64,000 bases of DNA, from the sequence record OZ196593.1, one strand, 5' to 3'. Below, one piece after another: positions 1-64,000 of this stretch (the stretch's first letter is position 1; every line of letters begins with the position of its first letter). Below the pieces are notes generated by a model. That model was not told the origin of the DNA and made no database searches. It worked only from the letters and a program-made list of their open reading frames with translations. A program made the position numbers and the translations under genes.

Positions 1-167
1 CAGCTATCAACGATAGAGGTAAGTCGCTTGCTAATAGCACTGTGCGTCGCGAGATCAGTCGATTGCTCGATGAATCATGCAACTGGGAACGCTGTGGCGT
101 TACTAAAACTGGTCGCAAACTCTATGAGCGAATCAAATCAACTGACCTAAGCGAGTTCACACAATGA
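1..167 (+). CDS. 3' end of hypothetical protein (partial)
   Basis: Open frame from base 3 (AINDRGKSLANSTVRREISRLL...EFTQ*); its TGA overlaps the ATG at 164. Confidence 0.6.
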   Translation, partial: AINDRGKSLANSTVRREISRLLDESCNWERCGVTKTGRKLYERIKSTDLSEFTQ

Positions 168-787
168 ATCCATACGATTTAGTACGCAAAATGCAAAAAG
201 TTGTCAACTCATGCACAACTGTTGAACAACTGCGCAATGCTCGTAAGTATCTGCTGCGTTGCTATGACTATGCTAACACGCTCGATGACTCTGGCGCGTT
301 CTTGACTGTGACTCTTGGTGCTGAAGAAATGGATGGCATCATTACTCAACGTCTGTGTGAACTGAGCGACACGCGTGGCATGTTAGCTGTTGATACTGGC
401 ATAATCAAACTCGGTCTTGATATTCATGGCGTGATCGATAAAGCACCTGAGCTGTTCACGCTTATCAGCAAACTACCAGTCGAAGTGCATATCATCACTG
501 GCATTAAAGAAGAGCTTGACGACCAAGTACCTGATGAGCTAGAATACGACAAGTGGTTCAGTATTCATCAACACTTAGAAGACAAAGGCGTTGTATTCTC
601 ATACGACGAGAAAGGCAGACCGTGGTGCAATCCCAAACTATGGGACGATGCTAAAGCAGAATACTGCAAAGAGCATAACATCACAATGCTTATCGATGAC
701 TCACCGAACTACGTTGACTCATTCGCTGCTCTTGATACTCTGTATCTTCAGCTTACCAATACTAAACGTGAAGATTGGAGAAAGTAA
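164..787 (+). CDS. HAD-superfamily hydrolase-like protein with N-terminal helical extension
   Basis: Motif I-like LGLDIHGVID and motif IV-like MLIDDSP. Confidence 0.55.
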   Translation: MNPYDLVRKMQKVVNSCTTVEQLRNARKYLLRCYDYANTLDDSGAFLTVTLGAEEMDGIITQRLCELSDTRGMLAVDTGIIKLGLDIHGVIDKAPELFTLISKLPVEVHIITGIKEELDDQVPDELEYDKWFSIHQHLEDKGVVFSYDEKGRPWCNPKLWDDAKAEYCKEHNITMLIDDSPNYVDSFAALDTLYLQLTNTKREDWRK

Positions 788-2754
788 TGCACACTCTCAA
801 CCCTGACTTTATTAAACGTGCGATTCAACAAGGCGAAGTGTTCAAACGCGTCGCTGAGATAATCGGTCAAGCGCGTCACGATCACTCGCAACTGCAAAAC
901 TGTGTGATACTTGATACACGCGTTGTCGTTGTGCTGTTCGTTGCAGGTCATACTAAACGTGAGTTCGTTACGTACGAAGAGATCAGCGACTACATTCACG
1001 AACACGATGTTCAATTCACATAGGCAATATCATGAACGTATCTCAATTACTTGACCAAGCAAGACAACTACAACTCATTGTTAAACGCATCGCGCTTGAT
1101 CGTCACGATGATGATATGCTCGTTGTCTCTACGTGTTGGACTGGCATCTACTACAAAGTAATGATGTGCAAGAAAGGTCGTGGCGCTAAACCATTTACTG
1201 AAATCATTCGCACGAGTGAACTCGAAGAACGTTTAGCTGAAATTAAACGCATCAAAGATGAACCACTATGACATTTGATCCTAAAATGAAATCAGCACGC
1301 ATCATGCAAGAGTATGAACAACTCAAAGATGCTGTGACTCAATGCATTGACTTGCGTGATGATGAGTCTGTAACTCACGTTGAATACTGTAGACAAAGCA
1401 ATGTGTTCACTGCTGTTGTCGCTACTGATATGTGGCTCGACAATATACAAGTCGATGGCATTACTGTTGAAACTAAATTGAGAGAAATCGATGAACGCAC
1501 ACGAAACAGTTAAACATTACCAACGCATCAAGCGAACAATCGTTACCATCATCGATGAGAACTTCAAAGGCAACTTCACTATCATGGATGCTTTCTATGA
1601 TGATGAACACAAGCATTGGGAAGTTAGCGTCTACGATAATGGCAAAACAGTTGAATACTTCATTACTTCTCATGAACTCGACTGCCGATTCGAATTCGAA
1701 GACATGAAACTGTCTGTTCCATTACCTGATGTGCTGTGCATGAACGACGACGTGCTCGATGAACTGAAGAAAAAACTATGGACGTAAAAGAAACTGTTCA
1801 ACGACACGCGTTCATCTTTAAGAAACTCGATGAACTGCTTGAACTAAACTCGTGTCAATACACTGACCTTGTAGTATGGGATGATGAACGCGAACTGTTC
1901 GAAGTGTGCATCGTCACTGAATCAGAGAATGGCACTGAATATGATGACGTTGAAGTAACGCTCATCACAATACAAAACTATATCGATAAGGAACTATCAT
2001 GAATAGCATGAGACTAGCACTACCAACTTACCTGCAACATCTAACTGTTGTTGAGAACTCTATCACTGTTGATTCTGCACGCGATAAAGCATTGCTTGTT
2101 GAATGGCTGAAGTCAGCGAAAGCTAAGTTCACTATTGAACAAACAACTATCTCTCGCGCTGTGTATCACGTTAAACGTATCGAGGTATAGCATGAGCCAT
2201 ACGATGAAAGCAATGCTGCACACGCTTGAACAAACTGAAATGGCTATTGCACAAGAGTTTGATCTCGATGAACTGTGGCACGGACTGATTGACTGCACTA
2301 ACGATAACTTTGTGTTCTCTATCTGTACCGATGACGTGAAAGATGTCGAACAAGTGCTTGAACAAATACGTGAAGTGAACTACCAGTTCGATACCATTGA
2401 TGACCTCAATGATGGCGATTGCTATGCCATTGAAGTATACGGCACTAGCGTATGGTTGAGCAAAGACAAACAGTATTGCTTAATCGTTGGCTCTCAAAAC
2501 AATCTCGACATGAACTTCTATCTGTTTGATATGAAGAACAATCGCAACAACGAATGGACTGACGAGTAATGCCGTACGCAATCATCTTGACTAATACTAA
2601 TGGCGAAACATGCGAAATCAAACCATTGGTTAACAACTCACTCAAATCTGAATATGGTCTTGAGTGCCGTAAGATTCAACAAAACGCTGCTCTACTCGCT
2701 AAACGAATAGAGAAATTCGACGACGTTGAATCATGTGTCGTTAAACACTATTAA
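787..2754 (+). other. Array of small hypothetical early CDS: 787-1023, 1032-1271, 1268-1513, 1491-1787, 1778-2002, 1999-2190, 2192-2569, 2569-2754
   Basis: Abutting or overlapping (ATGA-type) co-directional ORFs; no recognisable domains. Confidence 0.75.
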
Positions 2755-2779
2755 CTGAAGCGCAATCACAATAAAGTGG

Positions 2780-2808
2780 TTGCGCTTTTTTTTTGCAATC
2801 AGTATAAT
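2780..2808 (+). promoter_or_regulatory. sigma70-type early promoter
   Basis: TTGCGC-17 bp-TATAAT; leader ends GGAGAACATTATG (ATG 2846); TCACA half-site ends 9 bp upstream of the -35. Confidence 0.8.
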
Positions 2809-2845
2809 GAACACAAGAAACAAAAGAATCAAATCGGAGAACATT

Positions 2846-3886
2846 ATGACACTCATTATCTCATTCGTACTCGCTGTCATTACTATCATGACATTCGTTA
2901 GTGCTATTAAACGCTTCAGCTTCTTGCTGCTACTCCTAAGCGCAATCACTGGACTATGCTCGTACATAATGCTGTACGCTTCATTCATGTAAGGAACAAA
3001 CATGGCTATTCTAATCGCAGTGCTAATGGCTTTCTTTGCCATGATGCTGTTCATCAATCTCGTTACTGATTTCTTAACGCTATCAGATACACGATTCTTT
3101 GTAATAGCTCTAGCTATCGCAACTATCGTTAATGCCGCTCACCATATCATTACACATCTATACGGAGTACCACTATGATTGTACAATTGCAGAAACTCAT
3201 TGAAGAAAACAACAAGCACGAGAACTCTATCAATGGCAATATGCTGTTCGCTGAAGTAAACGCGATTCAAGCTCGTATCACTCTCAATAAAGTAGAGATA
3301 GAAGAACTGAGCAAGCAACTCTTTAAACAATTCGTGCAAGTCATTAAAAGAAACAAACACGAAGGCAAATACGATAGAGCTGCTAATCGTTACACTCAGT
3401 TCTGGAGCTTCATTGAACTAGACAATAAGTTTCTTACTGTTAATCTACGCTATGATGGCTATGATGAACCAGATACGTATGAAGATGTAAAGATACCATT
3501 ACTTGCATTAACCAACGAAGAGCAATTCGCTAAACAACAAATCATTACTCTTGCTCAACAACGTGTAGAATGGAGCATTAGCCATCTAGCTAGACTAGAG
3601 AAAGAAATCGTGACTGCGCGTGAACGTCTTGCTAAAGATAACGCTGAACTACAACAACTGGTGAACTCAAATGATTAAAGCTATCTGTAATGACATTACT
3701 TCTCCTCGTGTAGACGATAACACTAAATTACCAACTGGCATTACCGTCGGCTCTTGCTACTCAGTACACATGTACAACGATAACGCAGATAACAACAAAC
3801 GTCCTCCTATGATTCGTATCACGAACGACTTAGGACAACGCGCTTCGTATGCTGCTGAACGCTTTACACTGCTGCTGAACGAATAA
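2846..3886 (+). other. Small CDS: two membrane peptides (2846-2992, 3002-3178), coiled-coil protein (3175-3678), hypothetical (3671-3886)
   Basis: Hydrophobic two-helix ORFs followed by coupled ORFs. Confidence 0.7.
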
Positions 3887-4471
3887 ACAACGCAACTGTA
3901 CTCTAACAACACGCTCGTTCAATACAGAAGCTCTCAGAAGCTCTCAGAGCGTGTTACAGACGATATCAGATGTAATGCTTTTTCATATGACGCACCATGC
4001 CTCGTTATTATCAGCAAATGGTATGACGTGAGAGAATATCACTATGATGTGGGTATGAACGTGTGTCATAAGTGTTTGAATAATATCGCGTCGTACAGAA
4101 ATATGCAGTATAATGAGCTGCGAATTGTGTGTTGGTTAGATGATTGAGATAGAGTGACGAAAATTGGTGAAGTCTCACGCGGACACGTGTAGTCGAGAAC
4201 AGCCAAGAATGGTACACAATTTCGAAAAGGCTAAGCCATCCGCAGATGATTGACAGAAAAGATTTGACACGCTGCGGTTGGTTGTGTTAGCGTAGTCCAG
4301 TCCAATAACATAGAGAGAATGACAGATGATTACATTAAGTGTGTTTTACATAGCGCGAGACATGCCATATGGTGAGCGTCCCGAAGAGTTATATTGGGGT
4401 ACGGTGTTGATAGACGTATTGATGTTTCCAACCGCGTACTTTTTACTTGAATTATTGATGAGAACATAGAA
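3887..4471. other. 585-bp gene-free region with repeats and a GC-skew switch; candidate replication origin or control region
   Basis: No credible ORF; inverted repeat AACACGCTC (3908-3916)/GAGCGTGTT (3947-3955) encloses CAGAAGCTCT x2; top strand is C>G before about 4000 and G>C after. Confidence 0.4.
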
Positions 4472-5056
4472 ATGAAGCAGATACGTAGACAGAAAACGCA
4501 GCTTGATAAGCAAGCACTGGTGCAAGATGGTACAATGATCCAAGCATCGAACCATTACAACTCGTACACTGGTTACAAGATGACAATGCCGACAATCAAA
4601 GAGATTGAGGGTGGTACTTGTTTGGTAACAGATGAGAAGTATTTGAAGATATCGTTTGACTCGATGAATGGTTCAGTTGCACGCGGTGAACGAGATCATG
4701 TGCAAGTTAAAGCTCGATTGCAGTTGCCAGCCAAAGATTGGGCATGGTATAACTGTAAATGGGTTGGTGACCAGTTGAAATACTTGTACAAAGAGACAGA
4801 TTTCGTTGATGAAGAGAACGTATTTGTTGTTGGTGAGTTGATTGACGTACGCGCCATTGGTGATTTCGTTGATGAAGACGAAGTATTAGAGGGTACAGTC
4901 GTAGCAGTGAACGATACACAGATGGCGGTAGAAGTAAACGGCTTGTTTGTTGTATTCGCTCCGAACGAGTTAGCCAGTACAGAGTCGGTCAGTTCTTGCA
5001 GTGAGTTTGTCATTGATGGTCATTACTTTGCCACTACAGATGATGAGCGCGAGTAA
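4472..5056 (+). CDS. Hypothetical protein with C-terminal SH3-like beta segment
   Basis: 194 aa; VVGELIDV...EGTVVAVND resembles the segment in 7016-7528. Confidence 0.65.
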   Translation: MKQIRRQKTQLDKQALVQDGTMIQASNHYNSYTGYKMTMPTIKEIEGGTCLVTDEKYLKISFDSMNGSVARGERDHVQVKARLQLPAKDWAWYNCKWVGDQLKYLYKETDFVDEENVFVVGELIDVRAIGDFVDEDEVLEGTVVAVNDTQMAVEVNGLFVVFAPNELASTESVSSCSEFVIDGHYFATTDDERE

Positions 5057-5083
5057 AAACGATTAATTTCAATTATTTTCGGT

Positions 5084-5120
5084 AAAGGGGTTGACGATTG
5101 TCAGCCCTTTTTGCTATATT
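5084..5120 (+). promoter_or_regulatory. Terminator hairpin fused with early promoter
   Basis: AAAGGGGTTGAC-GATT-GTCAGCCCTTTTT contains the -35 TTGACG (5091); TATATT at 5115; leader AGCTCTATCGAAACG...GAGAGCACATTATG. Confidence 0.8.
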
Positions 5121-5151
5121 AGCTCTATCGAAACGAACAAGAGAGCACATT

Positions 5152-5424
5152 ATGACTTCAACTAAGCTGATTACACGTAGCAAAATCAATCACGATTCAC
5201 TTTGGGTAAAGATTCTTACGTCTGATAAGAGTGAAGTCAAGCTGTTCATTGGTCGTAGTGGTGTGCGTATTACGCGTAAATCTACGCCTGTCAATGCTGA
5301 ACTTATGCGTACAATTGGTGAGAACATGACTACCATGTTCCAAGACTTGTACAAAAGCGGCTCTTCATATGGTGAAATCATCAACAAGATTGAAGCTGAG
5401 TACAAGAAAATCCACCAGCTATAG
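5152..5424 (+). CDS. Hypothetical early protein
   Basis: ATG directly after the conserved leader; MTSTKLITRSKI... Confidence 0.75.
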   Translation: MTSTKLITRSKINHDSLWVKILTSDKSEVKLFIGRSGVRITRKSTPVNAELMRTIGENMTTMFQDLYKSGSSYGEIINKIEAEYKKIHQL

Positions 5425-5516
5425 TCACAAAAAGCGTATAATTAGTCACTTGTATTCGTATTTTCCCGGGAATTTGCGAACAAGAGTGCATTTTCAGTCA
5501 AAAAAGTGAGTAAAAT

Positions 5517-5900
5517 ATGACTATTTTAGAATTGTTCCAAGAGAAAGCACGTATGTTGTTAGACGACGCGGTGTTTATTCGTAACCCTGATTGCTATAGC
5601 TGTCAGAATTTAGAAGTACACGTGCGTGAAGTTGCGGGTTCGTATTGTGGTGTTCATGATGAGCTGTCTCGTTTACAGACGGGGTTCAAAGAAATGCTTC
5701 GCGCCGATCCGATGGCAGTAATTGGTTTTGAGCTTGCAGAGCCATCTTTGAAGCGTTTAGCAAGTGGTAATTGCACTGCGTTCGTTCATGTTGTATGCTA
5801 CGATGAGAACGAAAACATGTACGAAGACGAAGAACTAGCTGCGCGATTCATTGCTGCACGTACAGCATGGTTACAATTCATTATTGACAAAGAGGTTTAA
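5517..5900 (+). CDS. Tandem paralogue 1 (CTAFVH..CY...AWLQFII family)
   Basis: Shares LF/YFQ..A..LL.D, GFEL, CTAFVH and AWLQFII motifs with the next two genes. Confidence 0.85.
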   Translation: MTILELFQEKARMLLDDAVFIRNPDCYSCQNLEVHVREVAGSYCGVHDELSRLQTGFKEMLRADPMAVIGFELAEPSLKRLASGNCTAFVHVVCYDENENMYEDEELAARFIAARTAWLQFIIDKEV

Positions 5901-5901
5901 C

Positions 5902-6282
5902 ATGACCATTCTAGCTTATTTCCAAGAGAAAGCAATTCAACTTCTAGAAGACGAGTCTTTTCTTGGTAATCCGAACGAGTACACTTGCCATGATATGATG
6001 GCTCATGTGCCACGTTTGTATGACTCGCGTGACATTAGCAAAGAGATTGAATGCCTGCAAGAGCTATTCAAAGCTAAATTGCTTGCTGATTCGATGTCAT
6101 TGACGGGGTATGAGCTGTCGCGTACGTCTCGAAACATCATGACTGATTCGCTTTGTACTGCGTTTGTGCATGACGCGTGCTACTCTGAAGAGGGTGGCAA
6201 ATACGTTTCCGAGCAATACGACGCGGTATTTACTGCTACTCGTAAAGCATGGTTACAATTCATTATTGAGCAAGAGGCTTAA
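5902..6282 (+). CDS. Tandem paralogue 2
   Basis: MTILAYFQEKA...CTAFVHDACY...KAWLQFIIEQEA. Confidence 0.85.
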   Translation: MTILAYFQEKAIQLLEDESFLGNPNEYTCHDMMAHVPRLYDSRDISKEIECLQELFKAKLLADSMSLTGYELSRTSRNIMTDSLCTAFVHDACYSEEGGKYVSEQYDAVFTATRKAWLQFIIEQEA

Positions 6283-6283
6283 C

Positions 6284-6679
6284 ATGAACATTCTCAAATT
6301 GTTCCAAGCACACGCGGCTGAATTGCTACAAGATGACGACTTTCTACAGAACAGAAACATGTACAGTTGCACTCAGATGTCCACCAATGCGACTATGAAA
6401 GCAATGGAAAGTGGTAAGGTCTATTCTAGTGTGTCTGATGAAATTGAATCATTGCAAACTGAATTCAGAAAACTTTTGCGAGAAGACGCGAAATCTGTGC
6501 TTGGATTTGAGCTTCCGCCACGCGTACTTGAAGATCTAGAGAGCCCTTATTGTACTGCGTTCGTACATACTGCTTGTTACGATGAGCATGACGAAGAATA
6601 CACTGGTGATGAATACACACAACGATTTGTAGCAGCCCGTAAAGCATGGTTACAATTCATTATTGACAAAGAGGTTTAA
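6284..6679 (+). CDS. Tandem paralogue 3
   Basis: MNILKLFQAHA...CTAFVHTACY...KAWLQFIIDKEV. Confidence 0.85.
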   Translation: MNILKLFQAHAAELLQDDDFLQNRNMYSCTQMSTNATMKAMESGKVYSSVSDEIESLQTEFRKLLREDAKSVLGFELPPRVLEDLESPYCTAFVHTACYDEHDEEYTGDEYTQRFVAARKAWLQFIIDKEV

Positions 6680-6680
6680 C

Positions 6681-9600
6681 ATGACATTACACGAGCTATT
6701 TCAGATTTCAGAAGACCATCCGTATTACTGTGCGACTTCGAACTTTTACAGTAACGACGCGACTGGTCATCACGCCACCATGACTGACTTCTTAGATGAG
6801 TTTGAAGACGCCGACGTTGACATGAATTACGTGTTTCGTTGGGACATTGATTTTCACGATGGTTCTTATTCTGCTGAAGTGCATATGATTGCGCAGCGTA
6901 AAGGTATTTTCATGCCGCAGATCATTGAACGTATTGAAGAGCACGAAGTCGAGCGATTCTTAGATTACTTGAAACGCCACAAAGACGTTGGCGACTTACT
7001 ATGGAGCGGCATCTAATGCAGATCATCAAAACAGAAGAAACTAAAGAGCGCAAGAAAGTATCGGCTTATACTGGTCAAGTCGCCGAGCTGATTACACGTG
7101 ACTCGCGCATCTACGGTACATTGCACTCAATCGAAGGCACTAATCGATTCGTTCTAATCACCGTAGATGGTACTGAAGTACACCCAATTCAACTAGGGCT
7201 TAATATCACGCCATCGTATCAACTATTCGATGAGCAAGGTAACGCGTTTGATTATCACAACGGTCGCCTTATCACGCTTGGTGAAGAAACGACTGTAACG
7301 ACGACCAAGCAAGTTGATATTGTCGTTGGTGATAAGATTACAATGGCGAAGAAGCGTTCAGACCAAGAAGTCGTTGGTACTGTTGTTGCTGTAGACGCCA
7401 TGCATCTAGTCATTGCTGATGGTACAGATTGGTACTTGTTCAATTGCGGCAATGCGAGAGCACAAGCCAATCTTGAGAGCGAATGCAGCTTTATGTACAT
7501 CCCTGGCAAATTGACGGCTAATACATGAGCTGGTGGGCATTGCCTCTAGCATACTTCGTGATTGCTGCTTTGTATTACTTGTTCTGTGTAACACACGACT
7601 ACGTGCTTTACATATGGAAAGGTGTACTTGACAATAAAGCACCAATCACCAGTCTTACTACGCATAAAATTTATGCATTGGTGAGTTTATTATGGCTCCC
7701 AATGCTGATATTCTTAACGTACTGTCATTTCAACAACAAGAGAAAAACATGAAAGACTATAATCAAGTTCTATTGAACGTGAACTACACTAGCGGCACTC
7801 GTGTTGCATTCTGGGTTCATAGCTTTACGTACGAACGTTCTATGAGCCAATCGAACATTACGTGGGATTCTAGCGGGTTTACGCCAGTCACTAATGACGC
7901 TGTAACTCGTGAAGATTTATCACTTGCGGGCATCATTTATGCAGTACGCCCGTTGAAACTAGCGATGGACTTTGATACAATCGAATCAGTGTTCGTTCTT
8001 TCTGAATACGAAGGCGAAGATGGAGATAAACCAGATGACGCTGAATAAAATCTACGAAGGCGTTCTAATCGTCTTCGGCTTAATCGGGGCTGTAATACTG
8101 GCTATTGTCGGCATTGTATGGAGCATTATCGAGTTCTGCATTGGCATTGCGCTAATGATCTTGACTGCGATGTTCGGTGCTCTATGTGCTCTAGTCGGTA
8201 TTGTCATTGCTTGCGTCATTTACCCATTCGCTAAGATTGGTGAATATTTTGGAACTGATAAATCTAATTCCGACAAGTAAGCGTATATGGCCAGTTCTAG
8301 ACATGTGTCGTTGTGACACGTGTCTTACTGAAATGCATACGTCGAAAGCGATAGACGATCATGGTCATCATGACGGGTGGGAAATGCCCCCTTATACGAT
8401 GTACATGTGTCCGTTATGCACTGACGGTTATATGGAAGATTTCTGGCCAAGTCATGAGTCTTACATGAACTGGCGTACTGAAACAGAGCTATCGCCAGAA
8501 GAATTCAAACGACTTTACTATGGAGATTGGCAATGCGAGACGTAACATATATCGTACGACCAGTATTATTCGGGTTATTCTGGAAAGTGGTTTTACACGC
8601 GAACAGCTATGACCGACGCACAATGAGCTTTCATTTATCGCATTATGCAGCTTCAAGCGCAGCCGTAACGTATAGGAATAGCTAATGACCGACAAAATGC
8701 AGCTAGTGTTATCTCAAATTCGCAATGGTGATATGACGGTTATTATGCATATCAATGCTGCGGGTGATAAGTGCTTTACTTCATTGCTCGACAATACGCC
8801 AACCTTGTATTTGACATTGACTTGTCGCGCTTTACTGAAAGCGGGCTTAATACAACCAACACAGACTGAATACGGTCTGATGATGAAATAGGAACTCATA
8901 TGCAAATCGGAGACAAGGTGATTGTTGTAGCAGCACCTGCTAGTAACTATCATATCATCAATGGCGAAGAAGTAACGATCATCAATATGTTCATGTACAA
9001 AGACAAAGCGGTCTTTACTTTCATTCATAAAGACATCGGCTATGGCGCGATGCAAGCTCACGGATTCAAGGTGAAATAATGTTCTATCGATTCTGGGAAA
9101 CAGACGACGGCGATATGCTAGTTGAAATGCTCGACGACTTGTGCGACGAGGTTGGTACTAAAGCGTATATGACAGACATGAACGAAGTCTACCGTACTGA
9201 GAGCGGTCGCCATATGCTATTGCAACATGTTCACAATTGGGGTACAGTCGATTTCCAAGATTGGGATATTCGTACTTTACGCGGTCTTGGCAGCTCTATT
9301 GAAATGCCGAGTTTAACGCTGTCTCCAAGCGACAAAAGCGTGCTTGAACGTACGGTGAAGAAAGAAGGGCTTGACTATGCTATGCTGCACTACAGCAAGT
9401 ATGACGGTGACGTTGGTTTCAACAAAGTCGATTCCAACGAGTTTCACGGTCTGAGAAACGCCTTTGTCGATGCTCGTCAACAACTACAATCGTGGTTAGC
9501 ACTGAACGGGATCACTGAATGAACGTAGAAACAATTGACAGAGAGCTATCGATCATACGCAAGCGCATATTTGCACTACGTAATGCCGAGCGCGTTCTCT

Positions 9601-11046
9601 ATTCTGAACGTCGAAAAGCAATCTCTGGCGAACCACCTGTTCTACGTACTGGTGATTTACGTTACCGTAGTCGTGACGGTCATAGTGGCGTTCAAGATTA
9701 TGAGAACAATATGTTCTATCGTTTCTTCAACGAATGGGTTTACAATGACATTTTCATTGTGCCAGTTGCTGGTGGACAGAAGTTCATGCGTTGTCGAGTA
9801 GAGCGCCATGCATATGACGGTTATGTTGATCTCATCAAAATAGGAATGTGTGAATGAGTGAAATGGAATACAACAAGGGTACGTTACGCCCCGTAACAGA
9901 TGAACAGTTACAAAAGTTAGACATAGACTTGCCGATTTATTACGACAACATCTACCAATACTTGAAAGAAGACGGTGCTGAATGGGGCATTCATTTCTTA
10001 AACGGTCGTTTCTACGAAGTGAACTATGAAGCCGAGTCTGAAGAACTCACTCATATCGCACGTGCTACAGAAGAGCCGAATGGTGACATTCAGTTTGAGA
10101 CGTATCACTATAACGGTGGTGGTCATTGGACAGAGGTCGTTGAGAAAGCACTTAAAGGTGATATGTAATGAAATCATACGCAGTCAAATTCAAAAGCGGT
10201 GGTTATGTTCACGAGAACTGGGACTATCAGATTGGTAGTCTTAGATACGAGGGCAATCACACCGATGACATTAATAAAGCAAAGCTTTGGAAGAAGCTAG
10301 GCATGGTACAGAACTTCATGCGCAATAACGGTCGTTTTTATTCGTCTCGTGGTGAATACGTGATTGTGGTGATTGAACAAGTGCGCGTAGAAATGGGAGC
10401 TATGGGATGAACACAGAAGTCCATGAGTGGATTGATGAGTTGAACGCGTTGTACAAGCGTGGTAGAGCAGATGATTATCAGTTTGTACAAGCCGATGCTA
10501 CATTGCACCAAGAGCTTTACTACAAGATTGTAGCAGCGGCAGTAGCTGAATCGTTCCCGATGACAATGGTACAGACTGAGAAGCTAGATCGTTACAACAT
10601 TCTAGTTGATGTGTATAGTCGTGCCGGTCCGCAGCCATATTCGGCTGATAATGAAGTCACTAAAGCGCAACACGATCTTATGCGTTCACTTGGTGTAGAT
10701 ACACGCGGTTAGGAGCAATCAAATGAGAATAGTTAAGCTCGAAGAGCAGATGAAAGAACTCCAAGCGGAGATTGACAAAGAGCGCAGTAAGTGTGCTCAT
10801 ACGCGAGTAACTTACAAGATGACCGCCTCTGATGGTGATCCGTATAGTCGTGACACGTATTACAATACGGTGCGTTGTATCGACTGTAAAACTGTGCATC
10901 GTTTTTGTTCAGACGATGATATCACGAACTATCATATGCGTGGTGAGATTGGTAGTGCGTATGCTATTGAAGAAAGCAAGTACAAGGTTTATCTTGAAGT
11001 CTTAGCGAAGATCGATGGTACGCCAGTTCCGCCTTACCCGTACTAA
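6681..11046 (+). other. Array of small hypothetical CDS: 6681-7016, 7016-7528, 7525-7752 (TM), 7749-8048, 8035-8280 (TM), 8303-8545, 8533-8685, 8685-8891, 8900-9079, 9079-9522, 9519-9857, 9854-10168, 10168-10410, 10407-10712, 10723-11046
   Basis: Continuous coupled plus-strand ORFs; some not in the supplied track and read by eye. Confidence 0.75.
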
Positions 11047-11049
11047 ATA
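11042..11049 (+). promoter_or_regulatory. Possible T4-type late promoter variant
   Basis: ACTAAATA (TAAATA core of TATAAATA), 20 nt before ATG 11069. Confidence 0.4.
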
Positions 11050-11068
11050 CATTTCTTTGGGGTATACA

Positions 11069-11779
11069 ATGAAGTTCGAACAGTTTATGGAATCGTTGAA
11101 TCGCACAGTGCCGATACGTTGGAATCATTCGCCTAGCAGAGACCAAGGTGTATTTCGTGTTGGTAGTGAAGAGTATCACATACAGATTAGCAAGCTGAAC
11201 AATGAAAGCACATTGAACGTGTCATTCACGGGTGCTAATGCCGATGGTGAGCAATCTCATAGCGCGAGTGGTAAAGGGAATGAGTTAACGGTACTAGCTA
11301 CGGTTATACAAGGGATACGTGAGTCTATTGAGCTATACGATCCAGCCAAGATATCATTCGTAGCGAATGCAGACGTATCGAGTCGTAAAAAGCTTTATGA
11401 CAGAATGGTGAAGAAGTTCGCGAAAGAAGAGAATTACAAGTACATCATTTCTGGTGATAACTATACGCTAGTGCGTGACAGCAAGAAGCATATGTCTTTG
11501 CCGAAGCACGATGACTTGAGCGACGCTATGCTATCGCCAGCCACTGTTGATGACGACCTCATTATGGCGGTTGGATTTGATTCAAGCGATTTATCTGAGA
11601 AAGAGATAGACATTTTAGCAGCGCATCCCGACTTGTATGGTTTTACTATTGGTGTTCAGACATGGACAGACGTGATGATTCCAGATGGTGAACAGCCGAG
11701 CGTAGCAGCGATTGAATCAGTGTTTAACAGCATTGGGTTATCGAGTATCATACCTAAGATTAAGTATTACGCAAATTAG
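11069..11779 (+). CDS. Putative internal head (capsid-targeted) protein
   Basis: N-terminus MKFEQFMES resembles T4 capsid-targeting sequences (MKTY/FxEFxxE); late-promoter-like site upstream. Confidence 0.45.
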   Translation: MKFEQFMESLNRTVPIRWNHSPSRDQGVFRVGSEEYHIQISKLNNESTLNVSFTGANADGEQSHSASGKGNELTVLATVIQGIRESIELYDPAKISFVANADVSSRKKLYDRMVKKFAKEENYKYIISGDNYTLVRDSKKHMSLPKHDDLSDAMLSPATVDDDLIMAVGFDSSDLSEKEIDILAAHPDLYGFTIGVQTWTDVMIPDGEQPSVAAIESVFNSIGLSSIIPKIKYYAN

Positions 11780-11786
11780 GTGAAAC

Positions 11787-12353
11787 ATGGCAAAGCTTTA
11801 TTACAACTATAGTGCAATGAACGCGGGCAAGTCTGCTCAGTTATTGCAAGCTGCTCATAACTACGAGCAGAATGGCAGTCACGTATGGTACTTTAACTAC
11901 TACGCTGACAATCGTTTTGGAACGGGTAAGATCTCTAGTCGAATTGGTTTAGAGCATGACGCAATCATGTTCAGTGAAGACTTTGATTTTCGCCATTACT
12001 TTATGACTGAGACTACTACGCCGAAAGCGATCTTCATAGATGAATGTCAGTTCTTAACGCCAGAACAGGTGCTTGTTCTAGGTCGAATTGTTGACGAGTT
12101 CAATATCCCTGTGTTATGTTACGGTATACGCAATGATTACATGGGTAATTTATTTGCGGGTTCTGCTGCGCTTATGTGTCATGCAGATGAGATACGCGAG
12201 ATTAAAGCGATGTGCAGTCATCCGAGTTGTGGTAAGAAAGCGACTCATATTGCATTGTACATTGGCGGAGAGCGCGTTTTAGATGGTGAACAGACATATA
12301 TCGGTGATACAGATTACCGTAGTTTATGTCGCAAACATTTTATGAGAGAATAG
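11787..12353 (+). CDS. tk: Thymidine kinase
   Basis: YSAMNAGKS P-loop, ISSRIG, IFIDECQF, VLCYGIRNDY, IGDTDYRSLCRKH. Confidence 0.97.
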   Translation: MAKLYYNYSAMNAGKSAQLLQAAHNYEQNGSHVWYFNYYADNRFGTGKISSRIGLEHDAIMFSEDFDFRHYFMTETTTPKAIFIDECQFLTPEQVLVLGRIVDEFNIPVLCYGIRNDYMGNLFAGSAALMCHADEIREIKAMCSHPSCGKKATHIALYIGGERVLDGEQTYIGDTDYRSLCRKHFMRE

Positions 12354-12354
12354 C

Positions 12355-13209
12355 ATGGGCTTTATAGAGTTCTTAGTTACGCTGTCTTTTTGTTACGTTG
12401 GTAACATATTAGGGCGTACAATATCAGTGAGCAATGGTTACTACAAAGGTAAAGAACCATACGCATTTAAAAACATGAATCACGTAATGAACGTTGCAAT
12501 TGCATTGTTCGTGTGGTCACTTCCCCTATAGGTATATTATGAAATACGTACGTTATGTTGAACGCAATGACAACGAAGGCGAGACATGGATTCGTTGGTT
12601 AAAAGAGACTGACCCATTGCTGTCAGTTTTGAAAGAGTATCTTTCTCGTATCTCACTTGAAGCAGAGGGTTTTGACCCAGACGCTTACGAGCTTGAGACT
12701 TACGAAGATGGTGACCTTGTTCTATATGATGAAGCTTATGTGCAAGCGACGCTTGACGAGAGCGATTATCATGATGGTTATTTTGATGCATATCGCGTCG
12801 TAGCTATCCATTCGAAGTTCTCGCTTGATTGGATTAAAGACGGTGATCCAGCCGAGCAGCTTTACAAACTACAACATTTGGTGAACATTTAATGAAAACG
12901 ATTATTGAACATGCGACGGCATGGAATAAAGAGCGCGGTTATGACTGCTCAGAAGATGGTCTAGTAGAGACTATTGTCGAGTGTCTAAGTGAATACACAG
13001 TACAGACTACAACCGAGTCTGAGCATCGTTGGTATGATAGACGTTCGGTAGTGCATCAAATCACTATTGATGGTGTAGCTCGATACTTCTCGATTCCTGA
13101 CTTTCATATTACTGGTGACAATAGCGCACGTGATATGGGCTTAGAAGTTGAGTTAAGCGACATTAAAGAAGTGTACGCGAAAGAGATCACTACTACAGTG
13201 TACGAATAG
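12355..13209 (+). other. Small hypothetical CDS: 12355-12531 (TM), 12539-12892, 12892-13209
   Basis: Coupled ORFs. Confidence 0.7.
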
Positions 13210-13228
13210 CGTGACTTGAGTCACACAA
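13207..13228. promoter_or_regulatory. CRP-box-like palindrome
   Basis: CGTGA-CTTGAG-TCACA (9/10 core match to TGTGA-N6-TCACA). Confidence 0.5.
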
Positions 13229-13252
13229 AAGCCCCTTAATTGGGGTTTTTTT
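13227..13252 (+). terminator. Intrinsic terminator
   Basis: AAAAGCCCC-TTAATT-GGGGTTTTTTT. Confidence 0.85.
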
Positions 13253-13272
13253 AGGTTTAATGAAAATACCGG

Positions 13273-13301
13273 TTTACAGCCTAATGGTAAAAGCGTAATA
13301 T
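13273..13301 (+). promoter_or_regulatory. sigma70-type early promoter
   Basis: TTTACA-17-TAATAT; leader CATCGAAACG...GAGAGAATATTATG. Confidence 0.8.
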
Positions 13302-13351
13302 TAACTCATCGAAACGCACAACGCGATTCACAACTGAAAAGAGAGAATATT

Positions 13352-13957
13352 ATGCCTTCTAATCTAAACAAACTTAAAATCAAAGACATTCGCGACTTCG
13401 GTATCTCTACTGTAGAATACAAGGGATTCGAAATCATGGCTACTGAAGACGATGGTGAAATCGTACTAGCAGCAATCGTTTCTTACGACGAAAACTCTGA
13501 CGCTCACGTTTCTGTACTAGAAATCTGCGGTGACACGATGAAAGAAGCGAAAGAACTACTTGTTCTTGAGTTGAACGACATCAAGCACACTTCTAACGAG
13601 ATTAAAGAACTAGCGATTAAGCACAGCTTCGTTGGTCACTACGACAAGCTTCTTAACAAACTAGCTGCGCCGAAAGCAACTAAAGCTGCTAAAGCTAAGA
13701 CTGTGAAAGTTGCGCCAGTAACTAAGCCAGTTGAAGTAACGGGTACAGTTGTTAAGCCACTTAATGCACGCGGTGCAGCGGGTCGTGACCAAGTACGTGT
13801 ACTAGCTGAAGAGAATCTAATGATGAGCGCAATCAAATTCGAACAGCGTGGCAAATACAAAGACTGGTACATCATGGCTGCTGATGTTGAAGGCAAAGAG
13901 TTCGAACAGCGCCTAGACGTATTCAAGAAATCTCTACGCACTAAAGGTATTCTATAA
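13352..13957 (+). CDS. Early protein: acidic N-domain, Ala/Lys-rich linker, C-terminal domain
   Basis: 201 aa; AAPKATKAAKAKTVKVAPVTKP linker. Confidence 0.8.
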   Translation: MPSNLNKLKIKDIRDFGISTVEYKGFEIMATEDDGEIVLAAIVSYDENSDAHVSVLEICGDTMKEAKELLVLELNDIKHTSNEIKELAIKHSFVGHYDKLLNKLAAPKATKAAKAKTVKVAPVTKPVEVTGTVVKPLNARGAAGRDQVRVLAEENLMMSAIKFEQRGKYKDWYIMAADVEGKEFEQRLDVFKKSLRTKGIL

Positions 13958-16433
13958 TGAACAAGCTAATAAGAGCCATTCTGTGGCTCTTCATTCAAGC
14001 GCGATGGGCTTACTTTCATATCAGTCCATCGTATAAGAAGTTCTACATGATTGCAGACGAAGCGCACTTTCAGCATTTAAAGCGCGGTACGATTCACTCT
14101 AACTTATCGCTGAGGGATGCTAATGACGTTTCTAGTTAGAATGCACGAGCAGCAAATGCAAGAAGCTCTAGCAGTGTTAGGCGCACATTTAGAAGAGTGC
14201 GGTTTAACAGACAAAGCGAGTAATCACAGAGCGAAGCTAATGGGCTGTGAAGTTGACGAGTGGCGTTGGAATGATCTAGAAGACAGCACATCGCCAGTAT
14301 ACGAAGCACTGATCGTCGTACAAGGTTACGATTGGATGATTGGTGCAGATTTGAACTTGAAAAGCAAACATGAAATTCGGAGAACGAAATGACTTATCTA
14401 GAAAAATTACAAGCACTGCGCGATGAACTAGAATCACACTTAGATATCGGTACGTCGCTAGATTATATCCGTTCATCATACGGTTTATGTACGTTCTTCA
14501 ACGCTGAGTTTAAATATGATTTGAAAGAGTGGTGGGTGATCGAGCTTGAGAAAGTTGAGCGTGTTAATCCGAATTACGCAACTGTAATGCGCTCACACGA
14601 GTCAGACGGGTTCTACATCTATGATCGCACGTTCACTGCTACGCCATGCCAGATGTACGGTGATGAGCTATACGAGGGCGTTCAAGGTAACATGCGTCTT
14701 GAAGTATTGAACTTTATTCTGGAGAAGTACAATGGCTGATATGATTGGTGTTGCTATTTACTTGTTTGGTCTTGTTGCTATCGCGCTTTACATCGTTATT
14801 ACTGAAGTGCGCGACAACAAAGACAAGAAAACGCGTGATGATTTCGGTTCACATGTTTTTGTAATCTCGATTGCATGGCCAGTTGTGGGTATGTTGTTAC
14901 TGTGTGGTGGTTTAGCTGAACTAACAGATCGCGGTTTCACTGCATTAATAGAAAAGCTAAAGGGGCGTTAGATGCGAAAGTTCACTATCTCAAGAGCGCG
15001 TGTTGTCTATGATCGCACGATAATCGAAACTGCCGAAGACTTGCTAGAGAACATCACAGACGTTCGACGTTACAATGATGAGCTTGATTTGTATTACTCA
15101 GACGGTCGTCCGGGTATGTTGTCGAAGCTCACTGATATTAAATGTGACGATGTTGGCTTTGATGGTAAAACATTCGAAGACGCGTTGGCTCATTTCAAAG
15201 CCAACCACGAAAAATACTGGGAGGCTCTATGCAACCAATATTCGTAGGCGATAGACTGCCAGAAGTTAGCGGTGAATATTTCTGCATACGTTTTGGTATG
15301 TCTTATGCGCCAGAGCCGATTGACTTTCACGCGCCTGATGAAGACGACGAAGACGATTACCCGCGATGGGGTGATACGATACCGCATTACGGTGGTGGCG
15401 GTGTTGTGCCGTACAAAGAGTTGTCAAATCGTGAGAAATACTTTCGAGATAACTACGGTCGCGTGATGTATTGGTTCGAAAAGCCAGAAGCTACGTTGTC
15501 ACATTCGCAATTTGTTGAGTTCATGCTTGATGAAATGCGCGAGAAGAACATTGACCCCGACGAAGTAACGGGAGTTGCAGACTACAGGAAACACGAATGG
15601 AAACTTTAACTACATATCGTTGTGAGTATTGCGGTGAGATTTCGCCAGAGCAAAAAGTTATTGCTATTTGTGAAGATCGCTGTGCCAGACACAAAACATT
15701 TTTAGACGTTAAGCGTCTTGGTGATATTCAAGCAGAGGCTTACTTGGACAGCATTCGTTTACGTGCTTGCAGCATTCCGCACTTGTTCAAGATCATTCTA
15801 GACGAAGAAGACTTGATCATGGCAGCGGTAGCGCGTTTGCATTTCGTAGATAAACGTCCGCCACCACGCATGTACAATTTCAGTTATGAGCACGTACACT
15901 TCACGAACGCGTATCAGCCGTTCAAAGAAGATCGTATGACGCACAGCTCACCGATTGGTAAGCCGCGTTGCCCGCAGTGGCCTAAAGAAGCGACCGTCTC
16001 GGGGTTAGCTGCTGCTGTGCGAATCAACTTCAAACAGAAAGGCAACAAGAAGCGCATTGATATTTACGAAAAGTACATTCAGTATATCCCTGGTATCAAT
16101 ACGGGTACTGGTGGTGGCTGTGAGAGCGTAAATATTTATTTGACTTTGTGGAAAGAAGACTTTCCATTAATGGGGTGATTATGTTGACATTCGACGAACG
16201 ATTGCGTTTACTAGAGCAAGAGCTAGAGAAGAAAACGCCAGATCAAGTGCTTGCTGAGTTGCAGAGTCACGCAGCAATCGGTCCGAACGCTGATGAGTAT
16301 TGCAAAACACTGGTTAAGAGCGATGGTTAAGTTTTTTGCATGTTGGTTATTGATGATTGTTATGTTAGGCATAGCAAGTCGTGGTGCAATGCCGACAATT
16401 GATTTTCCAATTATTTACTCAATTAAGAACTAG
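13957..16433 (+). other. Array of small hypothetical CDS: 13957-14139, 14117-14392, 14389-14739, 14732-14971 (TM), 14972-15247, 15229-15609 (DUF551-like), 15597-16178 (N-terminal CxxC), 16181-16330, 16323-16433 (TM)
   Basis: Coupled ORFs; 15229 has RLPEVSGEYFC...VMYWFEKPE, a DUF551-like pattern. Confidence 0.7.
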
Positions 16434-16442
16434 ATCACATTT
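16421..16442. promoter_or_regulatory. CRP-box-like site
   Basis: AATTAAGAACTAGATCACATTT, 18/22 to the CRP consensus AAATGTGATCTAGATCACATTT. Confidence 0.6.
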
Positions 16443-16478
16443 AAAGGGTTGCTTCGGCAGCCCTTTTCGCGTTATATT
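16443..16478 (+). promoter_or_regulatory. Terminator hairpin fused with early promoter
   Basis: AAAGGGTTGC-TTCG-GCAGCCCTTTT holds the -35 TTGCTT (16449); TATATT at 16473; leader AGCTCTATCGAAACGAAAC. Confidence 0.8.
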
Positions 16479-16508
16479 AGCTCTATCGAAACGAAACGGA
16501 GCAACACA

Positions 16509-17338
16509 ATGACTGAACTAATGAACTTGCGCGATGTATTCGTCGCAGCACGCGGAGAGATTGTAAAAGAAACGCACTTACGTGGTGTTAATCTTCCTGC
16601 TCAGTGGGTAGCAGAGTGTATCTTTGTTGATTATCTAACTGCTAATCAGCGTCAGACGTTGCACAATACGTTTGAATCACGCGCTCATTCTGTTGCATTC
16701 ATTCTTGAAAACATGAAGTAGAGGTCTGTATGTACACTGATCCTGACATCATTAAGACACGTACGTTCATCAAGTCAGCGCACGGACAAGCTCTTATGTG
16801 CAACGTAGACCTGTCTGATACCTTATTAGATGCTAACAGTGACCAAGAAGCTGTACTTGTTCAGTACATCGCAACTGACGAGTTTGAAAACACTGATTTC
16901 GACGAATCAGAGTATGCAGAACTCGACTCGTACATGTATTGTGGTTATTGGTCAAAAAGTTACATTATGGGCTTGCAATTACCAATCAAGTCTGTATAAT
17001 ACTTGATATCAACTTAACGCAGAGAGAACATTATGAACTACACACAGCAAACTATCAAAACTTGTATCGCTACAATCGAACGTCTTGTGCCAAAAAACAA
17101 GATTACTAAAGGTGCGATTCAGAAAGTTCGTGTTGAGTACATGGGTTCAAACAAAGGTAACTTTGATCAAGAGACTCGTATTGCGTTAAGTTCTATCTGT
17201 CACAGTGCAGAACGTCAGCTTGATCGCAAAGCTGCTAATCGTCCGTCGTTTATGAAGTGTGCAGAAACGCACTTGAACTTCGATTGGAATAACATTCCTG
17301 GGTGCATCGGTTTCGAACGCATCACGGTAGAGGCATAA
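16509..17338 (+). other. Hypothetical early CDS: 16509-16721, 16730-16999, 17033-17338
   Basis: ORFs after early leaders; a second promoter TTGCAA-16-TATAAT (16973-17000) and GAGAGAACATTATG precede 17033. Confidence 0.75.
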
Positions 17339-17340
17339 TT

Positions 17341-17619
17341 ATGAACTTTTTTAAGAAAATTCGTGCGCTATTCGCAGAACCTGCACTGCCAGAAATCGGT
17401 AGTATCTGGATTCACAACCCTCACGCGCAGAAGTACACAAAGGATTTAGACTTAGCTATTGTCACGAACGTGTCAGAAGCGAACAACACAGTTACGATGA
17501 CGTGGTATCGTTTAGATGGTCGCTTAGTCACAGTGAGTATCATGAAAGCGAGTAACTTGACTATTCCGGTTCGAGCGTTCTATCAACAACTATCAGAAGA
17601 GTACAAAGATCGTGACTAG
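17341..17619 (+). CDS. Amphipathic-anchor beta-barrel family protein (P-x-(I/V)-G motif)
   Basis: PEIGSIWIH...AIVTNVSEANNTV; similar to 18302, 18616 and 18949. Confidence 0.65.
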   Translation: MNFFKKIRALFAEPALPEIGSIWIHNPHAQKYTKDLDLAIVTNVSEANNTVTMTWYRLDGRLVTVSIMKASNLTIPVRAFYQQLSEEYKDRD

Positions 17620-18028
17620 AATAAACTGCGTGCCCGTTGAAACGCTCTCTGATAAGCATTTGCTTGCCGAATACAAAGAGATTTCTCGCCCATTCAACAA
17701 GGTTCAGAAGCGCATAGAAGCTGATACAATGAGTAATATCAATGTAGCTGAACATTACATTCTTGGCACAGGGCACGAAACGTTTTTCTTTGACAAACTT
17801 TTGTACTTGCACACGCGCTATGTTGCTCTCATCGAAGAGTTATTGCATCGCGATTTCAACATCAACGTTGAGCAATTCGAAGAAATTAGCGATTGGATTG
17901 TGACTACGTTTGAAAACACGCCGTATTGGAATGATTGGACACCTCGTCCAGAAGACATGTATTTGAATATGGCAAGACTAGTAAAGCGTTCGAACTTCGA
18001 CGCAGCAAAAGAAGAGGCAGTATCATGA
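17612..18028 (+). CDS. denV: Pyrimidine dimer DNA glycosylase (T4 endonuclease V family)
   Basis: MTRIN..P...L.DKHLLAEY.EI.R and LGTGH.TFF.DKL.YL motifs. Confidence 0.93.
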   Translation: MTRINCVPVETLSDKHLLAEYKEISRPFNKVQKRIEADTMSNINVAEHYILGTGHETFFFDKLLYLHTRYVALIEELLHRDFNINVEQFEEISDWIVTTFENTPYWNDWTPRPEDMYLNMARLVKRSNFDAAKEEAVS

Positions 18029-19624
18029 TTAAACTATCACTAGCTATCGCGTCTGAATTTACAGACAAAACAGACCGCGTGCTGCCAACTGACATCGTTA
18101 CACGCGTAAACGAGCGCGTATCAAAGTTCGGTTGGAATTATTACACTGCTGAGTCGAAGTGGTTAGACACTGCTGATCGCGATGTTGTGTTCGATTTCAT
18201 CGCTGAAGAACTCGGCTTTCAAGATGGTTGGCCACTGTTCGGCTCGTCAATGGAATACACTCAGTCGTTTTTCAACAAACTATCAGAACTGGAGAAAGCA
18301 GATGCTTAAACGAATCAAAGCATGGCTCAAGAAATTCGAGCCTACACCAATTGAAATCGGTCAGCAATACGCTCACGTTGACAATACATGGCAACTCAAG
18401 ACAGAGAAAGTGAGCATTATTGAAATCACTAACGTATCTGTTGATGGTAAAGATGCGTTGTACTCTCATATTCGAGTTGCCGGCATGACACCTGCATACA
18501 TTGAACCGTCATCGCCGTTCCCACGTGAAGATTACAAAACAACTGCTGCGTATCTTCGAAGCAAACACATGCGTCTGTTGACTGAAGACGAGCGAATCGA
18601 CCACGGGTACTTCTAATGAAAAATGCTATTAGAACGTTGTGGCGTGATATGAAAGTGTTCATTGTCATGCTTATCATGTGCGTGTCACTCATCGTCGGGT
18701 CGATGCTCGATCACAATAGAGTGTTTGAGTCTGATCCGCACGTTGGCGAACATTGGGTATCGTATCAAGAGCCTGAGTTTCACGATGAAGAACGATTAGT
18801 AACTCGCGTGAAAGTCGATGCAATCTCGCTTGATGGTGATAAGGTACGTTACCGCTATGAAATGATCGATAACGAAACATCACACGCCCCTGATATGACG
18901 TTCGAAACGAACAAGAAATGGTTCAAACAAATCTACGACAAGGAATAAATGATGGCTTTAGCACACGACCCACGAGAAGAAGAAAACGAAAACCTAAGAG
19001 CGTCGTCACATATGCTCCCTCATAAGCGTCGTGTGCCGTCACCACCAAAGGCACCGAAAGAGCCTGACATCCCTGAAATCAAAACAGTCAAGATCAAAGA
19101 AAAGACGTGGTGGGATTACTTGAAGACCACTATGGTATTCGCGATGATTATAATGTTCTTCTGTGCATTGGTTGAGATTGTAGATCGCCCAGATATTGGT
19201 GACATTTACTACACATCGACGAGCACAGGGTGGGAATCTGAAGAAGATACACGCGTTTACATTGAAATCGTTGACGTGAACGACGATAAAGGTCTAGTTC
19301 GCTATAAGTTTTTAGACAATCGTCGCCCTGAAGTGAAAGAAATGCAATACTACGTGCTACACAATCTTTTTGAAGAATCATATTTTGGAGTTATTGGAAA
19401 TGAAAGCAACCGACAAACAAATATATCTGTGCAACTTGCTCATTGATAATGGCGCGCCATTTGAGCTGAAGCACCCGCACGAGAACAGCATCGAAGCTGC
19501 TGACGCGTTCATAAAAGAGAATCGTCACTATCTACAGCGCGGTCTTGTCAAGCATGAGAACTATTACCAAGCGATGACTGAAGGCGGAATGACGCCCGAA
19601 GACTTCGGTGTGCTGAATATGTGA
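18025..19624 (+). other. CDS 18025-18309, 18302-18616, 18616-18948 (TM), 18949-19446 (Pro-rich, TM), 19400-19624
   Basis: Coupled ORFs; three share the P-x-(I/V)-G-x-x-(W/Y) beta motif. Confidence 0.7.
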
Positions 19625-19638
19625 TGTAGATCACTAGA
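19617..19638. promoter_or_regulatory. CRP-box-like site
   Basis: ATATGTGATGTAGATCACTAGA: TGTGA-N6-TCACT, ending 9 bp upstream of the -35. Confidence 0.6.
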
Positions 19639-19644
19639 AAGTGG

Positions 19645-19673
19645 TTGTGCTGTGAGTCGATAAAGCCTATTAT
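19645..19673 (+). promoter_or_regulatory. sigma70-type early promoter inside a nested inverted repeat
   Basis: TTGTGC-17-TATTAT; leader GCGAGAACATTATG (ATG 19710). Confidence 0.75.
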
Positions 19674-19709
19674 AGCTTTACTGACACAGCACAACGAAGC
19701 GAGAACATT

Positions 19710-20812
19710 ATGACTTACACAGAAGCTAAAGCATCAACTGACTTAATCAAGACTGTTTGTGCAATCAACGAAGAGCAGTTTTACGAAATCATTTCTGCTT
19801 CTAACGCTGCGACTGACTTCGAGTTTTCAGCAATGTTCATGCGTGCGCAGTCAAACGCTCGTAAACAATCGTTAATCAACTACTAAGGTATTACAATGAG
19901 TAAATCATTTATCTTGAAAGTTAAAATTTGGCGTGCGACTCGCGCAGTCGTTCTTTTCACTCACGCAGTATGCGTAGCAATAGCGAGATCTTTCTAATGG
20001 AACCAATGACTCTGCGCGTTCAGCGCAAACGTACTCTTCATCTTGAAGTTGGTACGCGTGTCGAGATATTCGGCAACGGTGAAGTACATCGCGGTGATGT
20101 TGTTCACATCGGCTCAACCGTCGTGTGTGAGGGTGAGAGAAAAGCATTCTCATTCACTCATAAAATCGTTCAAGGCGAAGATGTGAGTATCAATGGTCAC
20201 GTGAGAGGTCATGTTTTCTATGGTGGTGATAAGCACGCCCTTGAATGGAAAAATGGTCTGCCACAGATTAGCGTAGTCGAAACGTTCGCTGAACAAATCG
20301 GTGTACTTGATTCAGTACCAGTTAAAGTAACTGGCGATGAATATGTATCACAATTCGAAGTAGTCTACTACAACGACGTATCAGTGTGTTTACGCGACCC
20401 GCGCTCAGACGAGCTATACGTTTTCTATCGCGGTGAGTCAACGAGCACTTGCGAAGCTGCAACATTGGAGCATGTATTATCATGATAGTTTATCAAAATG
20501 CAACTGCGAACGATAAAATGGTTCGCTTTGAGTTACTAGGGAAGCAGACTCAAAAACGTGTAGCAGCAAAGGGCGTGCTACGTGTTGAAAAAGAAGCTGT
20601 TGAAACGTTCAAACTACTGAGCACTACAACACTGGATTAGAAATGATTGAGATCATCGATTCAAAGCCAATTGGTTTTGAGCAGTTCAATGAATTAATCG
20701 ATAGCGGCGTTGAAATTGAAAAGCGCCGCGTAGCACTTAAACAAGAAGAAAGCGTGAACTGGTTTTTAATGCGCTTTCACACACACGGAAACGGAGACAT
20801 CTATGAACGATA
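19710..20812 (+). other. Small CDS: 19710-19886, 19896-19997, 19997-20485, 20482-20640, 20643-20812
   Basis: Translated by eye where absent from the track; coupled starts and stops. Confidence 0.65.
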
Positions 20813-21957
20813 ACGAACGCAAGGGTTTACCAGCCGATATCGATTTAGTCGAGTCAGCAATCAAAGCACTGAAACGCAAGCCGAATGATGTACGTCGTTC
20901 GCGTCACTTGAACTCAGTTATGCAACGTCTGGGTGGTCAGATTGATACCAAGATTGGTGAGTTGATGCGATATAACCATGTTGGTGTTATTGGTAAGTTT
21001 CATAATTACCATCAAGGTCACTTTAAGCTAATCAAGCACGCACTTGAACTTGGTAAAACTGTGACTGTGTTCTTGTGTCAAGAAGACGATGATCCCGTGC
21101 CTACGTACAAGCGTGTTGGTTGGATGTACGGTGACTTTGGTCGTCGTATTAACATCGAAGTGATTCAGCCGTCAAGTCACAACTTGTCAAACAAGTCTGA
21201 GTCTGATCGTCAAGTCAGTAAAGAGTGGGCGGGGTTCTTCGATGACAACTATCCAGAAGTTGAAGCGTTCGTCGGCTCTGAGCAATACATCATGTACTGT
21301 GCTGAATATGGTAACTTCGATGGTGTTATGTATGATGAAGCGCGAACCATCACGCCATGTAGCAGCACGCAAGTTCGCAAACAGAATCAACATGAATTCT
21401 ATTCGCCTGCTGCACAGCAAGACCGCGTTACGAAGATCGCGTTCATCGGTCCCGAGTCTTGTGGTAAGTCTGTGACTGCTGAACTGATTTGCGAATCAAA
21501 TGGATTTGAACTTATCACTGAGCAAGCACGCGACATGATGGACGACACGTTTTACACGATGCAAGACTTGAATGAGTTTGCAGCCGCGCAGAATGTCGAG
21601 ATCGTCAAGTCTGGTAAGAAAAGTGACGTTGTAATCGCTGACTCAAGCGCAGTAACTACAGCAATGTATGCGAAGCAAACGTTCGGTGAAGTTCCAAACA
21701 CGCTTGGTGCGTTAGCTGCGTTCGAAGATATCGATGCATACGTTCTATTCAGTCCATTTGAGTTCGTTCAAGACGGTACGCGTGTACAGACTGAGCAGCA
21801 ACGCAATGAATGGTTCTACAACGCGCAGCAATTTTTACTGAATTCAAACAAGCCGTTTCTGTATGTTCGCAAGGGCAATACGTGGGATGAACGTGCTCAA
21901 GAAGCTGCGCAAGCAGTATCACTACTCAAACATAAGGTTCAAAATGATGATGCCTAG
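20803..21957 (+). CDS. nadR: NadR-like bifunctional NMN adenylyltransferase / nicotinamide riboside kinase
   Basis: GKFHNYHQGH (HxGH), EAFVGSEQY, P-loop GPESCGKS, EFVQDGTR. Confidence 0.9.
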   Translation: MNDNERKGLPADIDLVESAIKALKRKPNDVRRSRHLNSVMQRLGGQIDTKIGELMRYNHVGVIGKFHNYHQGHFKLIKHALELGKTVTVFLCQEDDDPVPTYKRVGWMYGDFGRRINIEVIQPSSHNLSNKSESDRQVSKEWAGFFDDNYPEVEAFVGSEQYIMYCAEYGNFDGVMYDEARTITPCSSTQVRKQNQHEFYSPAAQQDRVTKIAFIGPESCGKSVTAELICESNGFELITEQARDMMDDTFYTMQDLNEFAAAQNVEIVKSGKKSDVVIADSSAVTTAMYAKQTFGEVPNTLGALAAFEDIDAYVLFSPFEFVQDGTRVQTEQQRNEWFYNAQQFLLNSNKPFLYVRKGNTWDERAQEAAQAVSLLKHKVQNDDA

Positions 21958-22964
21958 TATCTGGTTATTTTTCTTCGTGCTGCCATTCGTGATTGTTGCA
22001 GTTGTAACAGTCACGTGTCGATACGCATTCATGATTGAATTCAACGCACGCAAGCCATTGCAGATGTTGCAAACATTCAAATATCGATTGCTGTTCACGA
22101 AAGAACAATGGGAGGATTTCCAAAATGATGGTCGCGACGATCTATGGTGGGAATTCGGACTATGGTTCATGTTCGATTTAATTCTATTCGGCGTGCTGAT
22201 TATGATCGCTGATTTAGTAACCGCAATTCCATTGATCATTGCACTTAGCTTCATGGTCATTCGTTCACTTATTATCGGGGTTAGAAAATTATGATTTCTA
22301 AAATTGCACTGCTTTTATACACCCTAAACCTCGCGATTCCGATTATTGTAATCACAGCCGAAGTGATCATCAATTTCAGTCTTCGCACTAAGCTAAACTG
22401 GTCGAAGCCCGTTATCAAATATCAGGGCATGAAGTACAATCGCTTCGGGCGCGTCGTAGATGCAGCCGACGCTTTTATTAGCTGCATATGGCTCGATGTT
22501 ATCGTGGGTGGTGTTGTGTTATTCGCAACATTGTTTCTTCTCAACTTCGCACCGTGGGCGCTTGCTCTAATTGCTACCCCATTTGTTCTTCGTTACCTAA
22601 CTAGAGGCAAAAAATAATGCTCATTTTTATTCTTTCAACAATCGGCATTGTGTATTTGGCAAACGCGTTATTATTTCCAATCTTGAGCTTGCTTGAGCTT
22701 CTATACAACTTCAGTTTCATGAAGAACTCAGAACGCATTCGCGATACTCACTTGAAATATCAGAATGTCAAGTATGGGTGGATTGAAGATGGTCTGTACA
22801 CTCACGACGACGCGTGGTTCACTGCGATAGTCTTCGATATGCTCATTATTGGTATCATGACACCGATATTCATGATGATTGTTTTAAATGTACCGTGGAT
22901 TGTGCTTGCAATCGCAACTCCATTCGTGCTAAGATTCATCACGAAACTTAGAAAAAGGAAATAA
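21944..22964 (+). other. Three tandem paralogous small membrane proteins (21944-22294, 22291-22617, 22617-22964)
   Basis: Shared layout TM-KY..-DD/DA-(W/F)..D..TM-PW..AIATPFVLR. Confidence 0.75.
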
Positions 22965-22965
22965 C

Positions 22966-23226
22966 ATGTGTCTTAACAACATTTCAACCGAAACACTGAA
23001 AGCTGAAATCGCACGACGTGAGCGCGAAGAAAAGCTCAACAACGAGTTTGTACCGATGTCACCGATGACAGATTTCGAACGTAAGATCGTTCAATCTGCC
23101 ACAGAAGATATGCAAACACTGATTCTAGGTGACGAAGTTGACACGCAATACACATACGAAGCTGTAATGAAAGCAGTATACGGTGATAATGTGTTTGATA
23201 AAATCAACAAACTAATCCGCGACTAA
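22966..23226 (+). CDS. Hypothetical protein
   Basis: 86-aa ORF in the operon. Confidence 0.65.
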   Translation: MCLNNISTETLKAEIARREREEKLNNEFVPMSPMTDFERKIVQSATEDMQTLILGDEVDTQYTYEAVMKAVYGDNVFDKINKLIRD

Positions 23227-23249
23227 TCTAAACTTGTGAGAACTATATT

Positions 23250-23948
23250 ATGTATGATTTTTTATTCAATATTCAACACACTCTATTCACTATTGCTGAT
23301 TATCCAGTAAGTGGTCTAGAGTTATGGGCTACATTAACGGGTCTGATCTGTGTAGTAATGGCGCGCATGAACTTGCGTCACAACTTCACAGTCGGTATCG
23401 TCAACTGTATTGGCTTTGCTATCTTGCTCTTCCAAGTGCAATTGTATAGCGACGTGCTACTGCAAGGCTTCTTTATCTTGGCAAGTATCTACGGTTTTGT
23501 GCAGTGGAGCAAGAAAGACGCGAACGAAGTACCGATTACGTACTTGAATATGACTCAATGGCGTATCTCAATCATTGCAACACTCGTAGGTACGATGGCA
23601 TTAGCATACTTCATTGACCCGATTATGAACGCAAGTGGTAGCTTACTAGTGAGCGACTACACACATATCCCTGCTGAACTAGCGATGCGTGATGCGTTTA
23701 CGACGTGTGCAAGCATCATGGCGTTCGCTCTAATGTGTCAGCGTAAAGTCGAAGCATGGTTCTATTGGGTTGCTGTGAACGTTGTGTGCATCTTCAACTA
23801 CGCTACACAAGGTGTAATTGTGCTTGCTGCTGAATACGCTGTGTTCTTAATCAACGCAATCTGGGCGCTTTGGGCTTGGCATACGACTGCACATGACAAC
23901 GCAATCGCTCAAGGTAAAGAATTAGAGTTCATGAAAGAGCAAATCTAA
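23250..23948 (+). CDS. pnuC: Nicotinamide riboside transporter PnuC
   Basis: Multi-TM; LE..A...G..CV, YGFVQW, DAFTT..SI.A..LM.QRKVE.WFYWV..N motifs. Confidence 0.93.
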   Translation: MYDFLFNIQHTLFTIADYPVSGLELWATLTGLICVVMARMNLRHNFTVGIVNCIGFAILLFQVQLYSDVLLQGFFILASIYGFVQWSKKDANEVPITYLNMTQWRISIIATLVGTMALAYFIDPIMNASGSLLVSDYTHIPAELAMRDAFTTCASIMAFALMCQRKVEAWFYWVAVNVVCIFNYATQGVIVLAAEYAVFLINAIWALWAWHTTAHDNAIAQGKELEFMKEQI

Positions 23949-24887
23949 TGAAAAGACTAGTATTACGCGATGAATTCGAAGGCAGTACGCATGAGCAGAT
24001 GGGTAATCTGAACTATGTCTTCGAAAAAGTGCAACCATATTGGGATGAATGCTCGATGCTAGACAACGAAGAACGCTTTCGTCTAGCTCAGTGTCATGCA
24101 ATGTGCATACGTACCGTGCTTCGCAACGCAATCATTGATGGTAATCGATGGAAGATCATGAGGCGTCTACAGCAAGAAGAAGCTGACAGACGCGGTCATG
24201 GCGACCCAGGCAAGCTTTACTTGTACTACCCACACCATCTTGTCGATGAAGAATACCCGCTGCACCAGACCTTTCACGTGTCGTATTGCGAGAAAGATGT
24301 AGTAAACATCGAAAAAGCACTGCGCGTTAGCAAGTACGCAGGTGGTTATAAACTACCTGCTGACCGCATGATGCACGTCGAGACGATGGAAGAAGTGTTC
24401 AACGAAATGCGATTCAAGCTGAAACGCAGATTCTTAATGTAGAGGCTAACATGTTACTAGAAACAGTATACCACTTGATGAACGACAATGTATATACAAC
24501 ACTCGCGGTGATCATTGCACTTACCGCAGCGATTATGGTTGGTATCGAGACCAAGATACCTGTTTTAATCTTCATTCCGACTGTGCTGTTTACGTTTCTA
24601 GGGACTGTCGGTCTGTTCTATGTGCCAATAGGAGCACTATCATGAGCTTACCAAGCAACGCACAATTCTTTAAAGTACGCCCTTGTGGTGAACGAGTACA
24701 CGTAGGCAATATGTTTTGCAACTGCGGATGGTACTATAACGAAGACCACTTATTAGGTGACCTTGCAGATGAGATAGAACATAGTAAGATTGTCAACGGC
24801 ACGATGAAGAAAGACATCGAGTGGGATTACCTTGTAGCCTATGGTTATGCACACTCGAAAGAAAAAGTTTTAAGTTATTTGCAATAA
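23948..24887 (+). other. Hypothetical CDS 23948-24442, 24451-24645 (TM), 24642-24887
   Basis: Coupled ORFs. Confidence 0.7.
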
Positions 24888-24891
24888 ACGG

Positions 24892-24920
24892 TTGCGCGTT
24901 GTTTCGAAAAAGCCTAATAT
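24892..24920 (+). promoter_or_regulatory. sigma70-type early promoter
   Basis: TTGCGC-17-TAATAT; leader AGCTCTATCGAAAC...GAGAGAACATTATG (ATG 24958). Confidence 0.85.
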
Positions 24921-24957
24921 AGCTCTATCGAAACAACGCAGCACAAGAGAGAACATT

Positions 24958-27784
24958 ATGAAAACACATCTACGCGACAATGCGACAACTAGTGTCGACC
25001 ACATTGAACTTGATATCACAACTGAAGTTCTCGGCTGGTTTAACAATCAGTACAATCGCGCAGACGGTTGGGTTATTGTCGACCTCGATGAGTTTGAGCG
25101 CATTATGCTTGAGCACGCGAATATCGACCACTCAGACGTGTATCGCGTTATGACTGACGACCGCACGAGCTTGTGTCGCATCAATGTAGAAAGCGAATCA
25201 TATGCTTTCCTCGACAATGCGGAATATATGGAAACGGGTATGCTTCGTTTCGAACGACTATCGAAGTACACTAGCTTGTACATCGATTCACACAACGCAC
25301 TATTAACGCGAGGCAAATAATATGCTTAAACTAACAACTTTCAATCAAGAATTCGTCGTGCAAGTTGGCATGGCAATTCGAATTCAAAACGTACGCACTG
25401 AACAAGTCTTCACTGCGCATGTTGGTCTTATTCGCGGCACTAACGTAGCAGTGTTCGAAGAAGATGCAATCTATGTATTCAGTGCCGACGACCGTTTAGA
25501 CGACACTGAAATGTTTCAACTTGCTGACAAAGCAACTCTATCACATCACTAAGAGGTAATATTATGTTTGGATTTATTGGCGACGCTATCGACTCTGCTG
25601 TAGACTCTGTATCAAATACTGTAGATGACTTTGTACACGATCCAGTTGGTACGACTGTAGACATGGCTCTATCGCCTGTTTACAACGCTGCTGACGTTCT
25701 AGATGGGCTGACAGAAGGCGAGATTCGCGTAATGGCTGCTGCTAAACTAGGCGCTGACGTTGCGGCTGGGATGGCAATGTCTGAAATCATCGAAGCACTT
25801 TCTGAATAGGTGACTGTATGTTGAAAGCTACGACGAAATTTCAAATCTTTATGTCATTCTTGATGATGTGGCTGTCATGGGATTGGTTTAGTATCAATCA
25901 CGCGACCGATGCGATACCATACTTCATTGCAATCATTCCGGGTGTTATGTGTGGCATGGCGATTCAATCAAGCATCAACGACTTGGGAGATTATTTGAAT
26001 GATAAGCGTAGTAATTAGACTACTGGCAAGTGTTGTGATGTGCTTAGTTGCACCACTTGCATATGCAAACGCAGGTAGTATCGGTGTGATATCGGCAACA
26101 CTTGCAATCACTGCGATCAACTCATCGCTATTTTTAGACTTTAAACGATTAATGGACAAACAATGAAACGAGCATTTATAGAGGCAGGCATCGGTGGTAT
26201 GTCACTTGTAGGCGTACATGGCGAATACCCATACGGTCACGGTAATTACTGCACTAATACACAAGGCTACTACTTCACCAATATCTGGGCAGAGAACTTA
26301 GAACACGTGCGCGATGTGCTGAATCTATTGCCAGATGGTAAGATAGAAGTTCTACTGTTTCGCGGTGAGTCTAAAACAAACTACGTGTATGCCTACGTTA
26401 TAGACGAGCGTGTGCCGAAAGAAGCGTTACATGCTCCTTACTTCTGTGGTATTAAGACAAACACAGATATTATTCGACATCACTACGACATCCCTGACGA
26501 CAAATGTCTGTGCGATTTTGACGATCTCAAGTTACTCAGTTTCCGTTCGTCAAACAACAAAGGTCGTATCAAAGCGTCATGCTACGAGTGCGATACTGTC
26601 TTCGAATTTCAGCGCGTTAGAGCAACTGGCGTATATCGTGTGCAGAAAGCTACCGATGATGGTTGGAATCGATGGGTACTCGCGTGGTTTGACGACGGGA
26701 CTTTCCGACAACTACCGGATATGGTCGAGCTGTTCCCTAGCGACATCATCAAAGTTGACGTTGAGCGCGTGCATGAATTCGGTAGCGGTGCTGAACAAAG
26801 TGGCGCGGTTGCCGTAGATGATTTCTTGTTTAACGGAATCGTTAGCAAAGATGTGAAACAATTGTAACAAAAATCGGCGTTCCTGCGGAGCTAGTGTCTT
26901 GCAGACACTTGGCTCCTTGGCGAGGTAAAGATGAACGAGGTAAATCTTATGGGTAAAGTTCTTGATGCACGAGGCAACGAGTATGATCTTGATGCTTTAT
27001 ATCGCATAACACCCGCGCACATAAGCAGCGTATATCGTGAACCATCATACATTGGCAAAGTTACTGCTGATTTTGACTTCGCGTACAACGATGTTGAAGA
27101 AATCGAAGATGCGAAGATCGGTACGATCAAGCGTCAGCCACCACAGCTTGAGTTCGGTCATGTGTATTCGTTCGTTCTTCTAGCAGATGGTAATCGCGCA
27201 GTTGGTATTTGGCACGGCTCTGAAGTTGGCTTTGCATGTGGTCCCGTTTACGTAACCAAGTCTGAAATCGACTGTTACACAATCAAGAGAATGAATAATG
27301 CACTTTAGTATTGAACAACTAGACCAAATCGAGAACAACTATCGCGTAGTTGATACAATCAATGTAGGTGAGCGTAAAGGTTCACCGCAAGCGAAGTACG
27401 TAATCGAAATCACTAAGGGCGATTACTGGCATGGCGGCATGAATGAAATGCAGTACGTCGATGATGAACTCGTCGGTCACTGGATTCTTGAATACGCTGT
27501 TGACCCATATTGGGATGGCGTCGATAAATGCGTCAAGACTGACGAATGGACTCGCGCTAGAGAAGTGACTGTAACTACATGGGTGGCGGCAGATGAAGTG
27601 TGAATGTTGCGGTGACCCTGACGGCTCAAGTGATGGCGTAGGCATGATTCTATGTGATGATTGCTATTACAATGGCTATCGCGGTGATTCTCGTGCGACT
27701 ACTGGTCAGACTGAGAAAGGTCAAACTGTATTCGTACCTGCAAGCCTGTTAGAAAAAGTGAAAGATGTATTGAAAAAGGGTTGA
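24958..27784 (+). other. Array of hypothetical CDS: 24958-25320, 25322-25552, 25564-25809, 25818-26018 (TM), small TM ORF near 26000-26165, 26163-26867, 26931-27308, 27298-27603, 27593-27784 (CxxC)
   Basis: Coupled plus-strand ORFs. Confidence 0.7.
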
Positions 27785-27810
27785 CTTCGGTCAACCCTTT
27801 GCTGTATTCT
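27775..27810 (+). promoter_or_regulatory. UUCG terminator hairpin fused with early promoter
   Basis: AAAGGGTTGAC-TTCG-GTCAACCCTTT contains the -35 TTGACT; TATTCT at 27805. Confidence 0.75.
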
Positions 27811-27841
27811 ACGTATACGAAATCAAAACGGAGAACGAAAC

Positions 27842-28850
27842 ATGAAACTTGAACAGATTAATTGGCTGTGGGATGACAACGAACGTCGTCACCATAAACG
27901 CGTATACGACTTCGTTAGCGAAATCGACGGTACTGGTATTCGTCTACTTGTGAATCGTCACAATCAATACGACTTGAAAGCCGTTCACCCTGAAGTTCCA
28001 ATGTGCGATGCATTCGAAATCGAAGAAGAAATCGACGCGACTATCAGCTTCCACAAGCAAAGCTACACAGTTGTTGAAGTAACTCGCGACTCATTCAGCG
28101 TAATGTTCTCTGAGCGTGCTTCTCCGCGTACTATTGAAGATGTGACCACACTTATCAACGATTGCTCTTATCAGTGGTCTGAGCAGCGCATAGAGACGCT
28201 CACGCAGCGTTACGCTATCGTTTGGAACTCACATCAACAAGGTTACATGATTGACACGGTAGTTTATGATAGGGATTGGTCATGAGTGTATCATTGTTTG
28301 AAGTATTCGTGTTCTTCGCATCGGTGATTGCACTGGTTGGTATTCACGCGCTCATGTGCAAGTGGTCAGACAGTTGCGCACACGATTGGATCACCGTGAT
28401 AAACGAGACTACGAAAAGTCAAGGTGAGTTGTACGGTGAAGCAACGGGACGAGTGCCATCACCCAAAACATCATATCAACTTGAAGAATTAACGAAGCGC
28501 AAGCGCATTATCATTATGAAGTGCGCGAAGTGTGGTAAACTAGACAAAACAGTGGAGACGATCTAATGCAATACACAGTAGACTTTCTAAACAAAACACT
28601 AGAAGATTTGAAAAGCCAACAACTCGGTTGGGTAGTTGCACGCGACGAGAAGCAAGGCGACGATCTCACACGCGTTGATGGCATTCTCGCTGAACTGTCA
28701 GTCAAGGTGACATCGCTTGAGCATGACCTTGCAATTATCAAAGCGTCACGCGGTCTGAACGCGAAGTACGTGAAGAATTTAGTTGACAATCATTATCGAC
28801 TTCATCATAATCTAGATGAGAATGACAATTTCATCGACGAGGCAAAATAA
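27842..28850 (+). other. Hypothetical CDS 27842-28285, 28282-28566 (TM plus CxxC), 28566-28850 (coiled coil)
   Basis: Coupled ORFs. Confidence 0.7.
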
Positions 28851-29623
28851 TGAGTATTGAAATCGAACGCAAATGGCTAGTATCGCCAGAACAATACCGT
28901 CACTTCGTGAGCAACTTGCTTAACGCTGAGAAACAGCAAATACAGCAACGTTACTTGCGACGCAAAGAATGCGTGTACAGTGGTGGTGCATTTTATCTAT
29001 TCCCGAATCACTCAGGTTACGACACCGTGATTCTACGTGCGCCAGAGGGCTGTCCAGACTTGTCAGGTCAAGATTTACGTAAGCTTGGTGCTCGTGTGCG
29101 ATTGTACACACCATCAAACAAAGGTGAATTCACTGTCAAGTTGCCAATCGGTAAAGGCGTGAAGCACGAAATCAACATCAAATTCGATGCCATCGACTTG
29201 ATTGTAGATGCAGCGCGTGAAGATTACGATGCACGTGACACTGCCGCGACCGGTTTCATTCACAAGATTCGTTGGTCAGAGAAAGTCGATGACATTCAAT
29301 ACGACTGTGATCGATTCAAGAATCGCCCGTATCGCATCATCGAAGCTGAGTTCAAGTCAATCGAAGCAGCGAACGAGTACGAGCCATGCTTTGATTACAT
29401 TCGTGAAGTCACAGACGACAAAGCATTCGCGAACAAAAACATGGCGTTTGCATTGAACGAACTCGACATCTTGAAGCACAACATCGAGATCTTTTGTAAA
29501 GAACTTGACGACGAAGCGACGTACTTCACTGAAGAGCGCGAAGATGTCAGCTACAAAACACACGCACATCAGTTAAAGATGACTGCGCGTAAACTACGAC
29601 TACTTACGGGGAACGATCAATGA
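28850..29623 (+). CDS. CYTH (triphosphate tunnel metalloenzyme) domain protein
   Basis: N-terminal EIERKWLV, RVRLY, TVK, IHKIR, IIEAEF, EVTDDKAFANKNMA. Confidence 0.85.
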   Translation: MSIEIERKWLVSPEQYRHFVSNLLNAEKQQIQQRYLRRKECVYSGGAFYLFPNHSGYDTVILRAPEGCPDLSGQDLRKLGARVRLYTPSNKGEFTVKLPIGKGVKHEINIKFDAIDLIVDAAREDYDARDTAATGFIHKIRWSEKVDDIQYDCDRFKNRPYRIIEAEFKSIEAANEYEPCFDYIREVTDDKAFANKNMAFALNELDILKHNIEIFCKELDDEATYFTEEREDVSYKTHAHQLKMTARKLRLLTGNDQ

Positions 29624-31766
29624 GAGTTCATGCAATCGAAATCAACAATCTGACAACTGGCATGATGTGCGGTGGCGTGACTCAACAAGGTAGCTTGAAC
29701 TTTAAAGTTGACCGCATTCCCGCTGAAGCAATTTATGAACGTCACGGCAAGTTTCTGATCAGCAATACCGATGGTGTATGGCGTCATTTCACTATCGGCA
29801 GTCAAGGCGGCTTTGCAGGTCGCACGTTCAAGCTGAAGATGAAAGGCGGCAAAGTGTTCAAAGACAAGGGTTGGCACTACGAAGAGTTTGAAGGTAACTT
29901 GTGGGATTCTGCGGCTGGTCATGAGAAGTGCGAAGAACTTGCAGGCAGTCAACTGATCTCTATCGCGTTGCGTGCGTCTAGTGATCGCTGTCAAGTATAC
30001 TGTGGTGGTTATCTGTTCAGCTTAGAAGAAGTGATTCGTAAAATCGGTCACCTTGTTACACTGAGCAACCCAACTCAAAACCAATTCATCGACTTTGGTG
30101 GCTAATATGAATCAGTTTTTTAAATTAACAGAAGCGGGTCGCGTGAAAATTAGCAAATTTCTCACGGACGATGAAAAACTGTGCGCGGAAATTTCTGCGT
30201 ATAAAGATCTCATCGAAGAGCTAGAAGCATTGCGCCACGAAAAGGCTGGTGATGTTAGTGGTGAAATTTCACACATCTCACCCGCGTCTCTCATCTATAT
30301 GTCTGAGCTGTATCAATCGCGTGATGATATTACGGACAAGCGAGAAGAAGAGAACAGACATCTTAACGTTGCATGGGAGGCTTGCAATGAACGCAGATCC
30401 TAATAAGCGACTTGAACGACGAGTCGCTGAACTCGAACGTCAAGTTCGAATGCTAATGAGAGTTCCAAAAGAAAGGCTTGGTACTCGCGATCCCGATTAC
30501 ATAATCGAAGACGACTTTGTAGAAATGCACGAAGCGGACAATCACTTCGATGCGTTTCGCATTAAAGCCGAGTTAATCGCTGCACTGAGTCAGTCTTCAA
30601 TTAACTATCTTGAACTGACGTTTGAGAACTACCCTGAAGCTGCTCGATACAAGGTTTATCAGAATCATCTTATTCAAGAGACGAAGTTGACTGACGCAGA
30701 CCGTAAGAAGCTCGCTAAAACGCGCTATCTGCTCGCGTCAGAAGCGGAAGTGGGTGACGTGATAGAATGCCCGGGCTGTGGCACTAAAATCGCTAAGAAG
30801 ACGTATCAGCATCGTTTCTGTTCGCATAAGATTGTCGGTCAAAGCACTTGCAAAGACTTCATCAACAATTGGTTCAATCCCAAGCGTCTTGAGCGCACGT
30901 TAAAATGGTTGGAAAGCTAATGTTCGGAATATTCAAAAAGAAAAAATGGTTCGTTGTTGGGCGTTCTGAAAATCTCGACTTATGGACGGTGACACATGAC
31001 AGACCACAAGTGAAATGTCGTCTATTGCTTCTAGCGTCTGAGTGTGGTAGCCGCGACTACGTGCTTGATATGCTCGACGCATCGCCTAGCAAATTCAATT
31101 CGTCCATTCGCTACTGCATGATTGATCAGATCATCCCACGCGAATACGTACATAAGTTCTTGAATGGGTGGACTACTGACAAGATTAACCGCGTACACGG
31201 TCAGAAAGTGTTCAACATCGAGAAGACCCCATACGAATCATTCAAATCGTGGAGGTAGCTAATGCCAAGTACCACTTATGTTTGTTTTGATTGTCGCACG
31301 ACGAAGCGTTCTATAACTGAGCGTTTCTGGCATCACGTATCGCACGCTGATCCGTCATTGACGTGTCAACATTGTCGCGGTGAAATGAAACCGTTGTCTA
31401 GCAGTCACGCGATACCAAAGAAGAGCGACGACAAAGCATGGAGAGCTTTGATGCAGCACGTAAGCCAACTGCGCATCAAACAAGAAGCTGAAAACCGTTG
31501 GCGAAATCATAACAGATGCGTGAGGTTACGCGATGAAGCACAGAATAGTACATCTTAAAGACGGTCTTGGTATAGACGTGTATCGTCTTCAGTATAAAAC
31601 GACTTTCTTTCCATTCTGGCGATGGGTGAAAGGTCACGGAGAAGGCGGATCGTACGGGATTCGTGAGTTCATGACATCAACGACCGCAGAACAGCATATC
31701 ACGACTCGATTGAATCGAATCAAGAGTCGCAAGCTGCGCATAGTCGCATATCGAGAAGCACCTTAG
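29620..31766 (+). other. Hypothetical CDS 29620-30105, 30107-30403, 30387-30920 (C-terminal Zn ribbon), 30920-31258, 31262-31558 (CxxC/CxxC), 31533-31766
   Basis: Coupled ORFs; CPGCG...FCS..CKD and CFDCR...CQHCR motifs. Confidence 0.7.
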
Positions 31767-31778
31767 GGTGCTTTTTTT
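31756..31778 (+). terminator. Intrinsic terminator
   Basis: AAGCACC-TTAG-GGTGCTTTTTTT. Confidence 0.85.
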
Positions 31779-31798
31779 CGGTTTATTGAAAATAAAGC

Positions 31799-31827
31799 TT
31801 GCATCGTGTTTAGAATAAGCCTAATAT
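31799..31827 (+). promoter_or_regulatory. sigma70-type early promoter
   Basis: TTGCAT-17-TAATAT; leader CTATCGAAACGAAAC...GAGAGAACATTATG (ATG 31863). Confidence 0.85.
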
Positions 31828-31862
31828 GTGTCTATCGAAACGAAACACAGAGAGAGAACATT

Positions 31863-33818
31863 ATGATTCATCAAACTTCAGAACTAAACGAGCTAATCAC
31901 TTCAATCGTTCGCAAGCAACTTAAAGATAAAGAAATGACTTATGTTCATCTTTACCGCGAACCACGTAAGACTGAAACTCAGTCAAACATCGGTGGTAAG
32001 TCGATTCGCTTCTGTGGTGTTCGTACTCGTAACATTTCTTTCGAACGCTTGCAAACTGTACTATCAGACATCGATAACGAACTAGCGCAACACGGTTACA
32101 AAACACTGCTGCGTTCTATGGGCGGTCAGCGTTACTTCAATACGATTCAAGTAATGAGAGGTTAATATGATTGAGAAGCTTGAGCATATGCTAACCGTGG
32201 GTGATATCACGTACGGTTCGTCGTGGGATGAATTCATCAAACTCAATGACGACGATAAGATGATCGTTCTTAATGGCACTCTTAAAGATGGTAAGAAGCT
32301 GCCGACGTTTGAACACGAAGAGCTTGATCATGTTCTCGCTACGATTAAACAGTCATTATCTGACCGAGTGAGCGCAATCAATCCGTTGAATCGTTTCATC
32401 GTGATTCATTCAGATCACAAAAAATTCAAAGTTCGATTTGGTTACGGTGGTATTAGTAAATCACCTGCGAACTTTATTCATGAAATTGCAATTGGAGTTA
32501 AAAACAAATGATGGATCCCGAAGTAGATATGGACAACTGGTCTGAGTTGTCAAAAGATGAGCGTCGTGATCGTCGTCGTGCGATGAATGCAGAACGCGAT
32601 AAGATGCAAGATACAGTAGACGCACTGTGTGACGCACTGCGATACGATCTTGATAGCTATGAAGTTCATACGCACACAATCAAGTTCGACAACGGTACTG
32701 AACTGTGGCGTAGCGATTTGAGTCAAATCTGGACAGGTACGACTACTGAAACAGTATTCACGCACAAGCAAGCAAGAGAGATTTCAGATGCGTATATCGA
32801 GGGGCGTGAAACTAAGAAGACTCGCGCTCAAGAACAAATGCAAAAACGCTTCGCGCCTAAGCCGAAGAAAGAAAAGAAAACCCCGCCCGTTGAAATAGAA
32901 ACTAACGGAACTAATTTAGTCGATGACCGACCTTGGTGGAGATTTTGGTAATGAACGATACAAAAACAAAACTAGCACTTGCGATCAGTGCAATGAATGA
33001 ATTCGATGTTGATGTAACATACTCGGCAGCAAAAGAAACAGATCGCATGAATCGCGGCCCGAGTGTCATGCACGCTCTACCTGCAAACATCAAAGAAATG
33101 TGGAAGCATCGTGATGAGCTAAACGCTCGTATCGTACGCACAATTTACAACACTGGCATTACGATCAGAGAGGGACTTCAAGTAATCGATGATCCACTCG
33201 CTGCAATCGGTAAGCGCGTGTCTAAAAAATCAGGCAAGCCGTTCAAAGGTGGCGATGATGTTATCACCATTCATGGTGTAATCAAGCACCCGAACACAAA
33301 AGGTTATGCGTTCACTTACATGTACGTCGATGAACATGGGACTGCTCAGACTTCATACGTACATACATCAATGGTTAAAATCGACTTATCAGAATACACG
33401 GAGCTATTCAATGCTAACTAATCTAAGCACATTCATTCAAGACAACCCATTCAAAGCACTAGGTCTAGCACTTCTAATCGGTGTTGTTGGTACTAAAATC
33501 GTACAAGAGAATCCGCTTGAAGAAAAGCCATTACTCAAGTATCGAGTAGTGTACGAGCACACGGCAGAATACGGTCGCGAATGTGGCGATACTGGTCCCG
33601 GTTACTACTGGTTTGCACAAGAACTACACGAGGGCTTTCTGTCAGAGTCATGGGAACCTATGGGTTGGTGTGCTGACACAGAACGCAAAGCGATTGCAAA
33701 CGCTGAAGATGTAATCAAGAAGCGTGTTGAAACGATGAACTCTAAGAACAAAGTTTATCAAGCATGGGCAACTAAAGAAGACTCTGTTCGATTCGAACCG
33801 TTAAAGGTGGAAGAATGA
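31863..33818 (+). other. Hypothetical CDS 31863-32165, 32167-32511, 32508-32951, 32951-33421 (KSGKPFK motif), 33411-33818 (N-terminal TM)
   Basis: Coupled ORFs. Confidence 0.7.
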
Positions 33819-34144
33819 TTGAACTTCATATCTTAATTGCACTGTTCGCAGTGCATTTCATTGCTGATTTCTTCGTACAGACAGAACATCAAGCACTGAA
33901 CAAAAGCAAAAACATTTGGCCACTTACTCGTCACTGCATTACATACGGATTGTGTTTCTTACCATTCGGTGCAGTGTTCGCAATCTTAACTGGTATGCTG
34001 CATATCGTTGTTGATTATGCGACATCGCGAATGACAAGTAAGCTTTGGGCAAAAGGCGAGACTCGTAAATTCTTCCAAGTTATTGGGCTAGATCAGTTCT
34101 TACACGCGATTAGTTTAGTAACAGTTTACGTTATTTTGCAATAA
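33815..34144 (+). CDS. DUF3307-family integral membrane protein
   Basis: HFIADFFVQ, HCITY, LHIVVD and GLDQFLH His/Asp motifs. Confidence 0.8.
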   Translation: MIELHILIALFAVHFIADFFVQTEHQALNKSKNIWPLTRHCITYGLCFLPFGAVFAILTGMLHIVVDYATSRMTSKLWAKGETRKFFQVIGLDQFLHAISLVTVYVILQ

Positions 34145-34150
34145 TCGAGA

Positions 34151-34187
34151 TAAAGTGGTTGCGCATTGCAGCCACTTTCAGTATTAT
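34151..34187 (+). promoter_or_regulatory. Hairpin-embedded early promoter
   Basis: AAAGTGGTTGC-GCATT-GCAGCCACTTT holds TTGCGC (34159)-17-TATTAT; leader GAGAACATTATG (ATG 34224). Confidence 0.8.
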
Positions 34188-34223
34188 AGCTCTACTTCCA
34201 GTGAACTTAAACAAGAGAACATT

Positions 34224-34900
34224 ATGAAAATCAACTTACGCAAACTTCTAATGTGGTGGGACGAGCAAGAACAACTAGCTGACATGTTCACTGAGTTCGT
34301 TCTAGAATACGCTATGAAAGCAGGTAGCGATAACTTCGTTTCTGACTATGCACGTGTTCTACGCGATTCTGGCAAGTTTACAGTGCCGAATCTAGCTGAC
34401 TTAGAAAGTCTATTGCGTCATGCGGGTTTGAATACAGAGTTCGACGGTCGTCAAACACGCGTTAATCTATAGAGGTAATCATGTTCAAGAATTTTTGGTA
34501 CAAACTATTCGGTGACCCTGAATGGAAAGTTGCGGGCTATACAAAGCAACATAGATTTTCAGTGACTGGTTCATGGGGTGATACAGGCAAGGTTACGTGC
34601 CGTGCAGTTGTTCTAGTCAACAAACACGACGAACGTACCATCAGAATTGTGTATGATGAATATGACTACACTCAGTCATTAAGTGACACACATCATCGTC
34701 TCATTGACAAGATTATTTCTGTTAAAAAGCAAAATCTGATTCACAGTAGTATGTCAACGAAGAAGCTCAACTCGTATGACGACTTTGACTTGTGTCTACA
34801 CCATAACGCATTCTTTGACTGGGAATCATTCAACGACGATTTCATATACGGTGAAGTCAATCTAGATGGCACATTAATCGAAAAGAGCGAAGCGGAATAA
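34224..34900 (+). other. Hypothetical CDS 34224-34472 and 34481-34900
   Basis: ORFs with leader or RBS. Confidence 0.7.
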
Positions 34901-34978
34901 TGGTAGAGGCGGAAAAATTCCGTCTCATCTTAGTAGAATTAGTGATCTTCGAGATATTCGAGATATTAGGAGTATTAT

Positions 34979-35671
34979 ATGAATCGTAAACTTGCACTTG
35001 TAGCTGCATTTGCAGCATTTGCACTGACTGGCTGTAATGACGTTACACTCGCAACAACAACAAACGAGAAAATTCTTGCAGTGCGTGATGTTTTAAATCA
35101 CGAAGAATCTGTTATGATTAATCGATGGCTTGAATTAGCAAGTCGTGATTCGTACTTGTACGATGATATGTGGGCTGCGCTTGCGACTCGTAACAAGTAT
35201 GGCGGGACAGCTAATCAACGTTCTAACTCAGAACTGCCGTTCTGTGATGTGATCGAGGGTGTCGTAAAGAGTGAAAAACGTATTCGTGATTCATTCAAAG
35301 GCACGTTGTCTAATCAGTGGAAGACGAAATACGGTTTGACTCTTGCTCAACAGTGTGATTACACGCCACCACTGACGAAGAAAGAAAAAATAGCGTTGAT
35401 TGAAGAACGCGAAATCGATCTTCAGCTTGAAGAAGCGAAAACGTCTCAACCAAAGACGATGAACGAAGTCGTTGATTCGGTTAACACGTTGCTTGACCCG
35501 CATGAGTATGACTATCTGATTGAGTCTGCGCGTGAGTGTAAACGTGCTAAGGTGAAGTTGTTGAGTCTGACTAACGTAGGTCAACCATTGACGATACAAG
35601 ACGGTGACGACGCTCGTAAGCTAATCATCGAATGTAAAATGCACAAACTAGAAGTGGAATTGAACAAATGA
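34979..35671 (+). CDS. Lipoprotein, paralogue of 53564-54283
   Basis: Lipobox ALTGC; PFCDVI, QW..KYG.TL..QC, CK/NRAK.KL, C.MH.LEVELNK shared with the paralogue. Confidence 0.85.
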   Translation: MNRKLALVAAFAAFALTGCNDVTLATTTNEKILAVRDVLNHEESVMINRWLELASRDSYLYDDMWAALATRNKYGGTANQRSNSELPFCDVIEGVVKSEKRIRDSFKGTLSNQWKTKYGLTLAQQCDYTPPLTKKEKIALIEEREIDLQLEEAKTSQPKTMNEVVDSVNTLLDPHEYDYLIESARECKRAKVKLLSLTNVGQPLTIQDGDDARKLIIECKMHKLEVELNK

Positions 35672-36450
35672 AAAAACTAACATGTGACGTTATGCTGAGA
35701 CGCGGCGTTGATCTACACGATGGCGATACAATCGCGAACGTTGACGATGATGATTGGTCGGTAGCGTTCTGGGGTCAATGTTGCCAGACGATTATATCTG
35801 GTCAGAACGTATGCCCTGCTTGGGTTATTCGAAACTTCGCTTGGCGTGATTACTCGATGAACAAGCCGACTGAGGGTAGCAACTATCCAGTTGAATACAG
35901 AGTCGCAGGCGGTGGTATTGGTTTCACGACCTCTAATCATCTTGCTCAAACTAAACTAATTAAAGAATGGAGACCTTGCATGAAATCGTTGCAAGTCGAT
36001 ACCGTAACACCGAAGAGCGTTGAAGCCCTTCTCGAAGAACTTGGTGAAATGCCGTCAACGACTGCTGAACAAGTTGTCGATGAATCACTTCCTGCTAACG
36101 GAACGCAGTCGCTGCACGAAGAAAACGGCATGACAGATGCAGAACTAGACGAAGCACTCGACGTAATCACTGAGTTCGCGACTGAACCAGACGACATTCC
36201 GCGTCTTGATATGTCTAAAGTTCCTACTGTGATTTACATGGGCAAGCCTCACGCGATTATCGGTGATGACCCGTTTGACTTTGAATACATGTACCTCATC
36301 GGTGATAATCAAATCGCGGTGCGTGTTCCCAAGACTCAAGTCGCGACACAAACCGAGTTCGACGAAGCAGCGCGATTCGAGCTTGAACACAAACAGATGT
36401 GGACAACTCAAGACTACGTTCACTTGATTCGTTCTGTTCGCGAAGTGTGA
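35668..36450 (+). CDS. Hypothetical protein with acidic linker
   Basis: 260-aa ORF coupled to the lipoprotein gene. Confidence 0.7.
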   Translation: MKKLTCDVMLRRGVDLHDGDTIANVDDDDWSVAFWGQCCQTIISGQNVCPAWVIRNFAWRDYSMNKPTEGSNYPVEYRVAGGGIGFTTSNHLAQTKLIKEWRPCMKSLQVDTVTPKSVEALLEELGEMPSTTAEQVVDESLPANGTQSLHEENGMTDAELDEALDVITEFATEPDDIPRLDMSKVPTVIYMGKPHAIIGDDPFDFEYMYLIGDNQIAVRVPKTQVATQTEFDEAARFELEHKQMWTTQDYVHLIRSVREV

Positions 36451-36464
36451 TGAAAATCACATAT
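36443..36464. promoter_or_regulatory. CRP box (perfect core)
   Basis: AAGTGTGATGAAAATCACATAT: TGTGA-N6-TCACA centred about -60.5 from the estimated start of the promoter at 36479. Confidence 0.7.
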
Positions 36465-36472
36465 TAAATATA

Positions 36473-36507
36473 CAGGGGTTGCATTGCAGCCCCTTTAACT
36501 GTAAGAT
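36473..36507 (+). promoter_or_regulatory. Hairpin-embedded sigma70 promoter
   Basis: AGGGGTTGC-ATT-GCAGCCCCTTT holds TTGCAT (36479)-17-TAAGAT. Confidence 0.75.
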
Positions 36508-36540
36508 GTATTCAGTTACTTAATTCAAGGGAATAAAACA

Positions 36541-37968
36541 ATGAAAAAACTAATTTTAGCATCAGTTGTTTCGACATTCATCTTAGCCGGTTGTGGTGGC
36601 GGAGGTTCTGAGGGTGATTGTGGCGATTGCAACGCACCTGATCCAACACCAACAACTACGATCACTGGTAAAGTGATTGATGGTTACGTGTCTGGTGCGA
36701 CAGTCTTCTTAGATTTGAACGCAAACTCTGAGCTAGATAGCGGTGAGCCGTCAACTGTGACTCAAGCAGCGGGCGCGTACTCATTAGATTTGAACAGTGA
36801 TCAAGACGCATGTGTTGGCTATGTTCCAATCGTGACTCACGTTCCAGTCGGTGCGATTGACTCTGACTACGGTGAAGTTACAGAAGCTTATACGATGGTT
36901 ACACCGCCAACGTTTGAGCGCGACGAGCCGCAAAACGTCACACCACTGACTACAATGGTTTGGCAAGAAGCAATTTCTGGTCTAGAAATGGATCACTCTC
37001 AAGCATACGCAAATGGCGGGTGTCAAGAGATTGCACAAAACGAAGAGCTTTACAATGAGCTTTCAACTCAACTTGACGCGTCAGTTATCGAGTTTCAACG
37101 AGCTTACAACATGACAGAAGAAGAAATCTTCTCTGATTATGTTGCACGTGGTGACGTTGAAGCGCACGCACTAGCAGCCGCAGCGGTTGAAGGTTTTCAA
37201 CGTGCTTATGCTGAACGCGCAGTCATGATTGAAGAAGGTAAGCACGTGTGGGCACACATGTATACGTATGTTGAACAAGCGAATGCAAACACGCGTAACG
37301 CTAACCCGTATTCATGGAAACTTCATACTGGTTATAGTGAAGATTTGAGTGCTGATTCTGCACGAACTTACTCAGAAATCACGCTAGTTGATGATCTTGA
37401 TGCTCCGATTAACACGTATGTTATCTTTGCAACTGACGTACTTGACGACAAAGTGACACTTGAAACATACGACCGCGTTGCTGTGAGCACTGGTTTCATC
37501 ATCGATGATAACGTATGTAAAGGTTCAGTTGGATTTGATGCACATGATAAACGCGGTGAAGCAACATACTACCGTCGCATGGCAACTGGTCATCTAGTCG
37601 ATTCAGTTCAAGCATGTGCTGATAGCTACGACACTACGCTTACTAACGACTCAATCGAGCAGTCTTCTAATCTAGAATACTTCTACATGGGTTCAGAGAT
37701 TGGCGGTTCGCCTGCAATGGCTTACGACATCTACGACGTTGACGGCATCATCGGTGAGCTTGACAACTGGTACATTGGTTACTATCAAGTTGATACTGAA
37801 ATGCCATTCGCAGACTGGTGGAGAAAGGGTGTACGTCTTCCTGAGAACGACTTGATGACTGAACACACTCGTGACATCGACGGCTACGAAGAAACAACAA
37901 TCTGGTACAACGACGGTACATACGAGCGTACTTGCTTTGTTGACAGCGTACCAACAACATGTAAATAA
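36541..37968 (+). CDS. Large acidic lipoprotein with bacterial-type N-terminal beta-sandwich
   Basis: Lipobox FILAGC followed by GGGGS; ITGKVIDGYVSGATVFLDLN.N..LD.GEP...T...G.Y pattern. Confidence 0.8.
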   Translation: MKKLILASVVSTFILAGCGGGGSEGDCGDCNAPDPTPTTTITGKVIDGYVSGATVFLDLNANSELDSGEPSTVTQAAGAYSLDLNSDQDACVGYVPIVTHVPVGAIDSDYGEVTEAYTMVTPPTFERDEPQNVTPLTTMVWQEAISGLEMDHSQAYANGGCQEIAQNEELYNELSTQLDASVIEFQRAYNMTEEEIFSDYVARGDVEAHALAAAAVEGFQRAYAERAVMIEEGKHVWAHMYTYVEQANANTRNANPYSWKLHTGYSEDLSADSARTYSEITLVDDLDAPINTYVIFATDVLDDKVTLETYDRVAVSTGFIIDDNVCKGSVGFDAHDKRGEATYYRRMATGHLVDSVQACADSYDTTLTNDSIEQSSNLEYFYMGSEIGGSPAMAYDIYDVDGIIGELDNWYIGYYQVDTEMPFADWWRKGVRLPENDLMTEHTRDIDGYEETTIWYNDGTYERTCFVDSVPTTCK

Positions 37969-37978
37969 CACGATATTG

Positions 37979-38001
37979 AAAGCTCCTTCGGGAGCTTTTT
38001 T
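37979..38001 (+). terminator. UUCG intrinsic terminator
   Basis: AAAGCTCC-TTCG-GGAGCTTTTTT. Confidence 0.9.
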
Positions 38002-38003
38002 CG

Positions 38004-38032
38004 TTTATAGTGTCGTATAAACATAGTACAAT
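38004..38032 (+). promoter_or_regulatory. Promoter region of the radical-SAM operon (late-like and/or sigma70-like)
   Basis: TATAAACA at 38016-38023 (7/8 to T4 late TATAAATA); also TTTATA-17-TACAAT. Confidence 0.45.
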
Positions 38033-38047
38033 GATGATGAGGTGAAT

Positions 38048-39271
38048 ATGAAAACTGGAAATATACGTACTGAAGACGACCCAATTTGTTTAGCGCCATT
38101 TGTAGGCTTGTTTAGCGCGCCTGCTAGAATGTCGCCGTGTTGTGAAATGGTTCACGACGGCTATAAAGACTTAGACGAAATGTGGAATAGTGATTTGATG
38201 AAAGGTCTACGAAAGAGCTTCATCAACGGTGACACTGAAAACATACCGAACTACTGCAAAGACTGCTTAAAGTCTCCAACGTCACATCGTGACTATTACT
38301 ATCTACCTGACCGGTCTTACTACAAAGAGACGTTTGAAAAATACAAGCACAGCGTGCTAGAAGATGGCACGATGACTGAAACTCCAATTTCATATCTTGC
38401 AATCGGTGTTTCGAACAAGTGCAATCTCGCGTGTCGTATCTGTTACCCAGGTATCAGCTCGAAACGTCAATCTATCGCTGAGTCAATCGGTGAAATCTCT
38501 GTAAAAGAACTGCTACCGAGCTTAGTCGATGAAAAATACGAAGCGGACAACGAACTAGATTACGAGAAGCTTCTAATTGAGCACTCAGACACGCTAGACG
38601 AGGTTGTAATACATGGCGGTGACCCAACGCAACACAAAGATCTTCCGTTTCTTCTAGACCTCTTAGAGAAGCATTTAAAGCCCGATTGTAAAATCAGCTT
38701 CTTGTCGAACGGTACATTTAGAAAGTGCATTGACGGTGAAGTAATCTGGGACAAGCTGCGTCGCTTCAAAAATCTGCATGTTGTGTTCAGCATGGACAGC
38801 ACGAAAGAAGTGAACGAGTACAGTCGTACGGGATTGAAGCATGACAGACTAGTGAAACTCATTTGGGAAGCTAAAGAAGCAATCCCCCATGCATACATTG
38901 GGTGTCACGCGACGTTGAACAACATGACCGTAGTTCGATTTGCTGAGTTCTTAGCGTATTACGAGAAAGAGTTTTTCGACAGGGGTGTGTGGTTGAGCTG
39001 TAACGTAGTTAACGGCCCAAAAGAATACAGCCCGTGTAACTTGCCTGTTAAGCTGCGTGCTCAAGTAATGATGGACTTGCATAAACTGAAGTTCGACCAC
39101 TGGCATATGGAAGAAATGCGACAATGGGCTATCAAAGCTGTGACGTTGCAACCATTTGATCAGCATCTTTGGAACAAGTTCTTAGTGAAAGAACAGAAGA
39201 TGGACAAACTTGTTGGCGATGACATGTTCGCTGTCTTGCCTGAATTTAAGGAATATCAATGCATAATGTAG
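38048..39271 (+). CDS. Radical SAM protein 1 with N-terminal twitch/SPASM-like Cys domain
   Basis: CLAPF..SPCC..CKDC; CNLACRIC; HGGDPT; SNGT; FSMDS. Confidence 0.92.
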   Translation: MKTGNIRTEDDPICLAPFVGLFSAPARMSPCCEMVHDGYKDLDEMWNSDLMKGLRKSFINGDTENIPNYCKDCLKSPTSHRDYYYLPDRSYYKETFEKYKHSVLEDGTMTETPISYLAIGVSNKCNLACRICYPGISSKRQSIAESIGEISVKELLPSLVDEKYEADNELDYEKLLIEHSDTLDEVVIHGGDPTQHKDLPFLLDLLEKHLKPDCKISFLSNGTFRKCIDGEVIWDKLRRFKNLHVVFSMDSTKEVNEYSRTGLKHDRLVKLIWEAKEAIPHAYIGCHATLNNMTVVRFAEFLAYYEKEFFDRGVWLSCNVVNGPKEYSPCNLPVKLRAQVMMDLHKLKFDHWHMEEMRQWAIKAVTLQPFDQHLWNKFLVKEQKMDKLVGDDMFAVLPEFKEYQCIM

Positions 39272-40194
39272 TGTTTATTTCAAGTATAGGTGATGCAGAA
39301 TATCATTCGATTGGTCGCGTGTTGATTGAATCAATTCGTTATAATTCTCCTAACCCGAATTATGATTTAGTGTGGTTCATGGATGGTGAAGAAGTTGATA
39401 TGTCAGACGTTGATTGTATAACTGAGCGGGTTACCGCGCCGGTTATGCCGAACCCATTTAATTACCCAGATACGTTTGTGTCTGGGTGTGCGATGAAAAT
39501 AATATGTGCTGAATACCTACAACAGCGCGGTTATAAACGCGCAGTCTCTATTGATTTCGATACGATAGTGAACATAGATTTGAATGCATTATTTGATCTT
39601 GACATGAACGACATTGAAATCGCAGGTGTTTCTGGTTGCGGGTGTGCGATGTTCAGTCATTATAGTGAAAAGCTGCCAAAGATCAGGGACATTGGTGATA
39701 CGACATCGAACCCTGACATGTTTTGCAATAAGCCCGAGACCGATGAAGCAATATGTAAACGAAAGTTTAATGGTGGGTTGTATGTATTCAATATGGACAT
39801 GTGTGTGTTCAATGATTACGTTGAGTTGTATAAGAGCAACCCGATGAGAAATAATGACGAGGATTATGTGGAGCGCACGTTCACGAAGAAAATGATGCTC
39901 CCGCGTGAGTTGAATTACTTTGTGTTGTTTGGGGATCAGTTAATCAGACAGAACCCAGCTCTATACAAAAAAATTAACCACGACGCGTATAGCGCAAGTA
40001 TTATGCACTATCAGTATGTTTCTAAGCCATTTCATTTTGAAGGGCCCGGGAATCTGAACAATGAGCTTCATAGTCCGGTTAAGTATTTTAAATATTTTGA
40101 CCGAGTTCGTGACAAAATGCCCGACGTGTTTTGTGACAATGTTGATGCTTTCAAACGCTATTATAATGATGAACTGATAATGAGGTTGCGATGA
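39259..40194 (+). CDS. Glycosyltransferase family 8-like (GT-A)
   Basis: SIDFDTIV (DxD), FNGGLYVFN, IMHY...KPF. Confidence 0.85.
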   Translation: MHNVVFISSIGDAEYHSIGRVLIESIRYNSPNPNYDLVWFMDGEEVDMSDVDCITERVTAPVMPNPFNYPDTFVSGCAMKIICAEYLQQRGYKRAVSIDFDTIVNIDLNALFDLDMNDIEIAGVSGCGCAMFSHYSEKLPKIRDIGDTTSNPDMFCNKPETDEAICKRKFNGGLYVFNMDMCVFNDYVELYKSNPMRNNDEDYVERTFTKKMMLPRELNYFVLFGDQLIRQNPALYKKINHDAYSASIMHYQYVSKPFHFEGPGNLNNELHSPVKYFKYFDRVRDKMPDVFCDNVDAFKRYYNDELIMRLR

Positions 40195-41351
40195 AATGTA
40201 CATTACCATTTGATGGTTTTTTCGTAAACGCGATGGGAAAATTTTCCCCGTGCTGTGCGTTGTCTGTAATGAACGAAGACAGCAACGAGGAATCATCTAT
40301 CACGATTGACATGGATGGTGATTTCATAAATCACGAACGCATGGTCGAGCTACGCAAAGAACATGCAAGTTGTGATATCAAAAATCAGACATGCATCGAC
40401 TGCATCGCGAGATATAAAGGTAGTGACACGTTTAATAGTGATTTGGTGAGTGGTGAATTGCCTGACACATATGACGCAGACACGGGTCGAATATCAACGC
40501 CAGATTTCAAACATTTGAATGTCGCGTTTAGCAATCGCTGCAACTTAGCATGCCGTATGTGTTCTTCGATGAACTCTAATAAGTTTGGCGAAATGATGCA
40601 CAACAAGATTCGATTACAAGACATTATCTACTTGTCTGATCAGTGGTATAACGAAGAAAATCCAGGTAAAGTAAACAACGCATTTGATGATGATAGTCTC
40701 GGGTACTTAATAGAACATAGCCAGAACACTGACACCATAACTATTCATGGCGGTGAACCCTTTCTCGAACCGAGAGTCGTGCAGTTCCTTGATTCTGTGA
40801 AGAAAACGAAGAAGTTATACATCACAACTAACGGAACTCGTAAACCAAGGCAAACTATAATCGACGCGATTAATAATAACAACTCAGGTATAATGTTCAG
40901 CATCGAGGGTACGAAAGATGTACAGGAATATGTTCGAATCGGATCGAAGATGAGCGACATTTGGGATAATATAGCTTACATACGAGAGAAGTGCCCGAGT
41001 GCTGAGTTTTACACGAATACGGTTGTCACTGCGTACAACTGGCTAGATCTGGCTGATTTCATTCGTTTAGCACCTGAGTTTTCGAAGTTCGGGGTGGTAA
41101 ATATGTTCCTTGATTGGAACGCCACATATAGCCACATTGATTTCTTTCATGTTCTGAGCGAAGAAGATTTCAATGAGGGTAAGTCTAGACTTACTAGAGT
41201 CATGTATGATATACATCACATGGATATCCCAGAACGTCTAAAGCAGTCATGTAGAAAGTCAGTTCAGCAATTCGTTCATGCTAAATATCAACCAAATGAA
41301 CGTCTAAAAGGTCACTTTAATGAGTACAATAAACAAGTCGATGATTTGTAA
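40191..41351 (+). CDS. Radical SAM protein 2 (same architecture)
   Basis: CTLPF..SPCC..CIDC; CNLACRMC; HGGEPF; TTNGT; FSIEG. Confidence 0.92.
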   Translation: MKCTLPFDGFFVNAMGKFSPCCALSVMNEDSNEESSITIDMDGDFINHERMVELRKEHASCDIKNQTCIDCIARYKGSDTFNSDLVSGELPDTYDADTGRISTPDFKHLNVAFSNRCNLACRMCSSMNSNKFGEMMHNKIRLQDIIYLSDQWYNEENPGKVNNAFDDDSLGYLIEHSQNTDTITIHGGEPFLEPRVVQFLDSVKKTKKLYITTNGTRKPRQTIIDAINNNNSGIMFSIEGTKDVQEYVRIGSKMSDIWDNIAYIREKCPSAEFYTNTVVTAYNWLDLADFIRLAPEFSKFGVVNMFLDWNATYSHIDFFHVLSEEDFNEGKSRLTRVMYDIHHMDIPERLKQSCRKSVQQFVHAKYQPNERLKGHFNEYNKQVDDL

Positions 41352-42450
41352 AGCACCGTTCACGTCTCAAGTAGTGTGGACTAGTGGCGAAGTTCAGATG
41401 TGTTGTAATGATCAGCCGAGTGAAAAGCAATACAGCTTAGAAGATGAATGGAACAGTGAGTCGCGCAAACAAGCACGACGTGAATGGTTGTCGGGTGAGA
41501 TTCCCGACCGTTGTAAGTCATGCGTGAAGCGTATGGAATCTGGTGATGCTACTCTCCCTGTTTGGTATGACAAGATCATCGAAACAGTTGAGCTAACCGA
41601 AGAAGTATCAATGCCTGTTTATCTGCATATGAGTCCGTCGAATCAGTGCAATCTCGCGTGTCGCATGTGCAACGGTGAGATATCAAGCACGTATGACAAA
41701 CTGATATGTGATTCATCGAATGGCGAACGACACAATGACATCGTTGAATATGTGAAGAAATGCTTGCCAAAGCTTGAGCACTATGTTTTTCACGGCGGTG
41801 ACCCGATGTTCTACAAAGACTTTCTTCGCGTTGTCGAAGTGCTGAAAGGGCGTAAAGATGATTTGTACATCAACGTAATCACGAACGGCACGCATCACAA
41901 GTCAGATGGCGTTGATATGATACCGCATTTGAAAGAGTTCAAGAACTTGAAAGTGACGTTTTCGATTGACAGCATCGGCAAGTACAACGACTACATGCGT
42001 ACTCTGACCAAGACGAGTCGCGTTGTTGACAACTTCAATAAATGGTGTCGCGAAGTTCCTCATGCAGAAATGTCTATACACACCATAACGACGAACATTT
42101 CTTCGCTCGGTATCGTTGAGCACTTGCGCAATATATACAACAGCGATATGTTTGACCGAGTTGATGCGTTCAGTCATTTCATGGTTGACTGGCCAGTTGA
42201 ATATCGCGTACACAATCAACCACCTGCGATGCGTCAGCGCGTGCTAGATAGCATCAATGAATTTCGCGATGAAGTCGAATCGTATATCGGTGCAGATATT
42301 GAAACTGCTAAGAACATTCTGATTAATATTGAGCGACAATTCGAACGACCATTTGACATTAAAGAATGGGCAATGTTCTTGAAGAAGAACAAAGAACACG
42401 ATGTACTGAGTAAATCAGACACGAGTATAATTGAAATTATGAAGGTCTAA
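41320..42450 (+). CDS. Radical SAM protein 3 (start may be 41341)
   Basis: CKAPF..QMCC..CKSC; CNLACRMC; HGGDPM; ITNGT; FSIDS. Confidence 0.92.
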   Translation: MSTINKSMICKAPFTSQVVWTSGEVQMCCNDQPSEKQYSLEDEWNSESRKQARREWLSGEIPDRCKSCVKRMESGDATLPVWYDKIIETVELTEEVSMPVYLHMSPSNQCNLACRMCNGEISSTYDKLICDSSNGERHNDIVEYVKKCLPKLEHYVFHGGDPMFYKDFLRVVEVLKGRKDDLYINVITNGTHHKSDGVDMIPHLKEFKNLKVTFSIDSIGKYNDYMRTLTKTSRVVDNFNKWCREVPHAEMSIHTITTNISSLGIVEHLRNIYNSDMFDRVDAFSHFMVDWPVEYRVHNQPPAMRQRVLDSINEFRDEVESYIGADIETAKNILINIERQFERPFDIKEWAMFLKKNKEHDVLSKSDTSIIEIMKV

Positions 42451-42451
42451 A

Positions 42452-43537
42452 ATGAAGAAAATTGGGATTATGATTGACGGCTATTTTGTGTCGTCTGGTT
42501 CTGGCATTAATACGTACGTACGTCACTTGTGTCAGACGCTGATTAAAGATCTTGGTTATGATGTGACGCTGTTCGTCGATACTCCGATTGAAGAGAAAGT
42601 GAGTCTCAATCAATACAACAAAATCGGTGTGAATATCGTGAACGCAAACGAGAACTATCGCGTGCGTACGTTCACTGCGTCATTCGAAGAGAATCACGTA
42701 GCTAGAGTATTCAAAGACATTTGTCAACCGTGGGTCGATGAGCATAAGCCAGTCGCGATGATTTCTCATAGCTACGGAACTGCTCTTGCTGTGCGCGACT
42801 TAGAGTTCGATGGTAAGAAATGCATCGTCACTCATATCGGTGATGTAATGGCGCCTGACTTACCCGACTTGTGGGACTTTGAAGATCATACAGTGCGCAG
42901 CTTCTTGCAATCGCTTGACAATAACGACATTGATTTGGTGTGTCAGACAGAAGGGATTGTGGACAATCATCTTAAAGTGCTGAAGAATCGCGACCGAAAG
43001 AGTTGTATTGTGTGTCATGAACCATTTCACGTTGCGATTGACCGACAGCTTAGACCTGTTCGTGAGGGAGCGATTGTAGTGGCGGGTAATTACAAGCGTA
43101 AGCGACTGCACGACGTGATCGATGTGTGCGCTAAAGCTGACATACCCTTGACGATAATCACGGGCGATAAGACGGGTTACGGCGAAGATTTAGACATGTA
43201 TTGCATCAAGCAAAAGGTTCGATACAACATCATCGAGAAACTAGCGAACGATTTCGTTGTTCCTCAGATTAGAAGTCATCGAATCATGATTCACTTGAGC
43301 GACATTGAAGTGTGTCCGTACAGTGTAATCGAAGCGATGCCGTACGTGCATTGTTTAGTGAAGAAAGGCGCGCCGTGGACTCACAAGTTTTACCCTGAAT
43401 ACACGACGCGAATCGATTTAGATGACATAGACATCGTAAAAGATGCCTATGAGAATTACGACAAGTACGAGACAATGGATCTCGCTGAGTATCAGAAGTC
43501 AGTTAACGACTCATGGGAAGCTTACTTGAGTTCGTGA
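42452..43537 (+). CDS. GT-B fold glycosyltransferase (GT4-like)
   Basis: N-terminal GSGINTY..L...L...GYDVT; C-terminal E-X7-E (IEVCPYSVIEA). Confidence 0.75.
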   Translation: MKKIGIMIDGYFVSSGSGINTYVRHLCQTLIKDLGYDVTLFVDTPIEEKVSLNQYNKIGVNIVNANENYRVRTFTASFEENHVARVFKDICQPWVDEHKPVAMISHSYGTALAVRDLEFDGKKCIVTHIGDVMAPDLPDLWDFEDHTVRSFLQSLDNNDIDLVCQTEGIVDNHLKVLKNRDRKSCIVCHEPFHVAIDRQLRPVREGAIVVAGNYKRKRLHDVIDVCAKADIPLTIITGDKTGYGEDLDMYCIKQKVRYNIIEKLANDFVVPQIRSHRIMIHLSDIEVCPYSVIEAMPYVHCLVKKGAPWTHKFYPEYTTRIDLDDIDIVKDAYENYDKYETMDLAEYQKSVNDSWEAYLSS

Positions 43538-44784
43538 AGTTCATCTTGAAGTTTGAAAAGGGCGATTAGATTATCGTCCTTTTCTTTTAAGTGCGTTGAG
43601 TAATCGCCTGTCCAAAACTCACAAGCTGAAACCGCAGCTTGATACACAAAGTTTTCCAATTCACCGTAGCGTTCTGCATACGGTTCCAACTCATCAATGA
43701 GTATTTTCAAACGTCGTACCGTGTCATCTAGAACTTCTGGTGCGAGATCTTCGACAATCAGCTCTGGTCTACCCGTCACATATTCAAATGAACAGCAATT
43801 CACACCCATATCTTTATACTCAGTCAATATTTCGCGTAGAAACTCTGGCATATGCGGGTATGTGATGCGTGTAACGCACGCTGCGATGTTGTAACACACT
43901 TCAGGGTTGTAAGCTATGTATTCACGCAAATTCTTCTTCACGTGCTCTGTGTTCGTTCCTAGACGCTGGTAGTCATTTATCTCTGCAATCGAATCGATGC
44001 TGAAATTCACGACATGTAAGTTGGGTTGGTCAAGCATTGTTCGAATACGGTCATTCAGCTTGATCGTACCATTCGTCACGACACCAATTTCACTTGTGCT
44101 TTCAACGATGAAATCAATCGTCTTGTTATTCATCAATGGCTCACCGCCAACTACCGATGTGATCGTGTGACTGTCAGTGTATTTGTGAATCGTAGATGGG
44201 TTGATTTCTTTCTCAAGTGGCACGAAACATGCTTCGACGGAATTCAATTTCTCGCTTTGTTTACGAGCAGTCGGATGTTTGTCGTATTTCTTGCGAATCT
44301 TATTTGATGCATATGAATTACACATGCGGCATTCGAGGTTACAATTACTGCCGAAACTGATTACATTGTTTTTCAGTTTGACGTTTGTATTGTCGTAATC
44401 CCATGAACCATCTTCGCCAGTCTCAACGAAAATATCTTCAGCATCTTGACCGCGCAATAAACGCAATCGACTTCGATGTTCTTTTGACACTTCATCACAG
44501 AAAACAGTTTTACCCCGAGTTTCGATACACTGAGCGCACACTTTATTCATCGGCTGTTCGCCAATCATTTGCAAGCGTAGATTTTTCATCGCTTTTGTGT
44601 TCATATCTTTGTTGAGTTCGAAAGGCGTGTCGTCGTAGACATACTCAGGGTCGAGTTCTTTCATGTGAGCTGACAGCCAACAACAAGGGGCGATTTCATT
44701 GTTCGCCCCAATTTGCAGACCAGCCCAGGGATAGTGACACGGAACCGTATCAGGAATTTGTGGCGTGGCGTATGTGTTCTGCAT
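43522..44784 (-). CDS. Radical SAM protein 4 (same architecture)
   Basis: CHYPW..APCC..CAQC; CNLECRMC; GGEPL; TNGT; FSIDS. Confidence 0.92.
   Translation of the reverse strand: MQNTYATPQIPDTVPCHYPWAGLQIGANNEIAPCCWLSAHMKELDPEYVYDDTPFELNKDMNTKAMKNLRLQMIGEQPMNKVCAQCIETRGKTVFCDEVSKEHRSRLRLLRGQDAEDIFVETGEDGSWDYDNTNVKLKNNVISFGSNCNLECRMCNSYASNKIRKKYDKHPTARKQSEKLNSVEACFVPLEKEINPSTIHKYTDSHTITSVVGGEPLMNNKTIDFIVESTSEIGVVTNGTIKLNDRIRTMLDQPNLHVVNFSIDSIAEINDYQRLGTNTEHVKKNLREYIAYNPEVCYNIAACVTRITYPHMPEFLREILTEYKDMGVNCCSFEYVTGRPELIVEDLAPEVLDDTVRRLKILIDELEPYAERYGELENFVYQAAVSACEFWTGDYSTHLKEKDDNLIALFKLQDELHELK
43556..43588 (+). terminator. Terminator of the plus-strand operon, inside the 3' end of the convergent gene
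   Basis: AAAAGGGCGAT...ATCGTCCTTTTCTTTT. Confidence 0.6.
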
Positions 44785-45763
44785 ATTTTTTATCTCTCAT
44801 TTCAATAATATTTTCAAGTAACTCTAGGTGCTCTGCATTGCACATTTGACCTAGCAGTCTTTCATCGTCTTTGAGATATTTAATAAGCAAAGAAAAGTCG
44901 GCACAGAATATACCCTGTCCCAATCGATGTAGAGGTACACCAATCTGCATTTCTTTTTTCACACGCTCGAATTGATAGTGGAAGTATTTTTGTTCATACA
45001 GATACTGAACGATTCGACGGTCTTCTGTGTGATGACGTGTCAATTCGCGAATGAAATCTTCTTCAGTTTCCATATGGTTTAGATGTGTCCACGTACGTAT
45101 GTTGTACGCGTTACTGATCACTTTGAAATTGCCATTGATCATGATGTTCAAGAACTCTTGATCACAATATCGTTGATAGTACAAGTCGCACCACATTCTG
45201 AAATCTGGTAGATTCAGCTTGCGCCATTCTGCACAGTCAGCAACAACAAGCCCTGCATTGAACGTCATCGGTACTGATTTAAGTAGCGCGATGAACTTTT
45301 CGCTTGCATCGGGGTGATCTAGATTGCGCCAGTAGTCATAATGACCGTCCATGCCGAAATCTTTATGCCAATCCATGTTACTTGCCATCGGTTTACCCTC
45401 AAGATCGCAAGTCACTAACTCGTCAAGATTGCCACACGCAACCATATCTAAGTCGAAGTAGATGGCGCGTTCATATTTCCCCTCACGAGCTGCGTGCTCT
45501 AATGAGTCAGGACAAAGACTGAACGCAGGTAAAGCAAACGCTTGATCCCCGTCTAATCCCTCAAGATCATGTTTCGGTAGTTCGATGATCTCGACTGGGA
45601 ATTCATCTATAACACATGGTACAGTTTCAGCATCATTCGTGTACCAACGATAATCAACGTCTTCAGTAATATTGTCATGAATTGAGCGAAGTACGATATT
45701 ACCCCACTTCGCATAGTCAATGTTTTGGTTACTGGTAGCGACGTACACTACGCATTTAGCCAA
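44750..45763 (-). CDS. Glycosyltransferase family 8-like (GT-A); TTG start after GGAG RBS
   Basis: YFDLDMV (DxD), FNAGLVVAD, DQEFLN, AYN motifs. Confidence 0.85.
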   Translation of the reverse strand: MAKCVVYVATSNQNIDYAKWGNIVLRSIHDNITEDVDYRWYTNDAETVPCVIDEFPVEIIELPKHDLEGLDGDQAFALPAFSLCPDSLEHAAREGKYERAIYFDLDMVACGNLDELVTCDLEGKPMASNMDWHKDFGMDGHYDYWRNLDHPDASEKFIALLKSVPMTFNAGLVVADCAEWRKLNLPDFRMWCDLYYQRYCDQEFLNIMINGNFKVISNAYNIRTWTHLNHMETEEDFIRELTRHHTEDRRIVQYLYEQKYFHYQFERVKKEMQIGVPLHRLGQGIFCADFSLLIKYLKDDERLLGQMCNAEHLELLENIIEMRDKKYAEHIRHATNS

Positions 45764-46835
45764 TGTATTTCTCCCAAGGTGAAGCATCCCACGAAGAGCG
45801 TACTTCTTTTTCAGAAACAGAGAACGTGTCAACGGTCTCAATCAAAACGCCAAGAACTTCAACGGGATCGCTGTAATCTGAAATGTCGATTACTGAATCT
45901 TTGTCAAGGTCGATGTCAGCGCCTTTCAAAATGTATTTGTACGAGTCGATGACGTTTTCAGATACCGATTCGATGTTGTGCAAGTTGTAGTCGATAACCA
46001 TTGCAGCTTCACACAAGTCTTTCACTTCAGATGAATCAATAGTCGTGATGATATCGATTTTGAAACCAAGCGGTGCGACCGACTGTAGAATCGAATCAAG
46101 CTCGTCTTTCTGATTACACACAATGCCCAATGAGTTCGTGTTGATGACGCTTACAAGGTCATACAGCTCGATAAATTCACGATTTACGATATCATTCAGC
46201 TCTGGACGAACGTTGTCGATGTACAGTTGAGAATGGGGAATCGACCAAGTGATATTTTCAAGGTCATTTGTACACTTGCCGCTGAAGCTCAAGCACTTCT
46301 TATCAGTCCCGCCAAGCTTATTGATCATGTGATCTGCTTGCTCAGAGAATGACACGAATGTTTGAATGCTACCAAAGTCAGCCGTTTCGTCAGTCAACCC
46401 GTCGAAAATAAATGCTGTTTTGTACTTTGATGATAGATGACGCACAAGCGTATCTTCGCGCAGCGGTGCAAGTAAGATAATCTTTTTGAAGTTCAGACGA
46501 TTCAACGAGTTTACCGAAAGCTGTAGTCGTGAAATATCGCGCACAGCGTCTTCGTAGTTCATCGTATCATCAACCATAATCGCGATTGTCGAACCGTCGA
46601 TATCAACATTGGTATCTTCTTCACGAATTCGAAGCAATCCCCATTCGAATTCAATCTGTTCTTTCGTAACTTCGATGATGTTGTCAAAGCTGTCTTTCAG
46701 TGTTGCGCACTTAGCGTCAGCGTCACACTCAAGCACTTCATACGTGCGGTCATCGGGGTCAAGTGAAGACACGACATAAAGCATTTTCTCTTGAAAATAC
46801 TTCGGATTGTCGCGCAGTTCTTTAATCGTTATCAT
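45756..46835 (-). CDS. Acidic hypothetical protein, possibly a degenerate Rossmann/GT-A-like fold
   Basis: 359 aa; alpha/beta pattern TIAIMV...LSVNSL..KKIILL; coupled to both neighbours. Confidence 0.6.
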   Translation of the reverse strand: MITIKELRDNPKYFQEKMLYVVSSLDPDDRTYEVLECDADAKCATLKDSFDNIIEVTKEQIEFEWGLLRIREEDTNVDIDGSTIAIMVDDTMNYEDAVRDISRLQLSVNSLNRLNFKKIILLAPLREDTLVRHLSSKYKTAFIFDGLTDETADFGSIQTFVSFSEQADHMINKLGGTDKKCLSFSGKCTNDLENITWSIPHSQLYIDNVRPELNDIVNREFIELYDLVSVINTNSLGIVCNQKDELDSILQSVAPLGFKIDIITTIDSSEVKDLCEAAMVIDYNLHNIESVSENVIDSYKYILKGADIDLDKDSVIDISDYSDPVEVLGVLIETVDTFSVSEKEVRSSWDASPWEKYIG

Positions 46836-47509
46836 GTTTTAATCCTATTTTTGAACACAAGTGACATGTAAGAGTATGAACCCGAAATGCCGCCTGTCTG
46901 ACTGCCATAACTATTTGATACTGTGCCTAACGACGCGCCACTTTTGTAACCTGCTAGAGACGTGCTTGTTGTATTGAACACAGCGTAACCAGAGTTTGCG
47001 TGATAAATGTAGTAGTACACTCTATATAGTGTCGCAGTACCGTACCATGCACCCCATGATGGGTAACGACCACTATCCATTAGACCTTTAACAGCAGCTA
47101 AGTTTGTGCTTCCGTCTTTCACGTAAGCCCACGTGTTGTAGCCGCCACTCGCCCCTGATACTGTAATTGAACGACTTGTGTTGTTATTGATCCATGAACC
47201 AACTGGTGCATAGTAGAACGTACCGTCGATGTTATCGTAACGTTTCGTCGTGAACTGAAAACGTACTTGAATCGCGTCCATCCAAAGACCGTGATTGTCG
47301 CTCGTAGCTGAACCGGCTAGGTTGTACATTGACACTGCGCCATTGTCTGGCATTAGTGTATCGCCGTTCGTACCCCAGTATGTGTAACGCGGCAATTGAT
47401 TGGCAGTTGAAACCGACTGAGTTGACGTGTGTACTTGACGGTAGTTGCTCAATGCAGTTCCGTAGTTCTTACACCAAGCGTCACGAATCGCTGTAATTGA
47501 AACACTCAT
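46832..47509 (-). CDS. Late Gly/Ser/Thr/Tyr-rich protein; putative tail-fibre adhesin or virion appendage
   Basis: Composition; P..GAVSMYNLAGS resembles the N-terminal attachment motif of gp38-like adhesins; perfect late promoter upstream. Confidence 0.55.
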   Translation of the reverse strand: MSVSITAIRDAWCKNYGTALSNYRQVHTSTQSVSTANQLPRYTYWGTNGDTLMPDNGAVSMYNLAGSATSDNHGLWMDAIQVRFQFTTKRYDNIDGTFYYAPVGSWINNNTSRSITVSGASGGYNTWAYVKDGSTNLAAVKGLMDSGRYPSWGAWYGTATLYRVYYYIYHANSGYAVFNTTSTSLAGYKSGASLGTVSNSYGSQTGGISGSYSYMSLVFKNRIKT

Positions 47510-47554
47510 TATTAATGTCCTCAGTGTTTAAAATTGAAATAAGTAGCTATACAA

Positions 47555-47562
47555 TATTTATA
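47555..47562 (-). promoter_or_regulatory. T4-type late promoter
   Basis: TATTTATA on plus = TATAAATA on minus, 45 nt upstream of the 47509 start. Confidence 0.75.
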
Positions 47563-47584
47563 GTTAACACATAGCGAGAAAATC

Positions 47585-48055
47585 ATGAGAAATTATAGCG
47601 ATCTACTGTTCAACGTACTGACGAATGGTCGTCCAGTATCAAATACTGAAATTCAATTGCAAGGCGTTACGTTTGAACACAGCGCGCCACACGCCCCAAT
47701 CACGTGCATGTTCGATCATGAGATCAAGTTCGAAGAAGATGAAACTCACGTAATCGATATGATTGACGAGTTGACCTATGTCAAGCAAGTCGGTGTTGTG
47801 TCGCCTTTACAGATGTATATTGAGACTGTTCACGGCTACTTAAATACACTGTATCGCTCACAAAAGACTGGACAGCCAGTCGGTCGCATCGTCATTCAAG
47901 CTGAAGCAGTTGAAGTTAAGCGCGAAGACATGGACGCGTATTTGAATATCATCGGTAAAGAAATGGTGTTCGGGCCGCGTCTTGAAGGGTCGCCAGTAAC
48001 GGCAGAATTCGTTGACGGTGAGCTGAAATTAAACAACTTCAATATCATTGGGTAA
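47585..48055 (+). CDS. Truncated or degenerate thymidylate-synthase-fold protein
   Basis: YSDLLFNVLTNG resembles the TS N-terminus; QKTGQPVGRIVI and GPRL...NFNIIG resemble the TS C-terminus; catalytic PCH absent. Confidence 0.45.
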   Translation: MRNYSDLLFNVLTNGRPVSNTEIQLQGVTFEHSAPHAPITCMFDHEIKFEEDETHVIDMIDELTYVKQVGVVSPLQMYIETVHGYLNTLYRSQKTGQPVGRIVIQAEAVEVKREDMDAYLNIIGKEMVFGPRLEGSPVTAEFVDGELKLNNFNIIG

Positions 48056-48060
48056 AATAA

Positions 48061-48510
48061 ATGAAAAAACTTCTTGCAATTGCTGCAACAGCACTGCTAT
48101 TATCAGCTCCAGTTCAAGCAGATGACATTTCGCTTCACATCGGGTCATATACACATGCGTGGGATGACGACCGAATGAACGAACAGTCATTTAACATCGG
48201 TGGTCGTTATGAAGACTTCGCGTTCGGTTACATTGATCGCAACGTCTTTGACAATCACAGTGTTTATGCTTATTGGAACCCTCGCGTTTACAAGTCAGAA
48301 CATTTCGACTTCGGCTTTGCACTTGGTGCACAGACGGGTTGGGAAGATGACGCTTGCTACGACGGCTGGGGTTATGAAGACAAATTTACAATCGGTGATC
48401 ATATTGCACCGCTAGTTGGTCTGACAGCAGAAGCTAAAGTCGGTGACGTTGGCATTGAAACTGTCATCACGCCTATGCTAGTGCGTACAAACTTTGTGAT
48501 TCACTTCTAA
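48061..48510 (+). CDS. Secreted small outer-membrane beta-barrel, PagP-like
   Basis: Signal peptide (VQA/DD), alternating beta strands, H..D..R.NE...GG and FDFGFALG motifs, C-terminal Phe. Confidence 0.55.
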   Translation: MKKLLAIAATALLLSAPVQADDISLHIGSYTHAWDDDRMNEQSFNIGGRYEDFAFGYIDRNVFDNHSVYAYWNPRVYKSEHFDFGFALGAQTGWEDDACYDGWGYEDKFTIGDHIAPLVGLTAEAKVGDVGIETVITPMLVRTNFVIHF

Positions 48511-48520
48511 GGGTGAATAA

Positions 48521-49327
48521 ATGGAGCTAACAGAATCGATTACAGTTCATGGTCGAGCGTTGCACACTGAGAAAGCGGTTGGGGTGATTTTACACCCCGC
48601 TGAACACGGCATATCATTTACGATTAAAGGGGCTACTTTTCATAGCTCGTCGCGCTCAACCGTTTCGAAAGAACTATGTTCGATGATGATGTTTGATATC
48701 AAACGTCATGTTCTGACGTACGAACATCTTTTAGCTGCACTGAATCAGTTGCACATCCCGAACATTCGCATTGAATTGCTTGATGGTGCAACTGAACTGC
48801 CAATTCTTGACGGTTCCGCTCAGGGTTGGGTTGATTTGTTGAAGTACAACATCAAGTCGATGGGGCAGACTAAATTTAATCAGATTAAATTAATCAAGCC
48901 TGTTACTGTGCGCGATGGCGATGCGTATATCATTGCGCTACCGTCACGTGAGCCGGTTTACTCGTACGAGCAAAACTTCGATCTTCACGCGACTCAAAGC
49001 ATGACGAGAATGAAAATGTTCAACTTGTCTCGCGGTGATTGGTTTGATATCATGGCTGAACCGACGATTACCGTCGAAGGCATGGGCAACGAGCACAAAT
49101 ACAACACTGGTTTTTCGAATTACATCTCCGACGAAAGCACGTCGTGCCATCGCGACTCGCTTGTAAATCACAAGTTACTAGACTTGATCGGTGATACGTA
49201 CGCAAACGGTATGCGCTTAATCGCAGACATCGAAGCGTACAAAACGGGTCATTCGCATAACAACATGTTGATGCGAAAGATATTGAGTGATGAGACGAAT
49301 TACATCATCGTTCAAAAAGAAGTTTAA
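48521..49327 (+). CDS. lpxC: LpxC-family Zn-dependent deacetylase
   Basis: G..LHT.K, TYEHLLAAL, ELPILDGSA, NHKLLDLIGD, AYKTGH..N: all catalytic and Zn motifs present. Confidence 0.9.
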   Translation: MELTESITVHGRALHTEKAVGVILHPAEHGISFTIKGATFHSSSRSTVSKELCSMMMFDIKRHVLTYEHLLAALNQLHIPNIRIELLDGATELPILDGSAQGWVDLLKYNIKSMGQTKFNQIKLIKPVTVRDGDAYIIALPSREPVYSYEQNFDLHATQSMTRMKMFNLSRGDWFDIMAEPTITVEGMGNEHKYNTGFSNYISDESTSCHRDSLVNHKLLDLIGDTYANGMRLIADIEAYKTGHSHNNMLMRKILSDETNYIIVQKEV

Positions 49328-49387
49328 CAGCAACAAAAACTGACTCATAATAGAGTCTCAATCAATCGCATATTTGGGGAGTCCATC

Positions 49388-50947
49388 ATGCAAAAATTAA
49401 ATAAAGTAACACAAGCAATCGGTCAAATTCAAAACATCGGAACAGGCACTAACTTCATTGGTGCGTCAACTAACATCGTAACGGCAGTTGACAGTTATAA
49501 AGTCTCACACTGGTCACAATTCCCACGCGGTCTTGAGATCAGCCAATATTACGTCGAAAGCCGAGGCGGCAAGTTCGACAAGATTATGGTCGATGGTATT
49601 GCACGTATGTGTCGTATTCTCGAAAAGGGTGTTTCGAAAGGTGATGTAGCGTATGCGAAGCGATTGTTCAAGAAGCACTTTGGTTCTGAAGTGTTCAATG
49701 ACAAGGGGTTTGATATCATCGTCAACGAACTGAACGGCAAACTGCCAATCAAGATTCGTGCGGTGAAAGAGGGCATCGTCGTGCCGACAAAACACCCAAT
49801 CTTGACAGTTGAGAACACAGATTCACGTTTCGGCTGGTTACCTGGCTATCTTGAAACGTTCGTCTTGCGTGCTATCTGGTACCCGACTACAGTAGCGACT
49901 ATTTCGTTTGAAGTTAAGAAAATCATCCGCCAGTACATGAAGAAGACTGTAGATGATGAGCTTATCCCTCAACTCGAACCGTTTAAGCTTCACGACTTTG
50001 GAGCACGTGGTGTCTCTAGTGCAGAATCAGCAGCGATTGGCGGCTCTTCTCACTTGAAAAACTTTTTAGGCACTGACACGGTAGAAGCACTGGTTGACGT
50101 TGAAGAGCTTTACGGCGATGATTTAGAAGATTTCATCGCGGGATTCTCTATCCCTGCACGTGAGCACTCAACAACAACAATCTACAAGAAAATGGGCGAA
50201 GACCTAGCGTTCTTGAACTCGATTGACCAATGGGGTGGCGGTCTATACGCTTGTGTAATGGATTCATACGATTACGAAGCAGCTATGGAACGTGTATCAA
50301 CTGGTCGATTCAAAGAACTGATCATCAGTAAAGGCGGAACGTTCATCGCTCGTCCTGACTCTGGTGTGCCAGTAGATGTAGTCATGAAAGGTCTAGAAAT
50401 TCTCGGTAAGAACGTTGGCTACACAGTCAATAGCAAGGGCTACAAAGTGTTACACCCTAGCTACCGCATCATTCAAGGTGACGGTGTGAATATCGAAGAG
50501 ATTCGCAGAATCTTAGACTTCATGGAAGCTAAGGGCTGGTCTGCGGAAAACATTGCATTCGGCATGGGTGGTGGTTTGCTTCAGCAATCTGACCGTGATA
50601 CTCAACGTTTCGCAATGAAAATGTCAGCAGCAATCATCAACGGTGAATACGTTTCTGTGTTCAAGATGCCAAAGACTGACCCAAGCAAAGCTTCTAAAGC
50701 GGGATTCTTGGATCTTATCGCGGTAAAACCAGACGAGCCAAACCCAGCCGCACGCGGTTATGTTACTGTCTCGACTGAGAGCTATGAATCACGCGTACAC
50801 CCGAACAGTGTTATGGTGACTGTGTTTGAAGATGGTGAAACAGTTTACGACTTCTCACTTGCAGAGGCGCGCCACTTCTCTGACGAACAAGCGAACTTTC
50901 TTAACGAAGGCGAGTGGAAAATCAATAAAAAGCCATTAACGGCTTAA
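49388..50947 (+). CDS. nadV: Nicotinamide phosphoribosyltransferase
   Basis: DSYKVSH, LHDFGARG, GTDT, EHS, DSYD, RPDSG, IQGDG, FGMGGGLLQ, KTDPSKASKAG. Confidence 0.96.
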   Translation: MQKLNKVTQAIGQIQNIGTGTNFIGASTNIVTAVDSYKVSHWSQFPRGLEISQYYVESRGGKFDKIMVDGIARMCRILEKGVSKGDVAYAKRLFKKHFGSEVFNDKGFDIIVNELNGKLPIKIRAVKEGIVVPTKHPILTVENTDSRFGWLPGYLETFVLRAIWYPTTVATISFEVKKIIRQYMKKTVDDELIPQLEPFKLHDFGARGVSSAESAAIGGSSHLKNFLGTDTVEALVDVEELYGDDLEDFIAGFSIPAREHSTTTIYKKMGEDLAFLNSIDQWGGGLYACVMDSYDYEAAMERVSTGRFKELIISKGGTFIARPDSGVPVDVVMKGLEILGKNVGYTVNSKGYKVLHPSYRIIQGDGVNIEEIRRILDFMEAKGWSAENIAFGMGGGLLQQSDRDTQRFAMKMSAAIINGEYVSVFKMPKTDPSKASKAGFLDLIAVKPDEPNPAARGYVTVSTESYESRVHPNSVMVTVFEDGETVYDFSLAEARHFSDEQANFLNEGEWKINKKPLTA

Positions 50948-50968
50948 AATGTGACGTAGATCACACAA
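50947..50968. promoter_or_regulatory. CRP box (perfect core)
   Basis: AAATGTGACGTAGATCACACAA, 17/22 to consensus; centred about -62.5 from the estimated start of the promoter at 50985. Confidence 0.75.
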
Positions 50969-50977
50969 AACAATGAC

Positions 50978-51013
50978 AAAAGGGTTGCTTCGGCAACCCT
51001 TTTTGCGTATTAT
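50978..51013 (+). promoter_or_regulatory. UUCG terminator hairpin fused with early promoter
   Basis: AAAAGGGTTGC-TTCG-GCAACCCTTTTT holds TTGCTT (50985)-17-TATTAT; leader AGCTCTATCGAAACGAAAC...GAGAGAACATTATG. Confidence 0.85.
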
Positions 51014-51055
51014 AGCTCTATCGAAACGAAACGACGAAAACAAAGAGAGAACATT

Positions 51056-51947
51056 ATGCAACTAACTACTACAATGACTAAAGCGCAAAAACTTAAAGTA
51101 ATCGAAGGTTTCAACTTTGAACGTGCAACTGGTCAAAGTCAGTACAAATACCGCAACGGTACTTACATCATGGAAGGTGGTGATACTGCACGTCGTCTTC
51201 AACTTGTTTCTACTCTAATCACTGGTAAGCCATGTGAAATTGAAGAAGCATCACTTGAGAACTTCGTTGATGTTGTATACATGCAATCTGTATGTGACCG
51301 TTTCTTCAGCATGTACAATGATAAAGAAGGTCAAGACAAACTTGGTGCTAAAATTCTTGAAAGATTCGCAAAATAACGCTTGACTCGAATCACCAAAAAG
51401 CCGATAATACTTGTATTGAAACGATACAGACAAAGAGAGAACATTATGACTAAGCTAACTATCAAGCAACGCACTCATGACTTCGACGGCGAAAAAGAAA
51501 CTATCTTCACTGTAAATGGTTGTAACATCATCTATTGTGTGTTCACAAGCGATGGTCGCAATTGGGGTTATCAAGTTCGCTCGTTTGCGGGTGCTGATAA
51601 CAACAAAGTTGTTGCTACTGGTCGCAACTGGTCAGATGTTCGTTCAAAAGCGCGTAAGCTTGCACCAGAGCTTTACGCACAACACGCTGCACATCACGGG
51701 TTGTAATATGTACGCAATCAAAGCTGTAAGTCATTACGTTCAATTCGTTCTCAAGACTGTGAGCGTAAGTGGCTTCCCGAAGTATACGCGAATGTATACG
51801 TTCAATTTAGCATTAATCACCACGTTCGCTACGCGTGAAGAGTGTCAGAAAATGATCGACGAGTACGATCCTAAACCTGACGCTTGTCTGCCGTGGCGAG
51901 TATACAAACTAGATGATCACGAAATCAAACAACTGGAGTTACACTAA
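51056..51947 (+). other. Hypothetical early CDS 51056-51376, 51446-51706, 51708-51947
   Basis: Conserved leaders; promoter TTGACT-17-GATAAT at 51380-51408. Confidence 0.75.
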
Positions 51948-53224
51948 TGGGTTCATTCAATACAACATGCGCTATCACTCGTACACCAATTCAAGAAGGC
52001 GCACTTGCACGTGTATTTTTCTTAGAAATGGACGCATGGGAGCTGAATAACGGATATCGAAATGGTCTTATCGGCAACATCATGACTGGTTGTGGCTGTT
52101 ACCCATGGGATAACTTCAAGATTCTCGGTTTACCTCTTCTCGGTAAGTACGATGACTACAATCGCTACGTATTTCAAGACTCTGCGACTGAACAACTGAC
52201 GTTAGACGCGATTCGCGAACGCTACTTGCCGAATAAAATCGCCGAGGGCAAGACGATGGAAGACTACAACAGTTGTCATGATTACATGGAAATTTCGAAC
52301 ATTTCTGACATGCATGAACTGCAAGACATGGAACATTCAAGTGCATTGCGCATCAAGAGCGTGCATGGTTACCCAACGCACGTCGTTAAAATGGCGATTC
52401 ACGAAGAAGTGTACCAAATGATGCTTGAAGGTACGATGCGTGAGGGTTGGGGCGAAGACGCGAAGACGTACACGTTTGCAGACGAAGTACAAGCGTGCCT
52501 CAAACAACACACTAACGTTGCGACGGGCTGGGATTCGCTGACAGAAGAGCAGAAAGATTACATCAATGCAGTACGTGACGGTATGTATGCGAAAGCAGAT
52601 GCGGGTGAAATCAACGAGCGCACAGAAAAGCCGTATACTCGCGAAGCTACTGACATGCGTGTTGAGCGTCTTATCGAATCATTCGCTGAGGGACTTGATC
52701 TCGGTCTTCGTGAACGCACAGAATGGTTCGCTCGAATCGACTTGCGTCAGATGTTCCGTAATGTCGGTGAAGACGAAGAAGCGACCGATGCTGAACTTCT
52801 AGCACTCGCTGAAGCGTATATCGGTGCTAAGTGGTGCGCTCGTTGGATGCAATGCCACAATTATGAATTCGGTCCCGCGATGACTTGTGGTCAAGACTAC
52901 GACACGTCATCACACTCAAGCCGTCTACGTAAGCTTGCAGACATCATCGAGAGCAAGAAAAGCGAATATCACTACGAAGAGGCAGTCGAAGTTAAAACTA
53001 TTCGTAGCGTGCGTTCTGAGCTGTCAGTCGCTGAGATTAAACGTCGCTTCACTGAATGGTACGATGAGTCTGATACAGAATACAAAGACATGATTGACAT
53101 CGTTGACAAGTCAGTTGGTTCGCTTTACGTAGTCGGTGATGAGAGTGACTTCGATAAGTTCAGCGAAACATACGGTGTTATTCGTGACTTCGAAGCCGGT
53201 GACGAAATTTATATCGTCGAATAA
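51947..53224 (+). CDS. Hypothetical phage protein (MGSFNTTC...PI N-terminus)
   Basis: 425-aa ORF coupled to the previous gene. Confidence 0.75.
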   Translation: MGSFNTTCAITRTPIQEGALARVFFLEMDAWELNNGYRNGLIGNIMTGCGCYPWDNFKILGLPLLGKYDDYNRYVFQDSATEQLTLDAIRERYLPNKIAEGKTMEDYNSCHDYMEISNISDMHELQDMEHSSALRIKSVHGYPTHVVKMAIHEEVYQMMLEGTMREGWGEDAKTYTFADEVQACLKQHTNVATGWDSLTEEQKDYINAVRDGMYAKADAGEINERTEKPYTREATDMRVERLIESFAEGLDLGLRERTEWFARIDLRQMFRNVGEDEEATDAELLALAEAYIGAKWCARWMQCHNYEFGPAMTCGQDYDTSSHSSRLRKLADIIESKKSEYHYEEAVEVKTIRSVRSELSVAEIKRRFTEWYDESDTEYKDMIDIVDKSVGSLYVVGDESDFDKFSETYGVIRDFEAGDEIYIVE

Positions 53225-53235
53225 TCATTTAGTTG

Positions 53236-53277
53236 TTGACAATGCCAGTGAGAAAGCCGATAATTCTCTCACTGGCA
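53236..53277 (+). promoter_or_regulatory. Early promoter with the -10 in the loop of an 11-bp inverted repeat
   Basis: TTGACA-17-GATAAT; TGCCAGTGAGA (53243-53253)/TCTCACTGGCA (53267-53277). Confidence 0.8.
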
Positions 53278-53294
53278 AACACAGAGAGAAAATT

Positions 53295-53564
53295 ATGAAA
53301 AATCAGCTTATATTGACAATTCAGAATGCTTGGTGTCGCCGTCGTGCATATCGTGTGCTCTTTGAAAAGCCGCGCTTCGGTGAGAAACGCAAATCGCAGT
53401 GGGAAGAAGATTGCAAAGAATTTTGGTATGTCTTAGGTCGATTGAACTCCGAGTTCATTGACAATTGCCCTGAAGACTGCAACGTTGTTCTAACGTGTGC
53501 ACCGTTACCACGCAACACCACTCAAATGTATTATGTTCAATATCAGAAAAAGGCGAACAAATAA
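53295..53564 (+). CDS. Hypothetical protein
   Basis: ATG after GAGAGAAAATT leader. Confidence 0.7.
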   Translation: MKNQLILTIQNAWCRRRAYRVLFEKPRFGEKRKSQWEEDCKEFWYVLGRLNSEFIDNCPEDCNVVLTCAPLPRNTTQMYYVQYQKKANK

Positions 53565-54283
53565 TGAAAAAACTATTTACAGCAGCAGCACTAATCGGTT
53601 CACTATTCCTAGTTGGTTGCAACGAAACGACTGAAAACACCGACAACGATCTTTTACTGAATGCATTACCTGCAATGTCGAAAACTGAAAAAGCTATGCT
53701 TGATCATTTGACTCAATCAGCATACTTGAGCTATCACAACGATACGTATGCCGAGATTATTCGAACTCGTATCACATTCGGTCGCGACGTTACAGCACGT
53801 CCCGATGAACTTGTACCGTTCTGTGATGTAATTGGTACTGTGAACGCTGACGAGAAATCTCGCGATGTTGTGGGTCGTCACTTTACTCTGAATTCTCAGT
53901 GGTTCGAGAAATACGGTATCACTCTGACTACACAGTGTAATCAAATTCAATACGACAAAGAACAGATTGAACAAGCGCGTCAACGCATGATCGAACAAGC
54001 AAAAGCTGACGAACTTGAAGTATCAAACTCAGTTGTTTCGAAAGAAGCAGTACGAGTTGAGAAGATTCTAGAAGACACAGTGATCATCAAAGATGAAGCT
54101 GTACTGTCACCTGAATTGGTACGTGAGCTGCGTCAATCAGTTACTGACTGTAATCGCGCTAAAATCAAACTAATCGGTATCGTTGATTCTGGTGAGACTT
54201 TGACAACTACACACTACGATGACGTGCAAAGTCTTGTGCTTCAGTGTGAAATGCATCAACTTGAAGTTGAATTGAATAAATAA
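53564..54283 (+). CDS. Lipoprotein, paralogue of 34979-35671
   Basis: Lipobox FLVGC; shared Cys-containing motifs and identical LEVELNK end. Confidence 0.85.
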   Translation: MKKLFTAAALIGSLFLVGCNETTENTDNDLLLNALPAMSKTEKAMLDHLTQSAYLSYHNDTYAEIIRTRITFGRDVTARPDELVPFCDVIGTVNADEKSRDVVGRHFTLNSQWFEKYGITLTTQCNQIQYDKEQIEQARQRMIEQAKADELEVSNSVVSKEAVRVEKILEDTVIIKDEAVLSPELVRELRQSVTDCNRAKIKLIGIVDSGETLTTTHYDDVQSLVLQCEMHQLEVELNK

Positions 54284-54284
54284 T

Positions 54285-54307
54285 AAAAGCCCTCCGGGGC
54301 TTTTTTT
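54285..54307 (+). terminator. Intrinsic terminator
   Basis: AAAAGCCC-TCCG-GGGCTTTTTTT. Confidence 0.9.
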
Positions 54308-54331
54308 AGGTCTGAGGTAAATCGCAGACAC

Positions 54332-54358
54332 AAAAAAGGGAGCAATTAGCTCCCTTTT
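54332..54358 (-). terminator. Intrinsic terminator of the minus-strand module
   Basis: AAAAAAGGGAGC-AATTA-GCTCCCTTTT. Confidence 0.85.
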
Positions 54359-54359
54359 G

Positions 54360-55415
54360 TTATTTTACCATTTTGATTTCTATCTTGTTGGTCATGTATG
54401 CCATTTTCTTTTCGAACTCGACATCATATTCTGGTCGATGTTCATACTCAACTGACAACATTTCTTTCAAGCAACGAAACAGCTCGTTCTTGTAGTACCC
54501 TTCTTTCATGCCTTGCATTTGCTTGTATTGCTTCTGCATAGCTTCTTTGATGATATCGGGGTGCATGAACTTGATTGACATTTCACGCGGTGCTTTCACA
54601 GTACCGAAGTCAACGTACACTTGAGCCTTTTCTGCGACTTGAATGAAGTCGTAGATTGTGTCGTAGCTCATACGCGATAGCGTGTGGTGCATACACAAGT
54701 GTTTGCTGTGTGCTTTAAGAATCGGCACGTTAGCAAGCATCAAGTCGTGATCGATATTCTGGCGAATGTATTCGTTACGCTCTTTACCGCCATCACATGA
54801 GATTGTGAACACGATGCGACTGCGGTACAGTTTACATAGTGCTAGAATCTTCTTAGCTAATGGTGTGTGCAGAACAGTTCCGTTTGTCAGAATGAACACT
54901 TCAGCTTTAGTGTCTTCAAGCACTTCTTTCAGCACTTCAAGAGTACGCTTGTCCATGAACGGTTCACCACCATACAGAACAACAGTTTCAACGCCTTTCG
55001 GGATGCTGAAGTCAAGCTGCTTGTAATCGTATTCATCTTCGATATCGTACAAGTCCATGTACGTCTTGCTGTTCTTGCCGTAGCACATACGACATGCAAG
55101 GTTACATTTGTTTGACATCAAGATTTGAATCGTACGCGGGTGCTCTTCTAACGCCTCATATTCGAAGTATTTCTGATCAGAAAGTTCACCGTAGCTCATA
55201 CACTCTTTGCAGTATTCTGGTAGAGTGTCGTAGTCGAACATGCGTTCGCGCACTTCATTGATGATATCAGAGTGCCACCAGTCTTCAACGTTCTTGAATG
55301 GCTCACTTAGCTGAGAACAGCAAATGTGATAACCGTCTGGCTTTGCGTCGCGTGTGTTGAATGGAGAGCCGCACAGCGGCTTTCTCCCGTCTTTAAATCC
55401 GAACTTATCTAACAT
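54360..55415 (-). CDS. Radical SAM protein 5 (same architecture)
   Basis: CGSPF..HICC..CKEC; CNLACRMC; YGGEPF; TNGT; ISCDG. Confidence 0.92.
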   Translation of the reverse strand: MLDKFGFKDGRKPLCGSPFNTRDAKPDGYHICCSQLSEPFKNVEDWWHSDIINEVRERMFDYDTLPEYCKECMSYGELSDQKYFEYEALEEHPRTIQILMSNKCNLACRMCYGKNSKTYMDLYDIEDEYDYKQLDFSIPKGVETVVLYGGEPFMDKRTLEVLKEVLEDTKAEVFILTNGTVLHTPLAKKILALCKLYRSRIVFTISCDGGKERNEYIRQNIDHDLMLANVPILKAHSKHLCMHHTLSRMSYDTIYDFIQVAEKAQVYVDFGTVKAPREMSIKFMHPDIIKEAMQKQYKQMQGMKEGYYKNELFRCLKEMLSVEYEHRPEYDVEFEKKMAYMTNKIEIKMVK

Positions 55416-55684
55416 TAGTTTAACTCATCTAGCAGTGATTGAAATTCTTCGTCGCGTTCAGCGTCTAATACGCCATTCATAAGTGCTTCGAGCGCGTCTA
55501 GAGATTGAATCTCTGGTGCTTTTGGTCGAAGATCTTCGAGAATATGAATCAACGATTCTTGTGGTAGGTCGTTATACACGATTTCGTCTGGTAATTCGTG
55601 TTTGTAAACACAGCCATCACCCCAATCGATTACGACTGCGTGTTCCCATTTGTCAATTTCTAGTATTTTAAAGTTCGGTTTCAT
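55415..55684 (-). CDS. Small acidic hypothetical protein
   Basis: 89 aa, overlapping both neighbours. Confidence 0.7.
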   Translation of the reverse strand: MKPNFKILEIDKWEHAVVIDWGDGCVYKHELPDEIVYNDLPQESLIHILEDLRPKAPEIQSLDALEALMNGVLDAERDEEFQSLLDELN

Positions 55685-56690
55685 GTTTTAATCCCCAGAG
55701 TGCTTCCCACTGCTCTCTTGACTGAGCGCGGTACATTTCAATATTCAATTTTTCATGTGGTTTTTTGATAACGTCTTTAACGATATTCGTCAAGTTACCT
55801 TTGTTTATATCGGCTTTTTCAACCGGAAAGATGAAGTCGCGTGTATACGGTGCATCATGTTGAACAATACACGGGATGTATTGACTCGCTTCTAATATCG
55901 CATACGGCATGATCTCGATGTGAGACATGTGCAGCAAGCATTTACTCTTCATCATCGCAGCGATTACTTTCTCGCGTGGCTGACATACGTGAACTTTGCA
56001 GTCTAATCCGGGTGGCGGAGTAGTCGTTCCCGTGCTGTATACATGCACTTTAAGCCCGCTCTTAGCTAACGAGCGAAGCATTTCGGGTATTTGCTTACGT
56101 TTGTATGCGCCAGACACAATAACCACGTCAGTCTCTTCAGCAGCGTCTAGCTCTTCTTGTGATATCTTCGGTAGTTCGAATGGTTCGAATGCTGTGACGT
56201 GTTTGCCACCCATTAGATATTCGCCCCAATACTTAATGCCGTCAGACTGAGCAATGTTCGTAACTAGACGTTCGATGCTCATCATTTGTTTCCACTGCTT
56301 GAGATTGTACATCATGTGAATGTCCATGTACTTCTTGTAGCTCTCAGGCACGATTAAGTCACCGAAGTGATGTTGATTATAGCATTTACGATTCGCTTCA
56401 ATACAAGCGCGTAGAGCTTCAAATGAGTGCGTATAGATGATAGTGTCTTCATCTAGTGAGCGCATCGCCATCGCGTTTGCTTTGTAGTCATCAAAAGCGC
56501 GATTGGTAAGAACATGTTCGCAACCGAAGTCCCAGTATTTTGCATGAGGACAATATTTGTCACCAAGTACAATCACTTTGACATCGCAATTATACGTCTT
56601 CATTAATCGGACGTGATCTTGAATGAATGTATAGATACCACCACCGATACCTAGCATAAAATCAGTGACCACATAACGAACTTTTTTCAT
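55668..56690 (-). CDS. GT-B fold glycosyltransferase (GT4-like), paralogue of 42452-43537
   Basis: GGGIYTF; HFGDL; YKRK; E-X7-E (IEIMPYAILEA). Confidence 0.75.
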   Translation of the reverse strand: MKKVRYVVTDFMLGIGGGIYTFIQDHVRLMKTYNCDVKVIVLGDKYCPHAKYWDFGCEHVLTNRAFDDYKANAMAMRSLDEDTIIYTHSFEALRACIEANRKCYNQHHFGDLIVPESYKKYMDIHMMYNLKQWKQMMSIERLVTNIAQSDGIKYWGEYLMGGKHVTAFEPFELPKISQEELDAAEETDVVIVSGAYKRKQIPEMLRSLAKSGLKVHVYSTGTTTPPPGLDCKVHVCQPREKVIAAMMKSKCLLHMSHIEIMPYAILEASQYIPCIVQHDAPYTRDFIFPVEKADINKGNLTNIVKDVIKKPHEKLNIEMYRAQSREQWEALWGLKHETEL

Positions 56691-56697
56691 AAATTTG

Positions 56698-56726
56698 TTG
56701 ACTCTCTGTTTGTTATTGTGTAAGCT
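56698..56726 (+). promoter_or_regulatory. sigma70-type promoter divergent from the GT-B module
   Basis: TTGACT-17-TAAGCT with TG extension. Confidence 0.65.
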
Positions 56727-56759
56727 CTATTTTAACGCAAGCAACATGGGAATTAAACA

Positions 56760-57441
56760 ATGCGAATTCTTTCGCAAGACCTTATTCGCTTACGTGTTGA
56801 AGAGTTACCGTTTGTTAGATTAGACGTTGACAAGCAGCGCAGAATATGCGAGTATTTAAACACGCTAGATGACGAAACAATCTACGCACTTGAAGAACAC
56901 ACCGAAGATGCCGACGGCACTCGTAAAATTTTGAAATTCTTATTGAAGAAAATTGGAGAAAAATGATATGGCTTACGAATCAGTATTTAACGGAACAAAT
57001 CGTTACAAAGTTCTACGCGAGGGTCGCGATTACATCAACAAAGTCGCACACAGACACGGCGCAGTTGATAAAGGTATTTACGTGACTATTGACTATCATG
57101 TAATTGACAGAATCATGGATCACGAATTCCCTGCTCGTGTATTCGAAGTCATCGTCGGTCGATTGATCAAAAATCACCAAGATGAGATCATGAAGCTTGC
57201 AAATATGCCAGACGACGAACGTCCGAAGCACATCAACGTGTACGGTAACAAGCCAGGCTCACCTTACATGGTTGGCGTGACAATCAACAAAGCAGCAACT
57301 GGTAAAGTTTACGTGAATCTGCGTACTTGTTACAAAGAACGCAACAGTAAATATCGTCAACGCATCATCGAAGCATACAAAATTCGTGTGAAGACATCTT
57401 CAGAGATTGAAGCTGAAAATGCAGTGATTGACGACTTCTAA
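56760..57441 (+). other. Hypothetical CDS 56760-56966 and 56953-57441
   Basis: Coupled ORFs. Confidence 0.7.
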
Positions 57442-57462
57442 ATAGAAAACAATTTAAAAAGC

Positions 57463-57490
57463 ACTACCGTCCTCAATGGGCGGTAGTTTT
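57463..57490 (+). terminator. Intrinsic terminator
   Basis: ACTACCGTCC-TCAAT-GGGCGGTAGT-TTT. Confidence 0.75.
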
Positions 57491-57587
57491 CGTTTGAGTA
57501 AAATATAATGACAAAAATGTTTATTCACAGTCGTATTGATACGATAATGTGAAACATCAGAGAACAATAACAAACAGGGGAATATTG

Positions 57588-59834
57588 ATGCTTGTAGTAA
57601 AGTCTTCCGGTATAACGGAAGAGTATGAAGAAAGAAAGTTGATGCGCGTTCTATCAGATGCATGTGAGAACACGTCCATCGACCCACGACATCTTCTAGA
57701 CCGTGTAAAAGCACAGCTTGTAGACGGTATGACGAGCAAAGACATTCAAAAGGCAGCAGTTAAAATCGCAGCCGATAGCATTACAGTAGAAGAGCCCGAC
57801 TATCAATACGTCGCTGCTCGTCTCGCTATGTATGGTCTTCGCAAAGATGTATATGGTCAGTTCGACCCAATCCCATTCAAACAACTAATCGAAAAGAACA
57901 CAGCAATCGACGTTTACGATCCTGAGATTCTAGAAAAATGGTCAGACGAAGAGCTGCGCATTCTAGAAACGAACGTGATTCATGAGCGCGACTTTGAATT
58001 CGCATACGCAGGCGTGATGCAGCTCAAAGAGAAATACTTGTGTAAAAACCGCGCAACTCAAGAAATTTATGAGTCGCCACAGTATGCTTACATGCTGATC
58101 GCGATGTGCTTGCACCAAGACGAGCCAACGAATCGTATTCAACACGTTATTGACTTCTATAACGCGGTAGCAACTCAGAAACTTTCATTACCAACTCCGA
58201 TTATGGCGGGTGTTCGTACACCAACACGTCAATTCAGCTCGTGTGTGAAAATCGAATCTGGTGATTCACTAGACTCAGTAAATGGCGTAGCTTCAGCAAT
58301 CGTGAAGTATATCAGTAAACGTGCAGGTATCGGCGTGAACGGTGGACGTATTCGTGCTGAGGGTTCAGTCGTTCGTGCAGGTGAAATTCGTCACACTGGC
58401 GTTATCCCATTCTGGAAGCACTTTCAAACAGCAGTGAAATGTTGTTCGCAAGGTGGCGTACGTGGTGGTGCAGCAACTCTAACTTACCCATTGTGGCATT
58501 TAGAAGTTGAGAAACTACTTGTACTGAAGAACAACAAAGGCGTAGAAGAAAACCGTATTCGTCACCTAGATTACAGCGTATCGATTTCTCGATTGATGCT
58601 TAAACGTCTTGTGGCAAACGACTACATCACGCTATTCAGTCCAGATGAAGTTGGCGGTCAATTATACGAAACGTATCACACAGACCCTGACGAATTTGAA
58701 CGTCTGTACACGCAACTAGAAGCTGATTCAAGCATTCGTAAGAAGCGTATCAAAGCAAGTGAATTGTTCAGCATGTTCTCTCAAGAACGCGCATCAACTG
58801 GTCGTATCTACCCGATCTTTGTTGATAACTTGAACCAACAGTCTCCGTACAAAGAAGCGATCAAGCAATCGAACTTGTGTATGGAAATCGCATTGCCGAC
58901 ATACCCGCTTGAAGCTGACAAAGATGGTAACACTGACGGTACGGGCGAAATCGCTCTGTGTACTCTTGCTGCATACAACTTAGGTGCAATCGAATCACCA
59001 GATGAGTTTAAGCAACTAGCAAGAATCGTTATTCGTGCGCTTGATAATCTACTCGATTACCAAGACTACCCTGTAGCTGAAGCGTTGAAAGCTAAGAAAC
59101 GTCGCGCTCTAGGTGTTGGTATTACGAACTTTGCTTACTTCTTAGCGAAGAACTTTGTTGGTTACGATGATTCCGCGAAGTATCTTGTGCATGAGTGGAT
59201 GGAAGCAATGTCTTTCTACAACATTCAAGCATCGATGGAACTTGCGATGGAGCGCGGTGCTAACGATTGGCACAGTCGCACTAAGTGGGCTGACGGTCTA
59301 ATGCCCGTTGATCGCTACAACAAAAACGTAGATAAACTAGTCAAACCAGTTTACAAACGTGATTGGGACTGGCTACGCGGTGAAGTTTTACGTCACGGTA
59401 TGCGTAACGATACGACTTCAGCATTCATGCCGTGTGAAAGTAGCTCACAAGTTTCAAACAGTACAAACGGCATTGAGCCGCCACGTGCTCTTGTATCAAC
59501 TAAACAGTCGAAAGACGGTCTGTTCAACCAAGTTGTTCCAGAAGTTGATTTATTAAAAGACGAATACGGTCTAGCATGGAAAGTGTGTGCGAAAGACAAC
59601 TACGGTTATCTTGCACTTGTAGCTATCATGCAGAAGTTTGTTGATCAGTCGATTTCAGCAAACACAAGTTACGACCCAGAACAATGGGACGATAACAAGA
59701 TTCGTATTGAACGACTGTTCGAAGAGCTGGCATATTGTAGTCACTACGGCATCAAGACTCTTTATTACTCAAACACCCGCGATGGTGCAGATGGTAACGA
59801 AGATGATGCAGATTGTGATGGTTGTAAAGTTTAA
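57588..59834 (+). CDS. nrdA: Class Ia ribonucleotide reductase alpha subunit
   Basis: ATP cone (VVKSSG), PTPIMAG, QFSSC, SNLCMEI, CTLA, PCESSS, YY, C-terminal DCDGCKV. Confidence 0.98.
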   Translation: MLVVKSSGITEEYEERKLMRVLSDACENTSIDPRHLLDRVKAQLVDGMTSKDIQKAAVKIAADSITVEEPDYQYVAARLAMYGLRKDVYGQFDPIPFKQLIEKNTAIDVYDPEILEKWSDEELRILETNVIHERDFEFAYAGVMQLKEKYLCKNRATQEIYESPQYAYMLIAMCLHQDEPTNRIQHVIDFYNAVATQKLSLPTPIMAGVRTPTRQFSSCVKIESGDSLDSVNGVASAIVKYISKRAGIGVNGGRIRAEGSVVRAGEIRHTGVIPFWKHFQTAVKCCSQGGVRGGAATLTYPLWHLEVEKLLVLKNNKGVEENRIRHLDYSVSISRLMLKRLVANDYITLFSPDEVGGQLYETYHTDPDEFERLYTQLEADSSIRKKRIKASELFSMFSQERASTGRIYPIFVDNLNQQSPYKEAIKQSNLCMEIALPTYPLEADKDGNTDGTGEIALCTLAAYNLGAIESPDEFKQLARIVIRALDNLLDYQDYPVAEALKAKKRRALGVGITNFAYFLAKNFVGYDDSAKYLVHEWMEAMSFYNIQASMELAMERGANDWHSRTKWADGLMPVDRYNKNVDKLVKPVYKRDWDWLRGEVLRHGMRNDTTSAFMPCESSSQVSNSTNGIEPPRALVSTKQSKDGLFNQVVPEVDLLKDEYGLAWKVCAKDNYGYLALVAIMQKFVDQSISANTSYDPEQWDDNKIRIERLFEELAYCSHYGIKTLYYSNTRDGADGNEDDADCDGCKV

Positions 59835-59843
59835 AGGTAGATA

Positions 59844-60965
59844 ATGAAAACGATTTTTAATACAGAAGTAGTTGCTCACTTAGAGCAACCGCTTTTCTTG
59901 GGCGAAGACCCAAACATTTCACGCTTCGAAACTACGAAGCACTCGGTATTCGAACAACTGACTGAAAAGCAGCTATCGTTTTTCTGGCGACCAGAAGAAG
60001 TTGACTTGACGCTTGATGCTCAAGAATTCGAACGTATGCCTGAGCACTGGAAGCACGTGTTCACGCAGAACTTGAAATACCAATCTCTGCTTGATTCGGT
60101 ACAAGGTCGTGCACCGACACTTGCGCTTCTACCGATTGTTAGTGACGTTTCTCTAGAGAACTGGATCACTACATGGGGTTTCAGTGAAACTATTCACTCA
60201 CGCTCATACACGCACATCATGCGTAACTTGTACGCGAACCCAAGTGAAATCTTCGACGAGATCATTCTTGACGACGCGATCATGAAGCGTGCGAAAGCAG
60301 TTACTGAATACTACGACCGATTGATGCGCGAAACGCATAAACTTGAACAGCTTAAATCGATGCAACTCGACGAAGCAATCGTTCTTATGCAAGAAACTGC
60401 CGTGAAAGAAGCACTTTACTTGTGTATGCACGCAGTAAACGCGCTTGAAGCTATTCGTTTCTACGTTTCGTTTGCATGTACTTTCAACTTTGCCGAGCAA
60501 GGTATCATGGAAGGCAACGCGAAAGTAATGAAGCTGATCGCACGTGATGAGCAATTGCACTTGAAAGGTACTCAAGCTCTTATCTCATTGTGGCAGAACT
60601 ACAAAGATGATCCAGAAATGGCTCGAATTTCTGAAGCTCTTCAACCAGAAGCTGAAGCAATTTTCATCGAAGTAGCTGAACAAGAGAAAGAATGGGCGAA
60701 TAGTCTGTTCTCTAAAGGCACTGTACCCGGTCTTAATGCTGAGATTCTATGTACGTACGTTGAATATCTAACGAATAGTCGCATGAATTCAGCGGGATTG
60801 AACTCACCGTACCCGAAACACAAGCACCCATTACCGTGGATTAAGAAGTGGCTAAATAGTGATTCAGTACAAGTGGCAGCACAAGAAGCTGAATTGAGTT
60901 CGTACTTGGTTGGTCAGCTTGATTCAACAGTGCGCCCAGAATTCTTAGAAACGTTAGAGGTGTAA
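59844..60965 (+). CDS. nrdB: Ribonucleotide reductase beta subunit
   Basis: FFWRPEE, LDSVQGR, ETIHSRSY, EAIRFYVSF, RDEQLH. Confidence 0.98.
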   Translation: MKTIFNTEVVAHLEQPLFLGEDPNISRFETTKHSVFEQLTEKQLSFFWRPEEVDLTLDAQEFERMPEHWKHVFTQNLKYQSLLDSVQGRAPTLALLPIVSDVSLENWITTWGFSETIHSRSYTHIMRNLYANPSEIFDEIILDDAIMKRAKAVTEYYDRLMRETHKLEQLKSMQLDEAIVLMQETAVKEALYLCMHAVNALEAIRFYVSFACTFNFAEQGIMEGNAKVMKLIARDEQLHLKGTQALISLWQNYKDDPEMARISEALQPEAEAIFIEVAEQEKEWANSLFSKGTVPGLNAEILCTYVEYLTNSRMNSAGLNSPYPKHKHPLPWIKKWLNSDSVQVAAQEAELSSYLVGQLDSTVRPEFLETLEV

Positions 60966-60966
60966 T

Positions 60967-61263
60967 TTGTTGTTAGAAATATTTGGTTGGGATCCCGAAG
61001 ACTTTCGTTGTGGCCCATGCTTGAAAGCAAAGCGTTTAGCAGAAACACGCGGTATGGTTTACGATTTCATCCCGCTTGCTAAAGAAAAAATCGAAGAGAA
61101 TCACGCGCTAAATCGCGAAGAACTCGAAAAACGAATGGCAGAACACGCCATCGAGTTGAAAACTCTTCCGCAAATCTTCTTTGATGGTAAATTGATTGGT
61201 GGTTTTGATGATTTCAAAGCGAAAATTCAATCACTTGAAGAAGAACGATGGAATCGTATGTAA
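60967..61263 (+). CDS. nrdC: Glutaredoxin (T4 NrdC-like)
   Basis: CGPC active site, TLPQIF, IGGFDD. Confidence 0.9.
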   Translation: MLLEIFGWDPEDFRCGPCLKAKRLAETRGMVYDFIPLAKEKIEENHALNREELEKRMAEHAIELKTLPQIFFDGKLIGGFDDFKAKIQSLEEERWNRM

Positions 61264-61271
61264 AATAATCA

Positions 61272-61310
61272 AAAAAAGGGTTGACTTCGGTCAACCCTTT
61301 TTTGTATCAT
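61272..61310 (+). promoter_or_regulatory. UUCG terminator hairpin fused with promoter
   Basis: AAAAAAGGGTTGAC-TTCG-GTCAACCCTTTTTT, core identical to 27775-27800; TTGACT-18-TATCAT. Confidence 0.85.
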
Positions 61311-61333
61311 TCAGGCTGAACACGGAGAATATT

Positions 61334-61888
61334 ATGAAACGCTTTTTAACTTTGATGCTTTTACTCGCGTCAACAACTGCAACTGCTTCACAGTGCGCGT
61401 ACAGATCTGAATTCAACGACTACCAATGGGAAAACATTCGAACTGTTTACATTGCGGGTTGGTACACGGGATTCAAATGGTCACTCGCTGCTATAACCAT
61501 CGTTGAGACGAGCGCAGGGCTTGATAAAGAGAACGAACGCACGAAAGACTATGGATTGATGCAGAATAACATCAAGACCGCTAAGAAGCGTCTGAAAGCA
61601 TGGCAAGACGCAGGTCGCGATTTCGGTGAGTATGACATCACGAAAGACGCTGACGTGCGCAGATTGCTACTAGAACGCTCTGATATCTCTATCGCGCTTG
61701 CAGTTGAAGAGCTACGCTTTTGGAAGCGTGTTCGAAACGGTAATTGGCACGAAATCTATGCAAGCTATAATGGCGGCTATTACAAAGGTCAGTCGTGGGA
61801 GAATTGGTCTCTGCACTACACTGATAAAGTCATAACTGCTCTATCTAAAATACAACAATGTGAATCACTACTAAATCGAGGTCTATAA
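61334..61888 (+). CDS. vs.1: Vs.1-like secreted SLT/lysozyme-fold protein
   Basis: Signal peptide; AAITIVETSAG, DYGLMQN, EL.FW, SYNGG match the T4 Vs.1 pattern. Confidence 0.75.
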   Translation: MKRFLTLMLLLASTTATASQCAYRSEFNDYQWENIRTVYIAGWYTGFKWSLAAITIVETSAGLDKENERTKDYGLMQNNIKTAKKRLKAWQDAGRDFGEYDITKDADVRRLLLERSDISIALAVEELRFWKRVRNGNWHEIYASYNGGYYKGQSWENWSLHYTDKVITALSKIQQCESLLNRGL

Positions 61889-62315
61889 TGTCAGTTTATC
61901 TAATCGCAGCAAGCATCGTAATCGCTTTCCCGGCTCTTAAAGCTATCTTTTGTCTATTCAATTGGCACACGTGGGACTATAAGAAAGGCGGGCATCGCGA
62001 ATGTCGTTGGTGCAAGAAGTCGCAATCACGCGTACGTATTGGTAAAGATCAGGGGTGGCACTAATGGTTAATGCAGCAGAACGACTCAATCTAATTGCAT
62101 TGTGTAAAGACCGATGCACGTACAATCTAAAATATGCTTGTCATATGTTCGAAGAGCATGGCTTTGAATTCTATTGTATGGATAAGCCGCTCGTTGGCGA
62201 TGAAATTAACAGCGTGACCTTTCTATACAAAGGCATCATGGCTCAGATTACGCCAAACACGTACTTCGGTTGTACAGTGAACATCTTGACCGATGAACAT
62301 GGTATTTTAAAATAA
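61888..62315 (+). other. Small CDS 61888-62064 (TM plus C..H...CxxC) and 62055-62315
   Basis: Translated by eye or from the track. Confidence 0.6.
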
Positions 62316-62329
62316 TTTAAATAAAGTGG

Positions 62330-62358
62330 TTTACAAGGTCTGCGGATGGCTGTAATAT
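62330..62358 (+). promoter_or_regulatory. sigma70-type early promoter
   Basis: TTTACA-17-TAATAT; leader CATCGAAACGAAAC...GAGAGAACATTACATG. Confidence 0.85.
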
Positions 62359-62410
62359 TCTCTACATCGAAACGAAACACACAAATCGACTACTAAAGAG
62401 AGAACATTAC

Positions 62411-63415
62411 ATGCAAGCAATCATCACTAACGCACTTTACCGCAAAACAGAAATCAACGGCACATTCACTCTTATCGAAAAATGTTGGAATTCGTCTGAC
62501 GCTGGTGAGAAGAACGGTCGTATGAAAATCATGTTAGACGGTGCTGTTCGCACGATTCGAGTGAACAAAGAAGATGTACAGTACGTTGATGAAGCTGACG
62601 CGTCTCAAACACCAGTAGCTGCACTAGCGCCTGTAGTTGTTCAAGAAACGACTGAAGAAATCGCAGACCGCATCATTGAAGCGTTCGACGCAATGGACAT
62701 CTTCACGGTTGGTGCTATCGCAGGTCACGTTAAGTCACTTATCATTTCTGGCGCAGCAGGTGTTGGTAAAACATTCACTCTAGAGCGTGAACTAAAAGCA
62801 GCAGAAGCACGCGGTGACATCAACTTCAAGAAAGTAGCAGGTACTTGTTCTGGCATCGGTCTTTTCACTAAACTTTGGGAATGTCGCGGTCCAAATGATG
62901 TTCTACTACTAGACGACGTAGACGTTTTCAAAGACGAAGATCAAATGAACACTCTAAAAGCTGCACTAGATACTGGCGAAGAGCGTTGGGTTTCTTGGGC
63001 AAAAGCAAGCTCTTACCTAGAAGAGCAAGGCATCGACAAAGAATTCTTGTTTGAAGGTACTGTAATCTTTATCTCAAACAAAGACTTTGACCGCGAACTA
63101 GCAGCGAACACTAAGCTTTCTCCACACTTCGAAGCTTTAATCTCGCGCTCAATCTACCTTGACCTTGGTGTTCACACTAAAGAAGAAATCATGGTACGCA
63201 TTAAGCAAGTAGTTTCTGCTTCAACTATGCTAGAAGATCTTGGTCTAGTTACTGAACAAATCGTAGACATGCTAACGTGGATCGAGTCTCACATCTTCGA
63301 ATTGCGTTCACTTTCTCTTCGTACTTGTTTACACATCGCTGATATGATGTTAACCTCTCCTACGAAGTGGAAATCACTTGCTAAGATGACTATGCTTACA
63401 AAGAAGCGTAAATAG
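62411..63415 (+). CDS. P-loop (AAA+-like) ATPase with small N-terminal domain
   Basis: Walker A GAAGVGKT, Walker B LLLDDVD, IFISN, ALISRS. Confidence 0.85.
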   Translation: MQAIITNALYRKTEINGTFTLIEKCWNSSDAGEKNGRMKIMLDGAVRTIRVNKEDVQYVDEADASQTPVAALAPVVVQETTEEIADRIIEAFDAMDIFTVGAIAGHVKSLIISGAAGVGKTFTLERELKAAEARGDINFKKVAGTCSGIGLFTKLWECRGPNDVLLLDDVDVFKDEDQMNTLKAALDTGEERWVSWAKASSYLEEQGIDKEFLFEGTVIFISNKDFDRELAANTKLSPHFEALISRSIYLDLGVHTKEEIMVRIKQVVSASTMLEDLGLVTEQIVDMLTWIESHIFELRSLSLRTCLHIADMMLTSPTKWKSLAKMTMLTKKRK

Positions 63416-63426
63416 ATTTTTAAACT

Positions 63427-63445
63427 GGGGCTTTCGAGCCCCTTT
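63427..63445 (+). terminator. UUCG intrinsic terminator
   Basis: GGGGCT-TTCG-AGCCCC-TTT. Confidence 0.8.
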
Positions 63446-63462
63446 GTCAACTGAGGAAAACG

Positions 63463-64000
63463 ATGGAGAGAAAACTTACAGATATTGTAAATGATGAAGC
63501 ACTTGAATATGCAATGTACACAATCGAGAATCGAGCTTTAGCAAATGGCGTTGATGGTTTGAAACCAGTTCAACGCTTTGTGCTTTATAGCGTTCTGCGC
63601 GACGCATCGACATCGTTTGATAAGGTAGCAGCACTCGGTAGCTCAGTTTCAAAGATTGGTTACAATCACGGTGAGACTTCAGCTCAAGACGCTCTAGCGT
63701 TAATGGCAGCTAACTGGAAAAACAACGTGTCGATTGTTGAGGGTCGTGGTAACTTCGGTTCACGAATGGTTCAAGAGCCCGCGAGTGCTCGTTACGTGTA
63801 CGCGAAGCTGCACGAAAACTTCAAGCAATACTTCAAAGATATTCACCTTGCACCAGAACACAAAGACGTTGAACACGTCCCACCGCAGTTCTACGTGCCC
63901 GTGATACCGACAATTCTATTGAATGGCGTGTTCGGTGTTGCGACCGGCTTTGCGTGTAACATTCTACCGCACGATCCGAAATGGGTTAAGAAAGCAGTTG
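63463..64000 (+). CDS. 52: DNA topoisomerase II medium subunit (T4 gp52-like), 5' partial
   Basis: Read by eye: EALEYAMYTIENRA, DGLKPVQR, YNHGE.S, GRGNFGSR, ASARY (catalytic Tyr). Confidence 0.95.
   Translation, partial: MERKLTDIVNDEALEYAMYTIENRALANGVDGLKPVQRFVLYSVLRDASTSFDKVAALGSSVSKIGYNHGETSAQDALALMAANWKNNVSIVEGRGNFGSRMVQEPASARYVYAKLHENFKQYFKDIHLAPEHKDVEHVPPQFYVPVIPTILLNGVFGVATGFACNILPHDPKWVKKAV

Follow-up and report, generated by a model that had tools for sequence, protein, structure and literature searches.

The window analysed here, a stretch of 64,000 nucleotides from sequence record OZ196593.1 (phage K566), carries on its minus strand a compact module of three overlapping genes, encoding a predicted GT-B glycosyltransferase (GT), an acidic protein of 89 amino acids and a radical SAM (rSAM) enzyme with an N-terminal twitch domain. 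The features of the module are given below together with the pair of genes from the main cluster of the same window that served as comparator.

56691..56759, minus strand: divergent intergenic region of 69 nt, probably holding the operon promoter (sequence and alignment of five phages)
56690..55668, minus strand: ORF of 340 aa, predicted GT-B (GT4-like) glycosyltransferase
55684..55415, minus strand: ORF of the 89-aa acidic protein
55415..54360, minus strand: ORF of 351 aa, N-terminal-twitch radical SAM enzyme
54358..54334, minus strand: intrinsic terminator at the operon end, with a 10-bp stem closed by a loop of 5, then a T-run (terminator scan)
54285-54304: second hairpin, used by the convergent gene on the plus strand (sequence)
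41320-42450: rSAM3, directly upstream of the main-cluster GT-B
42452..43537, plus strand: main-cluster GT-B paralogue, 361 aa (comparator)

The end of the GT gene overlaps the start of the 89-aa ORF by 17 nt, and the stop codon of the latter is joined to the start codon of the rSAM gene in a TAATG that is kept in K566, D482, KVP40 and nt-1. The terminator starts directly 3' of the rSAM stop codon. A reading made earlier from the sequence only had described a three-gene minus-strand unit with its own terminator, about 7 kb from the main cluster; the overlapping ORFs and the stem with its T-run bear this out, and the main cluster ends at 47509, leaving a gap of 6.85 kb. Across the five aligned phages the intergenic region conserves TTGCTT (56744-56739), a -10-like TAAAAT (56734-56729) and an RBS, consensus elements by which it was assigned as the probable operon promoter. 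No T4-type late TATAAATA box was found upstream of the operon in the sequence or the five-phage alignment, the sole TATAAATA of the window lying at 47562-47555, and a late promoter was therefore dropped as a candidate for the module.

The module was present in 40 out of 40 records of KVP40/nt-1-like phages with unchanged gene order, the distant D479 and nt-1 included, and its rSAM is 86-99% identical across the genus. The dN/dS ratio was 0.10 for the GT against KVP40, 0.04 for the rSAM and 0.06-0.20 for the 89-aa protein, the module overall being placed at 0.04-0.18, and a published survey found the module in 18 of 18 genomes with values of 0.07, 0.10 and 0.14 (PMC12028318 Table S8). Judged by these ratios and this distribution, the module is under purifying selection, and as an operon it is ancient and fixed in the core genome of the KVP40-like vibriophages (Schizotequatrovirus and Mylasvirus). 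Word-based homologue searches with the three module proteins yielded Schizotequatrovirus-type relatives only. The comparison of presence and absence among related phages, which had been suggested as a check, gave a divided answer: the module is fixed, whereas the main cluster is confined to K566/K567, the window phage, as a swapped-in island.

The two enzymes and their main-cluster paralogues

The module GT, an orthologue of KVP40.0274 and 6E351A_0339, matched phrog_27514 with E=1e-182 and is predicted to be a GT4-like GT-B glycosyltransferase. Its AlphaFold model (pLDDT 86.7, pTM 0.84) is built of two Rossmann-like halves separated by a cleft, and a Foldseek search gave at least 500 matches at E<=1e-3, GT-B enzymes throughout among the matches listed, with the GT4 enzymes BshA (E=1.3e-9), WaaB and WbnH as the best of them. 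The two-Rossmann GT-B fold is common to the module GT and BshA (3MBO), WaaB (5N7Z) and WbnH (4XYW) with TM values of 0.58-0.65, and they also have in common a Gly-rich loop near the N-terminus and, within the donor half, the basic motif YKRK, but sequence identity is just 13-16%. The motifs that had been picked out as shared by the GT-B proteins, GGGIxT, HxGD, YKRK and IExxPYxxxEA, all proved to be invariant columns of a 10-sequence alignment; they include the GT4 EX7E motif, whose two glutamates in the C-terminal domain (E259 and E267) are both invariant and which aligns with the stretch FEGFPMTLLEA of WaaB. The match to Pfam Glycos_transf_1 (PF00534) was 13.6 bits (E=0.048) and did not reach the gathering score of 26.4. 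The GT family is small, with 62 members among 1.84 billion (1.84e9) representatives, and was phage-borne in every informative context examined.

The module rSAM, an orthologue of KVP40.0272, matched PF04055 (E=1e-12) and, near full length (3-371 of 398), the N-terminal twitch family NF033640 with E=2.7e-39 and 135.4 bits, below the curated cut-off of 170 bits that was passed by rSAM1 (202) and rSAM3 (193). All five rSAMs of the window matched this family; common to them is a pattern of four or five N-terminal cysteines, C15, C32/C33, C69 and C72, followed by C104-x3-C108-x2-C111. The CX3CX2C residues C104, C108 and C111 are invariant among the five paralogues and all orthologues, the cysteines of the N-terminal auxiliary cluster (half-SPASM; C15, C32, C33, C69 and C72) are likewise invariant, and the N-termini of the rSAM paralogues matched SPASM (PF13186). 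The module enzyme shares with NF033640 the N-terminal half-SPASM cysteine cluster followed by the CX3CX2C core, but differs in its score and in forming its own long-stemmed clade. No function of NF033640 was found described in the literature searched. The ESM Atlas clusters nearest to the module rSAM were 69-100% viral. Identity with viperin (pVip) was rejected, the match to NF038283 reaching 40.5 bits against a cut-off of 180 and covering the rSAM core only; furthermore, we know of no N-terminal twitch domain in viperins.

The pairing of a GT-B with a twitch rSAM is indeed repeated within the window, as homology links its two GT-Bs (BLASTP E=3e-15, both matching phrog_27514) and each adjoins an N-twitch rSAM. 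That the unit was duplicated as such stood only in part. The GT tree joins the module and main-cluster enzymes in a clade (99/96) that excludes every other member of the family, but the two are only 22-26% identical, and the module rSAM sits on a separate long branch whose position is not fixed, so that duplication as a unit is unproven; the tree test neither established nor ruled out a sister relationship with the GT-B-adjacent rSAM3 type (AU p=0.35). A recent rSAM duplication was discarded, the tree carrying no such signal. The main-cluster GT copy came with a horizontally swapped island and not by local duplication (PMC12028318). The further idea of a swappable unit applies to the family, where GT and rSAM subtypes re-assort, since the GT-B pairs with rSAM3, rSAM1 or the module type, but not to the module itself, which all 40 of the 40 records carry as a fixed core operon. 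We read the K566 main cluster as an expanded, horizontally acquired elaboration and the module as the ancestral copy of the theme.

Pairing beyond the module and the 89-aa protein

In 8 out of 8 informative contexts (the K566 module, the K566 main cluster and loci L040, L041, L042, L043, L045 and L050) the GT-B family adjoined radical SAM genes or lay within a few genes of them, and in seven of the eight these were N-twitch rSAMs. All four GTs of the window abut an N-twitch rSAM, and L040 encodes a natural fusion of a GT8 with an N-twitch rSAM in a single protein. The contexts and the fusion agree with the earlier suggestion that GT-B plus rSAM is a functional unit, and by gene neighbourhood a functional pairing of GT-B and N-twitch rSAM is well supported. 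In L041, L043 and L050 the gene order runs from a tail fibre or virion protein to the GT-B and then the rSAM, and some GT/rSAM clusters also contain UDP-glucose dehydrogenase, YdjC and GT2 genes, i.e. glycan chemistry. Because the pairing recurs in unrelated phages, once as a fusion and often after tail-fibre genes, it looks like a phage sugar-decorating unit. The module rSAM is the only one in nt-1, and no GT8 or GT2 was found in KVP40, nt-1, D479 and D482, which suggests that one GT and one rSAM suffice. The closest bacterial and MAG relatives of the rSAM lie in rSAM-only arrays, with GT homologues absent at those loci; thus the rSAM family does not seem to be tied to glycans everywhere. Moreover, two further N-twitch rSAMs of KVP40 and D482 adjoin QueC-like and NAPRT-like genes, not GTs.

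The 89-aa protein (pI 4.2) has 42 invariant columns in its alignment and a single conserved cysteine, and is conserved in both its N- and C-terminal parts. Going by its gene, it is a real protein, conserved and translationally coupled. It matched phrog_15094 only, and nothing was found for it in Pfam, NCBIfam or the ESM Atlas. The structural model is poor (pLDDT 63), with a predicted topology of three strands followed by helices; Foldseek returned nothing at E<=1e-3, and the best VIA-align hits (Z 3.8) were unrelated chains. A profile search detected no counterpart in other GT/rSAM loci, the protein being present in module loci only.

The sequence-only reading had offered the 89-aa protein as a chaperone, adaptor or substrate and proposed structure prediction with each enzyme. 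In a three-chain prediction it docked on the rSAM with a score of 0.56 (runs of 0.56, 0.64 and 0.52), from a job with custom alignments that lies outside the calibration of the tool. The runs had at least 27% of contacts in common and a partner pLDDT of at least 65. When the tool was calibrated, 58 out of 80 solved complexes attained the mark, as did 2 out of 110 mismatched pairs; among these, both mismatches but only 7 of the 80 solved complexes did so with a score of 0.60 or below. The best control scored 0.03, and with the rSAM replaced and the GT kept the score was 0.00. The predictions thus lend weak support to docking on the rSAM, and the 89-aa protein is probably a partner of this enzyme and a candidate accessory subunit. 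Binding to the GT was set aside on the 0.00 of the GT-retaining control, a missing signal being, according to the tool, no evidence against binding.

Proposed mechanism and alternatives

Our preferred reading, held with slightly better than even confidence, is that the module is a two-enzyme sugar-decorating unit of the core operon. The GT4-like GT-B would take a single sugar from a nucleotide-sugar of the host and attach it to an acceptor, likeliest a protein and possibly a fibre or another protein of the phage virion. The N-twitch rSAM would edit that sugar radically, presumably by epimerisation, oxidation or dehydration, either once it has been attached or beforehand, while it is still on its nucleotide-sugar donor. 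The 89-aa acidic accessory subunit would dock on the rSAM, with translational coupling fixing their ratio. We infer a substrate common to both enzymes, as well as the step order, the chemistry and the acceptor. Precedent for such reactions comes from twitch-type enzymes acting on aminoglycoside sugars: BtrN, HygY and NeoN are twitch/SPASM rSAMs that tailor sugars in aminoglycoside pathways and work with glycosyltransferases. Here too an rSAM with one auxiliary cluster is found beside GTs, which makes the logic of transferring a common sugar and then editing it radically plausible; however, their twitch is C-terminal and they belong to bacterial secondary metabolism, and what they offer for the phage rSAM is an analogy of logic.

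Counting against the sugar-decorating model, the K566 module has no neighbouring fibre gene and no T4-type late promoter, although virion decoration would more naturally be late, and both the GT and the rSAM score below curated family cut-offs. Mass spectrometry of 6E351A particles identified 94 proteins, none of them from the module, and virion glycosylation is not reported (PMC12028318).

A broader and more tentative reading, which we regard as possible but not probable, is that the system of one GT plus one N-twitch rSAM decorates the phages' own receptor-binding or virion proteins with rare sugars that have been edited radically. Common host nucleotide-sugars would be its only input and GT/rSAM re-assortment near tail fibres would diversify it, the KVP40-type operon being a minimal one-sugar version with the 89-aa rSAM subunit. 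If true, viral protein glycan tailoring would gain a new class, and NF033640 its first function. We know of no rSAM partner in the virion glycosylation of mycobacteriophages. The latter is carried out by phage-encoded GTs (Freeman et al. 2023, as cited in PMC12801897). The GTs of those phages lie near structural genes, comparable to the GT-B/rSAM pairs that follow tail fibres in L041, L043 and L050, but the K566 module is not beside structural genes.

Alternatively, the rSAM might act first and make an unusual donor from a common nucleotide or nucleotide-sugar for the GT to transfer, in a rare-sugar mini-pathway. Characterised rSAM relatives beyond NF033640 include enzymes acting on nucleotides or nucleosides (viperin-like enzymes, MoaA and cytosylglucuronate decarboxylase), the GT::rSAM fusion of L040 fits substrate channelling, and the island rSAMs of KVP40 and D482 lie among nucleotide and cofactor genes. 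We nevertheless consider this order unlikely, as the similarity to viperin and MoaA is confined to the core that rSAMs have in common (about 40 bits, where the cut-offs are 180-284) and BtrN, HygY and NeoN act on already-built glycosides.

Less likely again is an early, host-directed role in which the target of the pair would be a glycan of the host envelope (LPS or a receptor), or else a small molecule of signalling or defence, and its modification would block superinfection or blunt defence. Such timing would suit the sigma-70-like and MotA-box-like elements that consensus matching suggests upstream, with no late box. By sequence, the module GT comes closest among solved GTs to WaaB, an LPS galactosyltransferase, although the E of 0.37 is not significant, and the module region has been termed rich in defence and anti-defence genes (PMC12028318); on the other hand, the island rSAMs score weakly against viperin and the tail-fibre linkage in the three other phages points elsewhere.

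We give still less credence to a RiPP-like system, in which the 89-aa protein would itself be the glycosylated and radically modified substrate, or a PqqD-like chaperone presenting another peptide. It shares with PqqD/RRE chaperones a size of about 90 aa, a gene immediately upstream of the rSAM gene (with overlapping stop and start, as in pqqD-pqqE), a predicted order of three strands and then helices and the weak predicted docking on the rSAM, and there are many peptide maturases among the NCBIfam matches. Against this, a PqqD/RRE identity gained no support from Pfam, NCBIfam and the fold searches with the poor model, which detected no sequence or fold similarity, and no precursor peptide gene is evident. 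The protein is conserved at both ends instead of having a conserved leader and a variable core, offers a single conserved cysteine, and has no equivalent at seven other loci with the GT/rSAM pairing.

Glycosylation of DNA (or tRNA) bases in the style of the T-even hmC glucosyltransferases appears highly improbable, for although GT-B enzymes that act on DNA are known classically from T4-family phages and the module phages have dPreQ1-modified DNA and many tRNA genes, the best 50 structural neighbours of the GT are GT4, GT1 and epimerase structures with no T4 alpha- or beta-glucosyltransferase (AGT/BGT), and mass spectrometry gives dPreQ1 as the dG modification with no sugar adduct (PMC12028318).

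A description of the unit was not found in the literature on the module, on N-terminal SPASM/twitch enzymes with GTs or on tail-fibre glycosylation. The KVP40 module genes have been annotated as "hypothetical" or "radical SAM" since the first annotation, and no proposed function for them was found in the literature searched. The one-to-one pairing of N-twitch rSAMs with GTs, once as a fusion, now provides a concrete hypothesis, namely that a transferred sugar is edited by radical chemistry, and the core operon is a tractable minimal system in cultivable phages such as KVP40, nt-1 and 6E35.1a. Should a fibre or virion protein prove to be the acceptor, the sugar-decorating unit would matter for the host range and stability of broad-host-range vibriophages, which are of interest for phage therapy in aquaculture.

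Organisation and conservation of the module

The module consists of three minus-strand ORFs spanning 56690-54360, which were read with no alternative genetic code needed or used.

Features of the module and its 3' side
56690-55668, minus strand: GT-B glycosyltransferase (GT), 340 aa
55684-55415, minus strand: small protein, 89 aa
55415-54360, minus strand: radical SAM enzyme (rSAM), 351 aa
54358-54334, minus strand: 10-bp GC-rich hairpin with a T-run, directly 3' of the rSAM stop codon
54304-54285: second hairpin, serving the convergent plus-strand gene

The GT and 89-aa ORFs overlap by 17 nt, and TAATG combines the stop of the 89-aa ORF with the start of the rSAM, a junction kept in K566, D482, KVP40 and nt-1; in D479 stop and start lie one base apart. 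The protein of the convergent neighbour (53495-54283, plus strand) has 262 aa, a lipoprotein signal and the lipobox LFLVGC. Its orthologue in phage 6E351A, VP6E351A_0334, was detected in purified virions with 16 and 30 counts (Table S4, PMC12028318), and a lipoprotein in phage particles is unexpected.

In DNA comparison, 54300-56760 matched Vibrio phages K566 and K567 at 100% identity, with 94-95% identity to 16 sister isolates and 77-80% to F86, VS1/VS2, KVP40, phi-pp2 and others, each of the 37 matching records covering at least 80% of the query. On the basis of this identity and coverage the window is assigned to a KVP40-like Schizotequatrovirus, a T4-related jumbo vibriophage. Every phage record in which either protein occurs, 40 in total, has the module with unchanged gene order. 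D479, the most divergent relative, carries it at 59-69% identity among different neighbours, and nt-1 (genus Mylasvirus) carries it as well. In D479 nrdA does not adjoin the module, and an extra 158-aa gene directly follows the module rSAM on the same strand (L047:5063-5539, plus strand).

The DNA of the main cluster matches K566 and K567 only. In sister phages whose flanking DNA is 94-98% identical, its place is taken by another cassette that includes QueC-like and NAPRT-like genes together with two rSAMs of the N-terminal twitch (N-twitch) type, as it is in KVP40; in KVP40 (L001:10082-13745, KVP40.0258-0261) and D482 (L003:3701-7971) the two rSAMs of this island, lost by K566, are convergent and no GT accompanies them. 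An “ancestral anti-defense island” was reported to be replaced in K566/K567 by VPK566_0302-0314 (PMC12028318). In that study the module orthologues 6E351A_0337/_0338/_0339, carried only as hypothetical or radical SAM, are present in 18 of 18 genomes with dN/dS of 0.070, 0.098 and 0.137 and gave no signal in virion mass spectrometry (Table S8, PMC12028318). Our Nei-Gojobori dN/dS values against KVP40 (GT 0.10, small protein 0.06, rSAM 0.04) agree with these, and such low values mark the 89-aa ORF as a genuine gene kept by purifying selection. Whole-record scans counted five N-twitch rSAMs in K566, three each in KVP40 and D482, two in D479 and one, the module copy, in nt-1, and found no GT8 or GT2 in KVP40, D482, D479 or nt-1. 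As nt-1 has the module rSAM alone and GT8 and GT2 are missing from the records other than K566, we infer an ancestral state of one GT-B plus one rSAM; the conserved ancestral copy is the module, not the main cluster.

The 69-nt divergent intergenic region upstream of the module (56691-56759) is conserved in K566, D482, KVP40 and nt-1 and contains TTGCTT, a good -10-like hexamer (TAAAAT or TACAAT) and an RBS, while TATAAATA, the T4-type late promoter box, is absent from it. The sole TATAAATA of the 64-kb window (47562-47555, minus strand) is found 46 nt before the minus-strand operon of the main cluster begins. By this consensus argument, the -10-like element and the missing late box hint that module expression may be early or middle rather than late. 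Signals for both strands are packed between the divergent start codons: GGAGTCAAC on the minus strand is the RBS of the GT, and TTGACT in its complement is a -35-like box of the plus-strand genes.

Module enzymes and their pairing across phages

A Radical_SAM domain is found in the 351-aa protein (E=1e-12), which best matches NCBIfam NF033640, “twitch domain-containing radical SAM protein” (E=2.7e-39, 135 bits against a cut-off of 170), a family for which we found no description of a function. The four main-cluster rSAMs (36.5-47.5 kb) match the same family with 142-202 bits, and all five share C15, C32/C33, C69, C72 and C104-x3-C108-x2-C111. The nearest Atlas clusters are 69-100% viral. The 340-aa protein matches Glycos_transf_1 marginally (13.6 bits), and both module enzymes score below curated family cut-offs. 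The GT model, predicted with confidence (pLDDT 86.7), has two Rossmann halves, and the structural neighbours of the model are GT-B enzymes, headed by the GT4 members BshA, WaaB and WbnH. It is homologous to the 361-aa main-cluster GT-B (BLASTP E=3e-15, phrog_27514 matched by both). The sequence-only reading, which described a GT-B/small protein/rSAM unit with its own terminator and motifs common to both GT-Bs, is borne out in every particular; the motifs are invariant columns among ten aligned sequences, and IExxPYxxxEA is the GT4 EX7E motif, aligning with that of WaaB. The parts of the module are known superfamilies (GT-B/GT4-like and NF033640-type rSAM).

A profile search of 1.84 billion representative proteins yielded only 62 members of the GT family (E<=1e-3). 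We examined contigs of 11 of the 62, a small sample, of which P0023, L044, L049 and L051 were too short to inform; the seven informative look-ups represent six distinct contexts, with P0028 on two near-identical contigs, and rSAM genes stand near the GT-B in all six.

Gene contexts of GT-B family members
L040, T4-like contig: N-twitch rSAM, then GT-B, convergent with another rSAM; mirrors the K566 island
L041: tail fibre with S74 chaperone domain, then 204-aa protein, GT-B, N-twitch rSAM
L043: virion and fibre-like proteins, then GT-B, N-twitch rSAM; four more rSAMs downstream
L045/L046: GT2 genes, YdjC, N-twitch rSAM, two GT-B genes
L050: Laminin_G_3 giant protein, S74 domain protein, GT-B, then five rSAMs
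L042: GT-B, UDP-glucose dehydrogenase, three GT2 genes, rSAMs of another type

In three unrelated phage contigs (L041:2584-7888, L043:1304-8221, L050:1-7288) a same-strand GT-B and then one to five N-twitch rSAMs come after a gene for a tail fibre or virion structure (Peptidase_S74, Laminin_G_3, tail-fibre PHROGs). Furthermore, the metagenomic contig L040 (2013-4169, plus strand) encodes a 718-aa fusion of a GT8 domain with a full N-twitch rSAM (residues 323-706, NF033640 E=1e-41), enzyme types that adjoin each other in K566. Each of the window's four GTs lies directly beside an N-twitch rSAM (as rSAM1-GT8a, rSAM3-GT-B and GT8b-rSAM4, and in the module). Recurrent adjacency in unrelated phages together with natural fusion is a classical signature of two enzymes in one pathway. 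Thus the proposal that GT-B and N-twitch rSAM form a functional unit, acting in one pathway, is well supported. Literature searches found no paper describing the GT-B/rSAM pairing, the GT8/rSAM fusion or the module operon.

Possible duplication, and re-assortment of subtypes

The earlier proposal also held that the unit is duplicated and swappable. In the GT tree, nine module orthologues together with the K566 main-cluster GT and the L040 GT form one clade (99/96 support) against 25 other members, so the module GT is not closer to unrelated lineages than to its main-cluster paralogue. The two K566 copies share only 22-26% identity, and the nearest relative of the main-cluster GT-B, at 43% identity, is in another phage, consistent with its having come in with the island. 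The rSAM tree contains an rSAM3 type (K566, L040, L043 and L050 genes, each directly adjoining a GT-B), an rSAM1 type including the rSAM after GT-B in L041, and a third type of K566 rSAM4 with its counterpart from L040; KVP40_0261 and D482_0320 are grouped with the rSAM domain of the L040 fusion. The module rSAMs are set apart in a clade of their own, whose stem measures about 1.9-2.0 changes per site and whose position shifts between analyses, the deep branches being long. Constraining them to join the rSAM3 type lowers the log-likelihood by 1.26 units (AU p=0.35), which neither shows nor rejects this arrangement. That the pair was duplicated as a unit is therefore possible, though unproven. 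Re-assortment of subtypes clearly happens, judging from these trees and gene neighbourhoods, since GT-B has partners of three rSAM types and rSAM1-type enzymes accompany GT8 as well as GT-B.

The small protein and the proposed chemistry

The 89-aa protein is acidic (pI 4.2, 22 D+E), with invariant N-terminal and central blocks and a conserved acidic C-terminal helix. Searches gave no family, Atlas neighbour or fold match (model pLDDT only 63), and no counterpart was found in other GT/rSAM loci. Prediction of the three-chain complex with rSAM and GT scored the small protein at ipSAE 0.56, 0.64 and 0.52 (median 0.56), a three-chain design with our own alignments that lies outside the tool's calibration; controls reached 0.03 at best, and 0.00 when the rSAM was replaced and the GT kept. 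In calibration, 58 of 80 solved complexes and 2 of 110 mismatched pairs reached the mark, and at scores <=0.60 only 7 of the 80 did so, together with both passing mismatches. At least 27% of contacts agreed between runs, partner pLDDT was at least 65, and the tool's verdict was weak support for docking on the rSAM. Given the predicted complex and the TAATG coupling, the protein would most simply be an accessory subunit of the rSAM, but it may instead be a substrate or chaperone.

Genes, folds, motifs, conservation, pairing and fusion are observed; beyond them, we favour on balance a model in which the module is a phage-core three-protein unit combining a GT with a radical sugar-tailoring enzyme. 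The GT would transfer one sugar, since no second GT can be recognised in most relatives, to a macromolecular acceptor, and the rSAM, with one auxiliary cluster, would edit the transferred sugar or its nucleotide-activated form through hydrogen-atom abstraction. Within this model a phage fibre or virion protein is the leading, still tentative, candidate acceptor, because of the three independent tail-fibre, GT-B, rSAM arrangements and the fibre-like protein (Hep_Hag by EggNOG) heading the K566 island. Against it, the module adjoins no fibre gene, the late box is missing upstream and no virion glycan is reported. Among the rival readings, donor-first chemistry, in which the rSAM would act before sugar transfer, appears rather unlikely, and a host-envelope or anti-defence target somewhat less likely again. 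A RiPP-like role for the 89-aa protein is improbable, and glycosylation of DNA or tRNA highly improbable.

The island of KVP40 and D482 combines N-twitch rSAMs with QueC-like and NAPRT-like genes and has no GT; thus the rSAM family may also act on substrates resembling nucleotides or cofactors. On a contig of a Chloroflexota MAG (L005:599-11359, plus strand) there is an array of at least eight consecutive rSAM genes, uninterrupted by any glycosyltransferase and in several cases with N-terminal SPASM/twitch motifs.
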